From Candidatus Omnitrophota bacterium (GTDB lineage Bacteria; Omnitrophota; Gorgyraeia; Gygaellales; Profunditerraquicolaceae), in contig JAQTQQ010000003.1 of assembly GCA_028712175.1 (NCBI GenBank), forward strand, positions 71,093-135,092: a DNA stretch of 64,000 nt. The letters are read 5' to 3'. The notes under the pieces are model-generated. The model saw nothing but the letters and a program-made list of their open reading frames with translations. It was not told the origin of the DNA and searched no databases. Positions 1 through 64,000 of the stretch are shown piece after piece; the stretch's first letter is position 1; each line of letters starts with the position of its first letter. The translations under genes and the position numbers were made by a program.

Positions 1-497
1 TTTTTGCGCAATCAATTATCCTTTTTCCGGCAACCATGGCCTCTTTTATTCCTAACCCCGGATTTCAGCGGTTTGCGCAAAGTTTGATCCGTGGGCAGGT
101 ATTATATTCTGTAGTTTATGCTCTTTTGATAATTTTCTTCTGTTATTTTTATACAGCGATTGTTTTTAATCCAAATGATCTATCCGAAAATATGAAAAAG
201 TACGGTGGTTTTATTCCAGGTATCCGGCCGGGTACGCCTACTGCGGAATTTCTTGATTATGTCATGACCCGGATCACTCTTGCCGGAGCAAGTTTTATTG
301 CTATAATTGCAATTTTGCCGGATTTTATCATGGCTTGGCTTAAGATACCTTATCTAGTTGCTTCATTTTTCGGTGGTACCGGTATTTTAATCATCGTAGG
401 CGTCATGCTTGATACCTTAAAGCAAATAGAATCGCATTTGTTGACCCATCATTACGAAGGTTTTATAAAAAGCGGCCAAATTAGAGGGAGAAGATAA
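1..497 (+). CDS. secY: Preprotein translocase SecY, C-terminal part (5' truncated by window edge)
   Basis: Reading frame is open from the window edge to the stop at 497. The translation ...SIILFPATMAS...FNPNDLSENMKKYGGFIPGIRPGTPT...YLVASFFGGTGILIIVGVMLDT... matches the conserved C-terminal third of SecY. It is followed by adk and map, as in the spc operon. Confidence 0.85.
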   Translation, partial: FAQSIILFPATMASFIPNPGFQRFAQSLIRGQVLYSVVYALLIIFFCYFYTAIVFNPNDLSENMKKYGGFIPGIRPGTPTAEFLDYVMTRITLAGASFIAIIAILPDFIMAWLKIPYLVASFFGGTGILIIVGVMLDTLKQIESHLLTHHYEGFIKSGQIRGRR

Positions 498-499
498 TA

Positions 500-1153
500 A
501 TGTACCTAGTGCTTTTAGGCCCGCCGGGTGCAGGCAAGGGGACGCAGGCAAAGAGGCTGGCTGGAAGCTTATCCCTGCCGCATATATCTACCGGAGATAT
601 CTTAAGGCAGAATGTTAAAGACGGTACGGACCTAGGTAAGCAAGCAAAAGGCATTATGGATAAGGGTTTGCTTGTGCCGGATGATCTGGTTGCCAAGATG
701 CTCGACGAGCGTTTTAATAACCCGGACATAAAAAAAGGTTTTATCCTAGACGGTTATCCCAGGACATTAGCCCAAGCCGGCACTTTGGATGATATTTTAG
801 GATCCAAGGGTTTAGCGGTAGATTTAGTAGTTTATTTAAATACCAGCGATGAGGTAATTATCAAGCGGCTCACAGGCAGGCTGGTTTGTTCTAAGTGCGG
901 GGCAAATTTCCATGTAACTAATATGCCCCCCAAGTCCAAAGGCATATGTGATAATTGCGGTTCTTCTTTGTATCAACGTTCTGATGACAATGAAACAACG
1001 GTGCGTAAGCGCCTTGAGGTTTATAAGCAGGAAGTCTCTTCTTTGATAGAGTATTACAGCCGGATAAAGAAACTGCACAGCTTAAATGCGGATTTAGATG
1101 CCGGGGTTGTTTTAAAACAGATTATTGATTTAAGCTCTAAAGAGAGCAGATGA
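500..1153 (+). CDS. adk: Adenylate kinase (with Cys4 zinc lid)
   Basis: P-loop at LLGPPGAGKGTQAKRL. LID domain carries CSKCG...CDNCG. Position is directly after secY. Confidence 0.9.
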   Translation: MYLVLLGPPGAGKGTQAKRLAGSLSLPHISTGDILRQNVKDGTDLGKQAKGIMDKGLLVPDDLVAKMLDERFNNPDIKKGFILDGYPRTLAQAGTLDDILGSKGLAVDLVVYLNTSDEVIIKRLTGRLVCSKCGANFHVTNMPPKSKGICDNCGSSLYQRSDDNETTVRKRLEVYKQEVSSLIEYYSRIKKLHSLNADLDAGVVLKQIIDLSSKESR

Positions 1154-1893
1154 TTCCTCTAAAATCGCAAAAAGATTTAGAGGTGTTAAAGCAATCAGGG
1201 GCAATTCTAGCGCATGTGATGCGCCAAGTGGAGCAGAATATCCGCGCGGGAATTACGACCTTAGATATTGACCGGTTGTGCCATGAACTTATTCTTAAAA
1301 ACAATGCTCAACCGGCTTTTAAAGGATATAAAGGTTTTCCTGCGACAGCGTGCGTTTCTGTAAATGAAGAAGTTGTCCATGGCATCCCTTCTCCGAGAGT
1401 AATTTTAGAAGGGGATATCGTAAGCATAGATTTAGGGGTAAATTACAAGGGGTATTTTTCGGATATGGCAGTAACGGTACCCGTAGGTTCAGTGGGCCCA
1501 GCTAAAAGAAAGTTAGTTGAAGTAACAAAAAAATCACTGGAATTAGGTATTAAGCAGGCGCGCTTAGGCAACAGTTTATCCGATATTTCTCATAGCATTC
1601 AAAGTTTTGTTGAAGCCGAAGGTTTTCAGGTAGTCAGGCAGTTTGTGGGCCATGGGATAGGTAAAGAGCTGCATGAAGAACCGGAAATCCCTAATTTTTA
1701 CAAGCCTGGCGCAAGCCCGGCCTTAAAAAACGGAATGGTTTTAGCTATTGAACCAATGATCAATATGGGCACATGGGAGTGCCTGCTACTTGATAATGGG
1801 TGGACGGCAGTTACCAAGGATCGTGCCCCATCGGCGCATTTTGAACATACTGTAGCCATTACCAATAATGGGCCGGTAATACTTACACAATAA
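1150..1893 (+). CDS. map: Methionine aminopeptidase type I
   Basis: 247 aa pita-bread fold with metal-ligand motifs (D...D...H...E...E). Conserved position after adk. Start overlaps the adk stop by 4 nt. Confidence 0.9.
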
Positions 1894-1894
1894 T

Positions 1895-2113
1895 ATGGCC
1901 AAAGAAGAACTAATAGAAACAGAAGGTAAAATTGTAGAAGCGCTTCCCAATGCTATGTTTAAGGTAGAGCTTGAGAATGGGCACATAGTGCTGGCGCATG
2001 TTTCCGGAAAAATGCGCATGAATTTTATCAGGATACTTCCGGGTGATAAAGTGAAATTAGAACTTTCTCCTTATGATCTAAGCCGCGGGAGAATTACATT
2101 CAGGGTGAGATAA
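1895..2113 (+). CDS. infA: Translation initiation factor IF-1
   Basis: 72 aa S1-like protein: MAKEE...[30 protein letters not shown]...[21 protein letters not shown]. Confidence 0.9.
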
Positions 2114-2226
2114 TGAAAGTTAAAGCTTCGATTCGTAAGATTTGCGATAAGTGCAAGATCATAAAAAGAAAAGGAGTGGTGCGGGTAATTTGCGTAACCA
2201 CTAAACATAAACAGAGGCAGGGTTAA
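2113..2226 (+). CDS. rpmJ: 50S ribosomal protein L36 (unlisted small ORF)
   Basis: 37-aa [40 protein letters not shown]. It carries the C-x2-C...C-x-T-x2-H zinc ribbon of L36. Its ATG overlaps the infA stop (TAATG), in the canonical infA-rpmJ-rpsM position. Confidence 0.85.
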
Positions 2227-2253
2227 AATATTTGTTAAGCCAGGGAGTATAAT

Positions 2254-2664
2254 ATGCCAAGAATTATCGGTGTTGATATACCTAAAGAAAAGAAAATCGA
2301 GATCGCTCTTACCTATTTGTATGGGATAGGCAGGGCAATGTCTAATGTTGTGCTTAAAGAGGCCGGGATTAATCCGGATAAGCGCGCAAAAGATTTAAGC
2401 GACGAAGAAGTTTCCCGCATTACGGCTGTTCTTCAAAAAGGAAGCTTAAGGATTGAAGGGGACCTGCGCCGTGATATATCCCAGAATATTAAGCGGCTTA
2501 TGGATATAGGGTCATGGAGAGGGATGCGCCATAAAAAGGGGCTTCCTGTCAGGGGGCAGCGTACACGTACTAATTCACGGACCAGGAAAGGCAAGAAAAG
2601 AGTAAACTTAGCACCTGTAAAGAGGGCAGAAAGCGCGCAAAAAGCCAAGCCTGCTGCTAAATAG
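2254..2664 (+). CDS. rpsM: 30S ribosomal protein S13
   Basis: [23 protein letters not shown]..., with a basic C-terminus. Position is before rpsK. Confidence 0.9.
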
Positions 2665-2676
2665 AGGAGATAGATT

Positions 2677-3066
2677 ATGGCAACAAAAGATAAGGCAAAA
2701 AAGAAGAAGATAGCGCGGGGGATAACCAGCGGTATCGCTCATATTCAGGCCAGTTTTAATAATACAATAATTACTATTACTGACAAGCAGGGGAATGTAA
2801 TAGCATGGAGCGCTCCGGGATGCGTAGGCTACAGCGGTTCAAAGAAATCTACGCCTTTTGCCGCCCAGATTGCAGCAACTGACGCAGCGCGTAAGGCCAA
2901 AGAAGTAGGCCTGAAGGAATTAGAGGTTTATGTGAAAGGTCCGGGTTTTGGCAGGGAGTCGGCAATCCGGGCGCTTCAAGCAGCAGGATTAGCGGTAACT
3001 TTAATTAAGGATGTAACTCCTATCCCTCATAATGGTTGCCGTCCTAAGAAGAAAAGGAGAGTTTAA
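2677..3066 (+). CDS. rpsK: 30S ribosomal protein S11
   Basis: [19 protein letters not shown]... family signature, 129 aa. Confidence 0.9.
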
Positions 3067-3069
3067 GTT

Positions 3070-3699
3070 ATGGGCCGTTATACTGGTGCAGTTTGCAGAT
3101 TATGCCGCAGACAGGGAGAAAAATTATTTTTGAAAGGGACTAGGTGCCAGACTGAAAAATGTGCCGCCGCTAAAAGGGCATATCCGCCGGGTCAACATGG
3201 TAAAGGCAGGAGGCAGAAACTTTCTAACTACGGTGTACAGTTAAAAGAAAAACAGAAAGTTAAAAGAATTTACGGAGTCATGGAAAAGCAGTTCCGTATA
3301 TATTTTAAAATTGCCTCTAAAACTAAAGGTGTAACCGGGAAAGTCCTTTTGCAGTTGTTAGAGCGCAGGCTTGATAACGTAGTTTTTCGTATGGGCTTGG
3401 GGGTTTCCCGTGCACAGGCTCGTCAGGTTGTTAGGCATAATCTTATCGCAGTTAATTCCCGCAGGGTCAATATCCCTTCATTTTTGGTTGATAAGGATGA
3501 TGTAGTTGAAATTAAAGCTAAGGATAAGGCTAAGGCCAAGATTAAGGATAACCTGGAGCTTTCCAAGGACAGGACTGTTCCGGCATGGCTTGAATTTGAT
3601 GCTTCTCTTATGAAGGCAAAAGTTTTAAGGCTTCCTGAAAAAGGCGACATCCAGCAGCCGATACAGGAGCAGTTGATCGTCGAGTTGTATTCAAAATAA
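3070..3699 (+). CDS. rpsD: 30S ribosomal protein S4
   Basis: N-terminal CRLCRR...C...C zinc-ribbon-like motif plus S4 domain, 209 aa. Position is rpsK-rpsD-rpoA. Confidence 0.9.
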   Translation: MGRYTGAVCRLCRRQGEKLFLKGTRCQTEKCAAAKRAYPPGQHGKGRRQKLSNYGVQLKEKQKVKRIYGVMEKQFRIYFKIASKTKGVTGKVLLQLLERRLDNVVFRMGLGVSRAQARQVVRHNLIAVNSRRVNIPSFLVDKDDVVEIKAKDKAKAKIKDNLELSKDRTVPAWLEFDASLMKAKVLRLPEKGDIQQPIQEQLIVELYSK

Positions 3700-3731
3700 T
3701 ATTTTGATTTTATTAATATAGGGGGGGTAAT

Positions 3732-4724
3732 ATGGGTATAAAATGGAGAGATTTTCAATTTCCTAAAAAGCTTGAATGTGACGAGTCGACATATACTGAT
3801 ACCTACGGTAAATTTCAGGCAGCTCCTTTTGAAAGAGGATATGGTGTTACTCTGGGCAATTCCTTAAGAAGGGTTTTGCTTTCTTCAATAGAGGGCAGTG
3901 CAATTACCGCGATTAAGGTTGCCGGAGTTGCGCATGAATTTTCGACAATTCCCGGAGTACTGGAGGACGTACCGGAGATTATCCTAAATATCAAAAGCCT
4001 TGTTTTAAATTCGCATTCTAAGATCCCTAAAACTATATATTTAAAAGCGGATAAAAAAGGCGAGGTTAAGGCCAAAGATATAGAAACGGATGAAACTATT
4101 GAGATTATTAATCCGGAATTACACATTGCAACTCTTACCAAAGATACCAAGTTGAATATTGAGATGGAGGTATCCCGCGGCAGAGGATATGTTCCGGCGG
4201 AGCTGAATAAAAGAGAAGATAAGGTAGCCGGTTTTATCGCAATTGATTCAATATTTACTCCCATTAAGAAGATCAATTATTTTGTTGAGAATACGCGCGT
4301 AGGGCAACGTACTGACTATGATAAACTGATCTTAGAGATTTGGACTAACGGTAGCATTAATCCAAAAGACGCGCTGCTTTATGCCTCAAATATTTTACAA
4401 AGGCACCTCGATATTTTTGTTAATTTCGGGCAGCTCCCGGAAGATATCGCGGAAGAAGAGCCGGAGATGACCAAAGAAGATGCGGCGCTTTATGAGAAAT
4501 TAAGGTTGCCGATTTCAGAACTCGAGCTTTCAGTAAGAAGTTCCAACTGTTTAAGAGAAGCCGGTATTAAGACTATCGCAGATCTGGTTAAGAAGACCGA
4601 AGAAGAGATGCTTGGTTTTAAGAATTTCGGCAAGAAATCTCTAACCGAAATTCAAGAGCTGTTAATGGGTATGGGAGTTACTCTGGGGATGCAGGTCGAT
4701 CCTAAGAAAATCAAGAAGGGTTAA
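3732..4724 (+). CDS. rpoA: DNA-directed RNA polymerase alpha subunit
   Basis: 330 aa with an N-terminal dimerisation domain and a C-terminal alphaCTD (helix-hairpin-helix ...LELSVRSSNCLREAGIKTIADLV...). Confidence 0.9.
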   Translation: MGIKWRDFQFPKKLECDESTYTDTYGKFQAAPFERGYGVTLGNSLRRVLLSSIEGSAITAIKVAGVAHEFSTIPGVLEDVPEIILNIKSLVLNSHSKIPKTIYLKADKKGEVKAKDIETDETIEIINPELHIATLTKDTKLNIEMEVSRGRGYVPAELNKREDKVAGFIAIDSIFTPIKKINYFVENTRVGQRTDYDKLILEIWTNGSINPKDALLYASNILQRHLDIFVNFGQLPEDIAEEEPEMTKEDAALYEKLRLPISELELSVRSSNCLREAGIKTIADLVKKTEEEMLGFKNFGKKSLTEIQELLMGMGVTLGMQVDPKKIKKG

Positions 4725-4729
4725 ATAAA

Positions 4730-5299
4730 ATGAGACATGGAAAAAAAAGGATGCAGCTGGGGCGTTTCACCAGCTGGCACGATGCGACAATAACAAGCTT
4801 AGCGAAAAATATGATTATTTGCCAAAGTATTAAAACTACACTGGTAAGGGCTAAGTCTAGCAGGCCAACAGTCGAGAAGCTTATAACTTTGGCCAAAACA
4901 AATACTCTTTTTGCACGCAGGCAGGCGCAGAAGATTTTAGGTGAACACAGACTGGTAAATGTTCTTTTTAACGATATCGGCCCGCGTTTTTCCAAGCGTA
5001 ACAGCGGTTTTACCAGGATTATCAGTTTAGGAAAGCGCCGCGGCGATAATGCGGAAATGGTTATTTTCGAGATGACCGAATTAAAGAAAAAAGAAACAAA
5101 AAAACCTAAAGCAGCCAAAGAAGCTGATCATAAGTCCGAGGTAGGAATAGAGAAAGCTGCCGACGGAAAAGAAACTGGTGAACAAAAGAAAGAAACTAAA
5201 ACGGCTGTTAAAGAAAAACCTGTTGATGAAAAGAAGCCGCCCAAAAAATTTATGGGCGGCTTAAGAACCATATTCAGAAAGAAAAGTGATTCTTTGTAA
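4730..5299 (+). CDS. rplQ: 50S ribosomal protein L17 with about 70-aa K/E-rich C-terminal extension
   Basis: N-terminal 120 aa is L17-like (MRHGKKRMQLGR...RRQAQKIL). It is followed by a low-complexity Lys/Glu/Thr-rich tail (KKKETKKPKAAKEADHK...KKPPKKF...). Confidence 0.8.
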   Translation: MRHGKKRMQLGRFTSWHDATITSLAKNMIICQSIKTTLVRAKSSRPTVEKLITLAKTNTLFARRQAQKILGEHRLVNVLFNDIGPRFSKRNSGFTRIISLGKRRGDNAEMVIFEMTELKKKETKKPKAAKEADHKSEVGIEKAADGKETGEQKKETKTAVKEKPVDEKKPPKKFMGGLRTIFRKKSDSL

Positions 5300-5390
5300 A
5301 TATCATTCCGCGCCTCTAAATATTTTAGTTATTAAGCCTTAAGATCAATGGGCTGAATAAAAAGACGGTGCGGGATAAAGAAAAACTTTT

Positions 5391-6566
5391 ATGAAAATAG
5401 ATACTAGGCTTGCGGAGAGGCTAAAAAAAATTCATCCGTCTTCAACTTTGGCAATTACCTCAAAAGCTAAAAAGCTGAAGACGGAAGGCAAGGATATTGT
5501 TAATTTTGCCGCAGGCGAACCGGATTTTGATACCCCTGATTTTATAAAAGAAGCGGCAATAGGCGCCATAAAATCCGGGTTTACCAAATATACCCCCACC
5601 ACTGGAACTCCTGAATTAAAAAAACTCATCTGCCAGAAATTTAAACGGGATAACTCCTTGGAATACTCCCCGGACCAGGTTATTGTTTCAAACGGGGCAA
5701 AGCACAGCATTTATAATGCGCTCATGGTGTTGTTAAACCGTTCCGATGAGGCGCTTATTCCTTCGCCTTACTGGGTAAGCTATCCTGAAATGGTCAATCT
5801 TTGCGAGGGTACCTGCCGTTTTATAAAAACTACCGCTGCAAATAATTTTAAGATATGCGTAGCAGAGCTTATCAAGCATATTACCCCAAAAACTAAAGTG
5901 CTTATACTTAATAGCCCATCTAACCCGACTGGTTCTGTTTATAACAGAAAAGAATTGGAGGCTATTGCCAGAGTCTGTGTTGATAAAAATATTTTTGTGA
6001 TTAGCGATGAGATTTATGAGAAAATAATCTTTGACGGGCTGAAGCATGAATCAATCGCCAGCTTTAATAAGGATATTTATAATCTTACGATTACGGTCAA
6101 TGGCCTGTCGAAAAGCCATTCAATGACCGGATGGCGTATTGGCTATCTTGGGGCGCCAAGCGATGTGGCGGGTGCAATCTCAAACTTACAGGACCATTCA
6201 ACTTCTAACCCGAACTCTATCGCGCAAAAGGCAGCAGTGTGTGCTTTAAGCGCGCCTGAAGATTTCTCCAATAAGCTGTGCAAGGAGTTTGAGAAGAGAC
6301 GGGACTATTTGGTATCAAGGCTCAAGGAAATTAAGCCTTTAAGTTTTTGCCAGCCGCAAGGCGCATTTTACATGTTTTGTAATATATCCGGGACAAAACT
6401 TGATTCTATGGTTTTTGCCCGTCGCCTTCTCGATGAAAAATATGTAAGCGTTATTCCCGGAAGTGCGTTTGGCATGGATAACTACATACGTATAAGTTAT
6501 GCTACAAGCATAGAGGAATTAGAAAAGGGCATGGATAGGCTCAAAGACTGGGTTGTTAAATTATGA
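5391..6566 (+). CDS. Class I/II PLP-dependent aminotransferase (aspartate/aromatic aminotransferase-like)
   Basis: 391 aa. Fold-type I motifs are present: N-terminal NFAAGEPDF, the SxxxxxTGWRIGY region, and the PLP-lysine region ...LSKSHSMTGWRIGY. Confidence 0.75.
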   Translation: MKIDTRLAERLKKIHPSSTLAITSKAKKLKTEGKDIVNFAAGEPDFDTPDFIKEAAIGAIKSGFTKYTPTTGTPELKKLICQKFKRDNSLEYSPDQVIVSNGAKHSIYNALMVLLNRSDEALIPSPYWVSYPEMVNLCEGTCRFIKTTAANNFKICVAELIKHITPKTKVLILNSPSNPTGSVYNRKELEAIARVCVDKNIFVISDEIYEKIIFDGLKHESIASFNKDIYNLTITVNGLSKSHSMTGWRIGYLGAPSDVAGAISNLQDHSTSNPNSIAQKAAVCALSAPEDFSNKLCKEFEKRRDYLVSRLKEIKPLSFCQPQGAFYMFCNISGTKLDSMVFARRLLDEKYVSVIPGSAFGMDNYIRISYATSIEELEKGMDRLKDWVVKL

Positions 6567-7819
6567 GTGGCCAAACAATAGCTGAAAAGATTTTAAGTAA
6601 GCACGCAGGGAGATATTTACGGGCGGGCGATTTTGCTATTTGTAAAATTGATTTTGCATTCGGCCAAGACGGCACCTCATCGATAATAATCGACCGGATT
6701 AAAGATTTAGGGGTTAAGAAATTTAAGACACGCTATTGCATGGTTATTGACCACAGCGCCCCAAGCCCAAGCGAAGGGGTTTCCCGGGTGCATAAAAAGA
6801 TGCGCGATTTTTCTCAAAAGTTTAAGACGGAGATTTTTGATGTTGGCTGCGGGGTATGCCATCAGGTTATTCCTGAGTCGGGAAATATCATACCCGGCGA
6901 CCTAGTTTTGGGAGCTGACTCTCATACCTGCACCTATGGTGCGCTTGGGGCTTTTTCTACCGGAGTCGGTTCTACTGATTTAGCAGTTGCTCTTGCTACG
7001 GGGAAAAATTGGTTTAAAGTCCCGGAGACTATAAAAATTATTATTAAAGGCAGGATGCCTAAAGGAGTTTTTGCCAAAGATATAATTTTATATATTATCG
7101 GAGAACTTAAGAGTGACGGAGGAACATATAAAGCAGTTGAATTTACCGGCCCGGTGATTGATAATATGGGAATGGACGGCCGCTTTACTATTGCTAATAT
7201 GCTGGTTGAGATGGGGGCAAAAGCAGGTTTTATGCCGGTTGATAAAAAGACTCTTTCCTGGTTGGCTTTGAGGGCGGGGATAAACCGGCGGATTGAAGGT
7301 GTTTCTGCGGATAAAGGAGCTGTCTATCAGAATATTTATGAATTTGATATTTCAAAACTCAAGCCGATGGTTTCTATGCCGCACAGCGTTGACAATACTG
7401 CCTCGGCAGTTTCTCTAAAGAAAACAAAGATTGATGAAGCGTTTTTAGGCACCTGTACTAATGGCCGTATAGATGATTTTAAAGCGGCAGCAAAAGTTTT
7501 AAATAAGCGCAAAGTTTCTAGCCAGGTTAAATTGATCATAGCTCCCAGTTCGAGGCAGGTTTATCTGGAGGCTTTAAAGCTTGGCCTTGTTGAGGTGTTT
7601 ATTAAAGCCGGGGCAGTTATTGTTGCGCCCGGTTGCGGGCCTTGTGTCGGTACACATAACGGCATCCCCAGTGACGCGGAGGTTGTCATTTCAACTGCCA
7701 ACCGTAATTTTAAGGGAAGGATGGGGAATCCTTCGGCTTTTATCTATTTGGCATCACCTGCTACAGTCGCTGCTTCGGCGATTAAAGGCTATATTAGCGA
7801 CCCAAGAATCTACTTCTAA
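6563..7819 (+). CDS. leuC: Aconitase-family dehydratase large subunit (3-isopropylmalate dehydratase/homoaconitase LeuC-like)
   Basis: 418 aa aconitase catalytic domain with CxxC...C Fe-S ligands (GTCTNGR, CGPCVG). Substrate specificity (leu vs homoaconitate vs citramalate) is not decidable from sequence. Confidence 0.8.
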   Translation: MSGQTIAEKILSKHAGRYLRAGDFAICKIDFAFGQDGTSSIIIDRIKDLGVKKFKTRYCMVIDHSAPSPSEGVSRVHKKMRDFSQKFKTEIFDVGCGVCHQVIPESGNIIPGDLVLGADSHTCTYGALGAFSTGVGSTDLAVALATGKNWFKVPETIKIIIKGRMPKGVFAKDIILYIIGELKSDGGTYKAVEFTGPVIDNMGMDGRFTIANMLVEMGAKAGFMPVDKKTLSWLALRAGINRRIEGVSADKGAVYQNIYEFDISKLKPMVSMPHSVDNTASAVSLKKTKIDEAFLGTCTNGRIDDFKAAAKVLNKRKVSSQVKLIIAPSSRQVYLEALKLGLVEVFIKAGAVIVAPGCGPCVGTHNGIPSDAEVVISTANRNFKGRMGNPSAFIYLASPATVAASAIKGYISDPRIYF

Positions 7820-7830
7820 GGAGGTATTTT

Positions 7831-8877
7831 ATGGAAATTCGTGATTTGCTTTTGATGTGTGTTGAAAAAGGCGCTTCAGATTTGCATGTCACAGAGGATG
7901 AACCTCCTATTCTGCGTATTGACGGCAGGTTATTAAGGACGGATAAAGAAATCTTAAGTAAAACAGATTTAAAGAAGATGATTTATAGCGTCCTGTCTAA
8001 TGTTCAAAAAGAGATATTTGAACGCGAATTAGAACTTGATTTTTCGCTTGCCTTGCCGGGATTGGACAGATTCCGTGTTAATATCCATTTACAAAGGGGC
8101 TGCGTGGAAGGGGCCTTTCGCCGTATTCCGATAGAAATACCTACCGTTGAAAGATTGGGCCTGCCTAAGATCATATCGGATCTTGCGCGCAAGCCAAATG
8201 GTTTAGTTTTGGTAACCGGCCCTACCGGAATGGGTAAGACCACAACCTTGGCCGCAATGATTGATCTAATTAATTCCGAAAGAGAATGCTTGATTACTTG
8301 TATCGAGGACCCGATAGAGTTTATTTACGCTAATAAAAAAAGTATAGTCAAACAGCGCGAAGTTTATTCTGATACGCATTCTTTTGCTGAAGCCTTGCGC
8401 CATGCTTTACGCCAGGATCCTAATGTTATTGTTGTCGGCGAAATGCGCGACTTGGAAACTATTTCGACTGCTTTAACCGCGGCTGAAACCGGGCACCTTG
8501 TTTTGGCTACGCTGCATACCCCTGATGCGCCGCAGACTGTTTCCAGGATTATTGATGTTTTTCCTCCTCACCAGCAGCAACAGGTTAAATTACAGCTTTC
8601 TGACTGTTTGCAGGGAGTAGTCTCACAGCTCTTGCTTCCTAATGCATCAGGAAAGGGCCGCGTATTGGCAACAGAGATTATGGTAGCTACTGCCAGTATC
8701 CGTAACCTTATCCGTGAGCAGCAGATCGAACAGATTCCAACGATTATGCAGACCGGTTTGCAATATGGAATGAATACTATGGATAAGTCTTTAAAAGACC
8801 TTACGCAGAGAGGGCTAATTACTCTGGATATGGCTATGTCCAAGGCTAAGAATATGGAAGAATTTAAGCAGCTATGA
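7831..8877 (+). CDS. pilT: Type IV pilus retraction ATPase PilT
   Basis: 348 aa. N-terminus MEIRDLL....GASDLH. Walker A at GPTGMGKTT, Asp box and His box (LATLHT) of PilT/PilU secretion ATPases. Confidence 0.85.
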   Translation: MEIRDLLLMCVEKGASDLHVTEDEPPILRIDGRLLRTDKEILSKTDLKKMIYSVLSNVQKEIFERELELDFSLALPGLDRFRVNIHLQRGCVEGAFRRIPIEIPTVERLGLPKIISDLARKPNGLVLVTGPTGMGKTTTLAAMIDLINSERECLITCIEDPIEFIYANKKSIVKQREVYSDTHSFAEALRHALRQDPNVIVVGEMRDLETISTALTAAETGHLVLATLHTPDAPQTVSRIIDVFPPHQQQQVKLQLSDCLQGVVSQLLLPNASGKGRVLATEIMVATASIRNLIREQQIEQIPTIMQTGLQYGMNTMDKSLKDLTQRGLITLDMAMSKAKNMEEFKQL

Positions 8878-9374
8878 GTATCACGGGAAAAAGTATAAAA
8901 TTAGGGGATAATATTAATACGGATTTTATTATTTCCGGCCGGTATAAATTTGCTATTACCGACATGAAGGAGTTGGCAAAGCATATTATGGAAGATATTG
9001 ACCCGAATTTCCCGCAAAAGATAACCGCGGGCAAATCCATAATTGTGGCCGGTAATAACTTCGGCATGGGCTCAAGCAGGGAACAGGCGCCGCTTGTAAT
9101 CAAAGAGGCCGGTATTGTTGCCGTTTTATCGCCGCAATTTGCGCGGATATTTTTCCGTAACGGATTTAATATCGGACTGCCGTTAATTGAAACGGATACC
9201 TCCAGAATTGAAGAAGCTGATGAGCTTGAAATTGATTTGGATAATGGCGTGGTGAAGAATGTAACCAAAGGTATTGTTTTAAAGATTAAGCCTTTGCCGA
9301 AATTTATGCAGGACCTTTTAGCCGAAGGCGGCATTATTAATTATTATAAAAAGCATGGAGAGTTGAAAGTCTAA
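8874..9374 (+). CDS. leuD: Aconitase-family dehydratase small subunit (LeuD-like, short archaeal-type)
   Basis: 166 aa swivel domain (NTDFIISGRY...GNNFGMGSSREQAP). Its ATG overlaps the pilT stop. Confidence 0.75.
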   Translation: MSITGKSIKLGDNINTDFIISGRYKFAITDMKELAKHIMEDIDPNFPQKITAGKSIIVAGNNFGMGSSREQAPLVIKEAGIVAVLSPQFARIFFRNGFNIGLPLIETDTSRIEEADELEIDLDNGVVKNVTKGIVLKIKPLPKFMQDLLAEGGIINYYKKHGELKV

Positions 9375-10466
9375 ATGCAGCATAGAATAACCCTTATTCC
9401 AGGAGACGGCATTGGTTATGAAGTTTCGCTTGCAGCTACGCGATGCATAGAGGCTTGCGGCGTAGATATTAAATGGGATAATGTGCTTGCCGGCAGCGAT
9501 GCCCTTAAAGAAACCGGAGAACTCCTTCCTGAAAGTGCGCTGGCCTCAATAAGAAAAAATAAAGTAGCCCTCAAGGGGCCGATTACTACCCCCATAGGTA
9601 CCGGTTTTCGTTCGGTTAATGTCGCAATTCGGCATGCTTTGGATCTTTATGCCTGCTTGCGCCCGGCGAAAAGCTATGTCGGGGTGAAGAGCAGGTTTAA
9701 AGATATCGATTTAATCATTGTCAGGGAGAATAGCGAAGATCTTTATGCGGGCATCGAATATGAAGAAGGAAAGCCGGAAACTTTAGGCTTGATTGAAAGG
9801 ATAAAAAGAGATACGAATAAGGTTATCCGTCTTGATTCCGGTATCTCTATTAAACCTATATCCGAATTTGCCTCTGAAAGGATTGTAAGATTTGCCTTTG
9901 AGTACGCTTTAAAGAATAAGCGTAAGAAAGTTACTTGTGTGCATAAGGCTAATATCATGAAATTTAGCGATGGGCTATTCTTGAAAACGGCCCGTCAGGT
10001 TGCCTCCGAATTCTCCTCAAAAGTAGTTTTTGATGAAGCGATTGTCGATAATATGGCCATGCAACTGGTACAAAAGCCGCATAATTATGATGTTTTAGTC
10101 CTGCCTAATCTTTACGGGGATATTGTTTCTGATCTTTGTGCCGGCCTTGTTGGAGGCTTGGGGGTTGCCCCTGGGGCAAATATCGGCTCTGACATGGCAG
10201 TATTTGAGGCAGTGCATGGATCTGCGCCAAAATATAAAGGTAAAAATAAAGTCAATCCTACCGCGATGATTTTATCCGGTGCTTTAATGTTGCGTTATAT
10301 CGGAGAAAATAAGGCGGCGGATATTTTAGAGGAAGCGGTGAAAGAGGTAATTGCCGAAGGTAAATTAGTAACCTATGATTTAAAACCTGATCCATCTGAC
10401 CCGTCTGCTGTCGGCACCCTAGAGATGTCTGATGCCATTATCAGCAAAATAAAGGAAAATTTATAA
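9375..10466 (+). CDS. 3-isopropylmalate/isocitrate dehydrogenase family enzyme (LeuB-like)
   Basis: 363 aa with the beta-decarboxylating dehydrogenase signature (LIPGDGIGYEV, NLYGDIVSDL). Confidence 0.75.
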   Translation: MQHRITLIPGDGIGYEVSLAATRCIEACGVDIKWDNVLAGSDALKETGELLPESALASIRKNKVALKGPITTPIGTGFRSVNVAIRHALDLYACLRPAKSYVGVKSRFKDIDLIIVRENSEDLYAGIEYEEGKPETLGLIERIKRDTNKVIRLDSGISIKPISEFASERIVRFAFEYALKNKRKKVTCVHKANIMKFSDGLFLKTARQVASEFSSKVVFDEAIVDNMAMQLVQKPHNYDVLVLPNLYGDIVSDLCAGLVGGLGVAPGANIGSDMAVFEAVHGSAPKYKGKNKVNPTAMILSGALMLRYIGENKAADILEEAVKEVIAEGKLVTYDLKPDPSDPSAVGTLEMSDAIISKIKENL

Positions 10467-10470
10467 TTTT

Positions 10471-11391
10471 ATGAAAATATCGATTATTGGCGCCGGAAAT
10501 GTCGGAAGTTTAAGCGCCATGCGTATCGCCAGTGACGGCCTTGGGGATGTTTTTCTTATTGATGTAGTAAAAGGGCTTGCGCACGGCAAGGCTTTGGATT
10601 TAGAGGATGCCCGCCCGCTTTTAAAATATAATTATAATATCAATGGCAGCGATGATATTGGAAATGTCAAAGATTCCGATATTATTGTCATTACTGCCGG
10701 ACTTGCGCGTAAGCCCGGTATGAGCCGGGAAGAACTGTTGGTAAAAAATGCCCAAATTTTAAAAAGCATCTGTTTAGGGATTAAAGAGTTAGCGAAAAAG
10801 GCAATAGTAGTAGTGGTAACTAACCCTTTGGACATTATGACATATTACGCTTTAAAAATTACGGGATTTAAACCGTCCAAAGTTTTTGGTATGGGGATTA
10901 GTTTGGATACCGCCAGATTTGTTAATTTAATTGCCCAAGAATTAAATTTGCCGGTCACTGATATTGAGGCAATGGTAATAGGCGCCCATGGCGAGAACAT
11001 GCTTCCGCTGCCCGGTTTTTCCAAGGTAAAAGGCGTCTCTTTGGATGAGTTTATCAGTGATGATAAAGTTAAATTGTTAGTTAACCGTACTATTTCTAGA
11101 GGAGCAGAGATTGTTGCAAACCTGGGTACAGGGAGCGCATATTTTGCTCCGTCCGCTGCGATTGCCTGTATTGTGAAAACTATGGTAAAAGATGAAAAAC
11201 GCACTATCGGCTTGTGTAGTTATTTAAGCGGACAGTATGGCATTAAAGATGCCTGTATAGGCGTGCCTTGCCGTTTAGGCAAGAACGGAATCGAACAGGT
11301 CATAGAGCTGGATATTTCGCAGGAAGAAAAAGCTAAGCTTGAGAAATCAGCAATGCTGGTGGCAAGCGCAACGGCACAATTAATTGCATAA
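10471..11391 (+). CDS. mdh: Malate/lactate dehydrogenase (LDH-like MDH family)
   Basis: N-terminal Rossmann motif KISIIGAGNVG. Catalytic GAHGENMLPL region. 306 aa. Confidence 0.75.
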   Translation: MKISIIGAGNVGSLSAMRIASDGLGDVFLIDVVKGLAHGKALDLEDARPLLKYNYNINGSDDIGNVKDSDIIVITAGLARKPGMSREELLVKNAQILKSICLGIKELAKKAIVVVVTNPLDIMTYYALKITGFKPSKVFGMGISLDTARFVNLIAQELNLPVTDIEAMVIGAHGENMLPLPGFSKVKGVSLDEFISDDKVKLLVNRTISRGAEIVANLGTGSAYFAPSAAIACIVKTMVKDEKRTIGLCSYLSGQYGIKDACIGVPCRLGKNGIEQVIELDISQEEKAKLEKSAMLVASATAQLIA

Positions 11392-11394
11392 CTT

Positions 11395-12690
11395 ATGCCT
11401 AAATATGATCTGGCTGTTATCGGAGCGGGTTGGGCGGGTTATAACGCTGCCATTAAGGCAAAAGAGCTTGGCCTCAAGGTTTGCCTTATTGAAAAAGACC
11501 GGATCGGAGGCACCTGCTTAAATTACGGCTGCATACCTACCAAAATACTAATTCAATCCGCAAAAATATTTTTACAAGCCTTAAAATCGAAAACCTTTGG
11601 CGTAGAATTAGAGAATCCCCGGGTTAATTTCGGACAAATCCAGCAGAGAAAAGATAAAATTATAAGCTTGCTTGCGCAGGGAATGCAAAGCCGGCTTAAA
11701 GGCATTGATTTTATCAAAACAGGCGCACAAATTATTTCTCCCGGACGGATAAAAATTGAAAGCGGGGAGATCCAGGCAAAATTCATACTTATTGCTTCCG
11801 GGAGCCGCCCCGTTGAACTGGCGGGAGAAATAATTGATAGTGATAAAATAATTTCAAGCAATGAGGCCCTTTCGTTAACGGATCTTCCTGAGTCCTTGTT
11901 AATTGTCGGAGGGGGGTTCATCGGTTGTGAATTCGCCGGTTTATTCTCGGCTTTAGGCAGCCAGGTAACTATCGCCGAGAGAATGCCCTTGCTCTTGCCT
12001 GGCCAGGACAGCCAGATTAGCAGAAAGATCGAAGTAATTTTTAACAAAAAAGGGATTAAGGTTTCTTGCGGCGCAGATATATCCAGCTTTAATTTAAATA
12101 ATTATTCCCATATTCTGGCATGTTTGGGGAGGGCTCCCAATATTTCGGATTTAGGCCTGGATAGTCTGGGTTTAAAATTAGAAAATAACAGGATAGCCGT
12201 TGATGGCTACCTGAAGACCAGTGTTGATAATATATATGCTGCCGGAGATTGTGCCTCAAAGTTAATGCTTGCTCATTATGCAGCATATCAGGGTGCTCTT
12301 GCCGTTGAAAACATAATTTCCGATAATAGCCATAAAGCGGACAATTTTATTGTCCCGGCTTGCGTATTTACCGAACCGCAAATTTCTTCCGTGGGAATGA
12401 GTGAAGAAAACGCAGCAGATGCGGGAATAAAGATAAAGGTGCATAAATTCGATTTTCGCGCATCTGCAATGGCGCATGTTATTGATGAGGCGGAGGGGTT
12501 TATCAAGATTATCAGTAATTTGGAAACCCAAGAGGTCGTTGGTGCCTGCATGATCGGCCCGGGCGCCTGTGAATTAATCGCAGTGCCTACGATGGCAATC
12601 TCAGCGCGTCTAAATATCAAGCAGTTGCGGGAAATGATATTTGCGCATCCTACTCTTTCTGAAAGTTTGCGTGAAACTATAAATAACTAG
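11395..12690 (+). CDS. lpd: Dihydrolipoyl dehydrogenase-like flavoprotein disulfide reductase
   Basis: FAD-binding motif GAGWAGY. Redox-active disulfide GGTCLNYGCIPTK. C-terminal HPTLSE dimerisation motif. Confidence 0.7.
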   Translation: MPKYDLAVIGAGWAGYNAAIKAKELGLKVCLIEKDRIGGTCLNYGCIPTKILIQSAKIFLQALKSKTFGVELENPRVNFGQIQQRKDKIISLLAQGMQSRLKGIDFIKTGAQIISPGRIKIESGEIQAKFILIASGSRPVELAGEIIDSDKIISSNEALSLTDLPESLLIVGGGFIGCEFAGLFSALGSQVTIAERMPLLLPGQDSQISRKIEVIFNKKGIKVSCGADISSFNLNNYSHILACLGRAPNISDLGLDSLGLKLENNRIAVDGYLKTSVDNIYAAGDCASKLMLAHYAAYQGALAVENIISDNSHKADNFIVPACVFTEPQISSVGMSEENAADAGIKIKVHKFDFRASAMAHVIDEAEGFIKIISNLETQEVVGACMIGPGACELIAVPTMAISARLNIKQLREMIFAHPTLSESLRETINN

Positions 12691-12700
12691 GGAGGCTTTT

Positions 12701-12937
12701 ATGGTTAAAGTCGTTTTACCGGAATTAGGAGAAGGAATAACAAAGGCGACTGTAACGTATTGGTTTTTTAAAGACGGAGAGATGGTTCATCAAAATGATG
12801 ACCTAGTTGAGCTAACGACCGATAAATCTACATTTAATTTACCCAGCCCCTGTACAGGAATAATCTCTGAAATAACCTATAGTGAAGGCTCAAGCGTAAA
12901 CGTGGGCCAAATTCTGGCTGTGATTAATGAAAGCTGA
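12701..12937 (+). CDS. Stand-alone lipoyl/biotinyl attachment domain protein (78 aa)
   Basis: Single hybrid-barrel domain with a candidate lipoyl-lysine in ...VELTTDKSTFNLPSP... (ETDKA-like). There is no E2 catalytic domain. Confidence 0.65.
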   Translation: MVKVVLPELGEGITKATVTYWFFKDGEMVHQNDDLVELTTDKSTFNLPSPCTGIISEITYSEGSSVNVGQILAVINES

Positions 12938-12956
12938 TTTGGTCGAAAGCCCAAAG

Positions 12957-13120
12957 TTTATGGTCTATGAAAATTATCATTTAGCTCTTAGCTCATAGAA
13001 AACCATAACATCAACTAAATAGCTGGGGACGCTCTATTTATAAAAATAAATAGTAACGTCCCCGAATTTTTAATTTACATAGATTTTCTACGACCTAAGG
13101 GCTACGAGCTAAGAGCTAAA
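12957..13120. repeat. Palindromic intergenic element with inverted arms built from GAGCTAM heptamers
   Basis: Left arm 12981-13000 is ttagctcttagctcatagaa. Right arm 13084-13119 is ttctacgacctaagggctacgagctaagagctaa. The reverse complement of the left arm matches the right arm. A central hairpin lies at 13025-13063. Confidence 0.5.
13025..13075 (+). terminator. Rho-independent terminator (GGGGACG-stem family)
   Basis: ggggacgctctatttat-aaaa-ataaatagtaacgtcccc hairpin followed by gaatttttaattt. Lies downstream of the lipoyl-domain gene. Confidence 0.5.
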
Positions 13121-13160
13121 AAGCGCTAATATCCAAATATCGGATAAAACCACATTATCA

Positions 13161-13189
13161 TTGACAATAATAGGCTTATAAGGTAAATT
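13161..13189 (+). promoter_or_regulatory. sigma70-type promoter (TTGACA-17-TAAATT)
   Basis: TTGACA at 13161-13166. Spacer is 17 nt. TAAATT at 13184-13189. The HD-GYP gene starts 7 nt downstream. Confidence 0.45.
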
Positions 13190-13195
13190 AAAAAA

Positions 13196-14362
13196 ATGGC
13201 GATAGATTATAAAAAGGAATTAGAAAATGCAGCCAGGAACATGATTTTTGTGCACGACCCTGATCTTTTGATTAAGATGATCGTGCGCATGATGGTCAAT
13301 AAGGCCAAAATTACCCACGCCAGTTTTTTCCTGTACAATAGAGAAAAACAAGGCTACATGCTTATGGTTTCCAAAGGTTCCTTAGGTAAACGCATACCCT
13401 TGGATTTAATCTGTATCGATAAAGACGATGTCTTGATCCATTTCTTTAGAGAGCATAAAAGCAGTTTTATTTTTGGGCGCGAGGCCCTGCTTTATAGTGA
13501 AGCAAAATCCGCATTAGAAAACCTTAAAATTAAGCAGGAAACTAAACAGCAGCTTGCGCAAGTTCTTTATCAAATGGAACTTTTAGAAACTGTAGTTTGC
13601 ATTCCCAGCTATTTTCGCGGCGAATTACTCGGTATTTTATTGTTAGGCAAGAAAGAAAACGGAAGGAAATTTTTTGATGAAGAGCTGGATTTTTTTGTCG
13701 CCCTTAATTCTAACGTAGCAATGGCAATCAGAAATGCCCAATTGTTTAAAGAGCTAGAGTATCAACTGGACCGTAAGCATCAGCTTTTTGTGCGTACTAC
13801 CGTAGCTTTGGCTGCGGCTATCGAAGCAAAAGACCACTATACCCATGGACACACTACACGGGTAACAAATCTAAGCATAGAGATAGCTCAAAGGATTGCT
13901 GAAAAGAATAAAAATGAATTCGATGCAAAATTCTTAGAGAATCTGCATATTGCAAGCCTTCTACATGATATTGGTAAAATTGGCGTGCCGGAGCATATCT
14001 TGAATAAGAGGGGGGGATTAACTATCGGCGAACGCAATCGCATTAAGGAGCATCCCATGATTGGGGTTAATATTCTAAAGCCGATTAAAGAGCTGGAGGG
14101 TTCTTTGCTGGGAGTCAGGTACCACCATGAACGGTTTGACGGTAAAGGTTATCCTGAAGGGATATGCGGAAAGCAAATTCCTTTAGTTGCTTCTATAATT
14201 TCGGTGGCAGATTCTTTTGATGCAATGAATACTAACCGGCCGTACCGCTCGGCGCTTGATAAACATGATGCGATTCATGAGATCGGCAGTTTAAGCGGCA
14301 AGCAGTTTTCCCCTCTTGTTACTGATGCTTTTTTAGAGCTCTGCAAGGAAGGTAAATTTTAA
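13196..14362 (+). CDS. HD-GYP domain c-di-GMP phosphodiesterase with N-terminal GAF-like domain
   Basis: HDIGKIGVPEHIL...YHHERFDGKGYPEG motifs of HD-GYP. The N-terminal roughly 190 aa is GAF-like. Confidence 0.8.
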   Translation: MAIDYKKELENAARNMIFVHDPDLLIKMIVRMMVNKAKITHASFFLYNREKQGYMLMVSKGSLGKRIPLDLICIDKDDVLIHFFREHKSSFIFGREALLYSEAKSALENLKIKQETKQQLAQVLYQMELLETVVCIPSYFRGELLGILLLGKKENGRKFFDEELDFFVALNSNVAMAIRNAQLFKELEYQLDRKHQLFVRTTVALAAAIEAKDHYTHGHTTRVTNLSIEIAQRIAEKNKNEFDAKFLENLHIASLLHDIGKIGVPEHILNKRGGLTIGERNRIKEHPMIGVNILKPIKELEGSLLGVRYHHERFDGKGYPEGICGKQIPLVASIISVADSFDAMNTNRPYRSALDKHDAIHEIGSLSGKQFSPLVTDAFLELCKEGKF

Positions 14363-14368
14363 TTCCCC

Positions 14369-15484
14369 ATGCATCCTAAGCGTATAATTTTGATGTATAT
14401 CTCCGAAGTTTCAGGCCACAGAAGCGCTACCATGGCTATCGAGAAGGCAGTAAAACAGCTCCGTCCTGATACCGAAATCATGAATATCAATGCTTTTAAT
14501 TATACTAATCCGATATCCGAGAAAGTTATAAACCGCATTTATATGGAGGTAATTAAGCACACCCCTAAAATCTGGGATTATCTCTATGATAACCCGAGCG
14601 TAGTCAAGGGGCTGGATAAAATCAAGAAGCATGTCCATAAATCCAACTCTCCTAAACTTAAAAAACTTTTCGATAAATTTAACCCTGATTTAATAGTATG
14701 CACGCAGGCGTTTCCATGCGGGATGGTTGCTGATTATAAGAAGACTTATGGTGTAAATCTGCCGTTGGTAGCCGTGCTTACCGATTATATACCGCATTCT
14801 TATTGGGTGTATAATTCGGTAGATTATTATATAACTCCTTCGGAGGATGTTTCAGAGCGCCTGGAGAAAAAAGGCGTAGACCGTTCTAAGATTAAGGCAT
14901 ACGGGATTCCCTTTGATCATAAGTTTAATCAAAAGTTTGATGAGGAGAAAGTTTACCATAAATTAGGGTTAGATTCTAAAAAACCCGTGGTCTTGATTAT
15001 GGGAGGCGGCCAAGGATTAGGCCCAATTAAAACTATCGTCAAGTCCTTAGAAAAAAGTAAACATGATATTCAGGAGTTAATCGTTGCTGGAACAAATAAA
15101 AAACTGTTCTCCAGCTTAAAGCGCAGGATAAAACATTATAAAAAAGACATCCGCCTGTTTGGTTTTATACATAATATTCATGAATTAATGCATATCTCTA
15201 ATGTAATAATATCCAAGCCGGGGGGAGTAACTACTGCTGAAGTTTTAAGCATAGGGCTGCCGATGGTCATTGTTAAGCCTATCCCCGGGCAAGAGGTTAA
15301 CAATACTAATTTTTTGACGCAGAAAGGCGCGGCGGTTAAAGTAGACGACCCCAAAGATGCGTATAAATTTATTGATGAATTACTAAGCGATAAAGCAAAG
15401 TTAGAGCGGTTTAAATTGGCAGCATCTAAAATTGCTAAGCCCAATGCAAGTATGGATATCGCTAACCTCCTGTTGAGTTTATAA
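14369..15484 (+). CDS. GT28-family glycolipid synthase (MGDG synthase / processive diacylglycerol glycosyltransferase-like)
   Basis: 371 aa with an N-terminal MGDG_synth-like region and a C-terminal GT-B nucleotide-sugar-binding region (...GGGQGLGP...). Confidence 0.7.
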   Translation: MHPKRIILMYISEVSGHRSATMAIEKAVKQLRPDTEIMNINAFNYTNPISEKVINRIYMEVIKHTPKIWDYLYDNPSVVKGLDKIKKHVHKSNSPKLKKLFDKFNPDLIVCTQAFPCGMVADYKKTYGVNLPLVAVLTDYIPHSYWVYNSVDYYITPSEDVSERLEKKGVDRSKIKAYGIPFDHKFNQKFDEEKVYHKLGLDSKKPVVLIMGGGQGLGPIKTIVKSLEKSKHDIQELIVAGTNKKLFSSLKRRIKHYKKDIRLFGFIHNIHELMHISNVIISKPGGVTTAEVLSIGLPMVIVKPIPGQEVNNTNFLTQKGAAVKVDDPKDAYKFIDELLSDKAKLERFKLAASKIAKPNASMDIANLLLSL

Positions 15485-15486
15485 CT

Positions 15487-16344
15487 GTGTTAAATTATTA
15501 TTTATACCGCTTAGGCCAATTTATCGCAGTTTCTTTACCGTTGAAACTTGTTTATGCTATCGCCGTTATCTTAGCAGACCTGCATTATGTTTTTGCTTTT
15601 CGCGACAGGAGGTTTGTTAAAAATAACCTGAGGGTTATTTTTCCGCAAGAGGAAAATCGGGTTTTACGCAGGATAAGCCGCAGAGTTTTTCGAAATTTTG
15701 CAAAATACCTTGTAGATTTCTTCCGTTTTGATAAGCTGGACCTTGGATATATAAATAAAAAAGTAAAATTAGAAAATCTTCATTATTTCGATGATGCCAT
15801 AGCCAAAGGGAAGGGAGTGATTGTTCTCACCGCCCATCTTGGTAATTGGGAGCTGGGAGGGGTAGTTATTGCTCTCTTGGGATATCCTTTTTGGGCGGTT
15901 GCCCTGCCGCATAAAAATAAAAAAGTTAATGACTTTTTTGATGCCCGGAGGAACGGAAAAGGTGTCAAGGTAATCGCTATGGGTAAGGCGGTGAGGAGCT
16001 GTATTTCTGAAATCAGGAAGAACCATATGGTCGCCTTGGTAGGCGACCGTGATTTTACCGAAAAAGGGGTGATCGTCGATCTTTTTTCTAAGCCTACTCA
16101 TTTTCCCGAAGGGCCGGCGGCTTTAAGCCTGATTACCGGCGCTTCGATAGTCCCGGGTTTTATGCTTAGAAACCCGGATGATACCTTTACCTTGAGAATT
16201 GAGAGGCCAATAGAATTTTCTCCAAAGGGGGATAAGACAAAAGATCTAACCGAATTGGTAACGATTTACAAAAATATTTTCCAGGATTATATTCGCCGAT
16301 ATCCGGACCAGTGGTATGTTTTTCGCAGGTTTTGGACGGAGTAG
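15487..16344 (+). CDS. Lysophospholipid/lipid A late acyltransferase (LpxL/HtrB family)
   Basis: 285 aa with an N-terminal TM segment, an HX4D-like region (TAHLGNWE) and the LPLAT fold. Start is non-ATG per the ORF track. Confidence 0.7.
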   Translation: MLNYYLYRLGQFIAVSLPLKLVYAIAVILADLHYVFAFRDRRFVKNNLRVIFPQEENRVLRRISRRVFRNFAKYLVDFFRFDKLDLGYINKKVKLENLHYFDDAIAKGKGVIVLTAHLGNWELGGVVIALLGYPFWAVALPHKNKKVNDFFDARRNGKGVKVIAMGKAVRSCISEIRKNHMVALVGDRDFTEKGVIVDLFSKPTHFPEGPAALSLITGASIVPGFMLRNPDDTFTLRIERPIEFSPKGDKTKDLTELVTIYKNIFQDYIRRYPDQWYVFRRFWTE

Positions 16345-16346
16345 AC

Positions 16347-17024
16347 ATGCGCATTTGCGTAATTATTCCAGCTTATAACGAAGCAAAAGAAATCGCAGGC
16401 TTAATTAGGCGTATAACCGGGTTAGGCTTGGAGGTAATTATAATCGATGACGGCTCTCTGGATGATACGGCGATGATTGCCGCTTCAGCCGGGGCGAATG
16501 TTTTGCGTAATAGCTCAAATGCCGGTAAGGGGGCAGCCTTAATTAAGGGGTATAGTTATGCCGTTGCCCATGGTTTTGATGCGGTAATAAGTATGGATGG
16601 CGATGGTCAGCATTCTTGCCTTGATATAGAAACATTCATTCAAAAAGCGAAAACTTCGCCTGCCGCAGTTATTGCCGGTAACCGTATGGCAATGACTAAA
16701 GGGATGCCTGCTTTACGTGTTTTAACCAATCGTCTTATGTCGCGCCTGATTTCGTTAATTACCAAACAATATATTCCCGATACCCAGTGTGGGTTCCGCC
16801 TGATAAAAAAAGAGGTCCTTGCAGGGTTAGATTTTTCTACTACTAAATATGAGACTGAATCTGAAATTTTGATCAAGGCGGCGCGTTTAGGCTTTAAAAT
16901 TGAATCTGTCCCGGTCAAAACAATATATTCCGGACAAAAAAGCCAGATTAATCCCGTTATTGACACCTTAAGGTTTTTTCGTTTTATAATCCTTGAGTTT
17001 TTAAGGAGCTTTAAACATGCTTGA
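16347..17024 (+). CDS. GT2 polyprenol-phosphate glycosyltransferase (GtrB/dolichol-P-mannose synthase-like)
   Basis: MRICVIIPAYNE... DDGSxD ... DGDGQH motifs. Start is chosen at ATG 16347, just after the upstream stop. The ORF-track start at 16311 overlaps the previous gene. Confidence 0.8.
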   Translation: MRICVIIPAYNEAKEIAGLIRRITGLGLEVIIIDDGSLDDTAMIAASAGANVLRNSSNAGKGAALIKGYSYAVAHGFDAVISMDGDGQHSCLDIETFIQKAKTSPAAVIAGNRMAMTKGMPALRVLTNRLMSRLISLITKQYIPDTQCGFRLIKKEVLAGLDFSTTKYETESEILIKAARLGFKIESVPVKTIYSGQKSQINPVIDTLRFFRFIILEFLRSFKHA

Positions 17025-17514
17025 AATAATCCTGCATTGGGCAGGGCAGTTTCCTAAAGATTATGTAGTGATAATTGTGGGAGCGCTGCCTGTTTCGGAG
17101 CTAAGAGGCGCGATACCGCTTGCGTTATCATTCGGAATGTCTATGGAGCGTGCATTTTGGCTTTCTGTTTTAGGTAACTGTATTATTGTTGCACCTGCGC
17201 TTTTTCTTTTTGAGCCGGTCAGCGGGTTTTTAAGAAAATTTAAAATCTGGTCACGTTTTTTCGACTGGCTGTTTGAACGTACAAAAAAGAATTCTGATTC
17301 TGTGCAAAAATATGAGGCTTTGGGGCTGGCTATCCTTGTCGCTATACCGCTTCCTATGACCGGGGCATGGAGCGGGATAATTGCTGCCTCTCTTTTTAAG
17401 ATTCGTTTTCGCTATGCGTTTGCCGCAATAATTACCGGCATATTTTGCGCGGGGCTTATTGTTTCGGCATTATGTTCTTTGGGCATATTAAGTTGGAAGG
17501 CGGTTAGCGGATGA
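17017..17514 (+). CDS. Small multi-TM membrane protein (COG2426/small multidrug export-like)
   Basis: 165 aa with four predicted TM helices and an ...ALPVSELRGAIPLAL... motif. Co-transcribed with GT2. Confidence 0.5.
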   Translation: MLEIILHWAGQFPKDYVVIIVGALPVSELRGAIPLALSFGMSMERAFWLSVLGNCIIVAPALFLFEPVSGFLRKFKIWSRFFDWLFERTKKNSDSVQKYEALGLAILVAIPLPMTGAWSGIIAASLFKIRFRYAFAAIITGIFCAGLIVSALCSLGILSWKAVSG

Positions 17515-18014
17515 TCCAGGTATATACAGGTAATGGTAAAGGTAAGACTACTGCTTCAATCGGTTTAGCTTTAAGGGCCGCAGGAGCAGGAAAGAATGTT
17601 TATATCGCGCAATTTGCCAAGGGCCGCCTTTACAGCGAAATAAAGGCACTTAGGAGATTTAACAATATTAAAGTGGAGCAATTCGGCAGGCGTTGTTTTA
17701 TAAAGAAAACTCCGGAAAGAGTTGATATTCAGATGGCTAATAAAGGGTTAAAGCGCGCCGGCGAAATTATTTCTAAAAAGAAGTTTCAGTTAGTCATACT
17801 GGATGAAATCAATATTGCTGTTAAGTTAAAATTACTCTCTTTAGGCGATTTGCTTAAATTAATAAAGAGCGCGCCTAGGTCTATGGAATTAATCCTTACA
17901 GGCCGTTACGCCCATCCCAAAGTTATTGGCTTAGCCGATTTAGTCAGTGAAGTCAAAGAATTGAAACATTACTATAATAAAGGCATTAAAGCACGCCGCG
18001 GAATCGAATTCTAA
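17511..18014 (+). CDS. cobO: Cob(I)yrinic acid a,c-diamide / corrinoid adenosyltransferase (CobO/BtuR family)
   Basis: MIQVYTGNGKGKTTASIGLALRAAGAG P-loop. 167 aa. Confidence 0.85.
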   Translation: MIQVYTGNGKGKTTASIGLALRAAGAGKNVYIAQFAKGRLYSEIKALRRFNNIKVEQFGRRCFIKKTPERVDIQMANKGLKRAGEIISKKKFQLVILDEINIAVKLKLLSLGDLLKLIKSAPRSMELILTGRYAHPKVIGLADLVSEVKELKHYYNKGIKARRGIEF

Positions 18015-18163
18015 CTCGAATTTACGAATTAAACTGTTGTCATGTAGCTTTAAGGCAGGGTATTTAATCCGGCAATAGCTATTTTTATCCGAATAAAAAA
18101 TTTTGTTTATCTTAAGATTAACCGGCCAGCGGGGTTTGAATTTCTTGGGAGGCCCGGATAAAG

Positions 18164-19396
18164 TTGTCAGGGGTATCTGATATGTTGAATGATAATTTGA
18201 ATAAAATGAATAATCCAGCGGACAGTCTGGTCCTATATATTTTGCGCAATACAATAGAAGAAAAAGATGGTTTCAAAATAAAAGATATAATTGCAGGCGG
18301 AATTATTGATTGGGCAAGATTTAAAGATCTGATTATTTGCCATGAGATTGTTGTTATTGCATATTTGGGGCTTAAACCGTATTTTTCTTTGTTGCCGCTT
18401 AAACTGGCTGAATTCTTGAGGGATAGATATTATGCTAATATTGTGCGTTGCCAGCGTCTCCAGCAGGCTTTTTTAGGGATAACCGAGGCAAGTAATAGGC
18501 TGGGGATAAGCGTTGTGCCGATAAAGGGAGTAGCTTTGCTGGAAGACATTTACAAGGGCAGAAATTTGAGGCAAATGGCAGATATTGATATATTGGTTAA
18601 AGAAAATGATTTTTCAAAGCTGGAAGGTGTGCTCTATGGTTTGGGTTACAAAAAAGAATTAGGCGGATTAAAAGAGGGGTATTGGAAGAAAAGCCAATGC
18701 CATATTAGTTTTTTAAAGAAGGAGTCAGGCAATATTACTTTGTTCATAGATGCGCATTGGGCGCTTGATTTTAAACGAAAGAACAGGGTTCTCTTGCCGA
18801 AACTGTGGGATAGGGTCAGAAAACTTGATTTTCAGGGCCGGAATATAGAAGTGCTCTCTCCGGAAGATACTTTTATCAGCTTGGCCATGCATAACCGCAG
18901 GTTTGGCAGGGTACTCGGTTTTAAAAACATTTGTGACTCGGCTTTGCTGCTGGATAAATATGCTTCTTGTTTTGATTGGAGTTATGTCCTAGAGGAAAGC
19001 AGAAAATCAAAATTTTGCTCAACCGTATTCTTTGCGCTTTGTTGCGTAAAGATTCTGTTTTCTGCGCATATCCCTGATTTTGTTTGGAAAGAATTAAAAG
19101 TGGGCAGGTGGAAAAGATTGATTACAACCAGATTCATTGAGAGAAATATTTATTATCCGGTTGACTTTACGCAGGACAAGGATATTTATTTAAAGGCGCA
19201 CTTTCTTCTTTATGACAGCATATTAGAGCCTATAACATATATTCTAAACATACCGCAGGAGCAATTCGCAAAATTTTATAATCTTGTCCAGTATAGCAGG
19301 ATAACCGGTTTTTTTTACCGGTGCCGTTTTCTTTATATTCCGTTTAAGGCAATTTTCTTTAAAAACAAAAATGGTGCGCTAAGACATTCTAAATAG
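18164..19396 (+). CDS. PF14907-like (NTP_transf_5) uncharacterised nucleotidyltransferase family protein
   Basis: 410 aa. ...PIKGVALLEDIYKGRNLRQMADIDILVKENDFSKLEGVLYGLGY... and ...LFIDAHWAL... resemble the Pol-beta-type NTase family that co-occurs with HPr-kinase-like and PqqD genes. Start is TTG 18164 (GGGAGG 12 nt upstream) or ATG 18182. Confidence 0.6.
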   Translation: MSGVSDMLNDNLNKMNNPADSLVLYILRNTIEEKDGFKIKDIIAGGIIDWARFKDLIICHEIVVIAYLGLKPYFSLLPLKLAEFLRDRYYANIVRCQRLQQAFLGITEASNRLGISVVPIKGVALLEDIYKGRNLRQMADIDILVKENDFSKLEGVLYGLGYKKELGGLKEGYWKKSQCHISFLKKESGNITLFIDAHWALDFKRKNRVLLPKLWDRVRKLDFQGRNIEVLSPEDTFISLAMHNRRFGRVLGFKNICDSALLLDKYASCFDWSYVLEESRKSKFCSTVFFALCCVKILFSAHIPDFVWKELKVGRWKRLITTRFIERNIYYPVDFTQDKDIYLKAHFLLYDSILEPITYILNIPQEQFAKFYNLVQYSRITGFFYRCRFLYIPFKAIFFKNKNGALRHSK

Positions 19397-19434
19397 GAAA
19401 ACGGTCAATTTTTTAATCCTGTTTTATATATACT

Positions 19435-19463
19435 TGTTTAAGGGCAGAATATCTGTTACAATT
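19435..19463 (+). promoter_or_regulatory. sigma70-type promoter (TTGTTT-17-TACAAT) upstream of precursor peptide
   Basis: TTGTTT at 19435-19440. Spacer is 17 nt. TACAAT at 19458-19463. Confidence 0.4.
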
Positions 19464-19545
19464 ATTAAAGAAATGATCACTCTATTTTAAAATCCTTTAT
19501 TATGTTGCTTGATTCCTGCAGAGTTGCAAGAAAAGGGGAGATCGG

Positions 19546-19725
19546 ATGCCAAAGAGTAAATTAACCGTTAAAAAGAAATGGGTTGCGCCAAAGCTTAAGA
19601 CAATGTTATTAACAGAAGTTGATGCGCATTTGGCTACCTGTATTAAGTCGGCCGAGTTTGTTAGACCTGCGGATCCGCCAACTTGCCGCGGCCTCGGTAG
19701 CTGTAGCCGTCCTTTTAATAGCTAA
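19546..19725 (+). CDS. Candidate RiPP precursor peptide (59 aa; below ORF-track cutoff)
   Basis: ATG at 19546 is preceded by GGGGAG 5 nt upstream. Translation is MPKSKLTVKKKWVAPKLKTMLLTEVDAHLATCIKSAEFVRPADPPTCRGLGSCSRPFNS. It has a basic leader with W-x-A-P...L-T-E-V and a core with 3 Cys and a C-terminal Ser. It sits between the NTase gene and the HprK-like/rSAM genes. Confidence 0.6.
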   Translation: MPKSKLTVKKKWVAPKLKTMLLTEVDAHLATCIKSAEFVRPADPPTCRGLGSCSRPFNS

Positions 19726-19772
19726 ATTTTAAGCTATCCTGCTATATTCAAAAAAAGATTTTTTCATTAATA

Positions 19773-20633
19773 ATGAGTCCTGCCAGTGATCCTGTAAGAA
19801 ACGATTCTTTTTTAACCATCTCTATAGCTGATATTAAAATTAGGTTTGAGGCTTTAAACAGCCGCCTTCTTAAAAGCCTAAAAGTCCATTATGGTGGTTT
19901 TTGCATATCAAGTGCCATTTCTGATGTCGCGATACGCTTAATTGAAAGGAAAATCTCTGTACCCAACGGTTCTGCGCTATTATACAAAAATAGGACGTGG
20001 AGCGTAGTAAAAGATTCTAAATACAAATGGATCATTTTTTCTGATAATTCGGTTGCCTGTTGCTCGCATGATTGGAGCAGGGTAGATTTCTTTAGCGAAG
20101 GCCCACGGCAGCAATTGCTTTTTTTCTTGTTGCCGGAAATATTGACGATATCCGCATTGCCCAAATTTAAAGGATTAATGGCCCATGGCTGTGGCGTGTT
20201 AGACAGAACAGGAAAGCAGGGCTGGGCTTTTTTAGCTTCTTCTGGCGGAGGAAAGTCTACTATGGCCGGGCTGCTTAAACCCTACGTACGTGTTTTAAAT
20301 GATGATAGAATTATTTTGCGTAAAACTAAGGACGGGGTAAGAATGTATGGGACGCCCTGGCATGGGGAATTATCATTGACTTCATCAAAATCCGTATTGA
20401 TTAGGGATATCTATTTTTTGCAAAAAGCGGGTATTCATAGCATTAATTCAATGAGCAAATTGATATTCCTGAAAGGTTTATTAAAAAATACTGCTTTGCC
20501 TAAATGGGATAACAATGCATATAGGATCACTCTGCGGCTGTTATTTTTTCTGGCGGAATATATGTGCGGCAAAAAGTTGCATTTTGCTAAAAACAGTTCA
20601 GTGTATGGATATATTAAAAGGGAATTGACTTAA
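19773..20633 (+). CDS. HPr kinase/phosphorylase C-terminal-domain-like putative peptide Ser kinase
   Basis: 286 aa. ...MAHGCGVLDRTGKQGWAFLASSGGGKSTMAGLL...VLNDDRIIL... is a P-loop of the HprK-related type (cf. HprK GDSGVGKSE). There is no HprK N-domain. Confidence 0.65.
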   Translation: MSPASDPVRNDSFLTISIADIKIRFEALNSRLLKSLKVHYGGFCISSAISDVAIRLIERKISVPNGSALLYKNRTWSVVKDSKYKWIIFSDNSVACCSHDWSRVDFFSEGPRQQLLFFLLPEILTISALPKFKGLMAHGCGVLDRTGKQGWAFLASSGGGKSTMAGLLKPYVRVLNDDRIILRKTKDGVRMYGTPWHGELSLTSSKSVLIRDIYFLQKAGIHSINSMSKLIFLKGLLKNTALPKWDNNAYRITLRLLFFLAEYMCGKKLHFAKNSSVYGYIKRELT

Positions 20634-20635
20634 GA

Positions 20636-22042
20636 ATGATGCAAGAAGAGGAAATGTTTATCCCTCCGGATGTTGCCTGGCGCCCTGTGGGAGACCGTTT
20701 AGTTGTAATTAAAATTGCATCTGGCCAGCATCCCGAGCATACGATTACCGAGTTAAATAGAGAAGCCGCTCTTATTTGGAAGTTTTTTTCCGAAACAGGG
20801 CTAAGCCATGGCCGGCTCATTGCAAAATTAATGCCGCATTATAATATAAACCGGTCAAGCATGGCTTCGGATATCTCGGCATTTTTGAATAAGGCTATCG
20901 CAAAAGGGCTGCTTCAGAAAACAACTAAAAAAAAGAGCTTTCGGGATGGCCGCCTTGCTTCCCAAGATTTTCCGGTATGGACGGAATATTTCTCTTACTG
21001 TTTTAAAAATCTCATCCCTTATTCAGCGACATTGGAATTAAATACTACCTGTAACCAAAGATGCCTGCACTGTTATAATAACGGACACGGAGAAGCCGGT
21101 TTATCGGCAAAATTGGTTTATAGCGCTTTAGACCAGCTTTCCGATTTGGGAACGATTATTCTCTTGCTTAGCGGAGGCGAGCCTTTGATGCGGAAGGATT
21201 TTTTTAAATTGGCTGCATATGCGCGACAAAGGCATTTTGCCTTAAGAATATTTACTAACGCAACATTAATTGATGAAGAAAGCGCAAAGAAAATCAGCCA
21301 GTTATACCCAATGACTGTTGAAACGAGCCTGTATGGCATATCAAGCCGGGTGCATGAACGGATTACGCAGCGTAAGGGGTCTTTTATGCGTACGATAAAA
21401 GCAATCCGTTTCTTGAAGAAATACCAGGTTCCGGTATTTGTTAAAGTGGTTTTGATGCGTGAAAACGCTGTAGAGATAAAACGGTTGGAGGATTTTGTAG
21501 TTAACATATTAGGAGTTGGGTTTCGTGGTGTAAGCCCTATTATAACCCCAAAAACATCCGGCAATTTTTTGCCCATGAAGCATGTTGTTTCTCGAAATAT
21601 GCTGAAAGAGTATTTAAACAGCTTGCGATATACTGCCTCGGGATTAAAGGCTAAGCCAATGGTTGATAAGAGCAGCAATAAGGCAATAAATAAAGGCCGC
21701 TTGTGTGGTTCCGGAAGGACTACGATTTATATAAATGCAAAAGGCAGACTCTCTCCTTGCTTAGAAGCAGAAACCACAAGCTGGAATATAAAAAAAGATC
21801 GTATTCGTGATTTTTGGCAGAATTCAAGCGAACTTGCGGCGCTTAGATCGTTATCTCCGGAAGCATTGGTGCAGTGTAAGGCCTGTCCGGACAAAGAATT
21901 TTGTATTTTTTCCTGCATTGCTTTATCAAAAAAAATATATGGCGATTATGCCGTTCCTATTAAAAAATATTGTGAATTTACAAAGGTATACAGGGCTTCT
22001 TCTGTAGCAAGCCGAGTGGATCAAAAGAGGCAGTTTATTTAA
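20636..22042 (+). CDS. PqqD-like RRE domain fused to radical SAM / SPASM-domain peptide maturase
   Basis: N-terminal roughly 95 aa is PqqD-like (WRPVGDRLVVIKIASGQHPEHTITELNREAALIWKFF..., ...ISAFLNKAIAKGLL). rSAM cluster CNQRCLHCYN plus LLSGGEPLM. C-terminal SPASM cysteines CGSGRTTIYINAKGRLSPC...CKACPDKEFC. Confidence 0.8.
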   Translation: MMQEEEMFIPPDVAWRPVGDRLVVIKIASGQHPEHTITELNREAALIWKFFSETGLSHGRLIAKLMPHYNINRSSMASDISAFLNKAIAKGLLQKTTKKKSFRDGRLASQDFPVWTEYFSYCFKNLIPYSATLELNTTCNQRCLHCYNNGHGEAGLSAKLVYSALDQLSDLGTIILLLSGGEPLMRKDFFKLAAYARQRHFALRIFTNATLIDEESAKKISQLYPMTVETSLYGISSRVHERITQRKGSFMRTIKAIRFLKKYQVPVFVKVVLMRENAVEIKRLEDFVVNILGVGFRGVSPIITPKTSGNFLPMKHVVSRNMLKEYLNSLRYTASGLKAKPMVDKSSNKAINKGRLCGSGRTTIYINAKGRLSPCLEAETTSWNIKKDRIRDFWQNSSELAALRSLSPEALVQCKACPDKEFCIFSCIALSKKIYGDYAVPIKKYCEFTKVYRASSVASRVDQKRQFI

Positions 22043-22048
22043 TTTTTC

Positions 22049-22077
22049 TTGACAGAAAAAGGTATTTGCATTAACAT
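22049..22077 (+). promoter_or_regulatory. sigma70-type promoter (TTGACA-17-TAACAT)
   Basis: TTGACA at 22049-22054. Spacer is 17 nt. TAACAT at 22072-22077. Lies upstream of the membrane protein gene. RBS AGGAGAGGAG precedes ATG 22145. Confidence 0.4.
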
Positions 22078-22144
22078 TACAAATAATAAACCGCACCGTT
22101 GATTGGTGAGGGCTGCTTAAGGCAGCAGCCAGGAGAGGAGCCAA

Positions 22145-22645
22145 ATGCTAGCAATTAGTTTAATTTTAATCGGAATATTATTCAGGTTTATACCGCATAC
22201 CGCAAATTTTACCCCAGTGGCTGCGATTGCTTTGTTTGCCGGGGTATATTTAAACAAAAAACAGGCTTTAATTGTGCCGCTTTTACTTATGATTATAAGC
22301 GACATTTTCTTAGGAATGCATAATGTGGTTATTTTTACCTGGGGAAGTTTTCTTCTTGTTACCCTTGTTGGCTTTTGGGCAAGAGGCCGTAAGAGCGTCA
22401 GGCGAACGGTTTTTGCAACAATAGTTTCTTCTGTTTTATTTTATCTGGTAACTAATTTTGGTGTTTGGTCCATGGGTTGGTATCCTCAGAATTTAAAAGG
22501 ATTATTGGACTGCTATATTCTGGGCCTGCCATTTTTACGCATATTTAGTATTTCGACTCTTTTATATACGGCAATTTTCTTTGGTGCTTACGAATTAATT
22601 GCTTCAAAGCTCCGTAATACAAAATTAGCCAAAGTTCTTTTGTAA
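22145..22645 (+). CDS. Small polytopic membrane protein (5 TM; ECF-S-component-like, function unknown)
   Basis: 166 aa, very hydrophobic, no catalytic motifs. Last gene of the RiPP-like cluster. Confidence 0.5.
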   Translation: MLAISLILIGILFRFIPHTANFTPVAAIALFAGVYLNKKQALIVPLLLMIISDIFLGMHNVVIFTWGSFLLVTLVGFWARGRKSVRRTVFATIVSSVLFYLVTNFGVWSMGWYPQNLKGLLDCYILGLPFLRIFSISTLLYTAIFFGAYELIASKLRNTKLAKVLL

Positions 22646-22661
22646 TAAGTTTTAAAAAACA

Positions 22662-22932
22662 GGTTTGTTAAGAGCAAGGGAAGGCCGTGTAAATCGGCCA
22701 CAGTTCCCGCTGCTGTAACTCCGCCCTTTTAAGGGAACCAATTTGGTAAGTTTTATGCCACTGTCTATAATGGATGGGAAGGCAAGCCAAAAAGGCGGAG
22801 GAGTCAGAAGACCTCTCTTAGGCAAACGAAATTGTTCAATGCGACTTTTAAGCCCGCGGACAGGCTTAAATGGGTTAAAAAGCAGGGATAACCCTTGAGT
22901 TAATTTTATTAAACTCAAGGGTTTTTTGTTTT
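22662..22932 (+). promoter_or_regulatory. Cobalamin riboswitch with terminator/antiterminator expression platform
   Basis: Core AGCAAGGGAAGGCCGTGTAAATCGGCCACAGTTCCCGCTGCTGTAAC matches the B12-element consensus (AGGGAA..GGTGnAAnTCC...CCCGCnaCTGTAA). A second GCCACTG box lies at about 22757. The 3' end has the alternative hairpins GGGTTAaaaagcagggaTAACCC versus aacccttgagtt...aactcaaggg plus a T-run. Confidence 0.65.
22890..22932 (+). terminator. Intrinsic terminator of riboswitch expression platform
   Basis: aacccttgagtt-aattttatta-aactcaaggg followed by ttttttgtttt. Confidence 0.6.
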
Positions 22933-22954
22933 ATGCAAGTCCGAGAATGGAGAA

Positions 22955-24964
22955 ATGATGTTGTGGAATAAATTAGCGGCACAGTTTTTGGTTTTATTAA
23001 CACTTGTTTTAGGGATGTTTGTTTTTGGGTACGCAGAGGATGTGGATTTAGAAAAGATTGTAGTGACTCCGTATCGCTATAGTGAAAGCATGGGAAATAC
23101 TCCCGCCAGCATTTCTGTAATTAATTCCGATGAAATATTTGATTCCGCCTCGTTTAGTACCGTGGGGATCTTATCAGGGTTGCCCGGAGTGGTGGTTAGG
23201 GATTGGTCAGGTAACGGCTCTAAGGCGACTGTAGATATCAGGGGTTTTGGAGAGCAGGCAGGCATGAATGTGCTTGTGTTAATAAATGGCAGGCGGGTAA
23301 ATGAAATTGATTTGTCCGGGACGGACTGGACGCAAATACCTGTGGATCAGATAGAAAGAATTGAGGTTTTAAGGGGCGGGTTTGGCGCTGTGTTATATGG
23401 GGACAACGCTACAAGCGGAGTAATAAATATAATTACAAAGAGAGGCGGACCAGAGCCTTTGTCCACAGAGCTTATTGCTGAATACGGCAGTTATGATATG
23501 AATAAACAGGCAATTAATTTAAGCGGCACAGTCAGTAATTTTAATTATATTTTATCTACCAGCAGAGAAGGCACGCATGGTTATAGGAATAATACTTATT
23601 TTAACGGAGCGGATTTTTCAACCCGGCTTGATTATAAAATAGATGCTACAGATACATTGTTACGTTTTAGCCAGGCCTATAACAAGTCTAATTATGGGCT
23701 TCCCGGCGCGCTTTCTACGGCAAATTTAGCCCGATTCAACCGAAGGTATTCTGCCTACGGCGATGATCACGCTAAAGATATTGATTATAATTTTGTCCTG
23801 GGGTTTGACCAGGCAACAGGAGATTACGGTAAGTTTTCTTTTGATACGTCGTACCGTAAGCGCAGAACTTTCACGAATTTTATCGGGGCAAACGGAGGGT
23901 ATAACCCTATTATTAAATCCAGCATCAATACGATCGGATTTAATCCTAAATATGTATTTGAAAAAACTTTATTTTCATTGAATAATAAAGCGATATTAGG
24001 CTCGGATTTTTACCGCTACGACCTGCAGTCAGATACTTATGATTTGTCAGTAATTAAACAAAGCGATAATTACGTAAGAAAAACCTCTGCCGCTTTATAC
24101 CTGCAGGACGAGCTTAAGCTTAATGAAAGGATTACGCTTACCGCTGGCTATCGCTACGAAAATATTAATTATGATTTTAATTACAACGATTATTCCGCGT
24201 TTTTCCCGAATCCTCCGGTTGATTCAAAGACGGGATTAAATGCGGTTGCTTATAATGTCGGTTTAGCTTACAAGTATGATAATGGAAATTTATTCATTAA
24301 TCATAACAAGGGGTTTAGGTCGCCGGCTGTTGATGAGTATTTTGTCTATGGGGTATTTAATCCTTCGCTTAAAGACCAGGAAAGCAAGAATATTGAGTTT
24401 GGTGTTCAACATAAAATATCCGACCGTTTAAGTTTTGAGTTTTCCGCTTACCTGATGAACCTTAAAAATGAACTCTATTACAATCCCGCCACATTTAATA
24501 ATGAGAATTATGATAAGACGCGACATCAGGGTATTGAGTTTGTATTTAAGGCTGGCCTGCCTTGGAATTTTAAGCTGTCCGGAAACTATACTTTTGATCA
24601 GGCCGTATTTAAAGAAGGCGATTATAAGGATAAAAGCATCCCTATGGTCCCGGAGCATAAGTTTAATTTAAACCTTGCCTATCCAGTTACAAAATATCTT
24701 ACTTGGAGTTTTTCTTCTAATTATTGGAGCAGCAGCTACTTTATCAATGACCAGTCAAACAGGTGGCCAAGGTTAAAGCAGATGTTTACTTTGGATAGCG
24801 GGCTGGTTTTCGGAAAAGATGACTATAAGCTAAGCTGTGGTATTAATAATATTTTTAATGAAAAGTATTATGAATATGGGGTTTGTAACGCTACAAGCGG
24901 CGCGGTAAATTATTACCCGGCTAGCGGAAGGAATTTCTTCATTAAAGCTACCCGCAAGTTTTAG
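22955..24964 (+). CDS. btuB: TonB-dependent outer-membrane receptor (BtuB-like cobalamin receptor)
   Basis: 669 aa with a signal peptide, a TonB box/plug (DLEKIVVTPYRYSE), a 22-strand barrel region and a C-terminal aromatic (...ATRKF). Immediately downstream of the cobalamin riboswitch. Confidence 0.8.
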   Translation: MMLWNKLAAQFLVLLTLVLGMFVFGYAEDVDLEKIVVTPYRYSESMGNTPASISVINSDEIFDSASFSTVGILSGLPGVVVRDWSGNGSKATVDIRGFGEQAGMNVLVLINGRRVNEIDLSGTDWTQIPVDQIERIEVLRGGFGAVLYGDNATSGVINIITKRGGPEPLSTELIAEYGSYDMNKQAINLSGTVSNFNYILSTSREGTHGYRNNTYFNGADFSTRLDYKIDATDTLLRFSQAYNKSNYGLPGALSTANLARFNRRYSAYGDDHAKDIDYNFVLGFDQATGDYGKFSFDTSYRKRRTFTNFIGANGGYNPIIKSSINTIGFNPKYVFEKTLFSLNNKAILGSDFYRYDLQSDTYDLSVIKQSDNYVRKTSAALYLQDELKLNERITLTAGYRYENINYDFNYNDYSAFFPNPPVDSKTGLNAVAYNVGLAYKYDNGNLFINHNKGFRSPAVDEYFVYGVFNPSLKDQESKNIEFGVQHKISDRLSFEFSAYLMNLKNELYYNPATFNNENYDKTRHQGIEFVFKAGLPWNFKLSGNYTFDQAVFKEGDYKDKSIPMVPEHKFNLNLAYPVTKYLTWSFSSNYWSSSYFINDQSNRWPRLKQMFTLDSGLVFGKDDYKLSCGINNIFNEKYYEYGVCNATSGAVNYYPASGRNFFIKATRKF

Positions 24965-25009
24965 GAGTGTTGTTTCTAAGGGCAGACGTTTTTAATTACT
25001 TTATATTTT

Positions 25010-25068
25010 AGGGACTTCCCTGTTTATTTTCTAAAATAAATGGGATCGTCCCTGATTTTCTGTGTTAA
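25010..25068 (+). terminator. Rho-independent terminator (GGGAC-stem family)
   Basis: agggacttccctgtttatttt-cta-aaaataaatgggatcgtccct followed by gattttctgtg. Confidence 0.45.
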
Positions 25069-25077
25069 AATATTAAC

Positions 25078-25776
25078 ATGCTTACTAACCGGATACTTTG
25101 CGCCGCTTTTATTATTTCACTCCTTGCTCACGGGTTTATTTTTCTGCATTTCCCCAAGCTTAGCTCTCTTCCTATTAAACAAAAGGATCAAAAAACGGAG
25201 GTGCGTTATATTAAGGAAGATTTAGAAGTAAAACCTTTGTCTAAGAATAAATCCTTGCTTGATATACAAAAGCCTATTTATCGGCCTGACCCTTTTTTAA
25301 AACTCGATTCTAAAGTTGTTGCCTTTAGAAAAATCCCTCCGCCTTATATCGAGCAGCAAAATAAATCCCCTAAAACACTCTCTAGCGGTTTTTCGGAATT
25401 TCCCAAGCCAAATTTTTCAAGCCCTGACCTTATGATTATAAAAAAGAAAATTTCCCTGCCTGCGATAGAAATGGCTAAAATCGATAACCCGAGCTATATA
25501 AGTTATTATCAGATTGTGCGTGAGAAGATCCGCCGCAGTGCCTATCAGAATTATACTAAAGATGAAACAGGGGAGGTTTATGTTTCTTTTATCATATCTA
25601 GCGATGGCTATATTAAGGCCGTGCGGTTAGTCGAAGAGAAAACAACAGCCCGCGCCTACCTTAAGGATATTGCCTTAAGAAGCGTCAAGGATGCTTCGCC
25701 TTTTCCAAACTTTCCTAAAGAATTAGATTATCCCCAGCTTTCTTTCAATATTATTATCTCATTCGAAATTGAATAA
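25078..25776 (+). CDS. tonB: TonB family energy transducer (C-terminal TonB domain)
   Basis: N-terminal TM anchor, Pro/Lys-rich linker, and a C-terminal roughly 90 aa TonB_C-like domain (...YVSFIISSDGYIKAVRLVEEK...). Confidence 0.6.
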   Translation: MLTNRILCAAFIISLLAHGFIFLHFPKLSSLPIKQKDQKTEVRYIKEDLEVKPLSKNKSLLDIQKPIYRPDPFLKLDSKVVAFRKIPPPYIEQQNKSPKTLSSGFSEFPKPNFSSPDLMIIKKKISLPAIEMAKIDNPSYISYYQIVREKIRRSAYQNYTKDETGEVYVSFIISSDGYIKAVRLVEEKTTARAYLKDIALRSVKDASPFPNFPKELDYPQLSFNIIISFEIE

Positions 25777-25816
25777 AGAATAATTTTAACCTTACTCCAG
25801 GCAGCCTTTTACTATA

Positions 25817-25878
25817 AGCTACGAGCTAAGAGCTACGAGCTAAGAGCTACGAGCTACGAGCTACGAGCTACGAGCTAA
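25817..25878. repeat. Tandem heptamer array (GAGCTAM)x about 9
   Basis: aagctacgagctaagagctacgagctaagagctacgagctacgagctacgagctacgagctaact. Period is 7 nt, alternating GAGCTAC/GAGCTAA. Confidence 0.7.
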
Positions 25879-25882
25879 CTCA

Positions 25883-25911
25883 TTGACACTAATTTAAAAG
25901 AATGGTATATT
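25883..25911 (+). promoter_or_regulatory. Consensus sigma70 promoter (TTGACA-17-TATATT) for rpsU operon
   Basis: TTGACA at 25883-25888. Spacer is 17 nt. TATATT at 25906-25911. rpsU TTG start is at 25949. Confidence 0.55.
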
Positions 25912-25948
25912 ATTAGTCTAAAATTTAATACGAAAGGAGATGATTAGA

Positions 25949-26110
25949 TTGACTCAGGTTGAAATCAAGAAAGACGAATCTTTTGAGTCTGCTTTGCGCA
26001 GGTTTAAGAAAAAGATTGAGCAGGAAGGCATCTTGCGCGAGGTCCGCGACCGCAAACATTACGAAAAACCAAGCGAGCGAAAAAGAAAAAAAGCAAAATC
26101 CAGAAAATAA
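25949..26110 (+). CDS. rpsU: 30S ribosomal protein S21 (short form, TTG start; not in ORF track)
   Basis: Translation [53 protein letters not shown]. The [12 protein letters not shown]...[14 protein letters not shown] core is diagnostic of S21. GGAG lies 9 nt upstream of the TTG. Confidence 0.8.
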
Positions 26111-26112
26111 GC

Positions 26113-26937
26113 ATGGTGGTACAAAACAACCTTCGTAAACCAGTTGTAGCCGGACAATTCTATCCCCGAGATGCAAAAGGGCTTAATAAAGTAATTTCTT
26201 CTTTTGCTGATAAGGAAGGGCAAAAGCGGGATGCAATCGGTGCAATCCTGCCGCATGCAGGGTATGTTTATTCGGGTTTAGTTGCTGCGCAGACTGTTTG
26301 TGGAATAAATATTAAGAATAACGTAGTATTATTAGGCACAAACCATACGGGTTTAGGCCCTGAATTTAGTATCATGCCTTCTGGTATATGGCAGACGCCT
26401 CTGGGAGAGTTGGAAGTCAACGCAGAGTTGTCAAATTTGTTTTTGAATAAATCGGTTAACCTTCGTGCTGACATTTTGGCGCATAAAAATGAGCATTCGT
26501 TGGAGGTAGAGTTGCCGATATTGCAGTATTTTAAAAAAACTTTTAAAATCATTCCCATTGCGATCAGATCTTTAAACCTGGGGTTGCTTAAATCCCTGGC
26601 CAAGGAGTTAGCAGAAGTAATTAACGAAAATAACCTGATAAAGTCAACTGTCTTTATAGCAAGCAGCGACCTGACTCATTACGAGCCTCAAGAAATTGCA
26701 GAAAGAAAAGATGCGTTGGCCATTGATGCAATAGTTGCTTTAGATGAGGATGAATTGGGCAGAGTGGTTAACGATGAGCATATATCCATGTGTGGTTTTG
26801 CTCCTGTTGCGGTGTTAATAAAAACGGCAAAACTTCTGGGCGCCAAAGGTGGGCAGTTAATCAAATATCAAACAAGCGGCCAAGCCAGCGGAGATTTTAG
26901 CAGTGTTGTTGGCTATGCCGGAATCACAATCTATTAA
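26113..26937 (+). CDS. Memo1-like protein (AmmeMemoRadiSam system protein B)
   Basis: 274 aa starting ...PVVAGQFYP..., the hallmark N-terminus of the Memo/AmmeMemoRadiSam B family. Conserved His residues (HAGYVYSG, ...HSLEVELP...). Confidence 0.8.
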   Translation: MVVQNNLRKPVVAGQFYPRDAKGLNKVISSFADKEGQKRDAIGAILPHAGYVYSGLVAAQTVCGINIKNNVVLLGTNHTGLGPEFSIMPSGIWQTPLGELEVNAELSNLFLNKSVNLRADILAHKNEHSLEVELPILQYFKKTFKIIPIAIRSLNLGLLKSLAKELAEVINENNLIKSTVFIASSDLTHYEPQEIAERKDALAIDAIVALDEDELGRVVNDEHISMCGFAPVAVLIKTAKLLGAKGGQLIKYQTSGQASGDFSSVVGYAGITIY

Positions 26938-26940
26938 ATT

Positions 26941-27285
26941 ATGGATGAGATAAAAAAGAAAGTAGATGAAAGCTGGAAGAATCAGGTAGAAAAAGAGAAG
27001 CAGGATACTCCGGTAAAAGAAGGATTTATCCCTCCGGAAGCGGATTTTAAATTTTTTATTACCACATTAACCTTGCAGGCTTCCATTGCCCTCGGGCATA
27101 TTGCGAATCCTTCAACCGGTAAAACCGAGAAAGATCCTGCTCAGGCTAAATTCCTTATTGATACCTTAGCAATGTTGCAGGAAAAAACTAAAGGTAATCT
27201 GACTAAAGAGGAAACTGATCTTTTGGAGAATTTGCTTTATGAGTTAAGGCTGGCGTATCTTGGCAAGGAAGAAAATTTAAAATGA
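26941..27285 (+). CDS. DUF1844-like small protein
   Basis: 114 aa. ...FIPPEADFKFFITTLTLQASIALG... motif is typical of the DUF1844 family. Function unknown. Confidence 0.5.
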   Translation: MDEIKKKVDESWKNQVEKEKQDTPVKEGFIPPEADFKFFITTLTLQASIALGHIANPSTGKTEKDPAQAKFLIDTLAMLQEKTKGNLTKEETDLLENLLYELRLAYLGKEENLK

Positions 27286-27434
27286 TTGATAAGGAGCTAG
27301 TTGAAATATTAGCTTGCCCGGGTTGTAAATCTGACGTTGAACTGATAGGCAACAAGATTGTCTGCAAAAAATGCGGTAAAAAATACCCTCTGCGCGGCGG
27401 AGTACCGGTAATGCTAATTGATGAGGCAGAATGA
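27282..27434 (+). CDS. Trm112/YcaR-like small zinc-ribbon protein (unlisted 50-aa ORF)
   Basis: [50 protein letters not shown]. CPxC...C..C plus the GIPVML motif of the Trm112p/DUF343 family. ATG overlaps the upstream stop, and its stop overlaps the aroQ ATG. Confidence 0.7.
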
Positions 27435-27865
27435 AAAAAGTCCTGGTTATTCATGGCCCAAATTTAAACCTTTTAGGTGTCAGAGAACCTGATGTTTACG
27501 GGCGGATAACCTTAGATAAGATAAATCAGATGCTTAAAATCCAGGCTAAGCAGTCTAAAGTTAGTTTGGTCATTAAGCAATCCAACCACGAAGGCCCTAT
27601 TGTTGATTTGATCGGAAAGGCGAAAAAAAATAAATTTGACGCTATTTTGATCAATCCTGCCGCCTATACCCATACAAGCATAGCTGTGCGTGACGCTGTG
27701 GCAGCATGCGGGTTGATTGTGGTAGAAGTCCACCTCTCTAATATTTATTCCCGCGAGGAGTTTAGGCATAAATCTTTAATTAGCCCGGTAGCTAGCGGTA
27801 CAATTATGGGCTTTGGTGCTAAAAGTTACGGTTTAGGTTTGGCCGCCATTCTCGATTTAATTTAA
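27431..27865 (+). CDS. aroQ: 3-dehydroquinate dehydratase type II
   Basis: [22 protein letters not shown]...NHEG... signature. 144 aa. Confidence 0.9.
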
Positions 27866-27867
27866 AA

Positions 27868-28929
27868 ATGAACTCCCGTTTAAAAAGCATATATTCTACA
27901 TTAGAAGCAAAAAGGCTTGATGGCCTGCTTGTTTCTTTGCCGGCCAATATTTCTTACCTTACCGAGGCCCAAACCCGCGATTCGTATCTATTAGTTTCTA
28001 AAAAACAAAATATTTATTTTACGGATTCCCGTTATACCGAAGAAGCGAATAAATTCTTAAACAATAATGCTATGTTGAAAGAATGTAACGGCTCTGTGTT
28101 TGCCCGTATCGCAGAGTCAATTTTATCCCTTAAGTTGAAAAATGCTGGCATTGAAGAAAGATACCTGCCGTTAGCTGAGTTTAATAAGATTAAAGAGTAT
28201 TCAAAAGGAAAATTCAATTTAATTCCTACACATAGTATAGTTGAAGATAAAAGGATGATTAAGGATGCCACAGAGATTGCTAAACTGCGCAAAGCCGCGC
28301 AAATCACCGCTTCAGCCCTGGAATATATCAAGCGGTTTCTTGCTCCCGGAATAAAAGAGATAGAGGTAGCTGCTGAGCTTGAGCGTTTTATGAGGTATCA
28401 GGGCGCTAGCGGGGCCTCTTTTGATATTATCGTAGCCAGCGGGCCTAATTCCAGCCAGCCGCATCACCTCTCCGGAGAGCGTAGATTAAGGAACAATGAG
28501 CCGGTCCTTATTGATTTTGGAGCTGACTATCAGGGATACAAATCTGACTTGACAAGGGTTTTGTTTTTGGGTAAAATAAATGTTCTTGTGCGTAAAGTTT
28601 ATGACATTGTGCTTAAAGCACAAGAAACTGCCATTAAGAAAATTGCTCCCGGAGCAGAAATGGCTGAAATTGATAGGGTTGCGCGGAGTTATATCGCTAA
28701 AAAAGGGTATGCCAAGCATTTTACGCACAATCTTGGCCATGGTTATGGACTAGAGGTGCATGAGGACCCGCGGATCTCGGGCAACGAAGCCAGTGCAGTC
28801 AGGCCGGGGATGACCTTTACGGTGGAACCGGGGGTATATTTACCCGGAAAATTTGGTATAAGAATTGAGGATATGGTATTAGTGACGGTTAAAGGATGCG
28901 AGGTGTTAAGTGGCGCTATCAATAAATGA
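27868..28929 (+). CDS. Xaa-Pro aminopeptidase / M24 family metallopeptidase
   Basis: N-terminal creatinase-like domain plus a C-terminal pita-bread domain with metal ligands (D...D...H...E...E). 353 aa. Confidence 0.8.
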   Translation: MNSRLKSIYSTLEAKRLDGLLVSLPANISYLTEAQTRDSYLLVSKKQNIYFTDSRYTEEANKFLNNNAMLKECNGSVFARIAESILSLKLKNAGIEERYLPLAEFNKIKEYSKGKFNLIPTHSIVEDKRMIKDATEIAKLRKAAQITASALEYIKRFLAPGIKEIEVAAELERFMRYQGASGASFDIIVASGPNSSQPHHLSGERRLRNNEPVLIDFGADYQGYKSDLTRVLFLGKINVLVRKVYDIVLKAQETAIKKIAPGAEMAEIDRVARSYIAKKGYAKHFTHNLGHGYGLEVHEDPRISGNEASAVRPGMTFTVEPGVYLPGKFGIRIEDMVLVTVKGCEVLSGAINK

Positions 28930-29476
28930 AATTAAATCAGGGGTAACCATTTTAGTGGATGGGGATGTTTATCTCTGCCTTGATGCCCAGCATGTAAAAC
29001 CCGGCAAAGGGGCAGCTTTTGTGCGGGCGCGCCTGCGCAATATGAAAAACGACAACATACAAGAAAAGACCTTTCGCGGAGATGAAAAGATCGAACAGGC
29101 TTTTGTCGAAGAGCGAAAGCTGCAGTATCAGTATTCAAGCGGCGGGCTATTTCATTTTATGGATACAGAGAATTTCGAAGAGATTGCTATTCCTGAGGAC
29201 AAAATCGGAGATAATGTTAAATTGTTAAAAGATAACCTTGAGATTCAAGGTTATTTTTTTAAAGGAGAGAACCTGTCTGTTACCTTGCCTAATTTTATCG
29301 AATTTAACATTATTGAAACTGAACCGGGCATAAAAGGTGATTCATCAAAAAGCGGCACTAAGCCTGCAAAGATTGATACCGGTTCAACTATCCAGGTTCC
29401 TTTATTTATTAATATTGGTGACAAGATTAAGGTTGATACGCGTACCGGCGGCACCTATGTTGAAAGAATTAATTAA
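28910..29476 (+). CDS. efp: Elongation factor P
   Basis: 188 aa. ...VKPGKGAAFVRARLRN... carries the KPGKG loop with the modifiable Lys. Confidence 0.9.
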   Translation: MALSINEIKSGVTILVDGDVYLCLDAQHVKPGKGAAFVRARLRNMKNDNIQEKTFRGDEKIEQAFVEERKLQYQYSSGGLFHFMDTENFEEIAIPEDKIGDNVKLLKDNLEIQGYFFKGENLSVTLPNFIEFNIIETEPGIKGDSSKSGTKPAKIDTGSTIQVPLFINIGDKIKVDTRTGGTYVERIN

Positions 29477-29489
29477 AAGGAGCTTTTAG

Positions 29490-29945
29490 ATGAACATTAA
29501 AGAAATTAAAGAAATGATTAATCTGATGAATGAAAACAGCCTTTCCGAGCTGGAAGTAGAAAAGGATGATATGCGTATTCGCCTTAAAAAAACAGTTAAT
29601 GGAATCGAAGGTTTTGATGGGCAGTTGGTTTTGCAAGGGCAAACTGGTCAAGCCGGAGTAAAAATGCAGGCGCCCGCCGCAGTGGAAGATAAAAGTACAA
29701 TTAAGACGGTAGAAATTAAGTCTCCTATGGTGGGCACTTTTTACCGCTCACCCAATCCGGAGGCTGCTGCCTATGCCGAGGTCGGCGCCGTCATTGAACC
29801 CGGACAGGTAATTTGTATTATTGAAGCCATGAAATTAATGAACGAAATAAAGTCAGAGATCAAAGGTAAGATACTTGAAGTATTGGTTGATAACGCTGAA
29901 CCGGTAGAATTCGGCCAGCCTTTATTCCTTATTGAGCCGCTTTAG
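29490..29945 (+). CDS. accB: Acetyl-CoA carboxylase biotin carboxyl carrier protein
   Basis: C-terminal biotinyl domain with the EAMKLMNEI biotin-Lys motif. Confidence 0.85.
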   Translation: MNIKEIKEMINLMNENSLSELEVEKDDMRIRLKKTVNGIEGFDGQLVLQGQTGQAGVKMQAPAAVEDKSTIKTVEIKSPMVGTFYRSPNPEAAAYAEVGAVIEPGQVICIIEAMKLMNEIKSEIKGKILEVLVDNAEPVEFGQPLFLIEPL

Positions 29946-29954
29946 TAATATAAG

Positions 29955-31316
29955 ATGTTCTCCAAAATCCTCATTGCTAACCGAGGCGAAATCGCCTTAA
30001 GAATAATCCGTGCCTGTCATGAATTGGGCATCCGTACTGTGGCTGTCTATTCTCAGGCCGACCGTTCGAGCCTTCATGTGCGTTTTGCCGATGAAGCTAT
30101 TTGTATCGGCCAATCTTCAAGCTCAAGCAGCTATTTAAATATTCCAGCAATTATCAGTGCCGCAGAAATTACCGATGTCGAAGCGATCCATCCGGGTTAT
30201 GGTTTTCTCGCCGAGAATGCGCATTTTGCGGAAATATGTGAATCTTGCAAAATTGCTTTTATAGGGCCTACTCCCGAGAATATGCGGCTTATGGGAGATA
30301 AAATGGCTGCGCGTACCACTATGCAGAAGGCAGGCCTTCCTATCGTCCCGGGAAGCCGCGCGATTATTAAAAATAAAGAAGAAGCGCTTAAGACTGCCAA
30401 GTCAATCGGTTATCCTGTTATTATTAAGGCCGCTGCCGGGGGCGGAGGGAAAGGGATGCGTATCTGCCATAATGATTTGACCCTGGTTTCCAGTTTATTG
30501 ACTGCGCAAACCGAGGCAGAGGCCAATTTTGGAAATTCCAGTGTTTATATAGAGAAATATATTGAGCGCCCGCGTCATATTGAAGTACAAATTATTGCTG
30601 ATCGTTCCGGGCATATCCTGCAGCTTGGCGAAAGAGACTGCAGTATCCAACGCAGGCATCAGAAGTTGCTTGAAGAATCGCCTTCTCCTGTTGTTGACAG
30701 CAAGATGCGCCGCAGGCTGGGGGAATTGGTCTTAAAAGGAATGAAATCTATTAATTATCAGAGCTGCGGTACGATTGAATTCCTTTTGGATGAGAAAACA
30801 AACAATTTTTATTTTATGGAGATGAATACGCGTATTCAGGTTGAGCATCCAGTTACCGAGATGGTTACAGGTATTGACCTTATTAAAGAACAAATCCGGG
30901 TCGCAAGCGGTGAAAGGCTTAAGTTTAGCCAGGAGGATATTCAAATCAGGGGTAATGCTATTGAGTGCCGCATTAATGCCGAAGACCCGGATGCTAATTT
31001 TATGCCTTCCCCCGGAAAAATCGAAAGTTTAATCCTCCCTGGTGGTCCGAATGTGCGCGTAGATACGCATATTTATGCGGGATATGAAATACCGCCTTAT
31101 TACGACTCGTTATTAGCCAAACTTATCGTGCGCGGCAATAACCGTAATGAGGCGATTAAAACTATGCGCAGGGCTCTAAGTGAGTTTTATATTTCACCTG
31201 TTAAAACTACCATACCTTTTCACCTTAGATTAATGGATAATCCTTTATTTAAAAAGGGCGATATTTCTACGCATTTTGTTCAGGAACTTTTAGCAACCGA
31301 AGGAAAGGGCGAATAA
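29955..31316 (+). CDS. accC: Biotin carboxylase
   Basis: 453 aa ATP-grasp enzyme. [21 protein letters not shown].... Glycine-rich loop at GGGGKGMR. Confidence 0.9.
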
Positions 31317-31670
31317 ATGAATCCCGATGATTTCAGGAATGAGTTAGGTGTTCTAAGGATACATAAGAATGTTGTTTCTTCAATCTCCTCGATTGCCGCT
31401 ATCGAGATTGAAGGGGTTAAGCGCGTGGGTAAAGATTTTAAGAGCACGCTCATTGAATTAGCCGGCCACAAATTTTCTTCCGCGATAAAAGTGGAGATTT
31501 CCAAAAATGAAGAGGTAAGAGTGGAGATCCCTTTGATTGTTAAGTACGGTTATAACATTCCTGAAGTTGCAAAGAATGTGCAGGAAAATGTGCGTTGCGC
31601 ATTAGAAAAGATGAGCAATCTTTCCATAAAGGATATTAATGTAAATGTGCAGGGAATAGAAAGGGGGTAG
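31317..31670 (+). CDS. Asp23/Gls24 family envelope stress protein
   Basis: 117 aa. The N-terminal ...LRIHKNVVSSISSIAAIEIEGV... region matches the Asp23 family. Confidence 0.8.
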   Translation: MNPDDFRNELGVLRIHKNVVSSISSIAAIEIEGVKRVGKDFKSTLIELAGHKFSSAIKVEISKNEEVRVEIPLIVKYGYNIPEVAKNVQENVRCALEKMSNLSIKDINVNVQGIERG

Positions 31671-31674
31671 AGTA

Positions 31675-32283
31675 ATGAGATTTTTTACTACATTAGGTAT
31701 TATATTTTATGCTGCCGTTATTATTATAATTGGGTTGGCATTGGTTGTGTTTGCGTTTAATTTACTGCTCCCCCAGGATATCAATAACCTCCTTGTTTAT
31801 GCTCAAAGCAATAACAATTCAAGAATTGCTGTCGGCCTAAGCGGTGCGCTTTTGATTTTAATCAGTTTTTCTTTTGCCCAGATTATTTTAGGAAAATTCC
31901 AGCGGGAGAAAACAATTGCTTTTACTACTTCAAGCGGGCAGGTGACAATTTCGCTTTCGGCGGTAGAGGATTTAATCCGCAGGCTGGCGGGAGTAATCCC
32001 GGAGGTAAAAGAATTGCGTCCGAATGTCGTGGCAAATAAAAAGGGCATTATCGTAGATATGCGCGTAGTATTGCGCTCAGAAGCAAATATCCCTGAGTTG
32101 ACAAGCAGGCTTCAGGATATTTCAAAATCGAAGATCCAGGAAGTATTGGGCCTTGAAGAGCAAATTATTATCAGGATTCACGTCGCTAAAATTGCTCATG
32201 ATGAAAAAGATGATCGTAAAAAGAAAGAATTGGATAAGGATGACCGGCCAACTTTACCATTTGGCGGATATGGCCGTGTTTAG
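31675..32283 (+). CDS. Membrane protein, possible Asp23-anchoring (AmaP-like) partner
   Basis: N-terminal TM helices followed by a soluble domain. Lies immediately downstream of the Asp23 gene. No catalytic motifs. Confidence 0.4.
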   Translation: MRFFTTLGIIFYAAVIIIIGLALVVFAFNLLLPQDINNLLVYAQSNNNSRIAVGLSGALLILISFSFAQIILGKFQREKTIAFTTSSGQVTISLSAVEDLIRRLAGVIPEVKELRPNVVANKKGIIVDMRVVLRSEANIPELTSRLQDISKSKIQEVLGLEEQIIIRIHVAKIAHDEKDDRKKKELDKDDRPTLPFGGYGRV

Positions 32284-32303
32284 TTAGAAGGAGGATAAAG
32301 GAA

Positions 32304-33335
32304 ATGGCAAGGATTGGTATTTTAACAGGTGGCGGTGATTGCCCCGGACTAAATCCGGTTATTCGCGCGGTTGTGCGCAAAGCGTTAATTGAAGGTTATG
32401 AAATCGTAGGCATTAAGAACGGCTGGAAAGGCCTGGTTGAAAACGACACTATGGCTCTAAACATAGATGCGGTTTCAGGGATTCTTCCTAAAGGAGGGAC
32501 TATTTTAGGAACTAGCCGTACTAATCCGTATAAAAAAGAAGGCGATCTTGCTAAGGTTAAAGATAATTTTAAAAAACTCGGTTTAGACGCTTTAATTGCT
32601 GTGGGAGGAGAAGACACTTTGGGGGTTGCTTTTAAATTAACCAAAGACGGTATCCCCGGTATCGTCGGAGTACCTAAAACTATAGATAATGATTTATCGG
32701 CTACTGATTATACCTTTGGTTTTGATACTGCTTTAAATGTGGCAACTGAATGTATCGACCGTTTGCACACTACGGCAGAGAGCCATCATCGTATTATCGT
32801 AGCCGAGGTTATGGGTAGGCACGCCGGCTGGATTGCTACAGAGGCTGGAATTGCCGGAGGCGCCGATGTGATTTTGATTCCCGAGATCCCCATTGATTTG
32901 GATGAAGTATGCGCTGTGATTAAAAAAAGGCATTCAAGAGGCAAGACTTTTAGTATTGTTGTCGTTGCCGAAGGCGCCCAATTTAATGATGGCTCTATGG
33001 TTACACAAGAGAAAAAACTTGATGCATTTGGCCATGTGAGGTTAGGCGGTATCGGAGAAGAGTTAGCCGCGCAAATTGAGAAAAGAACAGGTTTTGAAAC
33101 CCGCGTCAGCGTTTTGGGGCATATACAAAGAGGCGGTTCTCCGACTGCGTTTGACCGCGTTTTAGGCACGCGTTTAGGGGTAAAAGCGGTAGAGCTGGTG
33201 AAGGCCAAGAAGTTCGGTAAAATGGTGGCATTGTCCGGAATTAAAATTATCGAAGTCCCGCTGGAAGATGCGGTAAAAGAACTAAAAACGGTGGATATGG
33301 AGCTTTATAATATTGCCAAGGTATTTTTTGGATAA
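32304..33335 (+). CDS. pfkA: 6-phosphofructokinase
   Basis: MARIGILTGGGDCPGLNPVIRAVV... and GGEDTLGVA motifs. 343 aa. Confidence 0.85.
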   Translation: MARIGILTGGGDCPGLNPVIRAVVRKALIEGYEIVGIKNGWKGLVENDTMALNIDAVSGILPKGGTILGTSRTNPYKKEGDLAKVKDNFKKLGLDALIAVGGEDTLGVAFKLTKDGIPGIVGVPKTIDNDLSATDYTFGFDTALNVATECIDRLHTTAESHHRIIVAEVMGRHAGWIATEAGIAGGADVILIPEIPIDLDEVCAVIKKRHSRGKTFSIVVVAEGAQFNDGSMVTQEKKLDAFGHVRLGGIGEELAAQIEKRTGFETRVSVLGHIQRGGSPTAFDRVLGTRLGVKAVELVKAKKFGKMVALSGIKIIEVPLEDAVKELKTVDMELYNIAKVFFG

Positions 33336-33350
33336 TCGCCGGGAGAAAAA

Positions 33351-33929
33351 ATGCGTGAGAGAATAAAAGATATACTTTTGGAGAGTATACAGGTTAAAGA
33401 AGAGATTTTGCGTAACCAGATAGAATCAATTGCCCAGATTGCCGAACTTATGATTGATTGTTTGAGGAAAGACGGCAAAGTAATTGTTTTTGGCAACGGG
33501 GGTTCGGCTAGCGACAGCCAGCATATCGCCGCAGAACTGGTCGGCCGTTTTAAAAAGGACCGTTCGGCATTAGCCGGCGTGGCCTTGACCACCAATACTT
33601 CCATACTTACTTCTCTGGCCAATGATTATGGGTATGATGTGGTTTTTTCCCGCCAGGTTGAGGCATTAGGGAAGAAAAATGATGTAGTCTTGGCAATTTC
33701 AACCAGCGGAAAGGCAAAAAACGTTTCTTTAGGAATTAAACAGGCTAAGAAAATGGGAATTAAAACCGTAGCCTTAAGCGGCGGTGACGGAGGTGAGATA
33801 GTAAAATTAGCCGACGTATCTTTAGTTGTACCGTCAAAAATAACCGCAAGGATTCAAGAGGCCCATATTACCATTGCCCATATAATATGCGAAATGATCG
33901 AACAAGAACTTTGTCAGGAACAAAAATAA
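33351..33929 (+). CDS. gmhA: Phosphoheptose isomerase (SIS domain)
   Basis: ...VFGNGGSASDSQHIAAELVGRF... SIS signature. 192 aa. Confidence 0.8.
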   Translation: MRERIKDILLESIQVKEEILRNQIESIAQIAELMIDCLRKDGKVIVFGNGGSASDSQHIAAELVGRFKKDRSALAGVALTTNTSILTSLANDYGYDVVFSRQVEALGKKNDVVLAISTSGKAKNVSLGIKQAKKMGIKTVALSGGDGGEIVKLADVSLVVPSKITARIQEAHITIAHIICEMIEQELCQEQK

Positions 33930-34396
33930 CCACGCTTTCCGTTCTTAGGCGTAAGGTTGAGAAACTTAGGCGTAAAGGTAATCGCATAGTTTTTACCAAT
34001 GGCTGCTTTGATATTTTGCATTATGGACACGTTAAATACCTGGAAGATGCAAAACTTAAAGGAGATTATCTGATTGTTGCGCTTAACAGCGATTTATCCA
34101 TTAAGAAAATCAAGGCCAAAGGCAGGCCGGTTATAAGGCAGATGGACCGTTTAAAAACAGTGGCAGCGCTTGAAAGCGTGGATTTTGTTATTTTGTTTAA
34201 TGAGGATAATCCGCTTAAATTAATTAAGGCGCTTAAGCCGGATGTCCTGATAAAGGGTGCGGACTGGAGCAAGAATAAAATAATCGGTGCCGATTTTGTA
34301 GAAAGTTACGGTGGTAAGGTGCTTACCGTAAATTTAGTTAAGAACCGCTCAACCAGCGCAATAATTGATAAAATTGCCAGGAACTTCTCGGGATAA
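33887..34396 (+). CDS. D-glycero-beta-D-manno-heptose 1-phosphate adenylyltransferase (HldE domain II / RfaE2)
   Basis: Cytidylyltransferase-like ...IVFTNGCFDILHYGHVKYL... Overlaps gmhA by 43 nt, so the start is uncertain. Confidence 0.75.
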   Translation: MRNDRTRTLSGTKITTLSVLRRKVEKLRRKGNRIVFTNGCFDILHYGHVKYLEDAKLKGDYLIVALNSDLSIKKIKAKGRPVIRQMDRLKTVAALESVDFVILFNEDNPLKLIKALKPDVLIKGADWSKNKIIGADFVESYGGKVLTVNLVKNRSTSAIIDKIARNFSG

Positions 34397-34817
34397 TAAT
34401 ATTTATCGGATAATTGATGCTAATTTGAACCGGGCCAAAGAAGGCCTGCGGGTATGCGAAGAAATAACCCGGTTTATTTTGGACGATTACAAATTAACGG
34501 CACTTTTTAAAGAGCTCAGGCATAAGGTTGACAATAAGTCCAGGAAAATATACCCTGCCTGGAAGCTAATCAGCCGGCGTAATAGCGGTAGCGACGTGGG
34601 CAAATTAAATTACCGCGGGGAATTAAGCCGGCGTAATTACAGGGATATTTTCTTTGCCAATATCCAGAGAGTTAAAGAATCTTTGCGCGTGCTTGAAGAG
34701 TTTAGCAAGTTAGCTGATTCTCGTGGCGCTTTAGGTTTTAAACAGTTAAGATATAAAGTTTATGAAATCGAGAAATATTCTTTTAAAAAAGTCTCGGATT
34801 TATCTGATCCTAAATAG
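34365..34817 (+). CDS. ThiE-associated N-terminal-type domain protein (separate ORF, different frame from thiE)
   Basis: 150 aa with ...YRIIDANLNRAKEGLRVCEEITRF... This resembles, from memory, the extra N-terminal domain fused to ThiE in some lineages. It overlaps thiE by 56 nt in another frame. Confidence 0.45.
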   Translation: MIKLPGTSRDNNIYRIIDANLNRAKEGLRVCEEITRFILDDYKLTALFKELRHKVDNKSRKIYPAWKLISRRNSGSDVGKLNYRGELSRRNYRDIFFANIQRVKESLRVLEEFSKLADSRGALGFKQLRYKVYEIEKYSFKKVSDLSDPK

Positions 34818-35400
34818 GAAAAATAAAAATAGCCGTTCTTTAGAAAAAATATTCTCTGATTTGTGTTGCGGGGGAGTTGATTTGATTCAGTTGAGGGATA
34901 AGGGAAGCGCAAAGAAGGATGTATTAAGCTTTTCCCTTAAGCTATCGAAATACCTGGATAGCTCAAAAACGCTCTTTATAATTAATGACTATGCCGATGT
35001 GGCTTTGTTGGCTAAAGCTGACGGAGTTCACCTTGGGCAGGATGATCTTTCCGTAAAAAAGGCAAGAAAAATATTAGGCAGGGATAAAATTATCGGTGTT
35101 TCCTGCCATACTTTGAAGCAGGCCGTGAATGCTCAAAAAGACGGAGCGGATTATATCGGCATCGGCCCGGTATATCCAACTCCTACAAAGCCCATGTATA
35201 AGGCGATAGGTTTAAGCGTTTTACGCAGGCTTAAAGGCAGGATCAAGATTCCTTATTTTGCCATAGGGGATATTCATAGCGGCAACATTAAAGATATTGC
35301 GGCTAGCGGTGCAAGGCGCATTGCAGTGTGCAGGGCGATTTTAAAAGCTAAAAACCCTAAGCTTGAAGCAAAGAGGCTTAATAGATTGTTGATAAAATAA
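34762..35400 (+). CDS. thiE: Thiamine-phosphate synthase
   Basis: ...IYLILN.... ...ADGVHLGQDD.... ...IGIGPVYPT.TK.... 212 aa. Confidence 0.8.
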   Translation: MKSRNILLKKSRIYLILNRKNKNSRSLEKIFSDLCCGGVDLIQLRDKGSAKKDVLSFSLKLSKYLDSSKTLFIINDYADVALLAKADGVHLGQDDLSVKKARKILGRDKIIGVSCHTLKQAVNAQKDGADYIGIGPVYPTPTKPMYKAIGLSVLRRLKGRIKIPYFAIGDIHSGNIKDIAASGARRIAVCRAILKAKNPKLEAKRLNRLLIK

Positions 35401-36680
35401 TGACACAATTAGATTTTGCCAAGAAAAATATTATTACTCCGCTTATGCGCAAATTAGCGGTTGCCGAAGGCGTTAAGCCCTTGGACCTGATGCACCTTAT
35501 CAGGGCGGGCAAAGCGGTGATACCTTTAAATGCGAATCATAAGGTAAAGAAGCCCTGCGTAATTGGGGCCACTTTATCCACTAAAGTTAATGCCAATATC
35601 GGTACTTCTACCGATGAATCTCAAATTCCCGATGAAATAGAAAAACTTAAAATTGCTATTAAACATGGCGCTGATGCGGTAATGGATTTAAGCGTAGGCG
35701 GCAATTTAAGTAAAATGTTAAAAAACGTTTTAAGGCATTCAACTGTTCCTGTCGGCACAGTCCCGGTTTATGATGTTGCTGTAAAGGCAGATAAGCGGAA
35801 TAAGAATTTTCTTCAATTTGAAGCAAAAGATATTTTAAACGTATTAGAAGAACAGGCGAAGCTTGGAGTTGATTTTTTTACTATCCATTGCGGGGTAACA
35901 AAAAAAAGCATCAAGGTTTTAGAAAAACATAAAAGGCTTATGGGAATTGTTTCGCGGGGCGGAGCAATTATGGTTAGTTGGATGAAATTGCACAACAAGG
36001 AAAACCCGTTTTATTCATATTTTGACCGGATTTTAGATATTGCTCATAAATATGATATAACTTTAAGTTTAGGGGATGGCTTGCGCCCGGGTTCAATTTT
36101 AGACGCTACGGATAAGGCCCAGATCGCTGAATTAAAAATCCTTGGGAAACTGGCCAAACGCGCCAGGCAGAGGGGTGTCCAGGTTATGATTGAGGGGCCG
36201 GGCCATGTTCCGATAAATCAGATAGAAAAAAATATCGCTTTGGAAAAGAAATATTGTTTTGGCGCCCCATTTTATGTATTGGGCCCGTTAGTTACTGATG
36301 TTGCCGCGGGTTATGACCATATTACTTCTGCAATTGGAGGCGCACTGGCCGCAAGCTTTGGCGCGGATTTTCTTTGTTATGTTACGCCTGCGGAGCATTT
36401 ACGCCACCCATCGGCTGGAGATGTCCGGGAAGGGGTAGTTGCCAGCCGTATTGCCGCTCACGCAGGAGATTTAGTAAAAAGGAGAAAATCCGCTATAGCC
36501 TGGGATAGAAAGGTCTCTTCTGCCCGGCATGCGCGTGACTGGAAAAAACAGATTCAATTATCGATTGATCCGGAGAAAGCAAAACAATATCGCTTAAGTA
36601 GTAAGCCGGAGCTTTCTAGTGTATGTACGATGTGCGGGAAATATTGTTCTATTAAATTAATGGAAGATTGTATCAGGTAG
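35400..36680 (+). CDS. thiC: Phosphomethylpyrimidine synthase (radical SAM, ThiC)
   Basis: 426 aa. ...FTIHCGVTKKS... . C-terminal CTMCGKYCS Fe-S motif. Confidence 0.9.
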   Translation: MTQLDFAKKNIITPLMRKLAVAEGVKPLDLMHLIRAGKAVIPLNANHKVKKPCVIGATLSTKVNANIGTSTDESQIPDEIEKLKIAIKHGADAVMDLSVGGNLSKMLKNVLRHSTVPVGTVPVYDVAVKADKRNKNFLQFEAKDILNVLEEQAKLGVDFFTIHCGVTKKSIKVLEKHKRLMGIVSRGGAIMVSWMKLHNKENPFYSYFDRILDIAHKYDITLSLGDGLRPGSILDATDKAQIAELKILGKLAKRARQRGVQVMIEGPGHVPINQIEKNIALEKKYCFGAPFYVLGPLVTDVAAGYDHITSAIGGALAASFGADFLCYVTPAEHLRHPSAGDVREGVVASRIAAHAGDLVKRRKSAIAWDRKVSSARHARDWKKQIQLSIDPEKAKQYRLSSKPELSSVCTMCGKYCSIKLMEDCIR

Positions 36681-36702
36681 TATTGGCTTGAGGACGGTGT
36701 TT

Positions 36703-36773
36703 GCGAGCGTAGTTCAGTGGTAGAACACTAGCTTCCCAAGCTAGATATGGGGGTTCGATTCCCCTCGCTCGCT
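36703..36773 (+). tRNA. tRNA-Gly (anticodon CCC)
   Basis: Cloverleaf: GCGAGCG acceptor, GTTC/GAAC D-stem, CTAGC-TTCCCAA-GCTAG anticodon arm (CCC), GGGGT-TCGATTC-CCCCT T-arm. CCA is not encoded. Confidence 0.85.
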
Positions 36774-36863
36774 GAATTGGCGGCGGTCCCCTGCCTGCTA
36801 GAAGGCAGGGATTCCGCTTGTCCGCTTAATGAGTAGAAAACAGTCAGAATATAGAATATTAGA

Positions 36864-37535
36864 TTGATGAAAATCAAGATTATAATTTTAATACTTATTG
36901 CCGGGTTAGCAGGATGCTCGACAGTCCCTACTTATACTGGCCCGGCTTTGCCTGTTTCGGTGCAGAAAGTTTCAGGGTTACAGCATAAGGTTGAAGCAGG
37001 CCAGACTCTTTGGAGGATATCGCGCATATATAATGTGGATATTGATGATATCCTGAAGCTTAACCGCATCTCGGAAGATGCAGTAATTGAAATCGGGCAA
37101 GTGCTTATGATTCCGGAAGCATCTGCCTTGCGCGGCAGCGAGCAGGCAATTAAATCTGCTTCAGATGATTTTATTTGGCCGCTTAAAGGCAAAGTAATTT
37201 CCGGTTTTGGTTCAAATTACCGCAACCTGATTAACAGGGGGATCAATATACAGGCTTCCTCAGGCGCAGAGATTTTAGCCAGCCGGAGCGGCAGGGTAGT
37301 TTTTTACGCCGCTAATTTTGGAAATTTTGGGAAAACCGTAATTATTGACCACGGAGACGGGCTGCGCAGTGTCTATTCAAGGATATCCGATGTTTTTGTA
37401 AAAGCCGGCGATAATGTGTACAGGGGCGCCATAATTGGGCGCGTTGGCATATCTCCGAGGGATAAAAATAGTTATTTGTATTTTGAGATCAGAAAAGGCG
37501 CTTTGCCTCAGAACCCCGCATTTTACTTGCCATGA
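36864..37535 (+). CDS. LysM-domain / M23 family peptidase lipoprotein (NlpD-like)
   Basis: Lipobox LAGCS. LysM (...GQTLWRISRIYNVDIDDILKLN...). C-terminal M23 LytM domain. Confidence 0.8.
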   Translation: MMKIKIIILILIAGLAGCSTVPTYTGPALPVSVQKVSGLQHKVEAGQTLWRISRIYNVDIDDILKLNRISEDAVIEIGQVLMIPEASALRGSEQAIKSASDDFIWPLKGKVISGFGSNYRNLINRGINIQASSGAEILASRSGRVVFYAANFGNFGKTVIIDHGDGLRSVYSRISDVFVKAGDNVYRGAIIGRVGISPRDKNSYLYFEIRKGALPQNPAFYLP

Positions 37536-39127
37536 TAAAAGATAAATTCTTTGACCGTAAGAATTATATTCAGGTTTTGGAAAAAAGGGTAAGCAGCTTA
37601 AAAGAAGGTTACCGCCAGAATATCGCTATTATTGGCCAGGAGGATGTTGGAAAAACGAGCATTATTAGTAAATTCTTAGCCGGTTTCACCGACCCCCGGA
37701 TTATATCGGTATTTTTGGAAGTGCGTCCTGAATCTTTGGATAGTTTTGCTAAGAGGTTTATAAGCACCCTGCTTTATAACTTCCTTATAAATAGCGGCAT
37801 AGCATTGAAGGAAGACGTCAGTTATTTAATCAGTAAGTCGTGCCGTCATATCCCCAAGTCCTGCGAAAAAATAAATTTTATACTAAATGAGCTTTCCAGA
37901 AGAAAGAAGTTAAATATTATTACCGAACTTTTTAGCCTGCCGGAGCTGATTAATCAGGAAACAGGTAAATTTACGGTTATTTTCCTTGATGAATTCCATA
38001 ACCTTGAAAATATCGGTGTTAGTAATATATACCGGGAATGGGGTAAGTTGTTGATCCTGCAGAAAAACACGCTTTATGCTATAACCAGCTCAAGGATATT
38101 TAAAGCTAAAGCCATTCTCTCCAAGCAGCTGTCGCTATTATTCGGTAATTTTGAGGTAATTACTATTGAGCCTTTTGATATCCGCACCAGTTCCAGTTAT
38201 CTTGACCAGCGTATTCCCGCTTTAAAGTTAAACCCGGGTTTAAAAGATTTTATAATTAATTTCACGGGAGGCTATCCGCTATACCTTGAATTAATAGCTG
38301 ATGCCTTAAGCAAAGCAAATATTTCTTTAGACCTTCCTGATATTCTTGAGAACCTGCTCTTTAACACCTCTGGGATCCTTAATCAAAGATTCTCTAATTA
38401 TATTAAACGTTTCTTGGATGAACCGGAAAATAACGATTATATATCTATACTTTATTTGGTCTCTTGCGGAGAAAATCGGATTAAGGATATTGCGCATATC
38501 CTGCGTAAACAAAAAAAAGAGCTTTATGCAAGAGTGAATTACCTTCTTGAAGCAGATGTTATCAGCCGCAGCGGAGATTTCCTGAAAGTTGGCGACCGCT
38601 TGTTTGCTTATTGGATGCGTTTTGTTTATCAGGAAAAGATGCGTTGTATTTCTTTTGACGCAAAGAACCAAAAGGATAAATTCCGGAAAAATATCCTCGG
38701 CCTTATTAAAGAGTTTTCCGTGCAGTCAGAAAAACCTTTGGCTAACCGTGTTTATGAACTGCTTGCGTTGTTTGAGGATGATCTTATGCAGGTTGAGCGT
38801 AAGAAAATAAGGCTTAACCATTTTCGAGAAATCAAGCCATTGGTTTTTAATCAACGATTCTTAAAAGATGGTTTATTGGGCCGTTCAAGCGATGCTTTGT
38901 GGATTATGGCGATTAAGCCTGAGGCGCTTACTGAACAGGATATAGCTGAGTTTGCCAAAGAATGCAAAAGGTACCATCATAAGTCGCAGCGCAAGATCAT
39001 TGTTACTTTAAAAGAAGTAGATCCGAACGCAAGGTTAAAGGCGCTTGAAGAGAAGATCTGGACATGGGATTTAAATAGCCTGAATCAGATCCTTGATTTA
39101 TTTTCAAAACCGCGCGTAATCGCTTAA
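37532..39127 (+). CDS. AAA+ ATPase of the archaeal-type ATPase (PF01637-like) family with DUF234-like C-terminus
   Basis: Walker A IIGQEDVGKTS. Walker B ...VIFLDEFHN.... 531 aa. Confidence 0.6.
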   Translation: MIKDKFFDRKNYIQVLEKRVSSLKEGYRQNIAIIGQEDVGKTSIISKFLAGFTDPRIISVFLEVRPESLDSFAKRFISTLLYNFLINSGIALKEDVSYLISKSCRHIPKSCEKINFILNELSRRKKLNIITELFSLPELINQETGKFTVIFLDEFHNLENIGVSNIYREWGKLLILQKNTLYAITSSRIFKAKAILSKQLSLLFGNFEVITIEPFDIRTSSSYLDQRIPALKLNPGLKDFIINFTGGYPLYLELIADALSKANISLDLPDILENLLFNTSGILNQRFSNYIKRFLDEPENNDYISILYLVSCGENRIKDIAHILRKQKKELYARVNYLLEADVISRSGDFLKVGDRLFAYWMRFVYQEKMRCISFDAKNQKDKFRKNILGLIKEFSVQSEKPLANRVYELLALFEDDLMQVERKKIRLNHFREIKPLVFNQRFLKDGLLGRSSDALWIMAIKPEALTEQDIAEFAKECKRYHHKSQRKIIVTLKEVDPNARLKALEEKIWTWDLNSLNQILDLFSKPRVIA

Positions 39128-39158
39128 CGCCGATTTTCTGAAGAGCTTAAAGCCTGCG

Positions 39159-39662
39159 TTGAAGAGAAAGAACCAAGTGAAAATTGGAGTAATTTCAGAT
39201 ACGCATATCCCCGATAGATGTGGGCATATACCTGCTAAAATCTTAGAAGCTTTTAAGCAGGTAGATATGGTTATTCATGCTGGCGATATGGTGACTTTGG
39301 AGGCAATAGATGAGTTAATGTCGGTATGCCCTAAGGTAGTCGCCGTAGCCGGGAATATGGATGGCAGTGAAGTTGTAAAAAAATACCCGTTAAAACAGGT
39401 ATTCAATATTTCAGGATTTAAGATCGGACTTGCGCATGGGGCAGGGGCGCCGGTAAAGCTGATTGAGCTGCTTAAAAGTACATTTGAAGAGGACAATTGC
39501 GATATTATTGTTTTTGGGCATTCTCATAAGCCCATGAACGAGAAAATAGGAAAAATTTTATTTTTTAATCCGGGCAGCGCGACTGACTGCCTTTTAGGAG
39601 AACCCTCTTACGGAATAATTGAAATTAACGGCAAAATCGAGGCTCGCATAATTAAAATATAA
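39159..39662 (+). CDS. YfcE/MJ0936-family metallophosphoesterase
   Basis: ...IGVISDTHIP... GDMV... GNMDG... GHSH motifs. 167 aa. Confidence 0.8.
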   Translation: MKRKNQVKIGVISDTHIPDRCGHIPAKILEAFKQVDMVIHAGDMVTLEAIDELMSVCPKVVAVAGNMDGSEVVKKYPLKQVFNISGFKIGLAHGAGAPVKLIELLKSTFEEDNCDIIVFGHSHKPMNEKIGKILFFNPGSATDCLLGEPSYGIIEINGKIEARIIKI

Positions 39663-39664
39663 AT

Positions 39665-40138
39665 ATGGACAGGCTTTGGGCTCCTTGGCGTATAGATTAC
39701 GTAAGTAAAAAGAAGAAAGAAAAAGGCTGTGTTTTTTGTAATGCAAAGAAAAATACTGCCGGAGATTACGTAATTTTTAAGACAAGACAATCAATTTGCC
39801 TGCTTAATATTTATCCCTACAATAACGGCCATATCCTGATTGCTCCCCTAAGGCACTTTGGCGATATATCAGAGGCGCTTGATAAGGAGATTTTGGATAT
39901 GTTTAAATGCGCCAAGCGGGTAAAGGTGCTGCTTGAGAAAACCTTAAAACCTCAAGGTTACAATATAGGGTTTAATCTTAAGCGTGCAGCCGGCGCAGGA
40001 ATTACCGGACATTTGCATTTACATATTGTCCCCCGCTGGGTAGGGGACACTAATTTTATGCCGGTAGTCGCTAATCATAAAATTATTTCTCAATCGCTAG
40101 AGGAACTAGCTAAACTCCTGAAAAATGCCGACAAATAA
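39665..40138 (+). CDS. HIT-superfamily nucleotide hydrolase/transferase
   Basis: ...CVFC...NNGHILIAPLRH... and HLHLHIVPRW histidine triad. 157 aa. Confidence 0.7.
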   Translation: MDRLWAPWRIDYVSKKKKEKGCVFCNAKKNTAGDYVIFKTRQSICLLNIYPYNNGHILIAPLRHFGDISEALDKEILDMFKCAKRVKVLLEKTLKPQGYNIGFNLKRAAGAGITGHLHLHIVPRWVGDTNFMPVVANHKIISQSLEELAKLLKNADK

Positions 40139-41318
40139 ATTTAAAAGTTTAGGTAAATTGCAGCCAAACAACAGCTTTTTGGCTAATGAATTTGAGGAAA
40201 AGTTCCTGGCGCCTTATGCAATGAAGAGTTCTAATTCCCGCGGCAGGGTGCATAAGGAAGAAGAGCATGCTTACCGGCTTTGTTACCAGCGCGATCGGGA
40301 CCGCATTATTCATTCTGCGGCTTTTAGGAGGCTTGAGTATAAGACGCAGGTTTTTGTAAACCATGAAGGTGATTATTACCGTACCCGCCTGACTCATAGT
40401 ATTGAGGTTTCTCAAATTGCCCGCACCGTTGCTTGCGCGCTGCGTTTGAATACGGATTTAACCGAGGCAATCGCCCTGGCGCATGATCTGGGGCATACGC
40501 CTTTTGGCCATTCCGGTGAAGAAGTGCTTAATGAATTAATGGCTAAGTGCGGAGGGTTTAATCATAACCTCCAGGGATTAAGAGTAGTGGATTATCTGGA
40601 GGAACGTTATCCGGATTTTCCCGGTTTAAACTTAAGCTGGGAAGTAAGAGAGGGGATCGTTAAGCATTCTTCGGTTTTTGATATCGCGGTTAAAATTAAA
40701 GAGTTTTTCCCGGAAAGGATGCCTTCGTTGGAAACCCAGCTTGTTGATGCCGCCGATGAAATAGCTTATGATAATCACGATTTGGATGACGGGTTAACCT
40801 CAGGGTTAATTAAGGAGAGCGACCTAGAGGGGCTTGATATCTGGAAGAAAATAAATCACAAGATAGGCCAGAAATATGATAAAATTAATTTTAATTACCG
40901 TAAATACCTGATCATCCGTGGTTTAATCGATTTGCAGGTAACGGACCTAATCCGGCATACTCAATCGGAAATAAACAGGCTAAAAATTAAAAATTACACC
41001 GACCTTTATAAGGCTGGGCGTAAGATAGTAGGTTTTAGCAAAGAGGTCAGCGAATTAAGAAAGCCGCTTAGGCAGTTGCTCATGCAAAAACTCTATCATC
41101 ATTACCGTGTTATGCGCATGAGCACCAAAGCAAAACGTTTTATAAGGGAATTATTTTGTGAATATGTCAACCGCCCTCAGCAATTGCCTTCGGAGGTCCA
41201 GCAAAAGATTTCCAAAGAAGGAGTAAGGCGGGTGGTATGTGATTATATCGCTGGCATGACTGACCGGTACGCATTAGATGAATACAAAAAATTATTTAAC
41301 CCCTACGAAAAAGTATAG
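40125..41318 (+). CDS. dgt: dGTP triphosphohydrolase-like HD-domain protein
   Basis: ...RTRLTHSIEVSQIAR... and ...HDLGHTPFGHSGE... HD motifs of the Dgt family. 397 aa. Confidence 0.8.
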   Translation: MPTNKFKSLGKLQPNNSFLANEFEEKFLAPYAMKSSNSRGRVHKEEEHAYRLCYQRDRDRIIHSAAFRRLEYKTQVFVNHEGDYYRTRLTHSIEVSQIARTVACALRLNTDLTEAIALAHDLGHTPFGHSGEEVLNELMAKCGGFNHNLQGLRVVDYLEERYPDFPGLNLSWEVREGIVKHSSVFDIAVKIKEFFPERMPSLETQLVDAADEIAYDNHDLDDGLTSGLIKESDLEGLDIWKKINHKIGQKYDKINFNYRKYLIIRGLIDLQVTDLIRHTQSEINRLKIKNYTDLYKAGRKIVGFSKEVSELRKPLRQLLMQKLYHHYRVMRMSTKAKRFIRELFCEYVNRPQQLPSEVQQKISKEGVRRVVCDYIAGMTDRYALDEYKKLFNPYEKV

Positions 41319-42351
41319 ATTTTTGATTTCGGCGGTGCATAGTATTTACCGTTTGCTTAACTCTACCTATGAGGTTAATGAGTTAGTCGGCCGCATGGGC
41401 CGGCTGTTTTGCCAATTTTTTAATGCGTATTATTGTGCGATTATCCTGTTGGATCCTACTAAGAAATATTCCACTATTAAATGCACGATAGATGACAATA
41501 AAAAGGTCCTCACAGATAAAAGGCTTAAAATCAGCGGTAAGGTTGAAGAAAAAATAATTAAGAAGTCCTCTTCGGTTAGAAAAGGCAATCTTTTAGGCAT
41601 TCCGCTTATCTCCGAAGACATTCTTGGGCTGATTATTATAAAACGCACACAACCTTCTAAGCCATTTGATATTTTTGATCAGGAGATGCTTATGACGATG
41701 GCCGAGCAGGCAGTAGTTGGAATTAAGAACCTGCAGCTTTATGAGGAGCAACAGAGGATAGTGCTTGGCAGTATTAAATCTTTGGTTACATTTTTAAATA
41801 CGAGGGTTTCCAGCGAATATACGCATTCACCGCATTTTAGCAAGTTAGTTTATGCTTTAGGGTGCGAGGTGCATCTGGATGAAAAACAGCTTCAGAGCCT
41901 TAAATATGCCAGCCTTCTTCATGATGCCGGAAAAATAGATATCCCGGCTGCGATATTGACCAAAACTACTAAACTCACCGAAGAAGAATACAATGTTATT
42001 AAAAAACACCCGGTTAAGGGAGCGCAAATTTTAAGGCCGTTGCAGGTTTTGCGTCCGGCCATTCCGATTATTATGTACCATCATGAAAAATATGATGGCT
42101 CCGGGTATCCTTCCCGGCTTAAAGGCAAGAAAATACCATTGGGTGCGCGTATAATGTCGGTAGCGGATGCATTTGAGGCGATGGTTTACGGCAGGCCTTA
42201 TCGTCAGAGGATGGATATCGCATCTGCCATTAAAGAGATAAAGAAAAAAGGCGGAACGCAATTTGACCCTAAGGTTGTTGAAGCTTTCTTGAGGGTAATC
42301 AAGAAATTTAATAAGCGGATTTATCTGGATCAGGATACATCGAAATCATAA
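41278..42351 (+). CDS. HD-GYP domain phosphodiesterase with N-terminal GAF-like domain (second copy)
   Basis: ...HDAGKIDIPAAIL...YHHEKYDGSGYP... Confidence 0.8.
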   Translation: MNTKNYLTPTKKYRFLISAVHSIYRLLNSTYEVNELVGRMGRLFCQFFNAYYCAIILLDPTKKYSTIKCTIDDNKKVLTDKRLKISGKVEEKIIKKSSSVRKGNLLGIPLISEDILGLIIIKRTQPSKPFDIFDQEMLMTMAEQAVVGIKNLQLYEEQQRIVLGSIKSLVTFLNTRVSSEYTHSPHFSKLVYALGCEVHLDEKQLQSLKYASLLHDAGKIDIPAAILTKTTKLTEEEYNVIKKHPVKGAQILRPLQVLRPAIPIIMYHHEKYDGSGYPSRLKGKKIPLGARIMSVADAFEAMVYGRPYRQRMDIASAIKEIKKKGGTQFDPKVVEAFLRVIKKFNKRIYLDQDTSKS

Positions 42352-42360
42352 ATTAAGTGT

Positions 42361-42804
42361 ATGAGCCAAAAGCAGGAATATGTACAACCCGAACTTTTTA
42401 CGCAATCCGAAGACAGCGGGCAGTATAAACCGCAAATTCCGAGGAACCCGTTTTTTTTAAGGATTCGTAACTACGAAAAAGCCATGCTTTTTGTCATGGG
42501 CATGGTTATATTAAGCATAATTTCTTTTTCTCTCGGCGTAGAAAAAGGCAAGCATGTAGCCAGGGTTGAGAATAATAACGTTAACCCGGGCACCTACACT
42601 ATTCAGGTTGCAGCTTTTAAAAACAAGCAGCTTGCTTTAAGGCTGGCGCAGAATTTAATAAAAAGCGGTTTTTCGCCGATGGCTTTTACCAAAGGAAATT
42701 ACTTTATTTTGTGCGTAGGCAAATTTTCTAATCAAGAGAGCGCGCAACCTATGCTGATTCACCTGCAAAGGACCTACGCTAATTGCCGCATAAGGAGGTT
42801 ATAA
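42361..42804 (+). CDS. SPOR-domain membrane protein
   Basis: Single TM followed by a C-terminal SPOR-like domain (YTIQVAAFKNKQLALRLAQNLIKSGF...). Confidence 0.7.
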   Translation: MSQKQEYVQPELFTQSEDSGQYKPQIPRNPFFLRIRNYEKAMLFVMGMVILSIISFSLGVEKGKHVARVENNNVNPGTYTIQVAAFKNKQLALRLAQNLIKSGFSPMAFTKGNYFILCVGKFSNQESAQPMLIHLQRTYANCRIRRL

Positions 42805-42807
42805 AAC

Positions 42808-43080
42808 ATGTCAGTACATCCGTCATTAACTATTTCGGAAAAGGACAAAAAGGCCCGTTCGGTATTAAAACGAACGGAGCGTATCAGGCAGATGCAGGAA
42901 AAGGGCAACTGGCAAGAAGGTAACCCTGTTTATGGATTACCGAAGCTAAAGACGCTCAGGATTAAAATTAAAAAAGAGAAGGTTGAGAAGGCTGAAACTT
43001 CTGCTGATGGGTCTGTTCCGGCTGCCGCCGGGGCAAAAGAAGCGCCTAAAGCTGCTTCTAAGGGTGAAGTTAAGAAATAA
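42808..43080 (+). CDS. Small basic hypothetical protein
   Basis: 90 aa, Lys/Ala-rich C-terminus. No recognisable domain. Confidence 0.3.
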   Translation: MSVHPSLTISEKDKKARSVLKRTERIRQMQEKGNWQEGNPVYGLPKLKTLRIKIKKEKVEKAETSADGSVPAAAGAKEAPKAASKGEVKK

Positions 43081-43090
43081 GGCTGGTTAA

Positions 43091-43876
43091 ATGCTGATAA
43101 ATTCTAAATATAAGGTAATACTTATTCTTATTATGCTTTGTTTTAGCTTGGCGGGATTTGTTTTTGCCGGTACATTTTCTGCGTTTACCGGGCAGATTAA
43201 CGCAGATAATATAAATGTCAGGGTTGATGCGACAGTTGCCTCTACGGCAGTCTGCATTCTTTCTAAAGGCGCGCTGGTTGAGGTTGTTGCGGAAGCCTAT
43301 GATTGGTATAAAATCCGCCTGCCCAAGGAAGCGCCTTCCTACGTAAGAAAAGACCTTGTTGAGTGTATCAATATGGACCCGGTTGCCAATCCGGGAAAGT
43401 GCCTCAGCGCCAAAGTGATAAAGGACAGGGTGAATATCCGTTTGGGGCCGAGCGAATCGAGCTGGATTCTTGGAAAGATTAACAGGCTTACGGTGGTTAA
43501 TATTCTTGCTGCTTCAGGCAGCTGGTACAGGATTCAGCCGATATATCAAAGCTTCGGCTGGGTAAATAAAAAATTTGTTAGCAAAGATTTCGTTCCCGCG
43601 GTTAAGGAGGAAGAGCCTGCTAAAACCATAAAAGAAATAGCGCCTTCCGGCCGCATGATTATAGAAGGCAATGTTAGCCCGTATGGCGTAGTCCTATGGC
43701 GTAAAGCGACGCATAAATTAATCACTGCTGACAATAAAATATATTTTCTAAAAGGCAACCGTAAAAGCTTAAACAGCCTTAATTACCATAAAGTAAAGGT
43801 TACCGGAAAACTTATCAGCCCAGAAGCAAATAAATATCCTATTATTGAAATAGATACCATTGAGTTATCGGCATAG
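43091..43876 (+). CDS. Secreted protein with tandem bacterial SH3 (SH3b)-like domains
   Basis: Signal peptide. Two SH3_3-like repeats (...NINVRVDATVAS...VLSKGALVEVV...WYKIRLP... and ...RVNIRLGPSESS...WYRIQ...). Confidence 0.6.
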   Translation: MLINSKYKVILILIMLCFSLAGFVFAGTFSAFTGQINADNINVRVDATVASTAVCILSKGALVEVVAEAYDWYKIRLPKEAPSYVRKDLVECINMDPVANPGKCLSAKVIKDRVNIRLGPSESSWILGKINRLTVVNILAASGSWYRIQPIYQSFGWVNKKFVSKDFVPAVKEEEPAKTIKEIAPSGRMIIEGNVSPYGVVLWRKATHKLITADNKIYFLKGNRKSLNSLNYHKVKVTGKLISPEANKYPIIEIDTIELSA

Positions 43877-43968
43877 AAAGCTTTGTGTTACCGCCATTTC
43901 ATGCGGAGTTTAGTTTTCCTGCTGCTTTAAGCCGCATATTTGATATATTAAGAAGAAAGAGGTGTTAA

Positions 43969-44589
43969 GTGGATTTTGCCAGTTTAATCCCGCAGTTTGC
44001 CATTTCATTCGGGCTTTTGTTGATTGCTATGACTGTGCATGAATTTTCTCATGGCCTTGTAGCTTATAGGCTGGGAGACCCTACCGCAAGTAATTCCGGA
44101 CGGCTGACATTAAATCCCCTGGCGCATATTGACCCATTTTGGACCGTGCTTTTGCCGCTTATGCTTTTTTTATCTACGGGAGGAAATCTTGTCTTTGGTG
44201 CGGCAAAACCTGTCCCAATAAATTACTACGCATTGAAGAATCCTAAGCGGGATATGATTTGGATCGGTCTTGCCGGGCCGCTTGCTAATTTTATTTTAGC
44301 TTTTCTTATCGCTCAGATTATAAAATTTTTCCCCTTTGGCGAGTTATTGACTTATCTGCTTTATAATCTATTGGCCATTAACGTAGTTTTAGCGGTATTT
44401 AACCTTATTCCGATTCCTCCGCTTGACGGTTCAAGAGTTTTGATGGGCCTGCTTCCCTTGGGTTTAAGCCGCCAGTATGCTGCTTTGGAACGTTATGGTT
44501 TTATTATTCTTTTTGCTTTTATCTGGCTGGGTATTTTTAACCGGATACTTTGGCCGATGGTTAATTTAATTATTGGAATGATGGTTTAA
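43969..44589 (+). CDS. Site-2 protease family zinc metalloprotease (M50)
   Basis: HEFSHGLVAYRLGD HExxH in a TM segment. Later ...LNLIPIPPLDGS... LDG motif. GTG start. Confidence 0.75.
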   Translation: MDFASLIPQFAISFGLLLIAMTVHEFSHGLVAYRLGDPTASNSGRLTLNPLAHIDPFWTVLLPLMLFLSTGGNLVFGAAKPVPINYYALKNPKRDMIWIGLAGPLANFILAFLIAQIIKFFPFGELLTYLLYNLLAINVVLAVFNLIPIPPLDGSRVLMGLLPLGLSRQYAALERYGFIILFAFIWLGIFNRILWPMVNLIIGMMV

Positions 44590-44600
44590 AAGGAAATATC

Positions 44601-45686
44601 GTGCATAAAATAACAGTAAATCTAGGGATGCGGAGTTATAAGATAATCGTCGGAAGAAACATAACCGGCCAACTTGGAAAAGTTTTAAAAAGACTCAATA
44701 TCGGTTCCGACGCTTTTATTATTACCAATAATTTTCTAAAAAATAAATACGGCGCTAAGCTTGCGCAGTCTTTGTCCGCGGCTGGAATTAACTTTATTTT
44801 TAAAACAGTTTTAGACAGCGAAAAGAGTAAATCCATTGAAACTGCAAGCATTGTAATTAAAGATGTAGCTAAATTTGACAGGAAAAAGAAAGTTTTTATT
44901 ATTGCTTTCGGCGGGGGGGTAATCGGAGACCTTGCGGGTTTTGTTGCCTCTGTTTATAAGCGTGGTACAAACTATATACAGGTTCCTACAACTTTGCTCG
45001 CGCAGGTTGATTCCGCTATCGGTGGTAAAACCGCCCTGGATCTTGCTTCGGGAAAGAATTTAGTCGGCGCCTTTTACCAACCGAGGCTTGTATTTAGCGA
45101 TGTTGAATTCCTGAAAACTTTGGATAATAAACAGCTTGGTTCGGGAATGGCTGAAGTAATTAAATATGCGGTTATAAAAGATGCTAAACTTTTTACTTAT
45201 TTAGAAACCAGGCATAAAGCCCTGTCTTCGGGCAGTGCGCATGCGCTTATGGAGATAATTGGCTCATGCAGCAGGATTAAGGCGTTGATAACGAGTAAAG
45301 ACGAAAAGGAATCTTTGGGCCTAAGGACTATTCTTAATTTCGGCCATACGATTGGCCATGCGATTGAGGCAGCAGGCGGATACAAGAGGTATAACCACGG
45401 CCAAGCCGTTGGCCTGGGCATGATTGCCGCCGTTAATTTAAGTGCTGTTCTTGGGCTGATTGATAGAAAAGTGTCCGAGAGAGTCAAAGATCTAATTGAG
45501 CTTTATGGCTTACCTGTAAAGTTAAAGAATGTACCCTTGGATAAAATCATTAAAGCGCATTATTATGACAAGAAGTTTTCAGGCAAAGAGAATAAATTAG
45601 TGCTTATCAGTGCGATAGGGCAAGCTAAGATTGTGCGTAATGTCAGGCTGGATTTGATAAAGCAGGCGGTTAATAGTATAGTTTAA
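44601..45686 (+). CDS. aroB: 3-dehydroquinate synthase
   Basis: ...GGGVIGDLAGFVAS... NAD-binding motif and metal-binding His residues. 361 aa. Confidence 0.85.
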   Translation: MHKITVNLGMRSYKIIVGRNITGQLGKVLKRLNIGSDAFIITNNFLKNKYGAKLAQSLSAAGINFIFKTVLDSEKSKSIETASIVIKDVAKFDRKKKVFIIAFGGGVIGDLAGFVASVYKRGTNYIQVPTTLLAQVDSAIGGKTALDLASGKNLVGAFYQPRLVFSDVEFLKTLDNKQLGSGMAEVIKYAVIKDAKLFTYLETRHKALSSGSAHALMEIIGSCSRIKALITSKDEKESLGLRTILNFGHTIGHAIEAAGGYKRYNHGQAVGLGMIAAVNLSAVLGLIDRKVSERVKDLIELYGLPVKLKNVPLDKIIKAHYYDKKFSGKENKLVLISAIGQAKIVRNVRLDLIKQAVNSIV

Positions 45687-45688
45687 AG

Positions 45689-46180
45689 TTACCTGTTTGT
45701 TGTAAGAGTAGTAATTTTTCCTTCAAGCTCTAATTCCACGCTATTTGGAGTAATTTTTCTTACTTTCGCCCCGCTAACAGAATCGTTCTCTTTTACAATC
45801 CGGTTGTTTATTAACGCGTATTTGCCGTTAGTTGAGAAGAAAGTTCCGTTTAAAACAAAATTTCTTTTTTCTGATTCAAGATCGGGCTCCGGGGTTTTGC
45901 TTTTTTCTTTTGGCGGCTCTGCCGGGGTAACGGCTAAAGCAGGAGGGGTAACTGCCAATTGTCCGGCAGGGATAGTTTTTTTGGGGGCCTCTTGAGGTTT
46001 TGCTTTTTTGTTTAATATATTTAATATGATATTGCCTAAAAACAGCCCTACTAAAAGAACCAGTATATATAAAAGTATTGGGTTTTGCGCAGGCTTTGTT
46101 TCTGCGGGCGCATTTTGATGAGCAGTATTTCCTGGGTTCTGCGCTTCCGGATTTTTCAGGGGTTCATTAATAATACTCAT
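45689..46180 (-). CDS. Pro/Ala-rich membrane-anchored protein with GspB-like (T2SS protein B) C-terminal domain
   Basis: TM at ...ILLYILVLLVGLFLG.... Pro-rich linker. C-terminus ...FVLNGTFFSTNGKYALINNRIVKENDSV.GAKVRKITPNSVELE.... Confidence 0.4.
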   Translation of the reverse strand: MSIINEPLKNPEAQNPGNTAHQNAPAETKPAQNPILLYILVLLVGLFLGNIILNILNKKAKPQEAPKKTIPAGQLAVTPPALAVTPAEPPKEKSKTPEPDLESEKRNFVLNGTFFSTNGKYALINNRIVKENDSVSGAKVRKITPNSVELELEGKITTLTTNR

Positions 46181-46387
46181 ATATTTAATCCCGTGCTCTA
46201 GCTTTTACAGTTTAGCGTTGGCTTATGCATTCTTTAAGCACATTGATTCTTTCGTAGTTATTATAACAAAATTATAAAGTTTGTAAATCTTATAATTGAA
46301 TATAGATAAATTAATTTGAGGCTTTTGCCGGCAGCTTATTGGGTGAATTTATCTTGAAACCCAAGAGCTGGCATGGATTGTAAGCTA

Positions 46388-46416
46388 TTGACATGAATAT
46401 TAATATATGCTATCAT
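46388..46416 (+). promoter_or_regulatory. Consensus sigma70 promoter (TTGACA-17-TATCAT) overlapping annotated PilZ start
   Basis: TTGACA at 46388-46393. TATCAT at 46411-46416. The next in-frame ATG is at 46425. Confidence 0.45.
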
Positions 46417-46763
46417 TTCAAGCGATGGATAGGGTAGGTAAGAAAGAAAATCGGTGTTTCCCGCGGATAGACTTTCACTCAAAAATTCATTATCAGATTA
46501 GAGGCAAGCCGGATTTTGATAGCGCGCTTAGCAACGATATAAGCTGCGGCGGCTTAAGGTTTAGTAATGACAGGTTTATTCCTACTCTAACTGCGCTGAT
46601 GCTTGAGATAAAAGTTTTAAACCGCGTATTAAGGCCTATCGGGAAAATAGTATGGTTTTCATCTTTGGGCCATTCTAACCGTAATCAAATGGGCGTAGAG
46701 TTTGTAGAATTCGACCCGTCAGAAAAAAAATACCTTAAAGATTTTATAAACATGCAGCTTTAA
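46407..46763 (+). CDS. PilZ-domain protein (c-di-GMP receptor-like); true start possibly ATG 46425
   Basis: RxxxR (RCFPR) and DxSxxG (NDISCGG) PilZ motifs. Confidence 0.65.
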   Translation: MLSFQAMDRVGKKENRCFPRIDFHSKIHYQIRGKPDFDSALSNDISCGGLRFSNDRFIPTLTALMLEIKVLNRVLRPIGKIVWFSSLGHSNRNQMGVEFVEFDPSEKKYLKDFINMQL

Positions 46764-46794
46764 GCAGTTACAATTTAATGAAAGGAAAGTAGTT

Positions 46795-46992
46795 ATGGCA
46801 GGCGAAGCAGATAAGGAAAAAGGAGCTGGAGAAAAACCAAAAGCAGAGAAACAAACCAATTGTCCTTCTTGTAATAAACTTATAAAGAAGTTAAAACGGT
46901 ATTATCGAAACGGTAAGCTATATTGCAGCAAAAAATGCTGGCGTGCTTTTGTGGTTAAGTCAAAAGAAGAAGCCGGCAAAGAGAATAAATGA
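46795..46992 (+). CDS. Small zinc-ribbon protein
   Basis: 65 aa, CPSC...16 aa...CSKKC, flanked by K/E-rich tails. Sits between two PilZ genes. Confidence 0.45.
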   Translation: MAGEADKEKGAGEKPKAEKQTNCPSCNKLIKKLKRYYRNGKLYCSKKCWRAFVVKSKEEAGKENK

Positions 46993-47339
46993 CAAGAAGC
47001 CTTAAAGAACGCAGGTTACACCCTAGAATAGACCACCGGCTGCCGCTTAACCTGGCGGTTAACGGTTATGATTTCTCTACTTCCACCCACAATATCAGCA
47101 GTGTCGGCGCTTACTGCCATCTGGATAAATACATGCCGCCTTTTACTAAGATTTCTGTTAAATTAAGCCTTCCAAATAAAGAGAAGGCCGGCAAGAATAC
47201 TATTGTCGAATGCAGGGGAGTAGTAGTGAGGTCTGAGGATGAAGCCGCAGGAGGGTTTAACTTGGCCATATTCTTCAATGATATCCGCGATGACCAGCGT
47301 AAAAAAATTGCCCATTATGTAAGCCAATTCTTGCCTTAA
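46989..47339 (+). CDS. PilZ-domain protein
   Basis: RRLHPRIDHR (RxxxR) and NISSVGA motifs. Confidence 0.7.
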   Translation: MTRSLKERRLHPRIDHRLPLNLAVNGYDFSTSTHNISSVGAYCHLDKYMPPFTKISVKLSLPNKEKAGKNTIVECRGVVVRSEDEAAGGFNLAIFFNDIRDDQRKKIAHYVSQFLP

Positions 47340-47352
47340 TAAACCTTAAAAA

Positions 47353-47868
47353 TTGGGAAAAGCCGCAAAACATAATCCACGTGTTAAGCTTATAACAGGC
47401 CTCATCTATAAAGATGAGGCTGTTTTTATTAAAGCCAAGAATAAATTAAGAAAAAAATTCGGCAAGATTGATTTTGAATCGGCACCGCTTGATTTTAATT
47501 ATACCGACCATTATGAAGCGGAGATGGGCGGTTTGTTAAAAAGAAGGTTTATTGGCTTTGCAAAATTAATTCCAATCCAGGATCTCTATAAAATCAAGCT
47601 TTTTACTAACAGGCTAGAGGCAAAATTCTCAATTTCCGGAAACCGTTCTGTGAATATCGACCCGGGTTATATGGATTTGGCAAAGCTTGTGCTTGCTTCG
47701 ACTAAAGACTACTCCCATAGGATATTCTTACGAAAAGGGATTTTTGCCGAGATAGCATTGACTTACCGGAAAGATACATTTTCCCGCAATGACTGGACCT
47801 ATCCGGATTATTGCTCAAAAGAGTATATTGATATCTTTAACCAGATAAGGAAAATTTATGCGCCTTAG
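47353..47868 (+). CDS. Hypothetical protein (possibly DUF4416-like)
   Basis: 171 aa soluble protein with no catalytic motif. TTG start per ORF track. Confidence 0.4.
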   Translation: MGKAAKHNPRVKLITGLIYKDEAVFIKAKNKLRKKFGKIDFESAPLDFNYTDHYEAEMGGLLKRRFIGFAKLIPIQDLYKIKLFTNRLEAKFSISGNRSVNIDPGYMDLAKLVLASTKDYSHRIFLRKGIFAEIALTYRKDTFSRNDWTYPDYCSKEYIDIFNQIRKIYAP

Positions 47869-48592
47869 CATTGTTTTAGTTTTTTTTATTGTTTTTTTAA
47901 GCGGCTGTACTTCGGTTTATAATCCAGCGACAGGGCAGCATGAAACCCTGCTTATTGATACGCAAACCGAGGTCAGTTTAGGCGAAGATATGGCAGAGCA
48001 GATTAACTCGGAAGTTAAGCTGCTTACCAGCCATAAGATGCGTGAGCGCCTTGAGAGGATTGCAGGCAGGATTTCTGCGGTTAGCGACAGGAAGGATATC
48101 AGTTATAAGTTTAATATCGTCGAAAATAAAGAATTTAATGCCTTTGCCATACCCGGAGGCATTGTTTATGTTCATAGCGGCCTTTTGGAGGAAGCCAATG
48201 ATGATGAGCTGGCAGCTGTTCTTGGCCATGAAGTCGGGCATATTGCCGCTCGGCATAGCGTAAAACGGCTGCAGGCGGTTTTAGGGTATCAATTAATCAC
48301 TTCAATTGCTTTAGGGGCGAGTGGACAAAAACAGGTTTTACAGGCCGTTGATGTAGTTTTTAATGTAGTTGTCTTAGGTTATAGCCGTAAAGATGAATAT
48401 CTGGCAGATAAACTAGGGGTTAAGTACGCCAAGGCAGCGGGATTTAATCCGCAGGGCATGGTTACTTTCTTTAGGAAGCTTGAAAAAGAAGGAGGCGATA
48501 CAGGTATTAACCTGGTTTTTTTAAGTTCGCATCCTCCCATTGAAGAGCGAATTAAGCAGGCAGAAAAAGAGATCGCCGCCTTAAATCAATAA
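47858..48592 (+). CDS. M48-family zinc metalloprotease lipoprotein
   Basis: Lipobox LSGCTS. HEVGH zincin motif (LGHEVGHIAARH). Confidence 0.8.
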   Translation: MRLSIVLVFFIVFLSGCTSVYNPATGQHETLLIDTQTEVSLGEDMAEQINSEVKLLTSHKMRERLERIAGRISAVSDRKDISYKFNIVENKEFNAFAIPGGIVYVHSGLLEEANDDELAAVLGHEVGHIAARHSVKRLQAVLGYQLITSIALGASGQKQVLQAVDVVFNVVVLGYSRKDEYLADKLGVKYAKAAGFNPQGMVTFFRKLEKEGGDTGINLVFLSSHPPIEERIKQAEKEIAALNQ

Positions 48593-48596
48593 TCAG

Positions 48597-49556
48597 ATGC
48601 CATCCTATCCGTCGTACCTTCAGGCCTATAAGAGCGGTAAATTGCAGGAAATAACCGGCCAGTTGTTTTCCTCCCTGGAATCCTGTCAGATCTGCCCGCG
48701 CCGCTGCAAGGTTAACCGTTTGGACAATAAAACCGGTTTTTGTAAGACTGGAAAGCTGCCTAAAGTTTACAGCTTTATGCGCCATTACGGGGAAGAGCCT
48801 CCTATTTCGGGTACGGCTGGCAGCGGGACAATATTCTTTAGCCATTGCAATATGGGCTGCATATATTGTCAGAATTATGAATTCAGCCAAATGGGAAAGG
48901 GGAAAGAATATTCCTTTGAAGAGTTGGCAGAAATAATGTTAAAGTTGCAGGCAGACGGCTGCCACAATATTAATTTAGTCACCCCTACGCATGTCTTACC
49001 GCAAATTCTTAAGAGCCTAAATCTGGCTATTTCCTCCGGGTTAAATATACCCTTGGTTTATAATACCAGCGGGTATGAATTAGCGGAGGTTATTAAACTG
49101 CTTGAGGGGATAGTCGATATTTACCTAAGCGATAGCCGTTACGGAGATGATTTGTCCGCAGAAGAATTATCGCATGCTGCGGGGTATGTAAAATTAAATC
49201 AAAAGGCGCTTTTAGAAATGCACAGGCAGGCAGGGACCGTGCAGTTTACTGAAAGCGGGTTAATTAAAAAAGGCCTGATTATCAGGCATTTAGTTATGCC
49301 CAATCAGGTTTCAGGTACGGAAGAGATTATGAAATTTATTGCCGGTGAATTATCTGATGAAACATATATAAGCCTGATGAGCCAGTACCTGCCTTATTAT
49401 AAAGCACAAGGCAACCTTAAGATTAACCGCCGTATAAAATTTAAAGAGTATGAAGAGGCAAAGAAAATTTTGGAGCGTTATCATTTGTTTAACGGTTGGA
49501 TGCAGGAGTCATACGGCCGGGAACGATTTGCCGGGGTAAATATCAAGCCGGTTTAA
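48597..49556 (+). CDS. AmmeMemoRadiSam system radical SAM enzyme
   Basis: 319 aa. N-terminal Cys cluster (CQICPRRC...C) plus a canonical CNMGCIYCQN rSAM motif. The overall PFL-activase-like architecture is typical of AmmeMemoRadiSam rSAM partners. Confidence 0.8.
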   Translation: MPSYPSYLQAYKSGKLQEITGQLFSSLESCQICPRRCKVNRLDNKTGFCKTGKLPKVYSFMRHYGEEPPISGTAGSGTIFFSHCNMGCIYCQNYEFSQMGKGKEYSFEELAEIMLKLQADGCHNINLVTPTHVLPQILKSLNLAISSGLNIPLVYNTSGYELAEVIKLLEGIVDIYLSDSRYGDDLSAEELSHAAGYVKLNQKALLEMHRQAGTVQFTESGLIKKGLIIRHLVMPNQVSGTEEIMKFIAGELSDETYISLMSQYLPYYKAQGNLKINRRIKFKEYEEAKKILERYHLFNGWMQESYGRERFAGVNIKPV

Positions 49557-49574
49557 TTTGTCAAAAGGAACCGC

Positions 49575-50042
49575 ATGTTTAAGAAAGCCATTTCTTTTTT
49601 ATCTGCCAAGCTTTTAAAAATTAATGATACTCCTCATAAGATTGCCTTAGGCGCTGGTTTAGGAATATTCTCCGGGATTATACCCGGTACAGGGCCTTTG
49701 GCTGCATTATTCCTGGCCTTCTTATTCAGGGCTAACCGCGCAGCAGCCTTATTGGGCAGTATGTTTACCAATACCTGGCTTAGTTTTGTAACTTTTATCT
49801 TTGCAATAAAGATTGGTTCTGCTATACTTGATATGAAATGGCAGGACGTAGAAGCGAAAGCGCATTTTTTGATCAGTGATTTTAGTTTTAATAAATTATT
49901 TAAACTTTCTTTTTTTGATGCATTCTTGCCCATTGTATCAGGGTATTTAGTTATTGGCCTGGTTTTAGGTTTGTTCAGTTACCTAATTACATTGCTGATA
50001 ATCAGGAGGAAATTCCATGGAATTAAAAAAATTCACCCATAA
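49575..50042 (+). CDS. DUF2062-like membrane protein
   Basis: ...IALGAGLGIFSGIIPGTGPLAALFLAFLF... motif. 155 aa. Confidence 0.6.
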   Translation: MFKKAISFLSAKLLKINDTPHKIALGAGLGIFSGIIPGTGPLAALFLAFLFRANRAAALLGSMFTNTWLSFVTFIFAIKIGSAILDMKWQDVEAKAHFLISDFSFNKLFKLSFFDAFLPIVSGYLVIGLVLGLFSYLITLLIIRRKFHGIKKIHP

Positions 50043-50565
50043 TATTAGAAATGATTTTAACCGCGCAATCAGCCTTGTCGGTGTTATCCCCTTGCTTGTT
50101 TTTGTGTATTTAGTAGTCGGGAAGTTATCCAATTTCAATAACTTAGCCGGCGAGATTGGCTATATCATATTGGCCACAATCGGAGTTTTCATTATGGGGA
50201 TCATCGTCGGCAGAAGGATGCTTATGTCGGTAACCTTGAAATTGATAGATGATAACCAGAAGATTTTGCTCATGCAGCAGGAATTGATCGGAAAGAACCG
50301 TTTGGCGGCAATTACCGAAACCGTGCTCACCTTGGGGGACCAGGTAAATAACCCGCTTTTGGTCATCGGCGGCAACCTCGAGCTTTTGGATTCGGAGATT
50401 AAAAGTTCAGGCGCCAGCGAAAAAATTCAAAACAGAATTCAGACTATGCGGAATAATTTTCAAAAGATCCGTGATGTTACGGATAAGATGTCAAAATTAA
50501 CGAAAGCGGAATTGGTTAAAATTCATGGCGATACACAGATGATTGATTTGAGTAAGTCTATCTAA
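50017..50565 (+). CDS. Membrane protein with HisKA-like dimerisation helix, no ATPase domain
   Basis: One N-terminal TM and coiled-coil-like ...LGDQVNNPLLVIGGNLELL... 182 aa. Confidence 0.35.
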   Translation: MELKKFTHNIRNDFNRAISLVGVIPLLVFVYLVVGKLSNFNNLAGEIGYIILATIGVFIMGIIVGRRMLMSVTLKLIDDNQKILLMQQELIGKNRLAAITETVLTLGDQVNNPLLVIGGNLELLDSEIKSSGASEKIQNRIQTMRNNFQKIRDVTDKMSKLTKAELVKIHGDTQMIDLSKSI

Positions 50566-50671
50566 TTACCAGAATAATCTTGGTCGATAGACGATAGATT
50601 GTGGACGATAAAAATTTCAACATGAAAACGGTTTTATCGGCTTCAGTCTATAGACCATAGTCGCTCGTAAA

Positions 50672-50712
50672 TAAAATAAGGCCGTACTTTTTTAGTACGG
50701 CCTTATTTTTAT
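50672..50712. terminator. Bidirectional intrinsic terminator between convergent genes
   Basis: aaataaaat-AAGGCCGTAC-tttttt-AGTACGGCCTT-atttttatt. A-run and T-run flank the hairpin. Confidence 0.7.
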
Positions 50713-50721
50713 TGAATAATA

Positions 50722-51036
50722 TTAATCTCCGTAGACAGTGGTGGTGTATTCACCATAAATGCCCAGAATATTCTTGGCATCGTAGTCTACATATTTGATG
50801 TTTCTGATTCCGCCTTCTGAAGCCGCGGCTTTTATGCTGCAATCGCCTGTTGCCACTAAGCCTAAGATGGAGGTAGCTTTAGATGTCCCTACTTTACTGT
50901 AAGAGATTCCGCCATCCGCAGCACCTACAGGGGCTTTGACTTCGGTATAAAGCATTCCCATCGGATACGGGGTGGCACAACCATTAAGCAATACCGCAAC
51001 AAATAAAACCAAAACAATAAAACTTATTTTCTTCAT
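50722..51036 (-). CDS. TRL-like family lipoprotein
   Basis: Lipobox LNGCATP. 104 aa Gly-rich sequence typical of the TRL domain. Confidence 0.55.
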   Translation of the reverse strand: MKKISFIVLVLFVAVLLNGCATPYPMGMLYTEVKAPVGAADGGISYSKVGTSKATSILGLVATGDCSIKAAASEGGIRNIKYVDYDAKNILGIYGEYTTTVYGD

Positions 51037-51155
51037 GAGATCCTCCTTTCAGCCAATATTCTATCAAAATGGTTTTATAATTCAAGATTTATTTGGCTTG
51101 CTAAAATTAATTTTAAGAGTTAAAATATGAAGAAATTAAAGGATATGGAGGGAGA

Positions 51156-51905
51156 TTGATGAATAAAATTGTTTTATTAAGGCACGGGGAAAGCATTTGG
51201 AATAAAGAAAACCGTTTTACCGGCTGGACCGATGTCGACTTGTCCGAAAAAGGAGTAGAGGAGGCGACGAATGCCGGAGAGTTACTTAAAAAAGAAGGTT
51301 TTCTGTTTGACATGGCTTATACCTCGGTACTAAAACGGGCTATCCGCACGCTTTGGATTACTTTAGACAAAATGGATTTAATGTGGATACCTGTATATAA
51401 TTCATGGAGGTTAAACGAAAGGCATTATGGAGCCTTGCAGGGTTTAAATAAATCTGAGACTGCAGCAAAATACGGTGAAAAGCAGGTTTTAATATGGAGA
51501 AGAAGTTACGATGTGCCTCCGATGGCCCTAGAAAAGAGTGACGGCCGTTATCCGGGTAATGACCCCAGGTATAAAGAGCTTAAGGCCAAGGAGTTGCCGC
51601 TTACCGAATGCCTAAAAGATACCGTTGCCAGGTTTCTTCCTTATTGGCATGAAACTATTGCGCCCAGCGTAAAAAGCGGGAAAAAAGTAATTATTGCAGC
51701 CCACGGAAATTCATTGCGCGCCTTGGTTAAATATCTCGATAATATTTCCGAAGAAAAAATCGTAAATTTAAATATTCCTACCGCCATTCCTTTGGTCTAT
51801 GAATTAGATGATAATTTAAAACCAATTAAGAGTTATTACCTGGGGGATCAAGAGGCAGTGAAAAAAGCTATGCAGTCAGTGGCAAATCAAGGTAAAGCTA
51901 AATAA
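51156..51905 (+). CDS. gpmA: 2,3-bisphosphoglycerate-dependent phosphoglycerate mutase
   Basis: ...[25 protein letters not shown]... carries the RHGE catalytic motif. 249 aa. Confidence 0.9.
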
Positions 51906-51919
51906 AGAAAGGGGACTAG

Positions 51920-52591
51920 ATGAAAAAGATATGTTTGTTGTTTGGTTGCATTGTTGCTTGTTTTTTTCTAATTGGCGTTTGCGCGGTATGCGCTGAAGGT
52001 GAGGAGTCTTCTGGTGTTTTAAAGAAGCAACCCAGCGGCACTGATTGGAAGCAGGAATTAATTTCTGATAAACAGCAAATTAACCAGCAGCGCCAGCAGA
52101 TAAAACAAAATGCGCAGGAGGCAAGAACGCAGGAACAACAGCTAAAAGAGCAAATAAAATCAGCAGTTGATTCAGGCGATACGAAATTGGCCAGAGAGCT
52201 AAGAGAGCAGTTAAGGGCTACACACATGGCAAATGTGAAGCAGATGGTTCAGGACAAGGATGCTCTAAAGACCGATATGAAAGATTTTAGGAGTGATGTT
52301 AGAAAAGCGCGCCAGGATGGCGTATTGCCTCCAAAGAGAGACAAAGACAATAATCCTCCGGGGCCTAAAGGTGGACCGGGAACTAACTGGGAGAATAAAC
52401 CCGGGCCGCAAGGCGGACCAGGCGCCAGCCCGGATAGAAAGCCGCGGTTAGACAAAGACAATAATCCTCCGGGGCCTAAAGGTGGACCGGGAACTAACTG
52501 GGAGAATAAACCCGGGCCGCAAGGCGGACCAGGCGCCAGCCCGGATAGAAAACCTATTGGTAGGCCACGCGCTGCAGCGCCTAGAAGATAA
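51920..52591 (+). CDS. Secreted Gln-rich coiled-coil protein with two identical 37-aa Gly/Pro-rich repeats
   Basis: Signal peptide, Q/E-rich helix, then 2x DKDNNPPGPKGGPGTNWENKPGPQGGPGASPDRKP. Confidence 0.5.
   Translation: MKKICLLFGCIVACFFLIGVCAVCAEGEESSGVLKKQPSGTDWKQELISDKQQINQQRQQIKQNAQEARTQEQQLKEQIKSAVDSGDTKLARELREQLRATHMANVKQMVQDKDALKTDMKDFRSDVRKARQDGVLPPKRDKDNNPPGPKGGPGTNWENKPGPQGGPGASPDRKPRLDKDNNPPGPKGGPGTNWENKPGPQGGPGASPDRKPIGRPRAAAPRR
52336..52557. repeat. Perfect 111-nt direct tandem duplication inside CDS
   Basis: The stretch gacaaagacaataatcctccggggcctaaaggtggaccgggaactaactgggagaataaacccgggccgcaaggcggaccaggcgccagcccggatagaaa occurs twice. The two copies are offset by 111 nt. Confidence 0.8.
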
Positions 52592-52684
52592 AAGACAAAT
52601 ATAGAAAACATGTTCCGAAGAATATTCTTTAATTTGTTTTTTGTGGTTTTATTTTTAGGGAGGACTCTGGAAGGGGGATTAGCG

Positions 52685-53116
52685 ATGAAATTATCTAGCC
52701 CTGATTTTGAAAATAATACATTAATGCCAGTAAAATTTTCTTGCCAGGGCCAAGGCGTGAATCCGGCATTAATTATTGAGAATATTCCTAAAGAAGCTAA
52801 AAGCCTGGCATTAATAGTTGATGACCCTGACGCCTTGCTTAAAACTTACGTTCATTGGGTTGTTTACGATATTCCGGTTATTGCGCGCATAGAAGAGAAT
52901 AGTATCCCCGGGACGCAAGGTGTGAATACCTCCGGAGATATCTATTATGTAAGCCCATGTCCGCCAACCGGTACCCACCGTTATTTCTTTAAGATCTATG
53001 CCCTTGATAAAATGCTTGGTTTAGATGATGGCGCAAGCAAAGCAGAATTAGAAAAGGCAATGCAGGGCCACATTTTAGATAAAGCGGAGTTAATCGGTTT
53101 ATTTAAGAAAAAGTAA
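52685..53116 (+). CDS. YbhB/YbcL (PEBP/RKIP) family protein
   Basis: ...YVHWVVYDIP... and ...GTHRYFFKIYALD... are PEBP signatures. Start is chosen at ATG 52685, which has GGAAGGGGGA 7 nt upstream. ORF-track start 52610 would add a signal-peptide-like N-terminus. Confidence 0.75.
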   Translation: MKLSSPDFENNTLMPVKFSCQGQGVNPALIIENIPKEAKSLALIVDDPDALLKTYVHWVVYDIPVIARIEENSIPGTQGVNTSGDIYYVSPCPPTGTHRYFFKIYALDKMLGLDDGASKAELEKAMQGHILDKAELIGLFKKK

Positions 53117-53125
53117 AGGAGAGAT

Positions 53126-53533
53126 ATGCTAAATTATTTTAAGGTAGTGATTTTGTTGTTTATTGCAGTTTTATTTAGTTGTTTTAACCTTTTTGCTGAA
53201 CAACAAGACGAGGTGGACCCGATAACCCTTGAGTTCCAAAGGATGGATGCGGATAAAGACGGTTATATCGTTTCTGAAGAAATGCGGATGTATGAGGAGC
53301 AAAGGTTTAGGGAATTAGATAAAGATAAAAGCGGGTTTATTGATTCAAAAGAACTCTCATCCGATAAAACAAAGATGTATGAAAATGCTGATACGGATAA
53401 AGACGGAAAAATTACTAAAACAGAATCCATCTCCCAGTTTGCCGAATACTTTAAACAAATGGATAAAGATAATGACAACAGGATAACCGAAGAAGAGTAC
53501 ACAGATTATTGGAAGGGAATATATCGTTTTTAG
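53126..53533 (+). CDS. Secreted EF-hand calcium-binding protein (4 EF-hand loops)
   Basis: Signal peptide. Four EF-hand loops: DADKDGYIVSEE, DKDKSGFIDSKE, DTDKDGKITKTE, DKDNDNRITEEE. Confidence 0.7.
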   Translation: MLNYFKVVILLFIAVLFSCFNLFAEQQDEVDPITLEFQRMDADKDGYIVSEEMRMYEEQRFRELDKDKSGFIDSKELSSDKTKMYENADTDKDGKITKTESISQFAEYFKQMDKDNDNRITEEEYTDYWKGIYRF

Positions 53534-53546
53534 GAAGTATTTTTAT

Positions 53547-53590
53547 AAAAGGGGACGTAAGAAGAAAAGAAAACGTTCCCTTTTATTTTT
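53547..53590 (+). terminator. Rho-independent terminator (GGGGACG-stem family)
   Basis: aaaaggggacg-taagaagaaaagaaaa-cgttccc followed by ttttattttt. Confidence 0.6.
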
Positions 53591-53593
53591 CAG

Positions 53594-55213
53594 ATGATTA
53601 CCGTAAACAATCTATCATTACAATTCGGCCAGCGTAAACTTTTCTCCGGGGTAAACCTTGTTTTTTCACCCGGGAATTGTTATGGATTAATCGGCGCCAA
53701 CGGTTCCGGAAAATCCACTTTTTTAAAAATTCTTTCAGGCGAAATTGAATCGACTGCCGGGGAGGTGACTATGCCTTCCGGGAAGCGTATTTCAGTATTG
53801 AAGCAGGATCAGTTTGCTTTTGACCAGTTTCAGGTGCTTACTACGGTAATTATGGGCCATAAGCGGCTGTATGAGATTATCACTGAGAAGGAAGCAATTT
53901 ATGCCAAGACTCCTTTTACCGATGATGATGGAATGCATGCCTCAAGTTTAGAGGAAGAATTCACCGACCTTGATGGCTGGAATGCCGAGTCCAGCGCCGG
54001 AAAATTATTAAGTGATCTTGGCATAGAGGAGTCTTTACATACGGTACAGATGTCCCAACTGGAAGCCGGGATGAAATTTCGTGTTTTGCTTGCCCAAGCA
54101 TTATTCGGAAATCCGGATATTTTGCTTCTTGATGAGCCTACCAACCATTTGGATGTCGAATCCAGTATGTGGCTTGAAGAGTTTCTATGCGATTTTGAGA
54201 ATATTGCGATTGTTGTGTCCCATGACCGCCATTTTTTAGATAAGGTTTGCACCCATATTGCGGATATTGATTTTTCCAAGATCCATCTTTACGCGGGAAA
54301 TTACACCTTTTGGTCGGAGGCAAGCCAGCTTGCCGCGCGTCAGCGCAGCGAGACCAATAAAAAGCTGGAGGAAAAACGAAAAGATTTAAAGGATTTTATC
54401 ATGCGTTTTGCCAACAATGCTTCCAAGAGCCGTCAGGCGACCAGCCGTAAAAAGATCCTTGAAAAACTTACTATCGAAGATATCGAGCCCTCCAGCCGTA
54501 AGTATCCTTATATTAATTTTGAACAAGAAAGGGAAGCCGGCAATGACCTTTTAAGTATAAATAATTTATCTAAAATTCTTGATGGCGAGGTAATGTTTGA
54601 GCGGTTAAGCATTACTATTCATAAGGGCGACAAGGTCGCCTTTGTCGGCCCGAATGACCTTGCTAAAACTATGCTTTTTGAGGTCCTGATGAACGGGGCT
54701 AAGGCTGACAGCGGTGATTTCAAGTGGGGGGTTTCAACCCGCCGGGCGTATTACCCGAAAGATAACTCCTCTTTTTTTGATTCCCAGCTAAATATCGCCG
54801 ATTGGCTTAGGCAGTCTTCGCCGAATAGCGAAGAGGAGTTTATCCGTTCATTCCTGGGGCGAATGCTTTTTTCCGGAGAAGAAGCGCTTAAGCCGGTAAA
54901 TGTTTTGTCCGGAGGCGAAAAAGCCCGCTGTATGTTTACGCGAATGATGGTTAACCAGCCCAACGTGCTTATTTTGGATGAGCCGACCAACCATCTTGAT
55001 CTGGAATCCATTACTTCACTTAACCGCGGATTATCCAAATTTCAGGGTACAATTTTATTTTCTTCCCATGACCATGAATTAGTCCAGACCGCAGCAAACC
55101 GCATTATTGAAATTACTCCCAGAGGCTATATTGACCGCATTAGTACTACTTTTGATGAATATTTAGCTAACGAACAAATCAAAGAACAGCGGCATAAATT
55201 ATATAAAAAATAA
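53594..55213 (+). CDS. ABC-F family ATPase (tandem ABC domains, no TMD)
   Basis: Two Walker A motifs (GANGSGKST, GPNDLAKT). Two ABC signatures (LSGGEKAR region). Inter-domain linker. 539 aa. Confidence 0.85.
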   Translation: MITVNNLSLQFGQRKLFSGVNLVFSPGNCYGLIGANGSGKSTFLKILSGEIESTAGEVTMPSGKRISVLKQDQFAFDQFQVLTTVIMGHKRLYEIITEKEAIYAKTPFTDDDGMHASSLEEEFTDLDGWNAESSAGKLLSDLGIEESLHTVQMSQLEAGMKFRVLLAQALFGNPDILLLDEPTNHLDVESSMWLEEFLCDFENIAIVVSHDRHFLDKVCTHIADIDFSKIHLYAGNYTFWSEASQLAARQRSETNKKLEEKRKDLKDFIMRFANNASKSRQATSRKKILEKLTIEDIEPSSRKYPYINFEQEREAGNDLLSINNLSKILDGEVMFERLSITIHKGDKVAFVGPNDLAKTMLFEVLMNGAKADSGDFKWGVSTRRAYYPKDNSSFFDSQLNIADWLRQSSPNSEEEFIRSFLGRMLFSGEEALKPVNVLSGGEKARCMFTRMMVNQPNVLILDEPTNHLDLESITSLNRGLSKFQGTILFSSHDHELVQTAANRIIEITPRGYIDRISTTFDEYLANEQIKEQRHKLYKK

Positions 55214-55227
55214 GGCAGGAGGATACA

Positions 55228-55824
55228 ATGAAGGTTGTTGCATTTAACGCAAGCGCACGCCCTGACGGCAATACGGCAATCCTTATAAATGAGGTATTTA
55301 AAGAACTGCAAAAGAAGAAGATCGATACAGAGCTCGTTAATCTATCTACCGAAAAGATAGGAGGTTGTATAGCTTGCGGTAAATGTTTTGAGTTAAAGAA
55401 TAAAAAATGCGCAGTAACCAGTGATCCGGTTAACGAGTATATTAAAAAGATGCTGCAGGCCGATGGTATCATTATTGGTTCTCCGACGTATTTTGCCGAT
55501 TGCACGGCTGGTGCAAAAGCTTTGATTGAACGCGCGGGCATGGTTAGCCGGGCAAATAACAATATGCTGGCCCGTAAAGCCGGCGCTGCGGTCGTTTCGG
55601 TCAGGCGCGCAGGGGCAATTCATGCCTTTGATACAATAAACCATTTTTTTACGATAGGGGAGATGATTATAGTAGGTTCGTTATACTGGAATATCGGAAT
55701 TGGCCGTCAGATCGGCGAAGTAGAAAAGGACGAAGAGGGCATAAACACAATGAAGATGCTAGGTGTGAACATGGCTTGGCTTTTGGAAAAAATTTGTGAG
55801 CAGGAGAAAAACCATGAGGAGTAA
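55228..55824 (+). CDS. NAD(P)H-dependent FMN reductase / iron-sulfur flavoprotein-like
   Basis: Flavodoxin-like fold (MKVVAFNASARPDGNT). Cys cluster (CIACGKC...C). Confidence 0.7.
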   Translation: MKVVAFNASARPDGNTAILINEVFKELQKKKIDTELVNLSTEKIGGCIACGKCFELKNKKCAVTSDPVNEYIKKMLQADGIIIGSPTYFADCTAGAKALIERAGMVSRANNNMLARKAGAAVVSVRRAGAIHAFDTINHFFTIGEMIIVGSLYWNIGIGRQIGEVEKDEEGINTMKMLGVNMAWLLEKICEQEKNHEE

Positions 55825-56884
55825 AGTTTATTTTATTCCGGTTGCAGGCAACGATACCTTAAAGTTTATTAATGAAAAACTAAAAAAATTATTGGATAAA
55901 AGCGGGGTTATTGATTTTGTTGCTAAAAAGGACAGGTGTATCGTCAAAACTCATTTTGGTGAGGCCGGTAATACCGGTTTTATAATCCCTGAACATCTGC
56001 GTGTGGTTTGTGATGCCATTAGATTAAAAGGCGGAGAAGCATTTTTATCAGACGCAAATACGCTTTACCGCGGAAGGCGCCTTAACTCAAAAGATCATCT
56101 AAAATTGGCTTATGAACATGGGTTTAGAAAAGAGATTACCGGAACCGAGGTTATAATTCCGGATGATACGAAGAAGGAAAATGTAATTGCCGTTAAGATT
56201 GAAGGCGGCAGTATTAAAGAGGCAAAACTTTGCCGTATTTATATTGACAGCGATGCGTTTATTGCAGTCAGCCATTTTAAAGGCCATATCCTGACCGGTT
56301 TTGGCGGGGTATTAAAAAACATCGGCATGGGTTGTGCTTCGAGAGAGGGCAAGCTTGCCCAGCATTGTGACCTTGCCCCGGTCGTCCATCTCCAACAGTG
56401 CATCGGCTGCGGGAAGTGTGTAGAAATCTGCCCGGTAAAGGCGGTTCATCTTAAAAATAAAAAATCGGTTATAGATAAAACAAAATGTATCGGTTGCGCA
56501 AACTGTCTTGCGGTATGCCCGACCATGGCAATGTTTATTGATTTTGGCGCGGGTTATAAGGTTCAGGAGAAAATGGTTGAATATAGTTTAGCGGTACTTC
56601 AAGGGAATAAAGATAAGATAGGGTTTATAAATTTTGCCGTTAAAATTAACAAAGAGTGCGATTGTTGGGGAGGCGAGAATCCGCCTATTGCCCCTGATGT
56701 CGGTATATTGGCTTCGCTTGACCCGGTAAGTCTCGATAAAGCAAGTTTTGATTTAGTGAATAAGGCTTGCGCTACAGACATATTTAAAAAGAGCCACCCT
56801 GACCAAGACGGTTTAAAACAGCTAAAGTATGCCGAAGAGTTGGGGCTGGGCAGCCTTGATTATGAGTTGATAGAATTGCGATGA
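55814..56884 (+). CDS. DUF362-domain protein with two 4Fe-4S ferredoxin motifs
   Basis: Start at ATG 55814 (GGAGA 6 nt upstream). CIGCGKCVEICP and CIGCANCLAVCP motifs. DUF362-like N-terminal region. Confidence 0.7.
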   Translation: MRSKVYFIPVAGNDTLKFINEKLKKLLDKSGVIDFVAKKDRCIVKTHFGEAGNTGFIIPEHLRVVCDAIRLKGGEAFLSDANTLYRGRRLNSKDHLKLAYEHGFRKEITGTEVIIPDDTKKENVIAVKIEGGSIKEAKLCRIYIDSDAFIAVSHFKGHILTGFGGVLKNIGMGCASREGKLAQHCDLAPVVHLQQCIGCGKCVEICPVKAVHLKNKKSVIDKTKCIGCANCLAVCPTMAMFIDFGAGYKVQEKMVEYSLAVLQGNKDKIGFINFAVKINKECDCWGGENPPIAPDVGILASLDPVSLDKASFDLVNKACATDIFKKSHPDQDGLKQLKYAEELGLGSLDYELIELR

Positions 56885-56920
56885 GAAGTGGTATAATGAT
56901 TTAATAGGTTATTAGGAAGC

Positions 56921-57337
56921 TTGGGCGGAGGTTTTATGGCTGATAGCCTGAACAGAAGGAGATCCGAACGCAAGGATATTGCATATACTTTTACCTATAG
57001 CGTTGAAGAGCCTTATGAATTGCGACTTAGCATGACGCTGGCGGATAATCTAGACGTATTAATGCTTGATTTAAGCGACTTAGGCATGGCTATTGTCACA
57101 AAAGATAATTTACCTGTTGGCGCAAAGCTGCTTTTAAAGTTTAATCTTATGAATTTAAAGTTATCCGGAGAAGAGCGCTTAAGGCGCCTGGAGATTAAAG
57201 GCGAGGTAGCCTCCAATGTTATGTTTCCGGATACAAGCCATAGAATAGGCATATGTTTTAACAAGGTTTCCGAAGAAGATAAAGCTGCGATAGGTGAATT
57301 TGTGAGGCTTAATAAAATAAATGACGGGAGGAGTTAA
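56921..57337 (+). CDS. PilZ-domain protein (third copy)
   Basis: RRRSERK (RxxxR) and DLSDLGMA (DxSxxG) motifs. Confidence 0.65.
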   Translation: MGGGFMADSLNRRRSERKDIAYTFTYSVEEPYELRLSMTLADNLDVLMLDLSDLGMAIVTKDNLPVGAKLLLKFNLMNLKLSGEERLRRLEIKGEVASNVMFPDTSHRIGICFNKVSEEDKAAIGEFVRLNKINDGRS

Positions 57338-58287
57338 TGTTTAGGGAAAAAATTAAGGTTTTAGATTGCACTATCAGGGACGGCGGATTAATGAATAAAC
57401 ACGATTTTGACCTGCGTTTTGTGCGCCAGGTTTATAAGGCGCTTTCGGATGCGGGAATAGATTATATGGAGATCGGTTATAAGAATTCCAAGAGGCTCTT
57501 TAGCCCGAAAGAATATGGGAAGTGGAAATTCTGCGATGATTGCGAAATAAGAAAGGTTACCGAGGGGATAGAGTCACGGACCAAGATCTCCGTAATGGTT
57601 GACGTGGATAGGGTTGATGTTGAAGATATCCTGCCCAAAGAAGAAAGCCCCGTAGATATGATTAGGGTGGCTACTTATGTTAAAGATGTGGATAAGGCTA
57701 TATATCTGGTAAATCATTTTGCCGACAAAGGGTATGAAACTACGGTTAATATTATGGCAATATCCCGCGCTTTGGATAACGAGCTTACCGAATGTTTAGA
57801 ACAGCTGGAAAAAGAAAGCAAAGCCGGAATTATCTATATTGTAGATAGTTTTGGTTCGCTCTATCAGGAGACAACGGAGTTTTTGGTTAAAAAGGCAAAG
57901 GAAATCTTAAAAAGCAAAGAAGTCGGCATGCATGCCCATAATAATCAGCAGCTTGCTTTTGGCAATACGATTGAGGCGATTATTCATAATGCTAATTATG
58001 TGGACGGCTCTATCTTTGGTTTAGGCAGGGCTGCGGGTAATTGCCCCACGGAGTTAATACTGGGATTTTTGAAGAACCCGAAATACGATATCCGGCCGAT
58101 ACTGGATGTGATCTCTAAAGAGTTTATTCCTTTGCAGAAAAAGATTGAATGGGGTTATTTTATTCCCTATGCCATAACCGGGATTCTTGATGAGCATCCG
58201 CGTACAGCCATTGCTTTACGGGAAAGCGATAAAAAAGAGAATTACCGCGAGTATTATGAAAGTTTGATTGGCGAGGTCGAGGACTAA
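57337..58287 (+). CDS. HMGL-like (DmpG/pyruvate carboxyltransferase-type) aldolase
   Basis: ...VLDCTIRDGG... TIM-barrel aldolase signature. 316 aa. Confidence 0.7.
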   Translation: MFREKIKVLDCTIRDGGLMNKHDFDLRFVRQVYKALSDAGIDYMEIGYKNSKRLFSPKEYGKWKFCDDCEIRKVTEGIESRTKISVMVDVDRVDVEDILPKEESPVDMIRVATYVKDVDKAIYLVNHFADKGYETTVNIMAISRALDNELTECLEQLEKESKAGIIYIVDSFGSLYQETTEFLVKKAKEILKSKEVGMHAHNNQQLAFGNTIEAIIHNANYVDGSIFGLGRAAGNCPTELILGFLKNPKYDIRPILDVISKEFIPLQKKIEWGYFIPYAITGILDEHPRTAIALRESDKKENYREYYESLIGEVED

Positions 58288-58288
58288 A

Positions 58289-58927
58289 ATGAATTTAGAA
58301 CATTTTAAGGCTAAACCGATTCTTGGAATTCTGCGGGGGGCGGAGCTTCAAATTATCGAACCTTTGGTTGAGACGGTAATTTCTGCAGGGCTTGAGAGTT
58401 TGGAAATAACCATGAATACCTCCGGAGCCGCGGAATTAATTAAAACAGCAAAAAGTATTGCCGGCAAAAGGCTTGCTTTGGGCGCCGGGACAGTGCTTTC
58501 GATGCGGGATTTAAAAACAGCCTTAAAAAGCGGAGCCAGTTTTATTGTGATGCCTGTTTTAGTACGGGATGTCGTAAAATATTGCGTAAAAAATAAGATA
58601 CCTGTATTTCCCGGAGCCTTTACTCCGTCTGAAATCTATCAGGCTCAGAAGGCGGGCGCAACTATGGTTAAGGTTTTCCCTGCGGATTGCTGCGGCCCGG
58701 AATATTTCCGCAAGATCAAAGGGCCTTTTGATAAATGCCGGCTTTTAGCTTGCGGGGGAGTAACTCCTGAAAATTTAAAAGACTATTTTGCCTGCGGCGC
58801 CGACGCGGTAACTTTTGGCGCAAGCGTATTCAGGAGAGATTTTTTGTTAAAAAAGGATTTTAGGGCAATCGGCTCTCTAATTAAAAGATTTATTGATGCT
58901 TGGGAGGGAGAAAAAGATGAAGATTGA
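58289..58927 (+). CDS. eda: KDPG/KHG aldolase (Eda family)
   Basis: ...PILGILRG... ...LEITMNT... ...KVFPA... motifs. Start is chosen at ATG 58289, just after the upstream stop. Confidence 0.75.
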   Translation: MNLEHFKAKPILGILRGAELQIIEPLVETVISAGLESLEITMNTSGAAELIKTAKSIAGKRLALGAGTVLSMRDLKTALKSGASFIVMPVLVRDVVKYCVKNKIPVFPGAFTPSEIYQAQKAGATMVKVFPADCCGPEYFRKIKGPFDKCRLLACGGVTPENLKDYFACGADAVTFGASVFRRDFLLKKDFRAIGSLIKRFIDAWEGEKDED

Positions 58928-59330
58928 TATGCCGGTTATAATTTTGGCAGCAGTGTTTTTATTGGGCGGCTGTGCTTCTGTGCGTCCTGTGGCTAAAGTA
59001 GATATTATTGAAGAAGATTACACCTATACCGAAGAGCCGGAAATTTGTTTTTTCCCCAAGGACAAGGCAAAATGGGATGGTTACAGGGTTACCAACAAGA
59101 ACTGGGGCAGGCTCACCGATTATCAGAAATTAATGTTTATTTTTGAAGGTTCAAAGGAGATAGAGAAGAAGAAGGCGGTTATCGTGTCCCTAAAGGATAC
59201 CAGCCGCACCCTTTTTGCCTTAAATTATGGCATGGATATGGTAAATAAAGAAAATCCTGATGCCGCCGTGCCGGTGATAGATTTCTTCTACGATATCTTG
59301 CAGGAAACAAAAATGATCGCGCCTCGCTAG
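58917..59330 (+). CDS. Lipoprotein, hypothetical
   Basis: Lipobox LLGGCAS. No domains recognised. Confidence 0.4.
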   Translation: MKIDMPVIILAAVFLLGGCASVRPVAKVDIIEEDYTYTEEPEICFFPKDKAKWDGYRVTNKNWGRLTDYQKLMFIFEGSKEIEKKKAVIVSLKDTSRTLFALNYGMDMVNKENPDAAVPVIDFFYDILQETKMIAPR

Positions 59331-59342
59331 GAAAAATAAATT

Positions 59343-60986
59343 ATGCTTACCGTAATATTCTTGCTCGCAGTCGCATTATTCGTAGTGGCTTATCTAAAAT
59401 ACGGAAATTTTCTGAAAAAATATTTTCAGCTGAATGATAAGAATCATCCGCCTTCACGGCATATGTACGATGGGGTTGATTATGTTCCTGCGCCTATGCC
59501 TGTTTTATTCGGCCACCACTTTTCATCTATCGCCGGAGCCGGGCCGGTTTTGGGGCCGATAATTGCCGGCATTGCTTTTGGATGGGGCCCGGTATGGTTG
59601 TGGGTTATTATTGGTTCTATCTTTATCGGCGGTATCCATGATTTTTCGAGTTTAATAATTTCTGTCCGCAACCGCGGCCGTTCCATTGCGGAAATAGCCA
59701 ATACCTATATGTCTAAGCGGGCATACCATTTAATGCTCGCATTTATCTGGCTTTCTCTGGTATATGTATTGACTGTCTTTACGGATTTAACCGCAAATAC
59801 CTTTAAGCTTGATGGCGGAGTAGGCAGTTCATCGGTGCTTTTTATACTGGTTGCGGCAGGTTTTGGGATTTCTTTATACCGTTTAAAGATGCCGTTAAAA
59901 TGGGCGACTTTAATATTTGTTCCGCTGCTATTCGCTTTTGTCTGGCTGGGCCAGAGATTTCCTCTAAATAATATTCCGGAGATTTTTGGCGATCGGGCCA
60001 AGACATGGAATATTATATTGCTCGCATATTGTTTTATTGCGTCGGTTACCCCGGTTTGGATATTATTACAGCCTCGGGATTATTTGTCCAGTTTTCTGCT
60101 TTATGGTTCGGTTGTCGGAGGCTTTTTTGGTATCCTTTTAGGCGGCTTGCCGCTTAATTATCCGGCGTTTATCGGCTGGAACGCCCAAGACCTTGGGCCG
60201 GTATTCCCGATACTATTTGTAACTGTTGCCTGCGGAGCAATTAGCGGTTTTCATGCGGTTGTTGCCAGCGGAACATCGAGTAAGCAGTTAAAGAAAGAGA
60301 GCGATGCTTTACCTATTGGTTACGGCGCTATGCTGGTTGAAGGCTTGGTTGCGGTAATTGCTTTATGCACCGTTATGGTTATTGGAAGAGACGACCCTTT
60401 GGCGGCAAAAGCCCCTTTAGCAATTTACGGGGCAGGGATCGGAAAATTTCTATCTGTATTCGGAATACCGGAAAAATTCGGCGCTTCTTTTGGGCTGTTG
60501 GCTTTGTCTACTTTTATTCTAACCACTCTTGATACCGCAACCCGGCTTGCGCGCTATATCTTTCAGGAATTCTTTGATATTGAGGGTAAGCAGAAGCGTT
60601 ATCTGGCGACTGCAGTTACGCTGCTTCTACCCGCAGTTTTTGTATTAATCAACATTAAAGATGCAAGTGGCAGTATTATTCCTGCATGGAAAAGTATCTG
60701 GCCGATTTTTGGCGCAACAAACCAACTTTTGGCAGGGCTCGTGCTTATGGTTATAGCTGTTTGGCTTAAGAAAAAAGGCAAACATGTTTGGTTTGTCGTT
60801 ATCCCGATGGTTTTTATGCTGGTCATGACACTCTGGGCGCTTTTGTTGGTAATCATTCAATACAAGTTGAGTTTTGTCGGTTTTATCGGAGCAATTATAC
60901 TGTTTTTGGCGCTTTTGCTTATTTTAGAGGCGATTGAGATTTTCGAAGTAAAACATCACACCAAAAAAATTCTAAAGCGAAAATAA
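59343..60986 (+). CDS. cstA: Carbon starvation protein CstA (peptide/pyruvate transporter family)
   Basis: 547 aa polytopic protein. The ...VLFGHHFSSIAGAGPVLGPIIAG... motif is diagnostic of CstA. Confidence 0.9.
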   Translation: MLTVIFLLAVALFVVAYLKYGNFLKKYFQLNDKNHPPSRHMYDGVDYVPAPMPVLFGHHFSSIAGAGPVLGPIIAGIAFGWGPVWLWVIIGSIFIGGIHDFSSLIISVRNRGRSIAEIANTYMSKRAYHLMLAFIWLSLVYVLTVFTDLTANTFKLDGGVGSSSVLFILVAAGFGISLYRLKMPLKWATLIFVPLLFAFVWLGQRFPLNNIPEIFGDRAKTWNIILLAYCFIASVTPVWILLQPRDYLSSFLLYGSVVGGFFGILLGGLPLNYPAFIGWNAQDLGPVFPILFVTVACGAISGFHAVVASGTSSKQLKKESDALPIGYGAMLVEGLVAVIALCTVMVIGRDDPLAAKAPLAIYGAGIGKFLSVFGIPEKFGASFGLLALSTFILTTLDTATRLARYIFQEFFDIEGKQKRYLATAVTLLLPAVFVLINIKDASGSIIPAWKSIWPIFGATNQLLAGLVLMVIAVWLKKKGKHVWFVVIPMVFMLVMTLWALLLVIIQYKLSFVGFIGAIILFLALLLILEAIEIFEVKHHTKKILKRK

Positions 60987-61054
60987 GCCCGGGATGGCTT
61001 ATCTGCCGGGATAGGTTTCGAATTAAAGTTTGTCATCTTGGTTGTTTTTATAAG

Positions 61055-61083
61055 TTGACAATTTTGGATATCTGGGATAAAAT
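61055..61083 (+). promoter_or_regulatory. Consensus sigma70 promoter (TTGACA-17-TAAAAT)
   Basis: TTGACA at 61055-61060. TAAAAT at 61078-61083. ATG of the next gene is at 61093 (leader 10 nt or less, or leaderless). Confidence 0.5.
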
Positions 61084-61092
61084 TTCTTAATA

Positions 61093-62670
61093 ATGAAAAA
61101 ACGCGCGGTTCCATTATTATTGGCAGTTTTACTGCTTTTACCGCCTCCTCATCTACTGCAAGCAGGCAATAACTTCGCGGCAAATAAGCAATCCAAAGAA
61201 GTCTCCGTAAAGCCAGCCCAAGAGATTCCCCGGGTTCATAAAAAAAGTAATCCAAACATATCTGATGCCGATGCTATGTCCGCAGAAGTCGATTTCTACC
61301 TCGGTAACCATGAAAACAGCGAAAGAATACTAAAAGGGTTAAAGGATAAGCATGACCGTAATTTTGCGCTTTGGAGCAATAATTTAGCCTCACTCTACCT
61401 CTCCGAAGGAAGAAATAAAGAAGCCAGAGAATCTCTTACCGACGCCTTCCTGTTAATGAACAACTTCGATGCTTTTAAAAACCTTGAAGCTAAGGCTTTG
61501 GGTATTACAGGCAATGAGGCATCTAAAGCTTACAAAGGGGATCCCTACGAGAAAGTATTAAACTCTTTGTATCTTGGCCTTCTGCTTATTGATGAAGATG
61601 ACCTTGGCAATGCCGCCGCTTCTTTTAAAAACGGTATTCTTTGCGACTCGGATGTAGAAGGCGATCTCTATAAGAGCGATGTTGCTCCGCTTTACCTTCT
61701 TGCGGCAAGGACACAGATAATAACAGGCAACCAGGCTTTGGCCGATGAATATCTAAAGACAGCCAAGGATGCTTACTATCTATCTCATCCAACTAACAGG
61801 CAGATTGTCTGGGAGGAACAGATTCTGCAGAGTAAAAAATCAGATGCGCAAAAGGAGTTGAAAAAACTTCTCGGGGACCAGCCGGCTGATGCTAAAGAAG
61901 CAAAAAAGGCAAGTAAAAAGACAGAGAAGAAGATTGATGGATTAAAGTCGCAGATAGAAGCTTTAGACAATCAGATAAAGGAAAAAACAGCTCTTAGAGA
62001 AGAAAATAACAAAAAAATAACTTTACCTAATTTTAATAACTTTTTAAGCCAACAAAATAATGTCATCCTTTGTATCGAAACAGGAAAGGCGCCTTTAAAA
62101 GTGCAAACCGGCACCTATGGCGAAAAGGCAATCTTTAGATTAAAGCCCTATAAAGCAAAAAGATTTTCCGTTCTTCTTGATAAACATATAAATATTGATA
62201 AAAACTGTTTTCTTAATAATAATGATATACTTTATCAGGCTGAGACGCGCGGTGGAAGGAAAATGGACGGGATCCTAAAAGGCAAGGCGAATTTTAAAGA
62301 AACAACGGCAAAAGTGTCTACAGCTTTTATGGAGATGTCTGCGATAGCGGCAACTACTACCGCATTTTCCGGCTCCGGTGACAGCAGTGTTGCCGGCCTT
62401 GCTGTAACAGGAGCTTTCTTAGTTGCTGGGTTAGTAATGGCAGCTACCAGCGCTGCGGCAAATCCTTCTGCTGATGCAAGGCACTGGAGTTATCTGCCTG
62501 CTGAAATTCAGATCATACCTTTTAGCGCTGCCGCGGGAAAACATCATGTTAGTTTAATATCTTGTGATGATTCTGGCCGGGAACTTAAAGGGATGGAGGC
62601 GGAATTTGATATTGAAGTTAAGAATACCGGCACTACTGTTATTTTTAAGCGTATTTTTGAGAGGGTTTAG
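61093..62670 (+). CDS. Secreted hypothetical protein with coiled-coil / TPR-like regions
   Basis: Signal peptide. 525 aa. K/E-rich coiled coil (...KKLLGDQPADAKEAKKASKKTEKKIDGLKSQIEALDNQIKEK...). Confidence 0.4.
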   Translation: MKKRAVPLLLAVLLLLPPPHLLQAGNNFAANKQSKEVSVKPAQEIPRVHKKSNPNISDADAMSAEVDFYLGNHENSERILKGLKDKHDRNFALWSNNLASLYLSEGRNKEARESLTDAFLLMNNFDAFKNLEAKALGITGNEASKAYKGDPYEKVLNSLYLGLLLIDEDDLGNAAASFKNGILCDSDVEGDLYKSDVAPLYLLAARTQIITGNQALADEYLKTAKDAYYLSHPTNRQIVWEEQILQSKKSDAQKELKKLLGDQPADAKEAKKASKKTEKKIDGLKSQIEALDNQIKEKTALREENNKKITLPNFNNFLSQQNNVILCIETGKAPLKVQTGTYGEKAIFRLKPYKAKRFSVLLDKHINIDKNCFLNNNDILYQAETRGGRKMDGILKGKANFKETTAKVSTAFMEMSAIAATTTAFSGSGDSSVAGLAVTGAFLVAGLVMAATSAAANPSADARHWSYLPAEIQIIPFSAAAGKHHVSLISCDDSGRELKGMEAEFDIEVKNTGTTVIFKRIFERV

Positions 62671-63219
62671 ATGAGAAGATATTTTTCCACTTTTTTGATA
62701 ATTTGTTTTGTTATGATTTTCTCGGGATGCGCAAACCCTTACGTTTTAAGAAAACAGCAGAAGAGTTTAGTCCTTTCTCAGGATGAAGGAGTAGTCCTGT
62801 TTACCGCAGAGGTGTCCTCGGGAAAATACCGTCCTTTCCATTACAGCCTTCAGGAAATTAACCAGTATAAATTTTACGGGGCTTTAAATAAATACATCAT
62901 TCCTTGCGTGCCGGAAAATATCTCCGGTAGTTTCCTTGTCTTTGGCCTCAAGCTTCCCAAAGGCACATATAAATTGGATTCTTTTACCGGGCAATTAGGG
63001 GGATTTTTTGGCTACCAGCATTTTCTTGCCGCAGGCAATATTTTTGATGTTACGCCAATGAAGATAACCTATGCCGGCAGGCTTGTTTTTGACTGGAGCA
63101 CCGCAGGCTACAGCCAGTTAAATTTAGTGAAAGATGAATACGCTGTAGATATGGAATTAGAAAAAAAAGCTTTTCCCGTTCTACAGGGTAAAGAGATTGT
63201 CAAAGACCTGTCTTATTAG
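62671..63219 (+). CDS. Lipoprotein, hypothetical
   Basis: Lipobox FSGCAN. 182 aa. Confidence 0.4.
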   Translation: MRRYFSTFLIICFVMIFSGCANPYVLRKQQKSLVLSQDEGVVLFTAEVSSGKYRPFHYSLQEINQYKFYGALNKYIIPCVPENISGSFLVFGLKLPKGTYKLDSFTGQLGGFFGYQHFLAAGNIFDVTPMKITYAGRLVFDWSTAGYSQLNLVKDEYAVDMELEKKAFPVLQGKEIVKDLSY

Positions 63220-63231
63220 AAAGGAGAAGTA

Positions 63232-63828
63232 ATGATGAAAAAGCTGCTTTTGCTGCTTATGTTGCCTATATTTTTGTTTGGCTGCGCTACTCCGCAGACA
63301 TCGCATACGCGGAGTATTTTACCGGATGAAGATGATAATTTAGGAGGCACAGGTATTGAGTCTACGGATATACGCACAGTTGCCCGGAAAATGGCGGTTT
63401 CGATACTTGAAGTTCCTGAGATAAGCAAAGCGCAGGGCGCGGCGCCAAAGATTGCGCTTCTTCCTGTTAAAAATTCGACCCGTTTCTTAATTAATAGCGA
63501 TATATTTACCAAAAAAATACGCATTCAGCTTAATGAAAACACCCAAGGCAAACTCCGTTTTCTTGCCCGCGACAGAATAGAAGATATTATGCAAGAGAAG
63601 CAGCGAAAAATAGATGGCCTTGTCAGTGCCAGCAAGGAAGCGGATATGATGGGGGTTGATTATTATCTTACCGGAGAGCTGATGGGTATAAGTAAGGCCG
63701 CCGGAGGGGATAGGTCGGATTATATATCCATGTCCTTTCAGCTGGTAGATGCGGAGACTTCCGAGATTATCTGGGAAAATGAGTATGAAGTAAAAAGAGT
63801 CGGAGAGGCCGGAGTAGTTTATCAGTAA
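63232..63828 (+). CDS. LpoB-like lipoprotein (possible PBP activator)
   Basis: Lipobox LFGCAT. ...TGIESTDIRTVARKMAVSIL... and ...IALLPVKNST... resemble the LpoB family. Confidence 0.45.
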   Translation: MMKKLLLLLMLPIFLFGCATPQTSHTRSILPDEDDNLGGTGIESTDIRTVARKMAVSILEVPEISKAQGAAPKIALLPVKNSTRFLINSDIFTKKIRIQLNENTQGKLRFLARDRIEDIMQEKQRKIDGLVSASKEADMMGVDYYLTGELMGISKAAGGDRSDYISMSFQLVDAETSEIIWENEYEVKRVGEAGVVYQ

Positions 63829-63846
63829 ATTAAAAGGAGGGTATTT

Positions 63847-64000
63847 ATGCGCAGGCGAATTGTTCTACTTATTCTTGCCGTTATATTTATTGCCGGTTGT
63901 TCAATGTCTCCTGCTAAAGGTAAAAAACCTTTTTGGGCGCGCGATTATATCGAAGAAAATGATACCTTTGTGCATTTAGACGGCGGCTTAGAAGGTTCCT
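63847..64000 (+). CDS. Lipoprotein, 3' truncated by window end
   Basis: GGAGG RBS. MRRRIVLLILAVIFIAGCSMS lipobox. Confidence 0.4.
   Translation, partial: MRRRIVLLILAVIFIAGCSMSPAKGKKPFWARDYIEENDTFVHLDGGLEGS

Follow-up and report, generated by a model that had tools for sequence, protein, structure and literature searches.

In a large clade of Omnitrophota, the gene for the pilus retraction ATPase PilT separates the genes for the large and small subunits of an aconitase-family dehydratase. This hacA-pilT-hacB order is a real oddity, previously unreported as judged from full-text literature searches (Omnitrophota with PilT, type IV pili or aconitase; pilT with leuC and leuD), which returned nothing relevant; it is a marker of the clade rather than a new system. 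We consider it most probable (about 0.7) that the resident canonical PilT of the type-4a pilus moved once into the hacA-hacB spacer and is co-transcribed with the surrounding housekeeping block. The window, i.e. the whole stretch of 64,000 nucleotides that was analysed, comes from a Candidatus Omnitrophota MAG, and all coordinates are window positions (Table 1).

Table 1. Genes of the block and the signals at the pilT junctions
Feature	Position	Strand	Evidence
Class I aminotransferase (aspartate-aminotransferase-like, aspAT)	5391..6566	+	Pfam Aminotran_1_2, E 2.1e-81
hacA, aconitase-family dehydratase large subunit (archaeal-type HacA/LeuC family), 418 aa	6563..7819	+	Pfam Aconitase, NCBIfam
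Shine-Dalgarno AAGGAGG of pilT	7818..7824	+	Sequence reading; adjoins hacA stop, 6 nt before pilT ATG
pilT, type IV pilus retraction ATPase, 348 aa	7831..8877	+	TIGR01420
ATGA overlap, pilT stop TGA (8875-8877) and hacB ATG (8874-8876)	8874..8877	+	Sequence reading
hacB, aconitase-family dehydratase small subunit (LeuD/HacB type), 166 aa	8874..9374	+	TIGR02087
Isocitrate-dehydrogenase-like beta-decarboxylating dehydrogenase (icd)	9375..10466	+	Pfam Iso_dh, E 3e-103
Malate dehydrogenase (mdh)	10471..11391	+	NF004863, 377.2 bits (cutoff 283)
Dihydrolipoyl dehydrogenase (lpd)	11395..12690	+	TIGR01350, 431.3 bits (cutoff 408.8)
Small lipoyl/biotinyl-domain protein	12701..12937	+	Pfam Biotin_lipoyl on called gene; ORF coordinates

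According to the ORF coordinates, aspAT opens a tightly packed block after a 91-nt gap to rplQ, and the small lipoyl/biotinyl-domain gene closes it, followed by a gap of 258 nt. From the first gene to the last, all lie on the same strand with the spacing of an operon, gaps ranging from -4 to 11 nt (aspAT/hacA -4, hacA-pilT 11, pilT/hacB -4, hacB-icd 0, icd-mdh 4 and mdh-lpd 3 nt). The block adjoins the ribosomal spc/alpha operon on its downstream side, so that the order reads rpoA-rplQ-aspAT-hacA-(pilT)-hacB-icd-mdh-lpd. The first-pass annotation had placed a complete pilT between the large and small dehydratase subunit genes, and all three ORFs are as it described; the HMM scores of the ORFs at 6563-9374 are too large for chance reading frames. 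It had pilT starting 12 nt after the large-subunit stop, which is the same statement as the 11 nt that separate the hacA stop TAA (7817-7819) from the pilT ATG at 7831, and the overlap it reported between the pilT stop and the small-subunit ATG is present as ATGA. Its remark that pilB, pilC and pilM-Q are not nearby also holds, as the Pfam gene lists call no pilus gene besides pilT (PilA, B, C, M-Q) across the 64-kb window. The same lists contain three PilZ-domain proteins.

Both subunits flanking PilT pass the subfamily HMMs of archaeal-type two-subunit dehydratases of the aconitase superfamily. The large subunit (Pfam Aconitase, E = 1.9e-102) scores 548.5 bits with NF001614 (cutoff 385) and 531.7 bits with TIGR02086 (cutoff 410.15), and conserves the Fe-S ligand motifs GTCTNGR and GCGPCVG (4Fe-4S cluster, three Cys ligands), while the small subunit scores 183.4 bits with TIGR02087 (cutoff 108.95). 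All equivalog models remain below their cutoffs, namely, LeuC TIGR02083 (470.8 vs 610.65) and HacA_Meth NF040615 (443.8 vs 550) for the large subunit, and LeuD TIGR02084 (180.5 vs 245.85) and HacB_Meth NF040625 (179.5 vs 230) for the small one. In addition, the substrate loop of the small subunit, GRYKFAIT, is neither the YLVY of Methanocaldococcus jannaschii isopropylmalate isomerase nor the YLRT of its homoaconitase. LeuC/LeuD identity is not supported by the equivalog scores, a loop that is not YLVY and a context of icd-mdh-lpd instead of leuA/leuB. Nor do the proteins match methanogen-type homoaconitase, as HacA_Meth and HacB_Meth are below cutoff and the loop has YKFA, not YLRT. Among solved structures the icd product matches isocitrate dehydrogenases best (6lky, E = 2.2e-105), with isopropylmalate dehydrogenases at E = 1e-41 to 1e-61; aspAT reaches 458 bits with the NCBIfam archaeal aspartate aminotransferase model, below the cutoff of 550. 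The neighbouring isocitrate-dehydrogenase-like and malate dehydrogenase genes point to TCA-type chemistry, and hacA and hacB probably encode the subunits of a TCA-type (homo)aconitase. Thus, of the initial leuC/leuD and chain-elongation label, the aconitase family stands, whereas LeuC/LeuD equivalogy and amino-acid chain elongation are imprecise, and annotators should be cautious with the names 'leuC/leuD' for genes that flank pilT.

PilT itself is complete, as had been noted together with its Walker A motif. It scores 464.2 bits with the PilT/PilU family model TIGR01420 (cutoff 319.1), which covers residues 3-344 of 348. The catalytic motif set checked comprised Walker A, Asp box, Walker B and His box; besides Walker A GPTGMGKTT (residues 130-138), the protein carries Asp box IEDPIEF, DPNVIVVGEMRD and TGHLVLATLHT, and the motif alignment shows no variation of the key catalytic residues among 45 clade members. 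PilT is told from PilU by a C-terminal motif of the AIRNLIRE type, present here as SIRNLIRE at residues 289-296 and kept in the clade. Consistently, the best matches among solved chains are PilT structures (E = 6.4e-119), with PilU 9n32 at E = 8.3e-75. The closest relatives are other PilTs of Omnitrophota, and among the best 80 matches each pilT-containing MAG is represented by one hit, which is weak evidence on the number of PilT paralogues per genome. At 33 of 44 loci, none of the metabolic neighbours is more conserved than PilT.

A misjoined pilT segment between the dehydratase genes, the assembly artefact against which the first-pass annotation had cautioned, is refuted. The NCBI MAG and an independently made Logan assembly of this organism have identical gene orders, and composition runs on without a break from 7500 to 9000. 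Moreover, the synteny check that had been proposed for related genomes found hacA-pilT-hacB at 46 independent loci from different species, samples and assemblies made with various assemblers, including the complete genomes NZ_CP019384 (Ca. Velamenicoccus archaeovorus) and CP070837. We also rejected a recent horizontal acquisition of pilT, since there is no break in GC or skew and its closest relatives, as noted above, belong to the same phylum; this favours movement inside the genome over gain from another phylum. The search for pilT in the sister-clade genomes described below brought up three tandem pilT-pilT loci, which come from other Omnitrophota and could not be assigned to those genomes.

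That sister clade of Omnitrophota keeps rpoA-rplQ-aspAT-hacA-hacB-icd-mdh without pilT. In a neighbour-joining tree of HacA, HacB and IDH, which is built on few genes, the Omnitrophota-type cluster and the pilT-less clade each have 100% bootstrap support, and all pilT-containing loci form one group with only 80%. Nested within the pilT-containing clade (100% and 98% support) is an AspAT-PilT-IDH subclade without hac genes; this subclade lost hacA and hacB later and retained pilT in place. Synteny and trees together indicate that pilT was inserted once into an older block, in the ancestor of a large Omnitrophota clade, and the suggested lineage-specific rearrangement of the operon accordingly takes the form of a single insertion common to that clade. 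Contiguous subunit genes in other genomes had been named as an observation that would count against the arrangement; they do exist, in the sister clade, where they give the direction of the event and do not refute it.

The geometry of the junctions makes co-transcription and coupled translation across hacA-pilT-hacB likely, and we infer a single transcript for the three genes. In the window, a separate promoter for pilT would have to lie within hacA, and the end of pilT overlaps the start of hacB; most likely, therefore, pilT is transcribed as part of the block. No GGAGG-like site precedes the hacB start within about 20 nt upstream. The 4-nt pilT/hacB overlap is found in 24 of the 46 loci, deep-branching ones included; in the other 22 the two genes do not overlap, with gaps of up to 257 nt, and between hacA and pilT there are up to 201 nt (in V. 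archaeovorus 145 nt, containing GC-rich hairpins). Coupling is thus not universal and internal promoters are possible. Indeed, pilT might be nested and yet transcribed independently, from a promoter towards the 3' end of hacA or between hacA and pilT; its position would then have no meaning for co-expression. This is unlikely, although many relatives have promoter-sized hacA-pilT spacers of 50-201 nt and promoter-like hexamers occur within hacA at 7071-7098 and 7137-7165. Promoter and terminator signals in the window do not exceed chance (36 promoter-like matches found vs 34.2 expected), the window spacer has just 11 nt, and an ATGA overlap with no Shine-Dalgarno sequence close by suggests that at least pilT and hacB are on one message. 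In three relatives with long spacers, promoter and terminator scans were likewise at chance level, and no plus-strand terminator-like site was found in the hacA-pilT or pilT-hacB spacers. No Rfam element was detected at the junctions at E <= 0.1, and the supplements of PMC12583861, consulted for expression in V. archaeovorus, have no entries for PilT or aconitase.

Participation in pilus retraction is the best-supported role of this PilT, given its full set of catalytic motifs, its alignment with solved PilTs and the near-universal presence of type-4a pilus genes in Omnitrophota reported by Seymour et al. (2023, PMC10066038). The same authors, citing Kizina et al. 2022, state that V. archaeovorus expresses type-4a pilus genes. 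The first-pass annotation had asked whether the paralogue has a non-pilus role. On such a reading, a hexameric ATPase could bind, assemble or regulate HacAB, or couple retraction and predation to TCA or Fe-S status. Such a role might be read from the interleaving within a two-subunit enzyme, which is old, conserved and often translationally coupled, from the lack of pilus genes across 64 kb, and from the clade-specific replacement of the Walker A Ser by Met or Val and of REVG by REVY. However, both substitutions are shared by Omnitrophota PilTs outside the dehydratase context, and the protein has no extra domains and matches retraction ATPases over its full length. The distribution of the genes argues in the same direction: pilT stays at the same spot in the nested subclade without hacA and hacB, so PilT is independent of HacAB, and in the sister clade hacA and hacB are not interrupted by pilT, so HacAB needs no adjacent pilT. 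No evidence of a non-pilus role was found in motifs, domains or synteny, and we regard it as very improbable. Equally improbable is that the interleaving is functional and not historical, with PilT output or activity deliberately tied to the oxidative branch of the TCA cycle in host-dependent nanobacteria. Were it true, termination-reinitiation would fix the PilT:HacB stoichiometry, or PilT and the dehydratase would interact physically, and pilus retraction, and thereby attachment or predation, would track carbon, 2-oxoglutarate or Fe-S status.

The relocation of a resident pilT can be envisaged as follows. The gene would have moved once, in the common ancestor of a large clade of Omnitrophota, into the short hacA-hacB spacer. 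There it would be transcribed with the housekeeping block and translated from its own strong Shine-Dalgarno sequence, and hacB would receive ribosomes from pilT through termination-reinitiation. The retraction motor would thereby be expressed steadily, in step with housekeeping genes, in ultra-small, supposedly epibiotic or predatory cells; this selective rationale, like the pilus role in the organism, is what we infer. The exact position between the subunit genes may be a frozen accident, preserved by strong purifying selection on pilT and by the need for a clean excision to regain hacA-hacB coupling. The insertion offers a clean, easily scored rare genomic change for a large clade of an uncultivated nanobacterial phylum, and the loss of the hac genes with retention of pilT is a second derived state that marks a subclade. 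A retraction motor under strong constraint, probably expressed from a housekeeping block beside ribosomal operons, would fit the central role in lifestyle proposed for type-4a pili in ultra-small, probably epibiotic or predatory bacteria.

Compared with known systems, the sister-clade block, represented by the Omnitrophota MAGs GCA_016782425.1 (JADHYN010000003.1) and GCA_023818895.1 (JAMWCX010000001.1), is collinear with the window in every gene between the ribosomal protein genes and, downstream, the MGDG-synthase and acyltransferase genes, these included, except that it has no interleaved pilT and its hacA-hacB junction is a 4-nt overlap or a 3-nt gap. The dehydratase resembles archaeal-type enzymes such as M. 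jannaschii isopropylmalate/citramalate isomerase (3vba) and the homoaconitase small subunit (2pkp) in its subfamily HMM matches and Cys ligands, and the small subunit aligns with 3vba and 2pkp over its full length. It differs from them in having its subunit genes split by an unrelated gene and a loop, GRYKF[A/S]IT, that is one residue longer than YLVY or YLRT, and from leu-type dehydratases in having IDH-like and MDH neighbours, not leuA/leuB. PilT belongs to the same length class as the TIGR01420 retraction ATPases of Geobacter (5zfq, 6ojx), Aquifex aeolicus (2ewv) and Pseudomonas aeruginosa (3jvu, 3jvv) and aligns with solved PilTs end to end (E = 6.4e-119, for 5zfq, to 8.9e-101), sharing Walker A, Asp box, Walker B, His box and xIRNLIRE; the Omnitrophota Walker A, however, is GPTG[M/V]GKTT, not GPTGSGKST. 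Many pilT genes lie far from other pil genes, as does pilT-pilU of P. aeruginosa, and in its distance from pilus assembly genes the window pilT is thus not exceptional. At the loci examined from other phyla, however, pilT is often found after a pilB-like ATPase gene or next to a paralogue, whereas the pilT of the window is interleaved in a block of central metabolism.

Combining an ORF scan with HMM searches, we defined in the window an uninterrupted series of plus-strand genes running from rpoA to the gene of a small lipoyl-domain protein, in which a gene for the retraction ATPase PilT stands between the large (hacA) and small (hacB) subunit genes of an aconitase-family dehydratase. From the aminotransferase gene aspAT to the lipoyl-protein gene every intergenic gap measures -4 to 11 nt; the gaps at the block edges are wider (91 nt upstream, 258 nt downstream). 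The hacA stop codon (TAA, 7817-7819) merges with the sequence AAGGAGG (7818-7824), followed by the pilT ATG at 7831, and the pilT stop (TGA, 8875-8877) overlaps the hacB ATG (8874-8876), close upstream of which the window sequence has no GGAGG-like site. The arrangement and junctions described in the first-pass annotation, including the Walker A motif GPTGMGKTT, are accurate in every detail.

Genes of the block in the window, with HMM matches where scored
Gene	Position	Strand	HMM match
rpoA	3732-4724	+	
rplQ	4730-5299	+	
Class I aminotransferase (aspartate-aminotransferase-like), aspAT	5391-6566	+	
Aconitase-family large subunit, hacA	6563-7819	+	NF001614, 548.5 bits (cutoff 385)
PilT	7831-8877	+	TIGR01420, 464.2 bits (cutoff 319.1)
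Aconitase-family small subunit, hacB	8874-9374	+	TIGR02087, 183.4 bits (cutoff 108.95)
Iso_dh-family dehydrogenase, icd	9375-10466	+	
Malate dehydrogenase, mdh	10471-11391	+	
Dihydrolipoyl dehydrogenase, lpd	11395-12690	+	
Small lipoyl-domain protein	12701-12937	+	

Co-orientation of genes is extreme throughout the window (1-64000): nearly all lie on the plus strand, with about two called on the minus strand (near 45689-46180 and 50722-51036). Cumulative GC skew climbs steadily across the first 16 kb, the part profiled. Within 19773-22042, a gene with a faint ScmC match precedes one for a radical SAM/SPASM protein that has a PqqD-like domain; the two may be a peptide-maturation (RiPP-type) pair, unrelated to the pilT finding.

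An identical PilT protein is encoded on JAQUMO010000002.1 of another Candidatus Omnitrophota MAG (GCA_028718085.1), and again, with the same neighbours, on a Logan contig independently assembled from run SRR27370451. We gathered relatives' loci (L-numbers, each with its own coordinates) by two scans, one seeded with PilT in species-representative genomes and the other with the large subunit in metagenome contigs. Together they yielded 46 loci, the window included, with the order large subunit-PilT-small subunit, among them the complete chromosome of Ca. Velamenicoccus archaeovorus LiM (L027) and CP070837 (L030). The synteny proposed for checking in relatives therefore recurs. No composition break was found across the hacA-pilT-hacB region. 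Given the independent contig, the 46 loci and the even composition, the chimeric join raised as a possibility in the first-pass annotation, or any other misassembly, is excluded.

The block occurs in three states. In state i (the window and 45 other loci) the order is aspAT-hacA-pilT-hacB-icd. In state ii-A (12 metagenome loci and named Omnitrophota MAGs) the block is joined to rpoA-rplQ-aspAT and hacA adjoins hacB without pilT; apart from pilT, gene order in the named MAGs follows that of the window from the ribosomal protein genes through the MGDG-synthase and acyltransferase genes. In state iii (L022, L024, L025, L028) the order is aspAT-pilT-icd, both dehydratase genes are absent, and the spacers around pilT are short (69 and 18 nt in L025). 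The state iii subclade also lacks mdh and lpd in the block, for example at 4765-8163 of L025 (OY759724.1, a complete chromosome), and its two deletions leave pilT exactly intact.

A neighbour-joining tree of concatenated HacA, HacB and IDH, the icd product (939 columns, 100 bootstraps, midpoint root), separates at its root the Omnitrophota block (100% support) from the hacA-hacB-icd clusters of other lineages; state ii-A is a clade at 100%, and all state i loci fall into one group at 80%. In a second neighbour-joining tree, of rpoA, AspAT and IDH (1066 columns), the state iii loci form a clade (100%) that lies within state i (98%). Based on these topologies, the simplest history is that hacA and hacB were ancestrally adjacent and often overlapping, pilT was inserted between them once, and one subclade later lost hacA, hacB, mdh and lpd and kept pilT in its place. 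The ATGA overlap of pilT and hacB is present in 24 of the 46 state i loci, including the deep branches L026, L030, L033, L113 and L130; the pilT-hacB spacer reaches 257 nt in others, and that between hacA and pilT ranges from 3 to 201 nt.

Over its whole length the window PilT can be aligned with PilT retraction ATPases of known structure (Geobacter 5zfq, E = 6.4e-119; 6ojx; Aquifex 2ewv; P. aeruginosa 3jvu); PilU (9n32) and PilB chains give distinctly poorer scores. None of its motifs (Walker A, Asp box, Walker B, His box and the PilT-type xIRNLIRE) is disrupted, and key motif residues are invariant in 45 clade members. In the 120 best database clusters, lengths stay within 345-348 aa and identities within 83-97%. 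In 33 of 44 loci no metabolic neighbour is better conserved than PilT (median identity: PilT 78.6%, HacB 75.6%, IDH 73.4%, HacA 72.0%). Omnitrophota PilTs have Met or Val in Walker A (GPTG[M/V]GKTT, residues 130-138) where other phyla have Ser (GPTGSGKST), and Tyr rather than Gly in REV[Y/G] (residues 176-181). Both substitutions are unrelated to the insertion, because they are common to state i PilTs and to Omnitrophota PilTs of tandem loci, encoded outside the dehydratase block. In the PilT tree, states i and iii are nearest to other Omnitrophota PilTs from tandem pilT-pilT loci (L031, L034, L035), then to Sumerlaeota. Since pilT in the PilT-seeded loci of other phyla commonly has a PilB-like gene upstream, tree and gene context point to relocation of a resident pilT within the genome rather than gain from outside the phylum. 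The tandem locus, which may be the ancestral site of the gene later moved into the dehydratase block, encodes a second PilT-like ATPase 40-47% identical to the first (L031, 4894-7047; L034, L035), and Pfam annotation of L031, the one of the three annotated, revealed no other pilus genes nearby.

A non-pilus role for this PilT had been considered, and Pfam lists indeed contain no other pil genes in the 64-kb window. Apart from PilT itself, pilus- or motility-associated domains there are confined to three small PilZ-domain proteins (about 46425-46763, 46989-47339 and 56936-57337), candidate c-di-GMP receptors. In type IVa systems, pilT is commonly distant from pilB/C/D and pilM-Q. Nearly all Omnitrophota have type-4a pilus genes, usually clustered beside an unusual F-type ATPase (Seymour et al. 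2023, PMC10066038), and V. archaeovorus expresses type-4a pili according to Kizina et al. 2022, as cited in the same paper. Because pilT is so often remote and the Omnitrophota pilus genes usually cluster elsewhere, the missing neighbours are weak evidence for a non-pilus role. Moreover, PilT is kept without HacAB in state iii and HacAB occurs without an interleaved pilT in state ii-A, which argues against an obligatory partnership and, together with the canonical motifs and alignment, leaves the non-pilus proposal unsupported. That PilT is functionally tied to the dehydratase or to TCA status, the sole reading that would make the finding more interesting, is likewise disfavoured by these two states.

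Positioning of pilT between the subunit genes is instead best read as a frozen accident, which would be maintained by purifying selection acting both on pilT and on the co-expression of hacA with hacB. The genes from aspAT to the lipoyl-protein gene would form one transcription unit, possibly with read-through from rpoA-rplQ; promoter and terminator scans of the window and of three relatives with long spacers gave hits at chance level and neither favour nor rule out internal promoters. PilT would be translated from its own Shine-Dalgarno site, and the window hacB by ribosomes terminating at the pilT stop, the likely outcome being steady expression of the retraction motor, coupled to housekeeping genes. 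No Rfam family matches the junction region. In V. archaeovorus (NZ_CP019384.1), the hacA-pilT spacer (145 nt) carries two GC-rich inverted repeats at 5858-5935 (GGCCGGATGCCGGCC; and GTAAATTTCCC...GGGAAATTTAC), absent from the window and with no T-run after either. An RNA-stabilising, attenuating or REP-like function is conceivable for these repeats, and because of them hacA-pilT regulation may differ between lineages.

As for the dehydratase, its initial leuC/leuD label holds at the level of subfamily: both subunits are of the archaeal HacAB/LeuCD type, with Fe-S ligand motifs conserved in the large one. Identity as LeuC and LeuD is not supported, since neither subunit reaches the equivalog cutoffs for LeuC, LeuD and methanogen homoaconitase, the substrate loop is distinct and the neighbour is IDH-like. 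The HacB loop (residues about 11-33) reads GRYKF[A/S]IT with a one-residue insertion, where M. jannaschii isopropylmalate isomerase has YLVY and homoaconitase has YLRT; YKF is conserved in relatives of other lineages (within L085-L164), many with an icd-like gene directly next. Such a loop hints at a substrate class not yet characterised, and the enzyme may be a two-subunit aconitase. The adjacent dehydrogenase has its closest relatives among isocitrate dehydrogenases (6lky, E = 2.2e-105), compared with about 1e-70 for homoisocitrate and 1e-41 to 1e-61 for isopropylmalate dehydrogenases, and is followed by malate and then dihydrolipoyl dehydrogenase. In published reconstructions, the TCA cycle of Omnitrophota is a biosynthetic 'horseshoe' supplying 2-oxoglutarate to nitrogen assimilation (PMC8542988; PMC10066038). 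This pathway and these neighbours favour an aconitase or homoaconitase role over one in leucine biosynthesis.

Full-text searches of the literature returned no mention of the hacA-pilT-hacB arrangement. It is not a new molecular system: it is an unreported, clade-defining change in gene order, of modest significance, that involves two well-known protein families.

Follow-up and report, generated by a model that had tools for sequence, protein, structure and literature searches.

A candidate RiPP gene cluster in an Omnitrophota genome that combines a radical SAM/SPASM maturase with a ScmC-like putative kinase and a nucleotidyltransferase

Gene content and boundaries of the locus

The locus lies in a 64-kb window (the whole stretch of DNA that was analyzed) from an Omnitrophota MAG. 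Translation of the window placed all ORFs at the coordinates given by an earlier note on this DNA, and Pfam searches bore out its domain calls (PF14907, PqqD, Radical_SAM, SPASM, and DUF6580). The features of the block and its flanks are as follows, with the supporting evidence in brackets:

Upstream flank of the block: cobO (Pfam)
18164..19396, + strand: PF14907 (NTP_transf_5) nucleotidyltransferase (Pfam, E 1.2e-42)
19546..19725, + strand: precursor peptide, 59 aa (family precursor HMM, Cys register, RBS)
19773..20633, + strand: ScmC-like (PF27840) P-loop protein, putative peptide Ser kinase (precomputed Pfam family, motifs)
20636..22042, + strand: fusion of a PqqD-like RRE with radical SAM and SPASM domains (Pfam PqqD, Radical_SAM, SPASM)
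22145-22645: DUF6580 membrane protein (Pfam)
22654-22834: cobalamin riboswitch (75 bits), followed by a TonB-dependent receptor gene

The TTG start of the nucleotidyltransferase gene is preceded by a GGGAGG Shine-Dalgarno sequence 11 nt upstream, and the precursor gene has a strong RBS (GGGGAG). Only 2 nt separate the stop codon of the ScmC-like gene from the start codon of the radical SAM gene, a spacing that suggests translational coupling. In contrast, the proposal that each gene has its own strong promoter found no support, as the number of promoter-like sites equals that in shuffled sequences (16 observed, 16.0 expected) and only DUF6580 has a site with a 10/12 match. The description of the genes as a tight + strand block is true of their orientation but uninformative, since nearly all ORFs of the window lie on that strand. 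Such uniform orientation of the window and chance-level promoter frequency would suit genes that are merely adjacent and form no functional unit. This explanation is nevertheless highly improbable: the 2-nt spacing speaks against it, and recurrence of the gene set across many phyla effectively refutes it.

The cassette proper excludes DUF6580 and the B12 genes, which are neighbors only. The small membrane protein, previously counted as a cluster member, falls outside the cassette, and the B12 neighborhood (cobO, riboswitch/btuB), which had been considered possibly meaningful, was judged incidental.

The PqqD-radical SAM-SPASM fusion

A PqqD-fold N-terminal domain in the radical SAM protein had been set beforehand as a test of the cluster assignment, and several lines of evidence support it. 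The domain (about residues 7-92) scores 28.9 bits against a Pfam gathering cut-off of 23.4, matches an HMM of the discrete cassette RREs at 3.1e-7, and folds as beta3-alpha3 in an AlphaFold model. The radical SAM core contains the invariant CX3CX2C motif (C139-x3-C143-x2-C146), and the invariant cysteines of the SPASM domain include C357, C375, C414, C417, C423, and C427. Foldseek ranked SuiB, SkfB, CteB, TigE, and PqqE as the top matches of the whole model; the proposed resemblance to peptide-crosslinking maturases is supported, with the RRE-rSAM-SPASM maturases SuiB, SkfB, and CteB as the best full-length matches.

By its sequence, the window enzyme falls in a cassette-specific clade of its own. 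A cassette radical SAM HMM built without its close relatives gives it 220 bits, whereas the best curated family gives 119.6 bits. No curated family cut-off was reached: the best curated matches (NirJ2, AhbD, mycofactocin, PqqE-type, and sactipeptide/ranthipeptide maturases) are all far below theirs, and the PapB and StsB models were matched at 81-100 bits.

The ScmC-like protein and the nucleotidyltransferase

The protein encoded at 19773-20633 belongs to the precomputed Pfam family PF27840 ('ScmC') and matches the family HMM at 1.7e-59. It contains the motifs H138-x-C-G, S157-G-G-G-K-S-T (ASSGGGKST), and N176-D-D-R and retains all of the family-invariant HxCG, GxSxxGKST, LNDDR, and YGTPWHG columns. 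Its relatives reach at most ~32% identity. In structural comparisons PEPCK was the best match, ahead of HprK, in keeping with an HprK/PEPCK fold. At the sequence level, ScmC-like proteins resemble HprK only marginally (E ~0.06), and the window protein matches TIGR04355 (HprK_rel_B) weakly (7e-6). We rejected an identity as HPr kinase/phosphorylase proper, given that TIGR00679 and PF07475 were matched at E 0.009-0.11 and 12-15 bits, below their cut-offs of 240 and 33.3 bits.

The PF14907 protein has a Pol-beta-type G..DxD motif (..IKGVALL..MADIDILV..). Its nearest relatives are the nucleotidyltransferases at the same position in related loci of the window's own type, namely L008 (363 bits) and L001 (310 bits).

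Conservation of the cassette across genomes

At least 565 species genomes encode an ScmC-like relative, and clustering at 50% identity divides the family into 9,745 clusters (E<=1e-10). We counted cassette genes in 37 non-redundant ScmC-like loci flanked on each side by 4 kb or more. The precursor gene is present in 37/37 of these loci, PqqD/RRE in 36/37, a cassette-specific radical SAM gene in 33/37, and an S24-type peptidase in 33/37; metagenome loci replicate this gene set. Conservation of the kinase-like and nucleotidyltransferase genes next to a small peptide gene had been proposed as a check by neighborhood comparison. For the kinase-like gene, the association was found in all 37 loci; for the nucleotidyltransferase, it extended to 17/37, i.e., under half, and not to the rest. 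Conservation of the core sequence and of the Cys register spans Acidobacteriota, Desulfobacterota, Nitrospirota, Aminicenantes, Omnitrophota, Fermentibacteria, and other groups.

The window has the ScmC-like motifs, an adjacent radical SAM gene of the cassette clade, an RRE, and the precursor signature (with weak HMM support, E 0.012). Of the defining cassette features it lacks one, the S24-type leader peptidase, which elsewhere occurs with or without a GNAT domain: an S24-like HMM matched in no frame of the 64-kb window. There is likewise no exporter at the locus. The PqqD-like RRE, discrete in 36/37 loci, is here fused to the radical SAM protein. The window copy is thus a trimmed 'W-type' variant, with a fused RRE and without S24-type leader peptidase, GNAT domain, or exporter.

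The novelty that the earlier note ascribed to this gene combination stands in part. No publication on a radical SAM enzyme combined with such a kinase and nucleotidyltransferase was found in the literature searched. However, the combination is widespread rather than peculiar to this locus, and it is partly catalogued already, under the Pfam name 'ScmC' and through SynChlorMet, a related cassette. The cassette family is large, resides mostly in uncultivated, anaerobe-rich phyla, and is apparently uncharacterized.

The precursor peptide and its family

The 59-aa peptide has the sequence MPKSKLTVKKKWVAPKLKTMLLTEVDAHLATCIKSAEFVRPADPPTCRGLGSCSRPFNS. It contains a leader motif of the RRE-binding type (WVAPKL), Asp at +14, Cys at +20, +35, and +41, and a C-terminal Ser (...SRPFNS). 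Among the ORFs of the window, it alone matches a family precursor HMM from which it was excluded (E 0.012, 15.9 bits). This HMM matches nearly all loci at 1e-21 to 1e-8, and no curated model recognizes the family. The family signature consists of a [Y/W]xxPx[VIL] leader motif, or more broadly [YWF]xxPx[LVI..], a first Cys exactly 20 residues beyond it (+20), an acidic residue at +14, usually three Cys, and a C-terminal Ser/Thr. Out of 31,250 ORFs, 114 carry the full signature: 113 HMM-positive precursors and the window peptide. The spacing of the window peptide (20/15/6/6) agrees with the family mode (20/13-16/5-7/5-6), whereas Ile replaces the invariant Lys at +21, directly after the first Cys. 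Conservation of this ORF, another test set beforehand, is supported by HMM, register, and signature: the precursor family is conserved, and the window peptide is one of its divergent members.

Two features of the family are nearly invariant. Of the three-Cys precursors, 104/105 have their first Cys at +20, and the C-terminal residue is Ser/Thr in 135/137 unique precursors (77/79 in a first set, p=7e-59, and 58/58 in a second) against a background of 16%. In addition, Cys number varies with the presence of the maturase: three-Cys precursors accompany the radical SAM gene in 45/46 cases, while four-Cys precursors are found without it in 5/5 cases. Residue +14 is Glu in 93/104 three-Cys precursors compared to Cys in 11/12 four-Cys precursors, so that the extra Cys takes the place of Glu+14. 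This pattern fits the replacement of a thioether by a disulfide. The four-Cys sequences apparently come from one Desulfobacterota clade, and the switch may for this reason represent one evolutionary event.

These data also bear on whether the locus in the window is a remnant, decaying or incomplete, that yields no mature product. Such a remnant might well lack the peptidase present in 33/37 cassettes and an exporter, have lost Lys+21 from its precursor, and encode a kinase-like protein whose relatives all show about 32% identity or less. In contrast, the catalytic motifs of both the kinase-like and the radical SAM proteins are intact, and the ORFs are full length with good translation signals or coupling. 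Moreover, the W-type Omnitrophota loci L008, L011, and L088 likewise lack S24, which suggests a functional, lineage-specific layout with the peptidase encoded elsewhere. We consider decay of the window copy distinctly unlikely.

A proposed maturation pathway

We propose that 18164-22042 is a compact RiPP gene cluster encoding a four-step pathway, and put the probability of this reading as a whole at roughly 0.6. It builds on established domain identities and folds, conserved catalytic motifs, a conserved cassette, and a defined precursor signature. In the first step, the fused PqqD-like RRE would bind the WVAPKL leader, by analogy with the known recognition of [Y/W]xxPx[L/V/I] motifs by RREs. 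In the second, the radical SAM/SPASM enzyme would form at least one intramolecular crosslink using the conserved Cys; the likeliest product may be a ranthipeptide-like thioether that joins a Cys to the acidic +14 residue, which is Asp in the window peptide and usually Glu in the family.

The maturase could instead perform other chemistry, such as a C-C or C-O crosslink, epimerization, or C-terminal chemistry like that of MftC and PqqE, in which case the Cys residues would form disulfides or bind metal. The sub-threshold matches to NirJ2, AhbD, mycofactocin, and PqqE-type enzymes leave room for this, as do the top structural match SuiB, which forms a C-C bond, and an unusually conserved core more like that of cofactor- or signal-like peptides than of antibiotics. 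Nevertheless, Cys number tracks the presence of the radical SAM enzyme, the extra Cys appears precisely at acidic +14, and a fixed Cys register is typical of sactipeptide and ranthipeptide substrates. Chemistry other than a thioether therefore seems unlikely, although it is an alternative of some weight.

In the third step of the proposed pathway, the ScmC-like HprK/PEPCK-fold enzyme would phosphorylate the C-terminal Ser, perhaps several times, as its analogs PadeK, PsmK, and LppK suggest. PsmK and PadeK polyphosphorylate C-terminal Ser, and a DD->AA mutant is inactive (PMC6993621). The high conservation of the C-terminal Ser/Thr lends strong indirect support to this idea. Two loci that comprise only RRE, precursor, kinase, and nucleotidyltransferase genes (L034 and L043) retain a C-terminal Gly-Ser; this retention without radical SAM or S24 genes ties the C-terminal Ser to the kinase. 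In the fourth step, the PF14907 nucleotidyltransferase-fold enzyme may add a further group, e.g., a hexose, onto the phosphate in the manner of PsmN, which is required for hexose on phosphate (PMC6993621).

The target site is not fixed in this kinase class, however, as LppK phosphorylates the internal Ser3 of its core peptide (PMC13381572). The same RiPP cluster might thus have a kinase-like enzyme that acts on internal Ser/Thr, for example just after the first Cys, or prepares residues for elimination, the phosphate serving as leaving group as it does in class III/IV lanthipeptides, with the C-terminal Ser/Thr kept for export, peptidase, or radical SAM recognition. Besides the LppK precedent, the Ser/Thr-rich family positions +22 and +23 offer candidate sites. 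Three observations argue against such an internal site: among the hydroxyl residues of the family only the C-terminal Ser/Thr is near-invariant, it is kept in loci that have kinase and nucleotidyltransferase but lack radical SAM and S24, and no lyase domain was seen in the cassette. We regard internal modification as rather improbable and favor the C-terminal Ser as the target.

Comparison with known systems

The closest parallels to the phosphorylation module are the paeninodin and pseudomycoidin systems (PadeK; PsmK/PsmN), which share with the window a P-loop kinase of HprK type (putative in the window), an uncharacterized NTP transferase, a PqqD-like RRE, and a precursor whose leader has a [Y/W]xxPxL motif and whose last residue is Ser. 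In contrast to these lasso clusters, the class-defining enzyme of the window block is a radical SAM/SPASM maturase, and Pfam detected neither a lasso macrolactam synthetase (Asn-synthase-like) nor a B2 cysteine protease among the block proteins. The paeninodin-type kinases and the ScmC-like protein share P-loop, DD motifs, and fold, but the similarity of the latter to HprK models is below cut-offs. Their hosts also differ, being Bacillota for the lasso systems and Gram-negative or uncultivated phyla for the ScmC-like cassette.

The linear polyphosphorylated peptide (LPP) system (Popov et al., 2026; PMC13381572) has a portable module made up of the HprK-like kinase LppK, a discrete RRE, an NTP transferase, and an SpI-like peptidase, together with an MsbA-like exporter and no class-defining cyclase; it shares the set of peptidase, RRE, kinase, and nucleotidyltransferase with the wider cassette. 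Both the LPP loci and the canonical cassette frequently lie close to envelope or polysaccharide genes. LPP differs in lacking a radical SAM enzyme and a Cys-rich conserved core, in being phosphorylated at Ser3, in its variable C-termini, and in its restriction to Bacillota; conversely, its peptidase and MsbA-like exporter have no counterpart in the window, which has the radical SAM gene instead.

The SynChlorMet cassette of TIGRFAMs/NCBIfam (ScmC TIGR04249, ScmE TIGR04250, ScmF TIGR04251) likewise combines an ScmC-type HprK-related protein with a PqqD-family protein and PqqE-like radical SAM/SPASM enzymes. The window is not a true SynChlorMet cassette, with the ScmC equivalog, ScmE, and ScmF thresholds all unreached. 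Its ScmC-like protein gave no TIGR04249 match at E<0.01 (its relatives reach 16-35 bits, where the cut-off is 125), and it encodes one radical SAM enzyme, scoring 99.4 bits for ScmE and 76.9 bits for ScmF against cut-offs of 400, where SynChlorMet has two. The term 'SynChlorMet' was absent from the literature searched. Finally, the sactipeptide and ranthipeptide maturases (CteB, SkfB, PapB) and SuiB share the three-domain architecture, CX3CX2C motif, and full SPASM Cys set with the window enzyme, and their systems share a Cys-containing core peptide, the window precursor having three Cys. No characterized maturase of this type was paired with a kinase and nucleotidyltransferase in the literature searched.

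Implications

A putative radical SAM crosslinking enzyme is here paired with a predicted kinase and sugar- or nucleotide-adding module of a kind previously described only for lasso peptides and linear phosphopeptides. We see an even chance that the cassettes jointly define a new, broad RiPP class whose products are radical SAM-crosslinked and C-terminally phosphorylated or phospho-glycosylated, encoded by an ancient, portable module with a conserved physiological role. If so, the crosslink would be a thioether from Cys to Glu/Asp+14, and the unit of kinase, nucleotidyltransferase, RRE, and signal-peptidase-like protein would have joined up independently with lasso cyclases or with radical SAM enzymes, or stood alone, as in LPP and the four-Cys variants lacking the radical SAM gene. 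On the same reading, conservation of the core across phyla would imply a shared role, e.g., envelope-associated, signaling, or cofactor-like, rather than that of a hypervariable antibiotic.

Gene Layout of the Cluster

The window derives from a Candidatus Omnitrophota MAG; its rSAM and kinase-like proteins share 100% identity with NCBI and JGI entries belonging to such a bin. All open reading frames that the earlier note had placed in this region were borne out. The cluster comprises four genes on the + strand, which are listed here together with the neighboring features.

Genes and elements of the cluster and its surroundings (window positions)
Upstream of the cluster: cobO
18164-19396, + strand: PF14907 NTP_transf_5 protein, i.e., a nucleotidyltransferase (NTase; Pfam E = 1.2e-42)
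19546-19725, + strand: 59-aa precursor MPKSKLTVKKKWVAPKLKTMLLTEVDAHLATCIKSAEFVRPADPPTCRGLGSCSRPFNS, with a GGGGAG ribosome-binding site upstream
19773-20633, + strand: 286-aa P-loop protein, ScmC-like (Pfam PF27840 'ScmC' in newer precomputed annotation)
20636-22042, + strand: PqqD + Radical_SAM + SPASM protein (PqqD 28.9 bits against a cut-off of 23.4)
22145-22645, + strand: DUF6580 membrane protein
22654-22834: cobalamin riboswitch (75 bits), followed downstream by a TonB-dependent receptor and a TonB-like gene

The 286-aa P-loop protein is barely recognized by the local Pfam and NCBIfam copies (TIGR04355 HprK_rel_B, 7e-6). Two nucleotides separate its stop codon from the start of the radical SAM (rSAM) gene, with GGGA just 5' of that start; this junction suggests that the two genes are translationally coupled. 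The proposal that each gene has its own promoter was unsupported, as the 16 promoter-like sites found compare with 16.0 expected from shuffled sequence. The genes do form a block in + orientation, as also claimed, but this is not evidence for an operon because the orientation bias is so strong that nearly every gene in the 64-kb window lies on the + strand. The few − strand ORFs of at least 150 aa in the window (1-64000) overlap + strand genes, with the exception of 45689-46180, and GC skew is positive across the whole profiled region.

A Widespread Cassette Around ScmC-Like Genes

The enzyme combination is widespread and not peculiar to the window. An exhaustive HMM search (E ≤ 1e-10) resolved the ScmC-like family into 9,745 clusters at 50% identity, and at least 565 GTDB species genomes yielded a relative in a profile-guided scan; in a metagenome scan for closer relatives of the window kinase-like protein, none exceeded about 32% identity among the matches listed. 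The nearest rSAM homologue, from freshwater metagenomes (46% identity), carries a PqqD domain too and lies in the gene order NTase, ScmC-like, PqqD, PqqD-rSAM, 49-aa ORF, S24 peptidase. Around ScmC-like homologues of Fermentibacteria and Aminicenantes, the order is PqqD, rSAM, small ORF, ScmC-like, GNAT, (NTase).

We called ORFs and built HMMs from 80 genomic loci, and used 80 metagenomic loci as a second, independent set. After removal of redundancy, 37 loci were flanked by 4 kb or more on both sides; in these, a precursor was present in 37/37, a PqqD-like leader-binding domain (RRE) in 36/37, a cassette-type rSAM in 33/37, an S24-type (signal-peptidase-like) peptidase domain in 33/37, and a PF14907 NTase in 17/37; the metagenomic loci gave the same pattern. 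The co-occurrence of the four families with a small ORF, which the earlier note had proposed to check, recurs across genomes, except that the NTase is found in fewer than half of the loci.

The S24 domain is found on its own, joined to a GNAT acetyltransferase, or as the N-terminal part of very large Peptidase_C25/DUF11/CARDB proteins. In Acidobacteriota, these large proteins span 1,250-2,480 aa, with DUF11/CARDB repeats and, at the C-terminus, a gingipain-like Peptidase_C25 domain. Fusion loci include L012 (8876-12637), L050 (8767-14250), L063 (8509-15963), and L027 (8822-9712), with the S24 domain 3' of the ScmC-like gene (L numbers denote individual related loci). Two ScmC-like paralogues per locus were observed in L069 (365-619), L012, L013, and L035. 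The second paralogue of L069 lies near another peptide type (..KPYRRPTLTRYGSLRDLTRETGCNDAKDGGSNAACRRT) that keeps YxxPxL, a Cys at +20 (counted from the leader aromatic residue), and a C-terminal Thr, and otherwise bears no family resemblance.

These loci also bear on which neighbors belong to the cluster. The DUF6580 gene, previously counted as a member, and the cobO and TonB receptor genes have no homologue by the cassette in any of the 160 loci and are therefore treated as incidental neighbors. The DUF6580 region (22043-22645) has a promoter-like site of its own (22049-22077, TTGACA-17-TAACAT) together with a GC-rich hairpin at about 22110-22130 and a strong ribosome-binding site, and the gene ends 9 nt 5' of the cobalamin riboswitch. 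A part in the uptake or salvage of B12, together with cobO, btuB, and TonB, is conceivable; no literature on DUF6580 was found in a search that covered few subscription journals. A functional link of the cluster to the B12 neighborhood, whose meaning had been left undecided, is rejected: cobO and the TonB receptor do not recur beside the cassette, and the rSAM lacks a B12-binding domain. HD-GYP/HD_5 proteins are encoded a few kb or less from the cassette in several loci (L027, L046, and L070), and the window has a copy at 13196-14362, 5 kb upstream; given that this is a generic family, the recurrence is probably coincidence. Cassette flanks often contain envelope or exopolysaccharide genes (L027, 12598-14508; L049, 3825-7094; L054; L031, L043, and L083), including SPOR-domain Wzz/GNVR/BY-kinase-like proteins, OmpA-family proteins, an AAA_22 ATPase, and ABC-2 transporters, and genes for glycosyltransferases and a lipid A acyltransferase lie upstream of the cluster in the window, at 14369-17024. 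Such flanks echo the capsule-locus context reported for clusters of linear polyphosphorylated peptides (LPP) and paeninodin.

The Precursors Form a Coherent Family

The peptides encoded by the small ORFs adjoining ScmC-like genes are highly coherent as a family, with the consensus K-x-Y-x-K-P-x-[VIL]-x-x-V-x-L-x-P-E-E-A-V-L-G-x-C-K, then ...G-P...C...C..., and a G-S end. No Pfam or NCBIfam model matches either the window peptide or the canonical precursors. The peptides end in Ser or Thr, mostly as Gly-Ser, in 77/79 unique sequences of the genomic set (p = 7e-59, against a background of 16% in ORFs of similar size) and in 58/58 of the metagenomic set. Both exceptions are Cys-less extra copies in L048, a locus with several tandem precursor-like ORFs (6581-7643) that have near-identical leaders, two of them with truncated Cys-less cores; these copies may be decayed. 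Among three-Cys peptides, 104/105 have their first Cys at exactly +20, and in 104/105 it is followed by Lys.

The 59-aa ORF, proposed earlier as the candidate precursor, proved to be a divergent member that shares the family geometry. It scored 15.9 bits (E = 0.012) against a family HMM built without it, and a six-frame search of the window gave no other match. Its leader motif WVAPKL is followed by Asp+14-Ala-x-Leu-Ala-x-Cys+20, it ends in Ser, and its Cys spacings are 20/15/6/6, compared to a family mode of 20/13-16/5-7/5-6. A regular-expression signature combining the leader motif, an acidic +14 residue, Cys at +20, and a C-terminal Ser/Thr matched 114 of 31,250 ORFs, i.e., the 113 HMM-positive precursors and the window peptide, and no others.

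Predicted Phosphorylation and Decoration

The leader motif [Y/W]xxPx[L/V/I] is the element bound by PqqD-type RREs in lasso and LPP systems (PMC13381572). PadeK and PsmK, both HprK-type kinases, add multiple phosphates to the C-terminal Ser side chain of paeninodin and pseudomycoidin, and the NTP-transferase PsmN is required for placing one or two hexoses on that phosphate (PMC6993621). The linear peptides in which LppK polyphosphorylates a Ser are products of a module comprising an SpI-like peptidase, an RRE, an HprK-like kinase, and an NTP transferase (PMC13381572); the cassette described here comprises this module together with an rSAM.

By analogy, the near-invariant C-terminal Ser/Thr would be the obvious kinase target: the ScmC-like protein would phosphorylate the C-terminal Ser of the precursor, and the NTase would then decorate it. 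Two loci, L034 and L043, have lost the rSAM and S24 peptidase and kept the RRE, kinase, and NTase; the C-terminal Ser/Thr persists in both, which links this residue with the kinase and NTase and not with the rSAM or peptidase. The interpretation of the locus in the earlier note, as a RiPP cluster joining phospho-tailoring enzymes to an rSAM-SPASM crosslinking enzyme, is supported with four corrections: the combination is common to many genomes, the DUF6580 and B12 neighbors are incidental, separate promoters are unsupported, and the window has a trimmed, divergent copy. All of its chemical steps are inferred.

The Radical SAM Enzyme and a Candidate Crosslink

The window rSAM has a CX3CX2C motif and the complete set of invariant SPASM cysteines. 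The PqqD-like N-terminal domain ascribed to it was upheld: it exceeds the Pfam PqqD cut-off, the N-terminal 90 residues match an HMM of discrete PqqD-like proteins from related loci (3e-7), and they are modeled with moderate confidence as a fold in which three strands precede three helices. At full length, the whole predicted model is structurally closest to the RRE-rSAM-SPASM peptide maturases SuiB, SkfB, CteB, TigE, and PqqE. No curated NCBIfam rSAM family reached its cut-off (best NirJ2, 119.6 bits against 500). In contrast, the protein scored 220 bits against a cassette-rSAM HMM made without its close relatives, which places it by sequence in the cassette's own rSAM clade.

The number of cysteines in the precursor covaries with the enzyme. 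Three-Cys precursors occur with an rSAM in 45/46 cases, and four-Cys precursors without one in 5/5. Position +14 is Glu in 93/104 three-Cys peptides and Cys in 11/12 four-Cys peptides, so that the extra Cys replaces the Glu; the fourth Cys of rSAM-less DAxCAVLGxCK lies exactly at the Glu+14 position of rSAM-associated PEEAVLGxCK. Cassettes without rSAM (RRE, precursor, ScmC-like, NTase) were observed in Desulfobacterota loci L014, L030, L034, L043, and L052, and also in L032, L074, and L083. The simplest reading is that the rSAM would join a Cys to the acidic +14 residue, which is Asp in the window precursor, in the manner of ranthipeptide maturases, and that a disulfide may take the place of this crosslink in the rSAM-less lineage. 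We hold this reading weakly, because the covariation probably comes from a single Desulfobacterota clade.

A Trimmed Member of the W-Type Subfamily

The window cluster groups with loci L001, L008, L011, and L088 in a largely Omnitrophota subfamily (W-type). Its members carry Trp in the leader motif, their cores are more divergent, and their genes run (NTase), ScmC-like, RRE, rSAM. No S24 peptidase was found in the genomic W-type loci L008 and L011, nor an S24 domain in the examined part of L088. The closest relative, L001 (4717-10127), encodes a discrete PqqD protein plus a PqqD-rSAM fusion, with an S24 peptidase, a B12-binding radical SAM enzyme, and a SPASM-domain protein downstream; this gene content suggests additional tailoring absent from the window. 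Lacking the usual leader peptidase, the window copy represents a trimmed and divergent form of the cassette.

Relationship to Known Systems

The cluster differs from lasso clusters in having neither cyclase nor B2 protease, and from LPP clusters, which have an SpI and an exporter and no rSAM, in having an rSAM and, within the window, neither of the other two. SynChlorMet (SCM) cassettes similarly pair a ScmC-type protein with PqqD and rSAM/SPASM enzymes, and therefore the ScmC/PqqD/rSAM association has already been catalogued bioinformatically. Membership in that cassette was ruled out on scores: the window protein has no TIGR04249 match (relatives, 16-35 bits against a cut-off of 125), and its single rSAM, rather than two, scores 99 bits for ScmE and 77 bits for ScmF against cut-offs of 400. 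In full-text literature with few subscription journals covered, we found no report of an HprK/HPr kinase with a radical SAM/SPASM enzyme in a RiPP context, no mention of 'SynChlorMet', PF27840, or TIGR04249, and nothing on the present combination under ScmC, PF14907, or a ranthipeptide with a kinase. We regard the locus as a RiPP cluster built from known enzyme types in a combination seemingly never characterized.

Implications

What this analysis chiefly adds is a delineated family with a precursor signature, a predicted phosphorylation site (C-terminal Ser), and a predicted crosslink acceptor (acidic +14), through which the comparative data make the chemistry directly testable; the rSAM-less loci with Cys at +14 offer a natural control for the crosslink. 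Should the predictions hold, radical-SAM crosslinking, HprK-type peptide phosphorylation, and NTase decoration would for the first time be united in one RiPP family. Confirmation would also give a function to the Pfam PF27840/ScmC-like proteins (approximately 10,000 clusters at 50% identity), provide a precursor model for SynChlorMet-type cassettes, and extend the reach of the 'phospho-tailoring module' past the lasso and linear peptides of Bacillota to many uncultivated phyla.

Follow-up and report, generated by a model that had tools for sequence, protein, structure and literature searches.

A candidate precursor gene upstream of an ScmC-like gene

The window, a 64-kb stretch of DNA from a metagenome-assembled genome of a Candidatus Omnitrophota bacterium, carries on its + strand four genes in the order NTP_transf_5, precursor, ScmC-like and PqqD::radical SAM/SPASM. 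These genes, together with the signals and segments that surround or compose the smallest of them, are listed below.

18164-19396, + strand: NTP_transf_5 nucleotidyltransferase gene, 410 aa from the TTG at 18164 (PF14907, E=1.2e-42, 146.6 bits)
19434-19462, + strand: promoter-like TTGTTT (19434-19439), 17-nt spacer and TACAAT (19457-19462), with a TG two bases before the -10
19535-19540, + strand: Shine-Dalgarno GGGGAG, 5 nt before the ATG, as read from the sequence
19546-19725, + strand: probable precursor peptide gene, 59 aa plus stop; translation MPKSKLTVKKKWVAPKLKTMLLTEVDAHLATCIKSAEFVRPADPPTCRGLGSCSRPFNS
19546-19632, + strand: putative leader, residues 1-29, with a predicted leader/core boundary
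19570-19596, + strand: K9-K-K-W12-V-A-P15-K-L17 in the putative leader, a [YW]xxPx[LIV] motif of the RRE-binding type
19633-19722, + strand: putative core, residues 30-59, ATCIKSAEFVRPADPPTCRGLGSCSRPFNS, with Cys32 (19639-19641), Cys47 (19684-19686), Cys53 (19702-19704) and Ser59 (19720-19722)
19773-20633, + strand: ScmC-like P-loop phosphotransferase, 286 aa; faint PF27840 ScmC match; TIGR04355 HprK_rel_B, E=7e-6, far under cutoff
20636-22042, + strand: PqqD(RRE)-radical SAM-SPASM fusion, 468 aa; PF05402, PF04055 and PF13186, all over their gathering scores

The ATG at 19546 is the earliest start codon downstream of the in-frame stop, and the peptide that it opens contains Cys32, Cys47, Cys53 and a terminal Ser59, with no Tyr anywhere. 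The first-pass annotation had described a 59-aa ORF with three Cys and a C-terminal Ser at 19546-19725, preceded at a spacing of 5 nt by the ribosome-binding site GGGGAG, and both are present as described. It had also placed a TTGTTT-17-TACAAT promoter 83 nt upstream. The site exists, and 83 nt do separate the end of its -10 hexamer from the ATG, but it is weak: the -35 hexamer is matched at 3/6 positions, the site lies below the promoter-scan threshold, and the promoter/terminator scan of the AT-rich region found 13 promoter-like sites against 13.3 expected. Because the -35 match is partial and such sites occur at chance level, the promoter upstream of the peptide ORF carries little weight as evidence.

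An ORF of at least 59 aa appears in 7% of shuffles of the 376-nt spacer, and ORF length by itself is not decisive for coding. The ORF forms a GC island, with a GC content of 45% compared to 31% and 19% in its flanks. Gene finders independently predicted its exact product on 7 contigs of other samples. The six other contigs with the peptide match the ORF without a single substitution, and since the window lineage is represented by identical copies only, they are silent on selection at the window ORF itself. A structured RNA, named beforehand as an example of an alternative function for the region, was looked for and is rejected, as an Rfam E-value scan of 18800-20300 gave no match at E<=1, and the folding of 19397-19772 (spacer plus ORF), compared with shuffled sequence, showed no excess folding energy (z=+0.82). 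The window peptide matched no Pfam or NCBIfam model at E<=0.01.

A large family of small peptides encoded next to ScmC-like genes

A word-index search with the window peptide alone returned only the peptide itself. Homology is thus seen only via the neighbouring gene, and the family was uncovered by anchoring on the ScmC-like gene and not on the peptide. One genome per species was scanned for ScmC-like homologues, which yielded at least 537 confirmed loci; the 80 that were fetched come from Acidobacteriota, Desulfobacterota, Fermentibacteria, Aminicenantes, Nitrospirota, Omnitrophota, Chloroflexia, Clostridia and others. When compared with all ORFs of these loci, the window peptide gave weak matches, the best of which were small + strand ORFs located directly upstream of the ScmC-like gene, mostly with the radical SAM gene on their other side, and sharing an evident common pattern. 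With an HMM built from 69 such ORFs, 75 of the 80 fetched loci prove to carry an ORF of 50-60 aa immediately before the ScmC-like gene, and 3 of the 5 loci devoid of a family ORF are contigs ending right at the ScmC-like gene. Between the precursor stop and the ScmC start, the 75 loci have a median of 57 nt and the window has 47 nt. Conservation of the frame at orthologous loci had been set as a test beforehand, and the homologous small ORF in 75/80 loci answers it in favour of a gene.

The family consensus reads x5-K-K-x-Y-x-K-P-x-[ILV]-x-x-V-x-L-x-x-E-E-A-V-L-x-x-C-K-x(12-14)-C-x(4-6)-C-x(4-6)-G-S. A terminal Ser or Thr is found in 261 of 265 members, and exactly three Cys in 251 of 265. In alignments, the core between the Cys is hypervariable in both sequence and length, while the three Cys are invariant. 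The distance from the aromatic residue of [YW]xxP to the first Cys is 20 residues in 249 of the 250 three-Cys members considered. Nine close ungapped pairs of family genes differ by 141 synonymous versus 47 non-synonymous codon changes; these pairs were picked for few amino-acid changes, which biases the ratio, yet the synonymous excess is still large. The expectation that Cys and leader residues would be kept while silent sites change is thus borne out across the family, in which the three Cys and the aromatic-x-x-Pro motif persist.

A profile search against 1.84 billion representatives (clusters at 50% identity) retrieved at least 1,665 representatives at E<=0.001. All the family members that carry a source name are called 'hypothetical protein', none has a Pfam domain, and Pfam and NCBIfam scans of six typical members assigned no family. 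The precursor family is therefore large, unnamed and unannotated, and is present in many mostly uncultured bacterial phyla. A search of openly available full texts found neither the cassette nor the precursor family described and returned lasso peptide papers only; a prior description is possible.

The genetic context of the family is recurrent. In the usual locus, the radical SAM gene is followed by the ScmC-like gene and often by NTP_transf_5, homologues of which are present in 36 of the 80 related cassettes. The PqqD::radical SAM fusion occurs in 12 of the 80 loci. The typical cassette has a separate PqqD gene and a 344-aa signal-peptidase-like::GNAT (S26::GNAT) fusion, the latter in 62/80 loci, and an ABC transporter is adjacent to one of the two annotated cassettes that were inspected.

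The window peptide as a divergent member of the family

The family HMMs used to score the window ORF were built without the window peptide. With the HMM from 258 members, the window ORF obtains 16.1 bits (E=3.1e-4) and is the sole significant match among the 750 window ORFs of at least 20 aa, the runner-up being the ribosomal protein S21 gene at 6.9 bits. Among 10,390 locus ORFs, the window peptide scores 15.9 bits (E=0.0048), and the next non-member 8.0 bits. The profile score is modest. An independent test is provided by the register of the conserved residues: W12 and C32 of the window peptide lie 20 residues apart, precisely the offset common to 249/250 members. In the alignments, five residues of the peptide (P15, L22, C32, C47 and C53) line up with positions that are invariant in the family, W12 aligns with the Tyr and S59 with the terminal Ser/Thr. 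Its Cys are spaced 14/5/5, where the family shows modes of 13/4/5 and ranges of 10-18/3-11/3-10. The proposal of the first-pass annotation that the ORF encodes a candidate precursor peptide gains support from this register, from the HMM match and from its position in the cassette.

The window peptide nevertheless departs from the typical subgroup, whose signature (82-98% conserved, and not family-defining here) it does not display. A Trp in place of the Tyr of the motif is found in only 1 of 250 three-Cys members; V-D-A-H-L replaces E-E-A-V-L at -7 to -3 of the first Cys; this Cys is followed by Ile and then Lys, compared to a Lys at +1 in 98% of members; and the peptide ends in Asn-Ser, compared to Gly-Ser/Thr in 85% of members. 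The closest member, P0363, has CR(S/G)LGSC in common with it. The enzymes of the window share 24-31% identity with their nearest relatives (about 30% for the ScmC-like protein, whose relatives are numerous), and no intermediate relatives were found in the databases searched. None of the 80 fetched loci has its genes arranged as NTP_transf_5, precursor, ScmC-like, radical SAM. The window copy is an outlying, divergent and reduced member of the family.

The first-pass annotation had likened the leader to that of PqqA. The aromatic-x-x-Pro motif is indeed conserved across the family; the assignment to PqqA does not stand, and the leader is better described by the RRE-binding motif of lasso precursors. 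It is closest to the lasso-type YxxPxL motif bound by PqqD-type recognition domains.

The enzymes of the window cassette

The neighbours agree with what the first-pass annotation implied: they include a PqqD (RRE) domain fused to radical SAM/SPASM and a P-loop enzyme of the PEPCK/HprK fold. In the fusion protein, the PqqD domain spans residues 35-93, the radical SAM domain residues 136-287 and the SPASM domain residues 357-418. The translation contains CNQRCLHC (CX3CX2C) as well as the full SPASM pattern, CX12GX4C and CX2CX5CX3C. Among solved structures, the enzyme's closest relatives are the sactipeptide synthase SkfB (E=2e-17), the ranthipeptide/SCIFF maturase CteB (5wgg, E=1.6e-10) and PqqE (E=3.5e-8). 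The window radical SAM enzyme scores far below every curated NCBIfam cutoff, as do the enzymes of typical cassettes. Its weak NCBIfam matches include StsB, PapB and AlbA, and it reaches 98.5 bits with MftC (cutoff 265) and 85 bits with the PqqE model TIGR02109, far under cutoff. The PqqD score of the window protein is likewise far under the curated cutoff.

The ScmC-like P-loop enzyme has a PEPCK/HprK fold, and its AlphaFold model is confident (pLDDT 91.9). The lasso peptide kinase BsfK has a validated motif composed of H148-G163-G166-G168-K169-S170-D186-D187 (PMC10368454). The corresponding catalytic motif H...GxxGxGKS...DD is found in the window protein as H138, A155, G158, G160, K161, S162, D177 and D178, i.e., with 7 of the 8 residues retained. 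The exception is position 155, the first Gly of the kinase motif, which is Ala in the window protein and Gly in the family consensus. The ScmC-like family as a whole keeps the Walker A Lys-Ser, the His and the Asp-Asp of lasso peptide kinases without exception. At the level of the profile, the similarity of the ScmC family to HprK in the PDB is weak (E=0.064) and confined to the P-loop and the following Asp-Asp-Arg. Identification of the ScmC-like protein as HprK by sequence is rejected, as no HprK Pfam model matches it at E<=1 and TIGR04355 gives 25 bits against a cutoff of 200. The ScmC-like protein is a candidate peptide kinase for Ser59.

The translation of the NTP_transf_5 gene contains the DxD motif A-D-I-D-I-L, and its product is a candidate second tailoring enzyme for the peptide C-terminus. 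In one other assembly, this product was called as 404 aa.

The cassette of the window is also characterised by its absences. Judging by the Pfam domains of every gene called within 10 kb on either side, there is neither a lasso cyclase (Asn-synthetase-like) nor a transglutaminase-like leader (B2) protease, and no PqqB, PqqC or MftD/E-like genes occur among the called genes of the same interval. No protease or exporter linked to the cassette was found: there is no homologue of the S26::GNAT fusion anywhere in the 64-kb window, and an ABC transporter is absent from the cassette. Leader removal and export, if they occur, would rely on unlinked genes.

Comparison with known peptide-modifying systems

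Among the closest parallels to the cassette is the C-terminal tailoring module of lasso peptides, as in paeninodin, pseudomycoidin and the bsf cluster, with the HPr-kinase homologues PadeK and BsfK and the nucleotidyltransferases PsmN and BsfN. In lasso precursors, the C-terminal Ser is a substrate for HPr-kinase homologues, and in pseudomycoidin its phosphate receives one or two hexoses from a nucleotidyltransferase encoded in the cluster (PMC8498205). The BsfK kinase requires the leader, the core alone being no substrate, and is greatly stimulated by the PqqD-type RRE BsfB1; the bsf leader motif YxxPxL is bound by the RRE (PMC10368454). The window system resembles these clusters in that its precursor ends in Ser, its leader contains WVAPKL (residues 12-17), i.e., aromatic-x-x-Pro-x-Leu, a PqqD-type RRE is present, and the P-loop kinase motif retains 7/8 residues in the window protein. 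The resemblance extends to the 'uncharacterised nucleotidyltransferase' annotated in lasso clusters, with NTP_transf_5 as its counterpart in the window. In contrast to lasso clusters, a radical SAM/SPASM enzyme stands where the cyclase and the B2 protease would be, the core of the window family has three invariant Cys and not the Gly/Asp-Glu macrolactam pair, and the kinase is of the ScmC type, with no HprK Pfam match. A lasso peptide is rejected, as neither cyclase nor leader protease is found within 10 kb either side.

SynChlorMet cassettes (ScmC TIGR04249, ScmD TIGR04248, ScmE TIGR04250 and ScmF TIGR04251) combine, like the window cassette, an ScmC-type protein with a PqqD-family protein and PqqE-like radical SAM/SPASM, and PF27840 ScmC is the precomputed Pfam match of the window protein and its relatives. 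The scores, however, are far under the curated cutoffs: 99.4 bits versus 400 for ScmE and 76.9 versus 400 for ScmF in the window, no ScmC NCBIfam match at E<=0.01 for the window protein, and 34 bits versus 125 for a typical relative. Membership of the SynChlorMet cassette is rejected on the basis of these scores. In addition, the window has one radical SAM enzyme and not two, and includes an NTP_transf_5 gene. To our knowledge, and according to the TIGRFAMs text, no precursor has been identified for the SCM cassette, whereas a precursor family is evident here.

The window system shares with sactipeptides and ranthipeptides (SkfB, AlbA and StsB; CteB and PapB) a Cys-bearing core and a radical SAM enzyme that has an RRE at its N-terminus and a complete SPASM domain. 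It differs in that its scores are far under every family cutoff, its leader and core show no relationship to SCIFF or to known sactipeptide precursors, a kinase and a nucleotidyltransferase are part of the window cassette, and nearly all members of the precursor family keep the terminal Ser/Thr. The sactipeptide/ranthipeptide label cannot yet be applied, the type of cross-link being unreadable from sequence.

The systems that convert a peptide into a cofactor share a further set of features with the window. PqqA sequences have a K-W-x-x-P-x-hydrophobic N-terminal motif. The PqqA/PqqD/PqqE system resembles the window cassette in this motif borne by a small peptide, in its PqqD-type domain and in its PqqE-like radical SAM/SPASM enzyme. 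Unlike the PQQ system, the window has a peptide devoid of the Glu-x3-Tyr pair, and neither PqqB nor PqqC. Identity with PqqA is rejected, given that the window peptide has no Glu-x3-Tyr, no Tyr and no PqqA model match, and that no PqqB/PqqC is found within 10 kb. Mycofactocin biosynthesis (MftA/B/C) likewise involves a PqqD-like chaperone and a radical SAM/SPASM enzyme acting on a small peptide with conserved C-terminal residues. Here, however, the C-terminus is Gly/Asn-Ser and not Val-Tyr, three Cys are invariant, and MftD/MftE are absent.

Proposed maturation and alternative explanations

The neighbouring enzymes probably cross-link and decorate the peptide. By analogy with the systems described above, we infer radical-SAM cross-linking at the Cys, phosphorylation of Ser59 and an addition by the nucleotidyltransferase. 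The proposal draws on the lasso-type leader motif, the RRE, the kinase fold and motif, the nucleotidyltransferase and the terminal Ser/Thr, combined with a radical SAM/SPASM enzyme and three Cys, and comprises four steps. The PqqD domain of the radical SAM fusion would bind the leader via W12-x-x-P15-x-L17. The radical SAM/SPASM enzyme would then form intramolecular cross-links at the three invariant Cys, most likely thioethers as in sactipeptides and ranthipeptides. Ser59 would be phosphorylated by the ScmC-like enzyme, probably in a leader- and RRE-dependent manner comparable to that of lasso peptide kinases. Finally, the NTP_transf_5 enzyme may put a glycosyl or nucleotidyl group on the Ser59 phosphate, as in pseudomycoidin. 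In this scheme, the cassette would most resemble, in its action, a radical-SAM RiPP system whose product is tailored at the C-terminus as lasso peptides are. That 19546-19725 is a real RiPP precursor gene, a divergent member of the family whose product is matured through these four steps, is the explanation that we consider likely.

This explanation has to be weighed against the view that the ORF arose by chance in a non-coding spacer, which would serve as the promoter or regulatory region of the ScmC-like gene or encode a structured RNA. The frequency of ORFs of this length in shuffled spacers (7%), a profile score of only 16 bits and the lack of any Pfam or NCBIfam model match would all be compatible with it. 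A chance ORF, however, would hardly be expected to reproduce the exact family register, with its 20-residue offset, three Cys in invariant columns and terminal Ser, at the conserved position upstream of the ScmC-like gene, behind a strong ribosome-binding site and within a GC island; and the RNA variant runs against the Rfam and folding results, which gave no match and no excess folding energy. We regard it as very improbable and largely refuted. The peptide could also be a precursor sacrificed to make a small-molecule cofactor, as for PQQ or mycofactocin, in which case the radical SAM enzyme, the kinase and the nucleotidyltransferase would build a moiety from the C-terminal Gly-Ser (Asn-Ser here) and the remainder would be discarded. 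In MftA, the C-terminus is the modified part, and a conserved C-terminal residue is found here as well. The PqqD/PqqE-like architecture, with its weak similarity to MftC (98.5 bits) and PqqE, the lack of an exporter or protease in the window cassette, and the broad spread of the cassette over anaerobic phyla point in the same direction. Yet a hypervariable inter-Cys core around three invariant Cys is the pattern of cross-linked peptides and not of cofactor precursors, one of the two annotated cassettes that were inspected adjoins ABC transporter genes, genes of the PqqB/C or MftD/E type are absent within 10 kb either side of the window cassette, and every curated cofactor model is far below cutoff; a cofactor precursor is thus quite unlikely.

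More conservative is the possibility that the peptide is a genuine radical-SAM-modified precursor, but that the ScmC-like protein is not the kinase of Ser59. It could be a scaffold, a chaperone or an ATP-dependent enzyme acting elsewhere, the terminal Ser/Thr being kept, for example, for recognition or C-terminal processing. This would fit with the failure of HprK Pfam models to match the ScmC-like protein, with the Ala that the window protein has in place of the first Gly of its kinase motif, and with the presence of NTP_transf_5 in only 36/80 loci. It is harder to reconcile with the invariance in the family of the Walker A Lys-Ser, His and Asp-Asp of lasso kinases, with a terminal Ser/Thr that is near-universal (261/265), with a precursor gene that adjoins the ScmC-like gene in 75/80 loci, and with the kinase and nucleotidyltransferase pair that acts on the C-terminal Ser in lasso systems. 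We consider it unlikely, albeit a little less so than a cofactor precursor.

Implications of a possible hybrid RiPP class

Beyond the locus itself, the reading of the peptide as a cross-linked precursor tailored at Ser59 leads to a broader proposal, which we put forward tentatively and with slightly more doubt than conviction. The cassette may represent a new RiPP class, in which three-Cys radical SAM cross-links would be combined with a phosphorylated C-terminal Ser/Thr that is glycosylated or nucleotidylated. Such a class would be an evolutionary hybrid between a lasso-type module, composed of leader, RRE, kinase and nucleotidyltransferase, and core machinery of the sactipeptide/ranthipeptide type. 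It would extend over many mostly uncultured phyla, and the window copy would belong to a stripped-down, deeply divergent Omnitrophota lineage.

If the chemistry is true, more than 1,000 unannotated small genes would acquire a role, ScmC-type cassettes would gain a substrate, and C-terminal phospho-tailoring, so far lasso-only, would reach radical-SAM RiPPs. Targets for heterologous expression would likewise become available in phyla from which hardly any natural products have been characterised, Omnitrophota, Acidobacteriota, Aminicenantes, Fermentibacteria and Desulfobacterota among them. In the window, it is the 60-aa annotation cutoff that conceals the key gene of the cluster.

Genomic surroundings of the cassette

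The RiPP cassette of the window sits within a B12-uptake neighbourhood, as indicated by a cobalamin riboswitch (RF00174, 75 bits), the TonB-dependent receptor gene that it directly precedes on the 5' side, and the genes for a corrinoid adenosyltransferase and a DUF6580 membrane protein, which lie on either side of the cassette. The PF06695 gene in the operon just 5' of the cassette is the sole export-like gene nearby, and no tie between such a gene and the cassette was seen in the other loci.

17017-17514, + strand: PF06695 'small multidrug export protein' gene
17511-18014 and 22145-22645: genes for the CobA/BtuR corrinoid adenosyltransferase and the DUF6580 membrane protein
22654-22834, + strand: cobalamin riboswitch
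22955-24964: TonB-dependent receptor gene

Other elements of the window are a terminator-like hairpin (19304-19322, + strand; ACCGGT-T7-ACCGGT followed by a T-rich tail), which falls within the NTP_transf_5 ORF at its 3' end, past the part that aligns with homologues, and a tRNA gene (36703-36773, + strand; RF00005, 73.5 bits).

Family cassettes and precursor paralogues

The typical family cassette encodes a 344-aa protein in which a signal-peptidase-I-like (S26/S24) domain is fused to a GNAT acetyltransferase. This candidate leader peptidase plus N-acetylase is present in 62 of the 80 loci fetched via ScmC-like homologues and was not found anywhere in the window. It is exemplified by two of these loci.

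L088, 8858-9892: S26/S24::GNAT fusion
L087, 8866-9900: S26/S24::GNAT fusion

Duplicated sets occur in some genomes, such as those represented by L033 and L035. In another locus, L043, three tandem precursor paralogues share near-identical leaders, and two of the three stop just past the leader; these short copies either have truncated cores or are pseudogenes.

L033, 659-1300, 1794-2741, 4392-5381 and 5881-6747: radical SAM and ScmC-like genes, two of each
L035, 5415-5582 and 7420-7731: two precursor genes
L043, 4629-4754, 4972-5103 and 5311-5472: the precursor paralogues, three in tandem

Specificity of the leader motif

When the precursor-family HMM, built without the window peptide, was run on the 750 window ORFs, the second-best, non-significant match was the ribosomal protein S21 gene (25940-26110, + strand). 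Because this match comes via RKHYEKP, the short leader motif is not specific by itself.
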